11,620 nt of DNA from Pseudomonadota bacterium (GCA_043718025.1 JAYSWN010000086.1:1-11620); one strand, 5' to 3'; counted from the stretch's first letter, positions 1-11,620 are shown. Notes: a model not told the origin generated them from the sequence alone. A program made the numbers and translations.

Positions 1-3
1 TCT

Positions 4-15
4 TAAAGCAAGCGG
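4..15 (+). repeat. 12-bp direct repeat TAAAGCAAGCGG, copy 1
   Basis: Identical to 1764-1775; lies just beyond the tcdA stop. Confidence 0.6.
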
Positions 16-42
16 GCGATGGCGTTCGCTTCAGTTTGGTTA

Positions 43-963
43 TCAGCTACGGAGACTCGGTGAAGAATCCTTCGTTTCCGGTGAGTTGGTTTCGCTCTGA
101 ACCGAACTATCGATAAGGGCTTTTACCGCTACCGAGGCGCACACCAGGCCAAAGGCGCCGGTAACGAAGCTGGCGTTTCCTAAAATCAGATTGCGGTTGT
201 CGCATTGAAAATAAGGGTTGTCGCCTTGTGGACAGACGCACTGAAACCCTTTTCCATTATCGTACTTTAATTCGCGGGGTGAAGTCGCGGGCTCCGGTGA
301 GTAGACCGCAGGAATGCCAAACGGTCCGGCTCCATCCGCCGGAAACTGATACTTTTGCCTTAGAATCTTTCTCACTTCGCGAGCCAGCGGATCCACCGTG
401 GTTAAAGCCAAATCGTGGACTCTCACTTGCGTCGGATCCATCCGTCCACCCGACCCCGTTGAACAGACCACCGGTATTTGATTTTCACGGCAATAATTCA
501 AAAGGTGGCACTTCGCCGTAATGTTATCGATTGAATCGATAACGTAATCAGGCCGCTCTTCGAAAATTTGAGCACAATGATCGGCGTTGTAAAAAAGGGG
601 TTTCGAAATGATCTTGGCGCCGGGATTCACGGCTTGCAGTCGCTCACTCATTACCGTGGCTTTGTCTTTTCCGACCAGGCCGTTTAGTGAATGCAGTTGG
701 CGGTTGAAGTTGGTGATGCAAATCTCGTCGAAGTCGACCAGGGTGATTTTCCCCACGCCGCTGCGGGCAATGCTTTCGGCCGCCCATGATCCGACCCCGC
801 CCAGACCAATTACCATCACGTGTGAACGCATTAAACGTTTCATTGGCAGGTCGCCGACTAGCCGCGCCATGCGATCGAAGCGGCGGTGCAGGCGATAATT
901 TTCTAATTCGTCGCCACTGCGCGGGCCTTCAGGATTCAACGTTTCATTTTCCGGGGAAATCAT
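43..963 (-). CDS. tcdA: tRNA threonylcarbamoyladenosine dehydratase (ThiF/MoeB/E1-like family, TcdA/CsdL)
   Basis: 306-aa ORF. It has RFDRMARL, the nucleotide-binding motif VIGLGGVGSWAAESIARSGVG, LVDFDEICITNFNRQLH, VIDSIDN..AKCHL, GSGGRMDPT, DPLAREVRKILR, PAVYSPE and the C-terminal FVTGAFGL. All are characteristic of TcdA rather than ThiF/MoeB, and there are no paired CxxC motifs. Confidence 0.9.
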   Translation of the reverse strand: MISPENETLNPEGPRSGDELENYRLHRRFDRMARLVGDLPMKRLMRSHVMVIGLGGVGSWAAESIARSGVGKITLVDFDEICITNFNRQLHSLNGLVGKDKATVMSERLQAVNPGAKIISKPLFYNADHCAQIFEERPDYVIDSIDNITAKCHLLNYCRENQIPVVCSTGSGGRMDPTQVRVHDLALTTVDPLAREVRKILRQKYQFPADGAGPFGIPAVYSPEPATSPRELKYDNGKGFQCVCPQGDNPYFQCDNRNLILGNASFVTGAFGLVCASVAVKALIDSSVQSETNSPETKDSSPSLRS

Positions 964-966
964 TTT

Positions 967-1734
967 CTACACTCTAAAAAGATTTTTTAAATTCTCGGTG
1001 CTTTGGCCAAGTAAGGCTTGTTTACTTTCGCCGCGGGCTTTCGCCACCACCTCTGCGATTTGGGTCAGCGCCGCCAGCTGATCCGGCAAGGCGACGCCAA
1101 AGCGCTTATCCCAAGGCGCATCGGTTTCTAGCACAAGGTGTGAAGCAGGGATAGATCGCCACAGCGTTTCAGAATTTTTTGCCTTTCGCTCCAACCCCGG
1201 CCCCCCTACCGAAAGCGTGAGCCCCAATTCTAAGTACCCCTGCGCCTCTGCCAATGAGCCATGAAATCGGTGAACCAATCCGCGCCATTTCCCGGCATTG
1301 GCCCTGAGCCGTTCTAGGCATTCGGAGTGCGCTTTGACCGCATGGATAATGACGGGCTTTTGGGCTCTGGCGGCCAATTTCAGCTGGGCGGAAAAGGCCG
1401 CGGCCTGTTTTTGGAGTTCTGCTTCGCCAGTAAAAAAATGGTGATCAAGCCCTAATTCCCCTACCGCAACGATCTGGGGCATTTGCTTCGTCAAATTAGC
1501 CAAACCCTGGGTGATCTCATCTGCAGTGGCCTTAGCCACCCACCAAGGATGAAGGCCAAAGACTAGAGACAGGCTATGTTGGCGCGCGATCTGCTTTTGT
1601 AATTCCCATTCGTCAGGGTGGATGCCACCCGCAATCCAATGCGAGATACCGGCGGTCTGGGCGGCCGCCAGGGCCGCATCTAAATCACGGCCCCAATCGG
1701 GGTGAGCTAAGTGGCAGTGTGCGTCAGTGTACAT
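967..1734 (-). CDS. TatD-family metal-dependent hydrolase/DNase (YjjV-like)
   Basis: 255-aa ORF with DAHCHL, GLHPWW, VGELGLD, IIHAVKAH, VHRFHGS and LETDAP, which are the TatD metal ligands. The stop lies 3 bp before the tcdA ATG, so the two are probably co-transcribed. No obvious Shine-Dalgarno. Confidence 0.9.
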   Translation of the reverse strand: MYTDAHCHLAHPDWGRDLDAALAAAQTAGISHWIAGGIHPDEWELQKQIARQHSLSLVFGLHPWWVAKATADEITQGLANLTKQMPQIVAVGELGLDHHFFTGEAELQKQAAAFSAQLKLAARAQKPVIIHAVKAHSECLERLRANAGKWRGLVHRFHGSLAEAQGYLELGLTLSVGGPGLERKAKNSETLWRSIPASHLVLETDAPWDKRFGVALPDQLAALTQIAEVVAKARGESKQALLGQSTENLKNLFRV

Positions 1735-1787
1735 GCAAGATAGCTTCGCGCGAAAAATAGAGGTAAAGCAAGCGGAGAGGAAAAACC
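1735..1787. promoter_or_regulatory. Short (53 bp) divergent intergenic region with the RBS of the radical SAM gene
   Basis: Lies between the divergent tatD ATG (1734) and radical SAM TTG (1788). It has GGAGAGG at 1774-1780, 7 nt before the TTG, and a perfect palindrome TTCGCGCGAA at 1745-1754. No well-spaced sigma70 -35/-10 pair was identified. Promoter function is inferred from gene orientation. Confidence 0.5.
1764..1775 (+). repeat. 12-bp direct repeat TAAAGCAAGCGG, copy 2
   Basis: Identical to 4-15; lies in the tatD/radical SAM intergenic region and overlaps the start of the SD. Confidence 0.6.
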
Positions 1788-3362
1788 TTGGATTTTTTGC
1801 TGACCACCATCAATGCTCGCTACCAGCACGCCTCGTTAGGCCTGCGCTACCTCTTTGCCAATCTGGGAAAGTGGCAGGCCCACACCAAGCTCATGGAATT
1901 TACGCTCGAGCATCAAGCTACCGATATCGTGGAGGCGATTCTACGCGAAAATCCAAAGGCGGTGGGATTTGGCGTCTACATTTGGAATGTTCAGCTCACC
2001 ACCGAAGCGGTGGAAATATTGAAAAAAGTGGCGCCCCACATTCGCGTGGTGGTGGGCGGACCCGAAGTCAGTTTCGAAATTGAGGGGCAGCCGTTGTGTC
2101 GTCTAGTAGATGCGGTGATTCCGGGGGAGGCGGAAGAGCGCCTCCGCCTCTGGTGCGACGGCGTATTGGGCGAAGGAGCCGGCTTTACTTCAAAGATAGT
2201 AGTAGGGCCGCCGCCTGAGATTTCAGCCATCAAGCTGCCGTACCATCTATACACTGATGAAGACGTGGCCCACCGCGTGATCTACGTCGAGGCTTCGCGC
2301 GGCTGCGCTTACCGCTGCGAGTTTTGCCTCTCGGCTCTCGATGAAAAGGTACGGCTATTTTCGCTTGAGGCTTTTCTAGGCGAATTACAAATATTGATCG
2401 AGCGCGGGGCACGCCAATTTAAGTTCGTCGATCGCACGTTTAATTTGAGCATTCCCGTAAGCACCAGAATTTTAGACTTCTTTCTTGAGCGCTTGAGTCT
2501 TGGCCTGTTTCTTCACTTTGAAATGGTGCCCGAACGACTACCCGAGGAATTGAAAGAGAGAATTAGGAAGTTTCCCAAGGGGGCGCTTCAATTCGAAGTC
2601 GGAATCCAGACGTGGAACCCCGAGGTTTCTAAGGGCATTAGCCGCCCGCAAAATTACGCAAAGATTGAAGAGAACCTCATCTTCTTACGATCGCAGACCG
2701 ACACCCATCTCCACACCGATCTGATTGTCGGCCTGCCGGGAGAAAATGTGGATAGTTTTGGCGTAGGTTTCGACGCCTTAAACCGTTTGCGTCCGCACGA
2801 GATTCAAGTGGGAATTCTAAAACGACTGCGCGGGATGCCGCTTAACCGGCAAATTCAAACGGCCAGTCTTCTCTTTAGCGAAATGCCGCCCTATTCAATT
2901 TTGAGCACCAATTCGTTAACCTTCGTGGAAGTTCAAGAGCTGAAACGGTTTGCAAAGTTTTGGGAGTTGATTGCCAATCGTGGGCAGCTGCCGCGCACTT
3001 TAAATACGATGCGTCTGATTGCCGCGGCGCGGGCTAATCCTAGTTTCTTTGTTTTATTTCGCGAACTCTGTCAGTGGTTGGGGCGGCGTCACCCAAAACT
3101 GCATAGCATTGGTCTGCCCACCTTGATTGAATCGATTTGGCTTTTTTTCAAAGACGACGGGGAGCAAGCCAGTGACTCAATCGGTCACGCTCTGGCTCAA
3201 GACTATTCCGCCGAGGGGAAACGTTATTTGCCGCCATTCTTGCGTCCGTATGCTCCCGCTGATGAGGGCAAGGCTTCACAAATAAAAAAGAGAAGCTCGG
3301 CCGTCTCCACCCCATCTCGTCAGCAACGTCACTCTGAATTCAGCGGCCAACTTGAAGCGTGA
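1788..3362 (+). CDS. B12-binding-domain radical SAM protein (probably the DUF4080-type family); substrate unknown
   Basis: 524-aa ORF with a TTG start and a good SD. The N-terminal region is cobalamin-binding-like (INARYQHASLGLRYL, GFGVYIWN, VVVGGPEVS, GEAE). It has the radical SAM triad EASRGCAYRCEFC (CxxxCxxC), then FVDRTFN, EVGIQT and DLIVGLPGE. Confidence 0.88.
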   Translation: MDFLLTTINARYQHASLGLRYLFANLGKWQAHTKLMEFTLEHQATDIVEAILRENPKAVGFGVYIWNVQLTTEAVEILKKVAPHIRVVVGGPEVSFEIEGQPLCRLVDAVIPGEAEERLRLWCDGVLGEGAGFTSKIVVGPPPEISAIKLPYHLYTDEDVAHRVIYVEASRGCAYRCEFCLSALDEKVRLFSLEAFLGELQILIERGARQFKFVDRTFNLSIPVSTRILDFFLERLSLGLFLHFEMVPERLPEELKERIRKFPKGALQFEVGIQTWNPEVSKGISRPQNYAKIEENLIFLRSQTDTHLHTDLIVGLPGENVDSFGVGFDALNRLRPHEIQVGILKRLRGMPLNRQIQTASLLFSEMPPYSILSTNSLTFVEVQELKRFAKFWELIANRGQLPRTLNTMRLIAAARANPSFFVLFRELCQWLGRRHPKLHSIGLPTLIESIWLFFKDDGEQASDSIGHALAQDYSAEGKRYLPPFLRPYAPADEGKASQIKKRSSAVSTPSRQQRHSEFSGQLEA

Positions 3363-3376
3363 GATCGAGCCCGTCG

Positions 3377-5290
3377 TTAGGATTGCTTGAGCTTCTCGAT
3401 AAAGCGCTCGAGGTAATTTTGTACTCGAATCGACAGTCCAAACCCCAAGATACCAAGCACCATAAGAATTAGGGTAAGCCAGCGGTACCAGTAATGCTCT
3501 TCGTTGGGGATGGTCGGCATTAGGAAAATAAATAGGGCGGCGCCAAAAATTGGCAGCGCCCCCGCCGACCAACAGAAAAGGCGAAGCGTTTTTTCGTTGC
3601 TCTCCAAATCTCGGGTCGCATTTTCCGCTAAGCTCTCTTTGCCCCACCACAGTTTTGGGTATAGGTAGCGGATCATTAAAAGCGAAGTGGCTAAATACGA
3701 ATACGTTCCCGAAACTAAAGCGGACAAAAAGAACGAAACAAAAAAATGACCGTAGGTGGCCAAGGAGGGCAGTGGCGAACTCAAGAAGTGAATGCCAAAA
3801 GGAAATACGATGAAGGAGCAGCTCCACAAACAGCAGGGTATGAAAAAAGTACGAAACGGATGCGATAGCGCAATTTTTCGGTACGACGCTGCAGTCTGCG
3901 ATTTGCCATTTACCACTCGTTTATTGGTGCGAAAAAGGGGCATCACGCGCGGAAATAGGAGCCACGTACCAAGAGCAAAAATGACCGGGTTATATACCAA
4001 GCACAAGTAGCCAAAAACCTGTCTTTGCGAGGCGTTCAGCCAATCGACGATTTGGGTGCCGTTGTAGAGAATGTTAACCAGAGATCCGATGAATTGTGGA
4101 ATCAATACCGCCAGCACGGCGGCGGTTCGTGGTTCACGCCCCATCCAGTCTAAATAAAACGGCGCAGGCCCGGCGGCGTTTGAGGCATTAGCCACCCGCA
4201 AAGCATTTCTGGTTTCAACCGCCCATTGATCCGCACAGGCCCGTTCGGTGGGCACTAAAGATAAACTCTCTTGGTGGCATTCCAAATCCAGCCGCCCCGT
4301 CAAATTCCATAATTCCACCAATTCACTGGTAACTCTAGCCAACGCGTATACGTCACTGGCCGGAGAGAGTCGGCGGAACGAATCGGCACTCAGGTCCGAA
4401 AAACTTTCTTTCTGTTCAGGCGGCATATACGCCTCGGTGCCGCCGAACAGAGTTTGATGGCTATCGGGCGACTCTTTTTCGAACGCGATATTGAAATCGG
4501 TAAGCCACGCTTTTCCGTATAGATCGATGAGGATGTTGCCGGGTTTTACGTCGAGGTGAAGCACGCCACGATTATGGGCGTAGGCCAGTGCCGACGCTAT
4601 TTGCCCCATCCAGCTCAGTACAATTGCCTTGGTGTCGAGCCCAGAAAACTCGGTGCGCTCCCTTAGGCGAGAGGGCAGTAGCCCGTCTCTTTCTCCTACT
4701 GTCCCTTCACTGGCCGAATCTAAAACCGTTAACACTTCGGCACCTGAAGTGGGAATGGCGATTAAGCGTTTGAGCAGTGCCTCCAAAGAAAGGCCAGGTA
4801 CGTAATGGAGGCATAGTAAACGGTTACCCGCGTCCAAACGACTCTCTGAAAAAATTCTAACGATGTGGGGATGGTCGAGCGGGGCCAACGTTCGTGACTC
4901 GGTGCCGAGATTCGGAGTGATCTTGAGCGCTACCGTTCGTCCCAAGGAGATCTGCCGGGCGCGGAACACCGAGCCGAAGGCGCCTTGGCCAAGTTGCTCT
5001 TCTAACTTAAAGTCGCCCAACTGGTCGCCCACTTGAAAGCCGTCGTGGTCGGCCAGGGCACTGACCATGTGCTTTTCATCTATTTTCCAATGGCTAGCGG
5101 CATTTGAATCAAGGTCATTGTCGAGTAGCGATCTGAGGTCATCGACCGCCGAAGGGTTCGATCGAGAAAGGGCGTCCAGTTTTTCAAGGCGGGCTTCCGG
5201 CGGAAGGTGGGTCAGCAGAGCAAATTGTTCGGCCAGCCATTCATGATCGCTTGCCTGAGCGGGGCCGTCGTTAAGAAGTTCATCACTCAA
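3377..5290 (-). CDS. Hanks-type Ser/Thr protein kinase with a C-terminal polytopic membrane domain (about 6 TM), ECF-sigma-associated
   Basis: Kinase motifs: LGQGAFGSVFRA, VALK, LDHPHIVRI, HLDVKPGNIL, TDFNIA, GGTEAYMPPEQ, SDVYAL. About six hydrophobic stretches follow in the C-terminal ~250 aa. I moved the start from the ORF track's 5341 to TTG at 5290, which overlaps the ECF TGA stop (TTGA); this is inference. Confidence 0.9.
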   Translation of the reverse strand: MSDELLNDGPAQASDHEWLAEQFALLTHLPPEARLEKLDALSRSNPSAVDDLRSLLDNDLDSNAASHWKIDEKHMVSALADHDGFQVGDQLGDFKLEEQLGQGAFGSVFRARQISLGRTVALKITPNLGTESRTLAPLDHPHIVRIFSESRLDAGNRLLCLHYVPGLSLEALLKRLIAIPTSGAEVLTVLDSASEGTVGERDGLLPSRLRERTEFSGLDTKAIVLSWMGQIASALAYAHNRGVLHLDVKPGNILIDLYGKAWLTDFNIAFEKESPDSHQTLFGGTEAYMPPEQKESFSDLSADSFRRLSPASDVYALARVTSELVELWNLTGRLDLECHQESLSLVPTERACADQWAVETRNALRVANASNAAGPAPFYLDWMGREPRTAAVLAVLIPQFIGSLVNILYNGTQIVDWLNASQRQVFGYLCLVYNPVIFALGTWLLFPRVMPLFRTNKRVVNGKSQTAASYRKIALSHPFRTFFIPCCLWSCSFIVFPFGIHFLSSPLPSLATYGHFFVSFFLSALVSGTYSYLATSLLMIRYLYPKLWWGKESLAENATRDLESNEKTLRLFCWSAGALPIFGAALFIFLMPTIPNEEHYWYRWLTLILMVLGILGFGLSIRVQNYLERFIEKLKQS

Positions 5291-5865
5291 ACGTCCGCCG
5301 ATTTCATCTCTTTGGCGAGCCAAGCGCGGGCGAAAGACCAATCGCGTTTTACCGTGGCCAATGAAATATCGAGCGCCTTAGCGATGTCCTCGTAATCAAG
5401 ATTGGCAAAGAATTTGAGCTCGACCAACTTTGCTCGCCGCGAATCCACTTTTTCAAATTTTTCAAGCGCCACTTCAAGCCGTAGCAAAAAATCATCGGTT
5501 TCATCATCCGCGGCTTCTTGCTCTTGTTCCTTAATGTAGCGGTAGTCAGTTTTATCGTGGCGTTTGGCGGCAAGGTTACGCCGGGCCCGATCAACCAGTA
5601 CCCGCCTCATGAATGAGGCCACCAGGGCAAAAAAGTGATTTCGGTTTTCGAAATGAATAGAATGTTGTCCAAGTAGTCGTAAAAATGCCTCGTTTACTAG
5701 GGCGGTGGGCTGCAGGGTACCCGGGTAAGCCTCTTTTCGTAAAAAGCCACGCGCCACTTGTTTAAGGTAGGGGTAGACCAAGGGCGTAAGTTCTTCTAGG
5801 GCCTTGGGGTCTCCTTTAGAAAATTCAGCCAAATATCGAGTGATCTGGGCTTTTGTCTCGTTCAT
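5287..5865 (-). CDS. ECF-type sigma-70 factor, kinase-associated (TIGR02999 / Sigma70_ECF-like, ECF43-like)
   Basis: 192-aa ORF with ITRYL..FSKGDPKALEELTPLVY..LKQVA, TLQPTALVNEAFLRL, NRNHFFALVASFMRRVLVDRAR, and the region 4 HTH VELKFFANLDYEDIAKALDISLATVKRDWSFARAWL. The ATG is 2 bp after the rel stop. Confidence 0.92.
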   Translation of the reverse strand: MNETKAQITRYLAEFSKGDPKALEELTPLVYPYLKQVARGFLRKEAYPGTLQPTALVNEAFLRLLGQHSIHFENRNHFFALVASFMRRVLVDRARRNLAAKRHDKTDYRYIKEQEQEAADDETDDFLLRLEVALEKFEKVDSRRAKLVELKFFANLDYEDIAKALDISLATVKRDWSFARAWLAKEMKSADV

Positions 5866-5867
5866 CG

Positions 5868-8099
5868 TTAGTTCTTCTTTTGCACGCGTTCTGCCGAAGT
5901 GACGCCTGGAACGCCGCGCAATTCAGAGAGAATGGTTTTAAGCTGCTTCAAGTCGGCAATGGTGAGCGAAAATTGGCAAACGGCCCGGCGATCTTTGGTG
6001 GTGCCAACGCGGGCGTTGGTGATGTTGACGTTATGCTGGCCAATCGCATCGCTCATGTCGGCCAGTAATCCTGGTCGATCGGTGCAAATGATACGAATCT
6101 GCACTTTTCGCTCGGCGGGTTTGCTTAAGTCCCAGTCGATATCTACCAGCCGGTGAGGATCGGTACCCAATACCTTGGGGCAAGCTTTGGCGTGCACGCT
6201 GATGCCACGGCCGCGCGTGATAAAACCAATGACGTTGTCGCCGGGAACCGGGCTGCAACAGCGAGCAAAACGTACGAGTAGATCATCTACTCCCCGTACC
6301 TTAACCGTCTGACTGGTCTTGCTCTTTTTAGCGGCCTCTTCGGCGATACGCTGCATCGGCGCCTTTTTCTCGGGCGCCGCGGTAGACTCTCGGTTGGTGA
6401 CCTTGGTTAAAATCTTTTTGGCCGAGATCTTTCCGTATCCGACTGACGATAAAAGATCGTCGGCGGTCTTAAGTGAAAAAGACTCAGCAATTTTTTGCAA
6501 CGATCCGTCTTTGATCATGACCGACAAATTTACGCCGTCGCGACGAAATTCTTTTTCTAAAATGTTCTGTCCTGAAATCTTCGACGTGTCGTGCTCTCGA
6601 GCCTTGATGTAGGCACGAATCTTATTCTTGGCGCGCGAGGTTTTTACAATCTTGAGCCAGTCTTTATTCGGAAACTGGCTGGGCGAGGTAAGCACCTCGA
6701 TCGAATCACCACTCTTAAGCTTGTACTTTAGCGGCACAATCCGCGAATTCACTTTAGCGCCGATACAATGAGTGCCCAGTTCGGTGTGAACCGAATACGC
6801 AAAGTCTAACGGCGTCGCCCCTTGAGGAAACTCCATCACCTTGCCCTTGGGTGTGAACACGTAAACATCTTCAGAAAAGAGATCGAGCTTCACCGTTTCT
6901 AAAAACTCGGTGTTGTCCGAAACCTCTTTGTTCCACTCTAAGAGGCGATTCAACCACGAGAAGCGCTCTTGTTCCCGGCTAAGCCCACCGCCGGCTTTGT
7001 AAACCCAATGGGCGGCGATACCGCGCTCGGCGGTGTCATGCATTTCATGCGTGCGAATTTGAATTTCGATACGTTCGCCACCCGGTCCGATCACGGTGGT
7101 GTGCAACGACTGGTAAAGGTTGGCCTTGGGAATGGCGATGTAGTCCTTGAATCGTCCCGGCACCGGCGTCCACAAACTGTGGATCACGCCCAGCGTGCCG
7201 TAACAGTGCTCAATTGAATCCACCATGATGCGAAACCCGGTGATGTCGTAAATCTGCTCGAAGGTAAGCGACCGTCGTTCCATTTTCTGGTGAATACTAA
7301 AGAAGTGTTTGGGGCGCCCTTTCACCACAGTATTCGCGTAGCCATGGTCTTGAAGTGCCGCCTGAATCATGGCCTGTACATCGGCCGTGTACTTTTCACG
7401 CTCTTTTATCTTTTTGGCGACCTGGGTGACCAGCTTGTAATAAGTTTCTGGTTTGGTGTAGCGCAATCCTAAGTCTTCGAGTTCGCGTTTTACTGAAGAC
7501 AAACCCAGGCGGTTAGCCAACGGAGCATAAATATCTAAAGTCTCTTGGGCGATGCGCGCCTGTTTTTCTGGTTTCAAGTGCTGCAACGTGCGCATGTTGT
7601 GAAGGCGGTCGACGAGCTTTACCAGAATGACGCGAATGTCTTTAGCCATCGCCAAGATCATCTTGCGAAAGTTTTCGGCCTGCTTTTCTTCCGAGGTTTG
7701 AAAAGAGATTTTGCTGATTTTGGTCAATCCATCGACCAAAATTGCGATCTCGGGGCCAAACTCTTTTTGAATTTCCTCGAGCGAGGCGACGGTATCTTCA
7801 ACCGTGTCATGGAGCAGGCCGGTGGCCACGGTAATGGCATCTAAGCGCAACTCCGCCAAAATATGGGCCACCTGAAGGGGGTGATATATGTACGGTTCAC
7901 CGCTGGTACGGCGTTGTCCCTGGTGGGCTTTAAACGAGAATGCGTAGGCTTTGCGAATGATATCTAAATCAGCCTTGGGGTGATTGGTAAGCACAAGCTG
8001 GCACAAGGCCTCTAAGCTATCCGTACTGGCGTTTGCCTCTTCGGCATCTATTTCTGGCGCAACTTCGACCACCAAAGTAGGCGGGCCGTTTTTTTTCAC
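5868..8099 (-). CDS. rel: Bifunctional (p)ppGpp synthetase/hydrolase (long RSH, Rel)
   Basis: Intact hydrolase motifs (HQGQRRTSGEPYIYHP, LLHDTVEDT, KLVDRLHNMRTL) and synthetase motifs (GRPKH, RFKD = RxKD type, YQSLHTT, EIQIRT). TGS (VFTPKG...TPLDFAYSVH), Cys/ZFD (ARCCSPVPGD...VH..CP) and ACT/RRM (DRPGLLAD) domains follow. The likely start is GTG at 8099, overlapping the gmk TGA (GTGA) with AGGAAGGAG upstream; the ORF track uses GTG 8108. Confidence 0.95.
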   Translation of the reverse strand: MKKNGPPTLVVEVAPEIDAEEANASTDSLEALCQLVLTNHPKADLDIIRKAYAFSFKAHQGQRRTSGEPYIYHPLQVAHILAELRLDAITVATGLLHDTVEDTVASLEEIQKEFGPEIAILVDGLTKISKISFQTSEEKQAENFRKMILAMAKDIRVILVKLVDRLHNMRTLQHLKPEKQARIAQETLDIYAPLANRLGLSSVKRELEDLGLRYTKPETYYKLVTQVAKKIKEREKYTADVQAMIQAALQDHGYANTVVKGRPKHFFSIHQKMERRSLTFEQIYDITGFRIMVDSIEHCYGTLGVIHSLWTPVPGRFKDYIAIPKANLYQSLHTTVIGPGGERIEIQIRTHEMHDTAERGIAAHWVYKAGGGLSREQERFSWLNRLLEWNKEVSDNTEFLETVKLDLFSEDVYVFTPKGKVMEFPQGATPLDFAYSVHTELGTHCIGAKVNSRIVPLKYKLKSGDSIEVLTSPSQFPNKDWLKIVKTSRAKNKIRAYIKAREHDTSKISGQNILEKEFRRDGVNLSVMIKDGSLQKIAESFSLKTADDLLSSVGYGKISAKKILTKVTNRESTAAPEKKAPMQRIAEEAAKKSKTSQTVKVRGVDDLLVRFARCCSPVPGDNVIGFITRGRGISVHAKACPKVLGTDPHRLVDIDWDLSKPAERKVQIRIICTDRPGLLADMSDAIGQHNVNITNARVGTTKDRRAVCQFSLTIADLKQLKTILSELRGVPGVTSAERVQKKN

Positions 8100-8683
8100 A
8101 GTCCGCACTCCTTCCTCACCACTTCCTTAAGCTCAGCGTAGGTGGTCTGCAAATTTTCGTTAGTGATTTGGTAGTCGAACCAGTCGCACTGCGAAATTTC
8201 TACCCGCGCGTTATCCAGCCGTTTTTGAATGGCCTCTTCAGAATCTCCCCGGCGCGCCCTCAAGCGGCGTTCTAATTCTTCGAGGGAAGGGGGCAAGATA
8301 AAAATTAAAAGCGACTGCTCAGGGTAGAGTTGCTTAAGACTTTTGGCCCCCTGCACGTCAATATCAAAAAGGATGTGATGCCCTAGCTTGAACTGTTCCT
8401 GAATGGTGCTTAACGAGGTTCCGTAACGATTTTGGTGCACGAACGCCCATTCGGCAAAATCGTGTAGATCAATCTTGCGCTCGAACTCGGCTTCGCTAAC
8501 AAAATGGTAATGGGTGCCATCGACTTCATTGGGTCGCTTGGGGCGAGTGGTGGTTGAGACGCTGAGAGAAATCGAAGGAAATTCTTTGAGCAGAAGTTCG
8601 CACAGCGTGGTTTTGCCTCCGCCGCTCGGGGCCGCCAATATGATGAGGCGTAATTTGGAAACGGCATTTCCCTTAGGAGGCAA
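8096..8683 (-). CDS. gmk: Guanylate kinase
   Basis: P-loop APSGGGKTT, then SVSTTTRPKRPNEVDGTHYHFVS, EWAFVHQNRYGT, DIDVQGA, FILPPSLEELERRL. The start is uncertain. TTG 8683 (11-bp overlap with remA) is preferred; ATG 8728 and 8746 are in-frame alternatives. Confidence 0.95.
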   Translation of the reverse strand: MPPKGNAVSKLRLIILAAPSGGGKTTLCELLLKEFPSISLSVSTTTRPKRPNEVDGTHYHFVSEAEFERKIDLHDFAEWAFVHQNRYGTSLSTIQEQFKLGHHILFDIDVQGAKSLKQLYPEQSLLIFILPPSLEELERRLRARRGDSEEAIQKRLDNARVEISQCDWFDYQITNENLQTTYAELKEVVRKECGL

Positions 8684-8999
8684 ATTCCCCTTCTTTCCAT
8701 TCCAATTCGCAACGTTTTGCGTGGGCATCGTTCTTCTGTGGGCCATTTGGGTTCAGCCGCTGCGTTATTTTCAGCGGGGTGAATGAACTTAAAATGACGT
8801 GCCCCGAGTCGGTAACCACAATGGCGCGGGTCTTTCGGCCGGCGGTGGCGTCCAAGAGTCGGTTCTCTTTTTCGGCTTGCTCCCGAAGCCTTTTCGAAGG
8901 CAGCGAGGTGCTGGGCTGAACGGCCACAATTCGCTCTGCCATCACAAAGTTGTCATAACCTAATGAAAGAATAGCGCGATCTTCTTTTCTATTCGACAT
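8673..8999 (-). CDS. remA: DUF370 / RemA-family protein (extracellular matrix regulator-like)
   Basis: LSLGYDNFVMAERIVAV..S.PSKRL....LLDATAGRKTRAIVVTDSGHVILS matches the RemA/YlzA pattern, and the gene sits in the canonical position between yicC/yloC and gmk. Start ATG 8999 (11-bp overlap with the yicC end) is preferred over 9044. Confidence 0.9.
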   Translation of the reverse strand: MSNRKEDRAILSLGYDNFVMAERIVAVQPSTSLPSKRLREQAEKENRLLDATAGRKTRAIVVTDSGHVILSSFTPLKITQRLNPNGPQKNDAHAKRCELEWKEGEFAS

Positions 9000-9873
9000 T
9001 TTGGACCTGTTCCCTGAGCCGTTCCACAAGCCCTTTTCCTTCAACGACCAGTTGAGTCAATTCAATCCACTGGGATTTGGTCCCTAAAGTATTTAGCTCA
9101 CGATGAAGCTCTTGGGTTAGAAAATCCAGCTTTTTCCCAATTCCTTTGTCCTCGGAGCCTACGGTCTTTTGAAACTCTACCAGGTGCGACCCAAGTCGTT
9201 CTAATTCTTCAGTAACTTCGCCTTTATCCGCATAAAAGGCGATCTCCCATTCAAGACGCTGCGAGTCCACCGGCGCGGTCAGATTCCAGCCCGCCACCCG
9301 GTCGCGCACCTTTTTTTCGGTACGTTTGCGCTGTTCGGGGGCTAGAAGCTGTAGTTTGGCTACAATTTCATGCAGCACCCGAAGTTCCTTGGCTAAGCTC
9401 TCCTTAAGGCGCCGGCCCTCGGCCATGCGCATGGTCTTTAGTTCGGTTAAAAGTTTGTCCAACACCGGGTTCATGCCGGCGAGAAAAACGTTGGCGTCCT
9501 GGCTGGTCTCCTGGGCGATGAACACCCGTTGGGTAAGCGCAAAAAACTCTAGGGTGGGCTTTGAATTGATTCGGTACTGAAAATTCAGACGATCACAGGC
9601 TTCAAGTAAGCTCTGCACGGCCCCCTCGTCGAGACCAAACCGCGTCATCGATGGGGTGTTTTCATTGGCTTGCGTTCGAAAAAAAATTTCAATCGACCCG
9701 CGGTCGAAATACGATCGTACTTTTTCCACGATGGGGAGTTCAATGAGCGCCAGTGAACTTGGTAGTCGAACGCGTACGTCCAGAAAACGGTGGTTCACCG
9801 ATTTCACTTCTAATGAAAAACGTGTTCCTCCGGCCTCTCCGTCGGCACGAGCAAATCCGGTCATCGATTGCAT
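8989..9873 (-). CDS. yicC: YicC/YloC-family endoribonuclease
   Basis: MQSMTGFAR, EVKSVNHRFLD, RG.IE, R..EG..L, EVTEELERLGSHL, GKKLDFLTQELHRELNTLGTKS, and the terminal REQVQNVE. ATG at 9873 has GGGAG upstream and sits 1 bp after the miaA stop. Confidence 0.95.
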   Translation of the reverse strand: MQSMTGFARADGEAGGTRFSLEVKSVNHRFLDVRVRLPSSLALIELPIVEKVRSYFDRGSIEIFFRTQANENTPSMTRFGLDEGAVQSLLEACDRLNFQYRINSKPTLEFFALTQRVFIAQETSQDANVFLAGMNPVLDKLLTELKTMRMAEGRRLKESLAKELRVLHEIVAKLQLLAPEQRKRTEKKVRDRVAGWNLTAPVDSQRLEWEIAFYADKGEVTEELERLGSHLVEFQKTVGSEDKGIGKKLDFLTQELHRELNTLGTKSQWIELTQLVVEGKGLVERLREQVQNVE

Positions 9874-9874
9874 G

Positions 9875-10834
9875 TCAGGCTCCCAGCACAAAATTTAGGT
9901 TGTCGACTTCTTTGGCCACGCGATCTCCATCGCGACCATCCACAAAACGTATTTCTGCATCGCTTCGAATCCACGTGATCTGGCGTTTGGCCAGTTGGCT
10001 CGTTTTATTGATGATGTCGTTGCGAAGCTGTTTTTCGGTAATCTGTTTATTCACGTGGGCACACGCTTCAACGTAACCAACGCTCTGCAATGCCCGGGCG
10101 GTGGGGTATTTTTCCATCAGCGCCGCAGTCTCTTTCACCAGACCATCTCGAATCATCACGTCGGTGCGCATGGTAATTTGCGCCGCCAGCGTGTGGCGTG
10201 AAATCGCCATTGAGTATTTCATCCAAATGCGATTGCTGTGATGAGGTGATTTGTGAGCGGGTACCAACTCACTCGGTTTCTTTCCCGTAGCACGAATTAC
10301 GGCCAGGGCGCGAAGCAAACGGTATTTATCGTGGGGATGAATGTTTTTTGCTGATCCCGGATCGGCTTTTTGCAGATCCTCGTGCATGCGGGTGAGGTCC
10401 AAGGCTTCGTCTACGGCGTACTCTTTTTCAACTTCGTTGACCACGTCGTCTGAGATCTCCGGCACCGGATACATGCCGTGCTGAAGCGCGCGCAGATAAA
10501 AATACGTGCCGCCCACAATAAGGGGCAGCTTGCCGCGCGAAAGGATGTCGTCGATCGCCGCGTGCGCTAAATCCACGAACTTTCCGGCTGAAAAATCTTC
10601 AAGTGGGTCGAGAATGTCGACCAAATGATGGCGAATCTTTTTTTGGCTGGCGGCACTGGCCTTGGCCGAACCGATATCGAAACCGCGGTAGACCGTGGTT
10701 GAATCCAGGCACAATATTTCACCGTTAAGCCGTTCGGCAGTTTGCATCGCGAATTCGGTTTTGCCGCTTGCCGTTGGCCCAAGTAAAGCCAGGCAAAGCG
10801 ATTTTCTTGAGGGGATGGTCATTTTGTCGTTCAC
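9875..10834 (-). CDS. miaA: tRNA (adenosine(37)-N6)-dimethylallyltransferase
   Basis: GPTASGKT, DSTTVYRGFDIGSAK, HHLVD, IVGGTYFY, IHPHDKYRLLRAL, SVGYVE, LAKRQITW. It lies directly downstream of mutL. Start is GTG 10834 or ATG 10822. Confidence 0.95.
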   Translation of the reverse strand: MNDKMTIPSRKSLCLALLGPTASGKTEFAMQTAERLNGEILCLDSTTVYRGFDIGSAKASAASQKKIRHHLVDILDPLEDFSAGKFVDLAHAAIDDILSRGKLPLIVGGTYFYLRALQHGMYPVPEISDDVVNEVEKEYAVDEALDLTRMHEDLQKADPGSAKNIHPHDKYRLLRALAVIRATGKKPSELVPAHKSPHHSNRIWMKYSMAISRHTLAAQITMRTDVMIRDGLVKETAALMEKYPTARALQSVGYVEACAHVNKQITEKQLRNDIINKTSQLAKRQITWIRSDAEIRFVDGRDGDRVAKEVDNLNFVLGA

Positions 10835-10842
10835 CGTGAGTG

Positions 10843-11620
10843 TTATCCTTTTCCTCGTTCAAACTGTTTTGCTAAAAAATTCCAACTCATTCTCCAGAGC
10901 ACGGGGCGCCCATGGGGGCAGGTCCAGCCTTCTTCGAGATCTCCTAGCCGTTCAATCAGGGCGCGGGCCTCAATTTCAGAAAGCCGTTGCCCCGCGCGTA
11001 CCGAAGCGTGGCATGCCCAGGTGGCAAAAACTCTGCGGTACCACGACTCTACCTCGTCGCCGGTGGCCACCTCACTCTCCTCCGCCGGAGACTCCACCAG
11101 CAGTTTCAAAATTGCTTTAAGTAGCTCGGGGGCCCGCGCGGCGTCGATCAACACTGGATACGCTTTGATCGCCACGTCGCCGTCGCCAAAGGCGTCCGCT
11201 TCAAAGCCTAAGTTTCTCAAAGTGGCCCCACACTTGTCGATAGCCACCACCAATTCTTTGTCGAATCGCACGATTTGGGGCACCAAAAGTTGTTGGGAGA
11301 GCGGGTTTTGGTTGGCTTTGGCCGTCCGAATCTTTTCGAACGTCTGTTTTTCATGCAAAGCGTGCTGATCGAAGAGCACCAGCCCTTGTGCGTCTTCACC
11401 CACCAGATAACTGGCCCCGGCTTGCCCTAAATAGCGAAAACCCGAGATCGCTTGGGGCAGGGTTACGGCTACGGGTGTCGCGCGTCCTAAGGATTGAGTG
11501 GGTGCAAAACGACCAGAGGGCGATGGGGCCGTTGAGGACGTCTGGGGAGGCTTCCCGTAGAATTCTCCGCCGAAGTTCCAGTTCGGAGCCCTCTCTTGTG
11601 GCGATACTTTGCAAGGTGCG
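10843..11620 (-). CDS. mutL: DNA mismatch repair endonuclease MutL, linker and C-terminal domain (5' end outside the window)
   Basis: I translated the frame past 11403; it stays open to the window edge through a P/S/T-rich linker and FRYLGQAGASYLV. Motifs: DQHALHEKQTFE (DQHAxxExxxxE), QQLLVP (beta-clamp binding), ACH and CPHGRP. Confidence 0.95.
   Translation of the reverse strand, partial: APCKVSPQERAPNWNFGGEFYGKPPQTSSTAPSPSGRFAPTQSLGRATPVAVTLPQAISGFRYLGQAGASYLVGEDAQGLVLFDQHALHEKQTFEKIRTAKANQNPLSQQLLVPQIVRFDKELVVAIDKCGATLRNLGFEADAFGDGDVAIKAYPVLIDAARAPELLKAILKLLVESPAEESEVATGDEVESWYRRVFATWACHASVRAGQRLSEIEARALIERLGDLEEGWTCPHGRPVLWRMSWNFLAKQFERGKG

Follow-up and report, generated by a model that had tools for sequence, protein, structure and literature searches.

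An ECF43 sigma factor and its cognate kinase behind rel: a genus-limited arrangement with a predicted six-helix membrane domain

The window, a contig of 11,620 nucleotides analysed over its whole length of 11.6 kb, comes from a Pseudomonadota bacterium (G000) and carries an ECF43 sigma factor gene and a Ser/Thr kinase gene directly behind rel. ECF43-kinase pairs are already well known, and the present one is a real, genus-limited arrangement with a variant sensor kinase. We consider it probable that the two genes form a mobile, post-translationally gated cassette that borrows housekeeping read-through behind rel, and that its switch is the phosphorylation of Thr54 and not ppGpp. The link to rel is thus most likely that of a two-gene switch hitchhiking on a housekeeping operon, while a dedicated ppGpp circuit is unsupported.

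Gene calls in the window place mutL-miaA-yicC-remA-gmk-rel-ECF-kinase in this order on the minus strand as one packed unit. Its first gene is the 3' part of mutL (10843..11620; MutL_C match), inside which the contig ends; in a related genome, G001, a divergent gene precedes mutL. The following genes are miaA, encoding a tRNA dimethylallyltransferase (9875..10834; TIGR00174, 255 bits), a yicC/yloC endoribonuclease gene 1 nt past it (8989..9873; TIGR00255), and a remA-like gene (DUF370; 8673..8999; PF04025) that overlaps yicC by 11 nt. The guanylate kinase gene gmk (8096..8683; TIGR03263) has a TTG start with a Shine-Dalgarno (SD) sequence, a longer ATG start at 8746 being possible; it is not followed by rpoZ, which was found on contig C225. 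The gmk stop codon TGA (8098-8096) overlaps the GTG start of rel at 8099 by 4 nt (GTGA). This start has an SD duplex of -8.9 kcal/mol, and an alternative GTG lies at 8108. The rel gene (5868..8099; TIGR00691, 796 bits) ends with TAA (5870-5868), and a spacer of 2 nt, CG (5866..5867), leads to the ATG of the ECF gene at 5865. The ECF gene (5287..5865, 192 aa) ends with TGA (5289-5287), which overlaps by 4 nt (TTGA) the TTG start, at 5290, of the Hanks-type Ser/Thr kinase gene (3377..5290, 637 aa). The TTG start is backed by a database protein of 637 aa, P0001, and by orthologous kinases that begin at the ECF stop. The kinase stop at 3377 faces the stop at 3362 of a convergent B12-binding radical SAM gene on the plus strand (1788..3362), which lies 14 nt past the kinase and bounds the unit. 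Reading the junctions from the sequence confirmed the overlaps and the gap given by the original prediction, as well as its statement that no anti-sigma gene is present; none was found in the window between or after the genes of the ECF-kinase unit. The run of genes described there, gmk-rel-ECF-kinase, is present, but the packed unit is longer and starts at mutL. The gene order is shared by G001 and a further genome, G002, which argues against misassembly. Among 1353 co-directional neighbours in a rough ORF set for G000, 604 overlap or lie less than 10 nt apart; such packing is common in this genome, and tight spacing by itself tells little.

The sigma factor matches TIGR02999, which we take to be equivalent to ECF43, at 189 bits (cut-off 126) and PF07638 at 160 bits, and it is the only TIGR02999 member above cut-off in G000. 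According to the supplement of PMC7826278, the ECF43 group carries the Pfam Sigma70_ECF domain, PF07638. An uncharged Thr motif, QPTA, replaces DAED in region 2.2; PMC13147305 gives QTTA as the ECF43 consensus at this site. Thr54 of this motif (codon 5704..5706, minus strand) is kept in 24/24 aligned ECF43 proteins and is a predicted phosphorylation site, by analogy with its equivalent T51 of EcfK. A Ser/Thr kinase gene at +1 and the missing anti-sigma gene complete the ECF43 pattern, and the profiles and motifs support the identification, made earlier, of an ECF sigma with a co-encoded cognate kinase. Values of pN were 0.06-0.25 for the sigma and 0.20-0.34 for the kinase vs pS of 0.60-0.84; judging by these, both are under purifying selection.

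The kinase matches PF00069, and a kinase fold is found in its AF2 model (pLDDT 82.7). The model comprises a three-helix N-terminal extension (residues 11-60, 5111..5260; helices 11-27, 31-44 and 46-60), like the N-terminal helical extension that is also described for PknS (PMC13147305). The kinase domain itself (4172..5008) carries the following motifs: K123, E131, H-L-D247-x-K-x-x-N (with K249 and N252), D265-F-N, E292, D313 and R350. Each of K123, E131, D247, K249, N252, D265, E292, D313 and R350 is kept in 20/20 aligned relatives. The domain is of the non-RD kind, with HLD for HRD and DFN for DFG, and contains an insert of about 45 residues. Thus, the protein resembles the PknS/PknT type in its Hanks catalytic residues and in the helices at its N-terminus, but lacks the single membrane helix and extracytoplasmic TPR sensor typical of that type.

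The C-terminal 250 residues instead form, in the model (pLDDT 89, pTM 0.88) and by hydropathy, six long helices with short outer loops, a predicted and unnamed membrane domain (3386..4132). No TPR match was obtained for the kinase in a Pfam search, and the six-helix domain is predicted to replace the usual single helix and TPRs. Because the modelled outer loops are short, the signal is likely sensed within the membrane and not via periplasmic TPRs; the domain is worth retaining as a lead. It had no match in Pfam, NCBIfam, PDB sequences or Foldseek. VIA-align returned generic bundle matches; the best, to helical bundles of insecticidal proteins (Z 9.4, rmsd 4.5, 202 aligned), is below the tool's meaningful level for helical bundles and shows neither homology nor a new fold. 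Atlas scores of 0.77-0.81 with MASE10 and actinobacterial HAMP-linked anchors are leads only. Word-indexed searches of protein databases, which are insensitive, returned the domain only on fused kinases and one fragment. It was found on ECF43 kinases across the order and also on two Planctomycete kinases, with ECF43 absent within 5 kb of them. Kinases of this type are present in 17/34 genomes of the family, mostly directly behind ECF43 and in unrelated surroundings.

The adjacency of rel, ECF43 and kinase was observed in three of the four genomes of the genus (G000, G001 and G002), with rel-ECF spacers of 2, 35 and 123 nt, respectively. A hairpin lies directly 3' of rel in G002. Both G001 and G002 have one extra gene past the kinase and also keep the convergent radical SAM gene. 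The fourth genome, G003, has rel, ECF43 and kinase, but a convergent gene of 860 aa comes after its rel, and the ECF-kinase pair lies on a different contig. That contig starts inside the ECF gene, so that the upstream part is missing from the assembly, which is 77% complete. G003 is the sister of G001 (Rel 92% and ECF 89% identical) and has kept all three genes, so the link is likely ancestral in the genus and was lost once, in G003. Synonymous sites are saturated among G000, G001 and G002, which marks the adjacency as long-lasting.

Outside the genus, the picture is different. The order contains 36 ECF43 genes in 19/38 genomes, and only in G000 to G002 are they on the same contig as rel; the link was not found in the other 16 ECF43-bearing genomes or at the other 33 ECF43 loci of the order (rel of G027 was placed from a separate search). 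No ECF43 lies within 1.5 kb past rel in the 21 family genomes of other genera, where two loci end at contig edges; the commonest gene at this position in the family is a convergent S8 subtilase (10/21). Sampling of 401 genomes of the phylum outside the order, with at most 8 candidates scored per genome, gave no ECF43. A wider set of 88 kinase/ECF loci among the matches listed, including 9 metagenome loci, contained rel in none, a weak test; unrelated kinases dominate the all-genome part of this set. The link is therefore seen at 3/36 loci within one genus, and neither beyond it nor with an independent origin. The possibility that adjacency is peculiar to one genome while relatives carry the pair elsewhere, which would have told against the original prediction, is thus half true: three of the four genus genomes share it, and elsewhere the contexts are others. 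We consider it likely that the cassette moved behind rel in the ancestor of the genus.

At other loci the cassette is found behind different genes. Overlaps of 14 nt were found in two genomes, with an IscS-like (class V aminotransferase) gene in G008 and with an ORF of unknown function in G010, and a co-directional ORF lies less than 250 nt upstream in 14/30 ECF43 loci examined, three of these 14 being rel. The motif T(C/T)AAG-N16-(C/T)CGATA was found close to the start in 13/29 ECF43 upstream regions of sufficient length. Autoregulation by ECF43 through this motif was rejected: it equals the Bdellovibrio FliA consensus, TTAAG-N16-CCGATA (PMC3627812), and FliA is encoded in G000, whose lineage is probably Bdellovibrionota-like. 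A FliA-type promoter is thus present in 13/29 regions, a count that is partly circular since the sites counted had also served to construct the matrix; 3 others have sigma70-like promoters above shuffled sequences (shuffle p<=0.025). The cassette accordingly accepts several promoter kinds. On the tree, copies with a FliA site group apart from the rel-linked copies, which are without one. A FliA-to-ECF43 cascade in the paralogues is likely from these sites and is worth keeping as a lead of its own.

The rel-linked copy has no such promoter in G000. A scan of the window junctions found no consensus promoter or terminator; the roughly 960 nt that precede the ECF gene gave no sigma70-like site, even at a relaxed threshold, and the nearest 490 nt or so gave no coding-strand FliA site of at least 7 bits. 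The ECF ATG is also without an SD sequence (duplex -2.0 kcal/mol vs -5.0 to -8.9 at the starts selected for the remaining six genes) and hence likely relies on re-initiation after Rel. Co-transcription of the ECF gene with the rel operon is likely in G000 on this sequence evidence, in line with the original prediction, which saw no space for a promoter or terminator between the genes and proposed that the pair is expressed with the rel operon. A promoter of its own, in the spacer (G001, G002) or in the 3' end of rel (G000), would make the pair a mere neighbour of rel. The hairpin after rel in G002 speaks for such a promoter, together with a weak candidate there (TTCCCC-17-TATGCT), a TATATT in G001 and the clear sigma70 promoters of some non-FliA orthologues. 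The G002 and G001 candidates do not rise above shuffled sequences (p 0.245 and 0.6), though, and the G000 gene combines the absence of nearby sites with that of an SD sequence, which leaves this arrangement quite unlikely. We regard as most unlikely a weakly active kinase or pseudo-kinase that would tether the sigma at the membrane in the manner of an anti-sigma factor: HLD and DFN, and a short alphaC region (residues 126-145 are not helical in the model), would be compatible with it, but the catalytic residues are unvaried in all 20 relatives and Thr54 in all 24 sigmas.

More weight attaches to a functional link with Rel. Profile search of Rel gave HD, SYNTH, TGS, AH/RIS and ACT domains, a complete bifunctional enzyme with the motifs HDTVED, RFKD, YQSLHT and EIQIRT; it has every feature of a long bifunctional RSH (HD hydrolase, RxKD synthetase, TGS, ACT) and is the only long RSH found in G000. 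Within the genus, joint production of the sigma and Rel, with ppGpp and DksA helping the sigma to reach RNA polymerase, might form an AND gate that requires both the membrane signal and starvation; alternatively, rel might receive feedback from the kinase or the sigma. Retention of the adjacency in three of four genomes over saturated synonymous distance is consistent with this, as are the 2-nt gap without an SD sequence in G000 and an accelerated ECF stem: the stem branch of the genus ECF43 is 1.68 vs 0.22 for Rel, in two trees by different methods, and its linker is rewritten in the alignment. G000 also encodes an omega subunit that starts with MAR and two DksA-like proteins that carry DxxDxA, through which ppGpp could presumably act on sigma competition as in the E. 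coli model. On the other side, ppGpp works in trans and needs no adjacency, the spacer is not conserved, with the 2-nt coupling unique to G000, and the cassette overlaps the unrelated IscS-like gene in G008. Rel as a kinase substrate was also rejected, its genus-specific Ser/Thr columns (4-6 vs 2-6 in seven control genera) being not in excess. A tie from SigE to rel has been proposed in mycobacteria, but it proved weak; Rel is mainly regulated after translation, and the core stringent response is independent of SigE (PMC10100808). With the loss in G003 and the absence from the 16 other ECF43-bearing genomes of the order, a functional link is unlikely, and the circuit with the stringent response put forward originally did not find support. 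Its fullest form is distinctly unlikely: an intramembrane-sensing ECF43 pair wired into the rel operon of the genus, with the sigma translationally coupled to Rel and an output that needs both the membrane signal and ppGpp/DksA, would be the first phosphorylation-gated sigma tied to the stringent response, read via a new six-helix sensor class. If ppGpp gating were true, envelope signalling by sigma phosphorylation would be joined to starvation control.

For the hitchhiking cassette, the proposed sequence of events is as follows. A single transcript would run from mutL through the kinase. In G000, where the spacer would have shrunk to 2 nt, ribosomes finishing Rel would re-initiate on the sigma gene, which lacks an SD sequence, and those finishing the sigma on the TTG of the kinase gene, giving low and steady levels of both proteins. 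As region 2.2 is QPTA and not acidic, the sigma would bind core RNA polymerase poorly. The six-helix domain may respond inside the bilayer to a cue from the membrane or from a small molecule, upon which the kinase would phosphorylate Thr54 and the phospho-sigma would transcribe a regulon. By analogy with EcfP and EcfK, the sigma would stay inactive until Thr54 acquires a negative charge, so that steady low expression may be enough. With a post-translational gate any constitutive promoter would do, and rel would thus offer a convenient place without being a partner. Several observations pull against this account: the adjacency has lasted until synonymous sites were saturated among three genomes, and the spacer shrank to 2 nt in G000; the long stem and rewritten linker could mark a new role gained at the rel site; the omega and DksA-like proteins are present; and the G003 contig lacks the ECF upstream context in an incomplete assembly.

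A description of a rel-ECF43-kinase locus was not found among the papers listed in the literature searches; the survey of ECF43 kinase domains by Iyer (2020), or its supplements, may list this architecture. The closest known system is EcfK/PknS of Xanthomonas citri, which shares the region 2.2 Thr, the kinase gene at +1 and the lack of an anti-sigma (PMC13147305). PknS belongs to a T6SS locus and combines canonical H/YRD and DFG motifs with a single membrane helix and periplasmic TPRs, whereas the present kinase has six predicted helices and HLD/DFN and lies behind rel. EcfP/PknT of Vibrio parahaemolyticus, a gammaproteobacterium, likewise has DAED replaced by an uncharged Thr motif, STTA there and QPTA here (PMC8999054, PMC13147305); it serves the polymyxin response, and the passages compared mention no linkage to rel. 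In the MprAB-SigE-rel system of mycobacteria, SigE was proposed to transcribe rel, whereas here the sigma gene is downstream of rel (PMC10100808). Across the ECF43 group, 87.8% of kinases have a single membrane helix with TPRs on the outside, and rel is not among the neighbours given (PMC7826278). The supplement of the latter records the housekeeping gene fpg at position -1 of subgroup ECF43s1, which thus sits behind a housekeeping gene like the pair behind rel described here.

A FliA/sigma28-type promoter was observed 7 to 28 nt 5' of the start of 13 of the 29 ECF43 sigma factor genes among the family paralogues, a count that is partly circular, as the site matrix was built from these same upstream sites. 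The ECF43 copies that carry this promoter (loci L045, L049 to L056, and L058 to L061) group together on the tree. A cascade from FliA to ECF43 is likely in these paralogues. The window genome itself harbors a FliA gene (contig C66, positions 8149 to 8943, L182; 278 bits), and no flagellin was found in this genome, which is 92% complete. Strong FliA-type sites number 58 genome-wide; 31 are localized immediately 5' of a gene start, versus 2 to 13 at the wrong spacing. FliA may thus be a global regulator without flagella in this organism. The genes behind these sites include Lon-like, TatA-like and pilus/secretion-like genes, as judged from labels read by eye.

In G008, a further genome of the order, the ECF43-kinase pair overlaps an IscS-like gene (L192, 2097 to 5572), which is an independent case of tail-fusion of the pair onto another gene. 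At some loci a kinase-like gene is divergent from ECF43 rather than downstream, and in some kinases of the window type the N-terminal helical extension is shortened or absent; one or other of these features is seen at L053, L057 and L059 of G008, and at L078, L086, L090 and L093.

An unnamed, predicted six-helix membrane domain (window positions 3386 to 4132; also L095 and L099) is fused to HLD/DFN kinases both in the window's order and in Planctomycetes. It contains invariant Asn, Gln, Trp, Pro and Tyr residues, and a His is conserved in most.

The yicC-remA-gmk block (8096 to 8999) leads directly into rel without an intervening rpoZ, which is located on a different contig from gmk-rel. In the congeneric genomes G001 and G002, the kinase is followed by an unnamed gene for a probably exported protein (L062, 10689 to 12475, and L063, 740 to 2406, respectively), a candidate target of the sigma factor, whose homologues lie on other contigs in the window genome. 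In G003, of the same genus, the gene now next after rel (L064, 534 to 3116) encodes an 860-residue protein whose N-terminus is of low complexity and which bears a vWA-like motif, as read by eye; a Pfam search of this protein gave no match at 1e-5. Finally, the tatD-tcdA pair (43 to 1734) is divergent from the radical-SAM gene, and this block is kept in G001.
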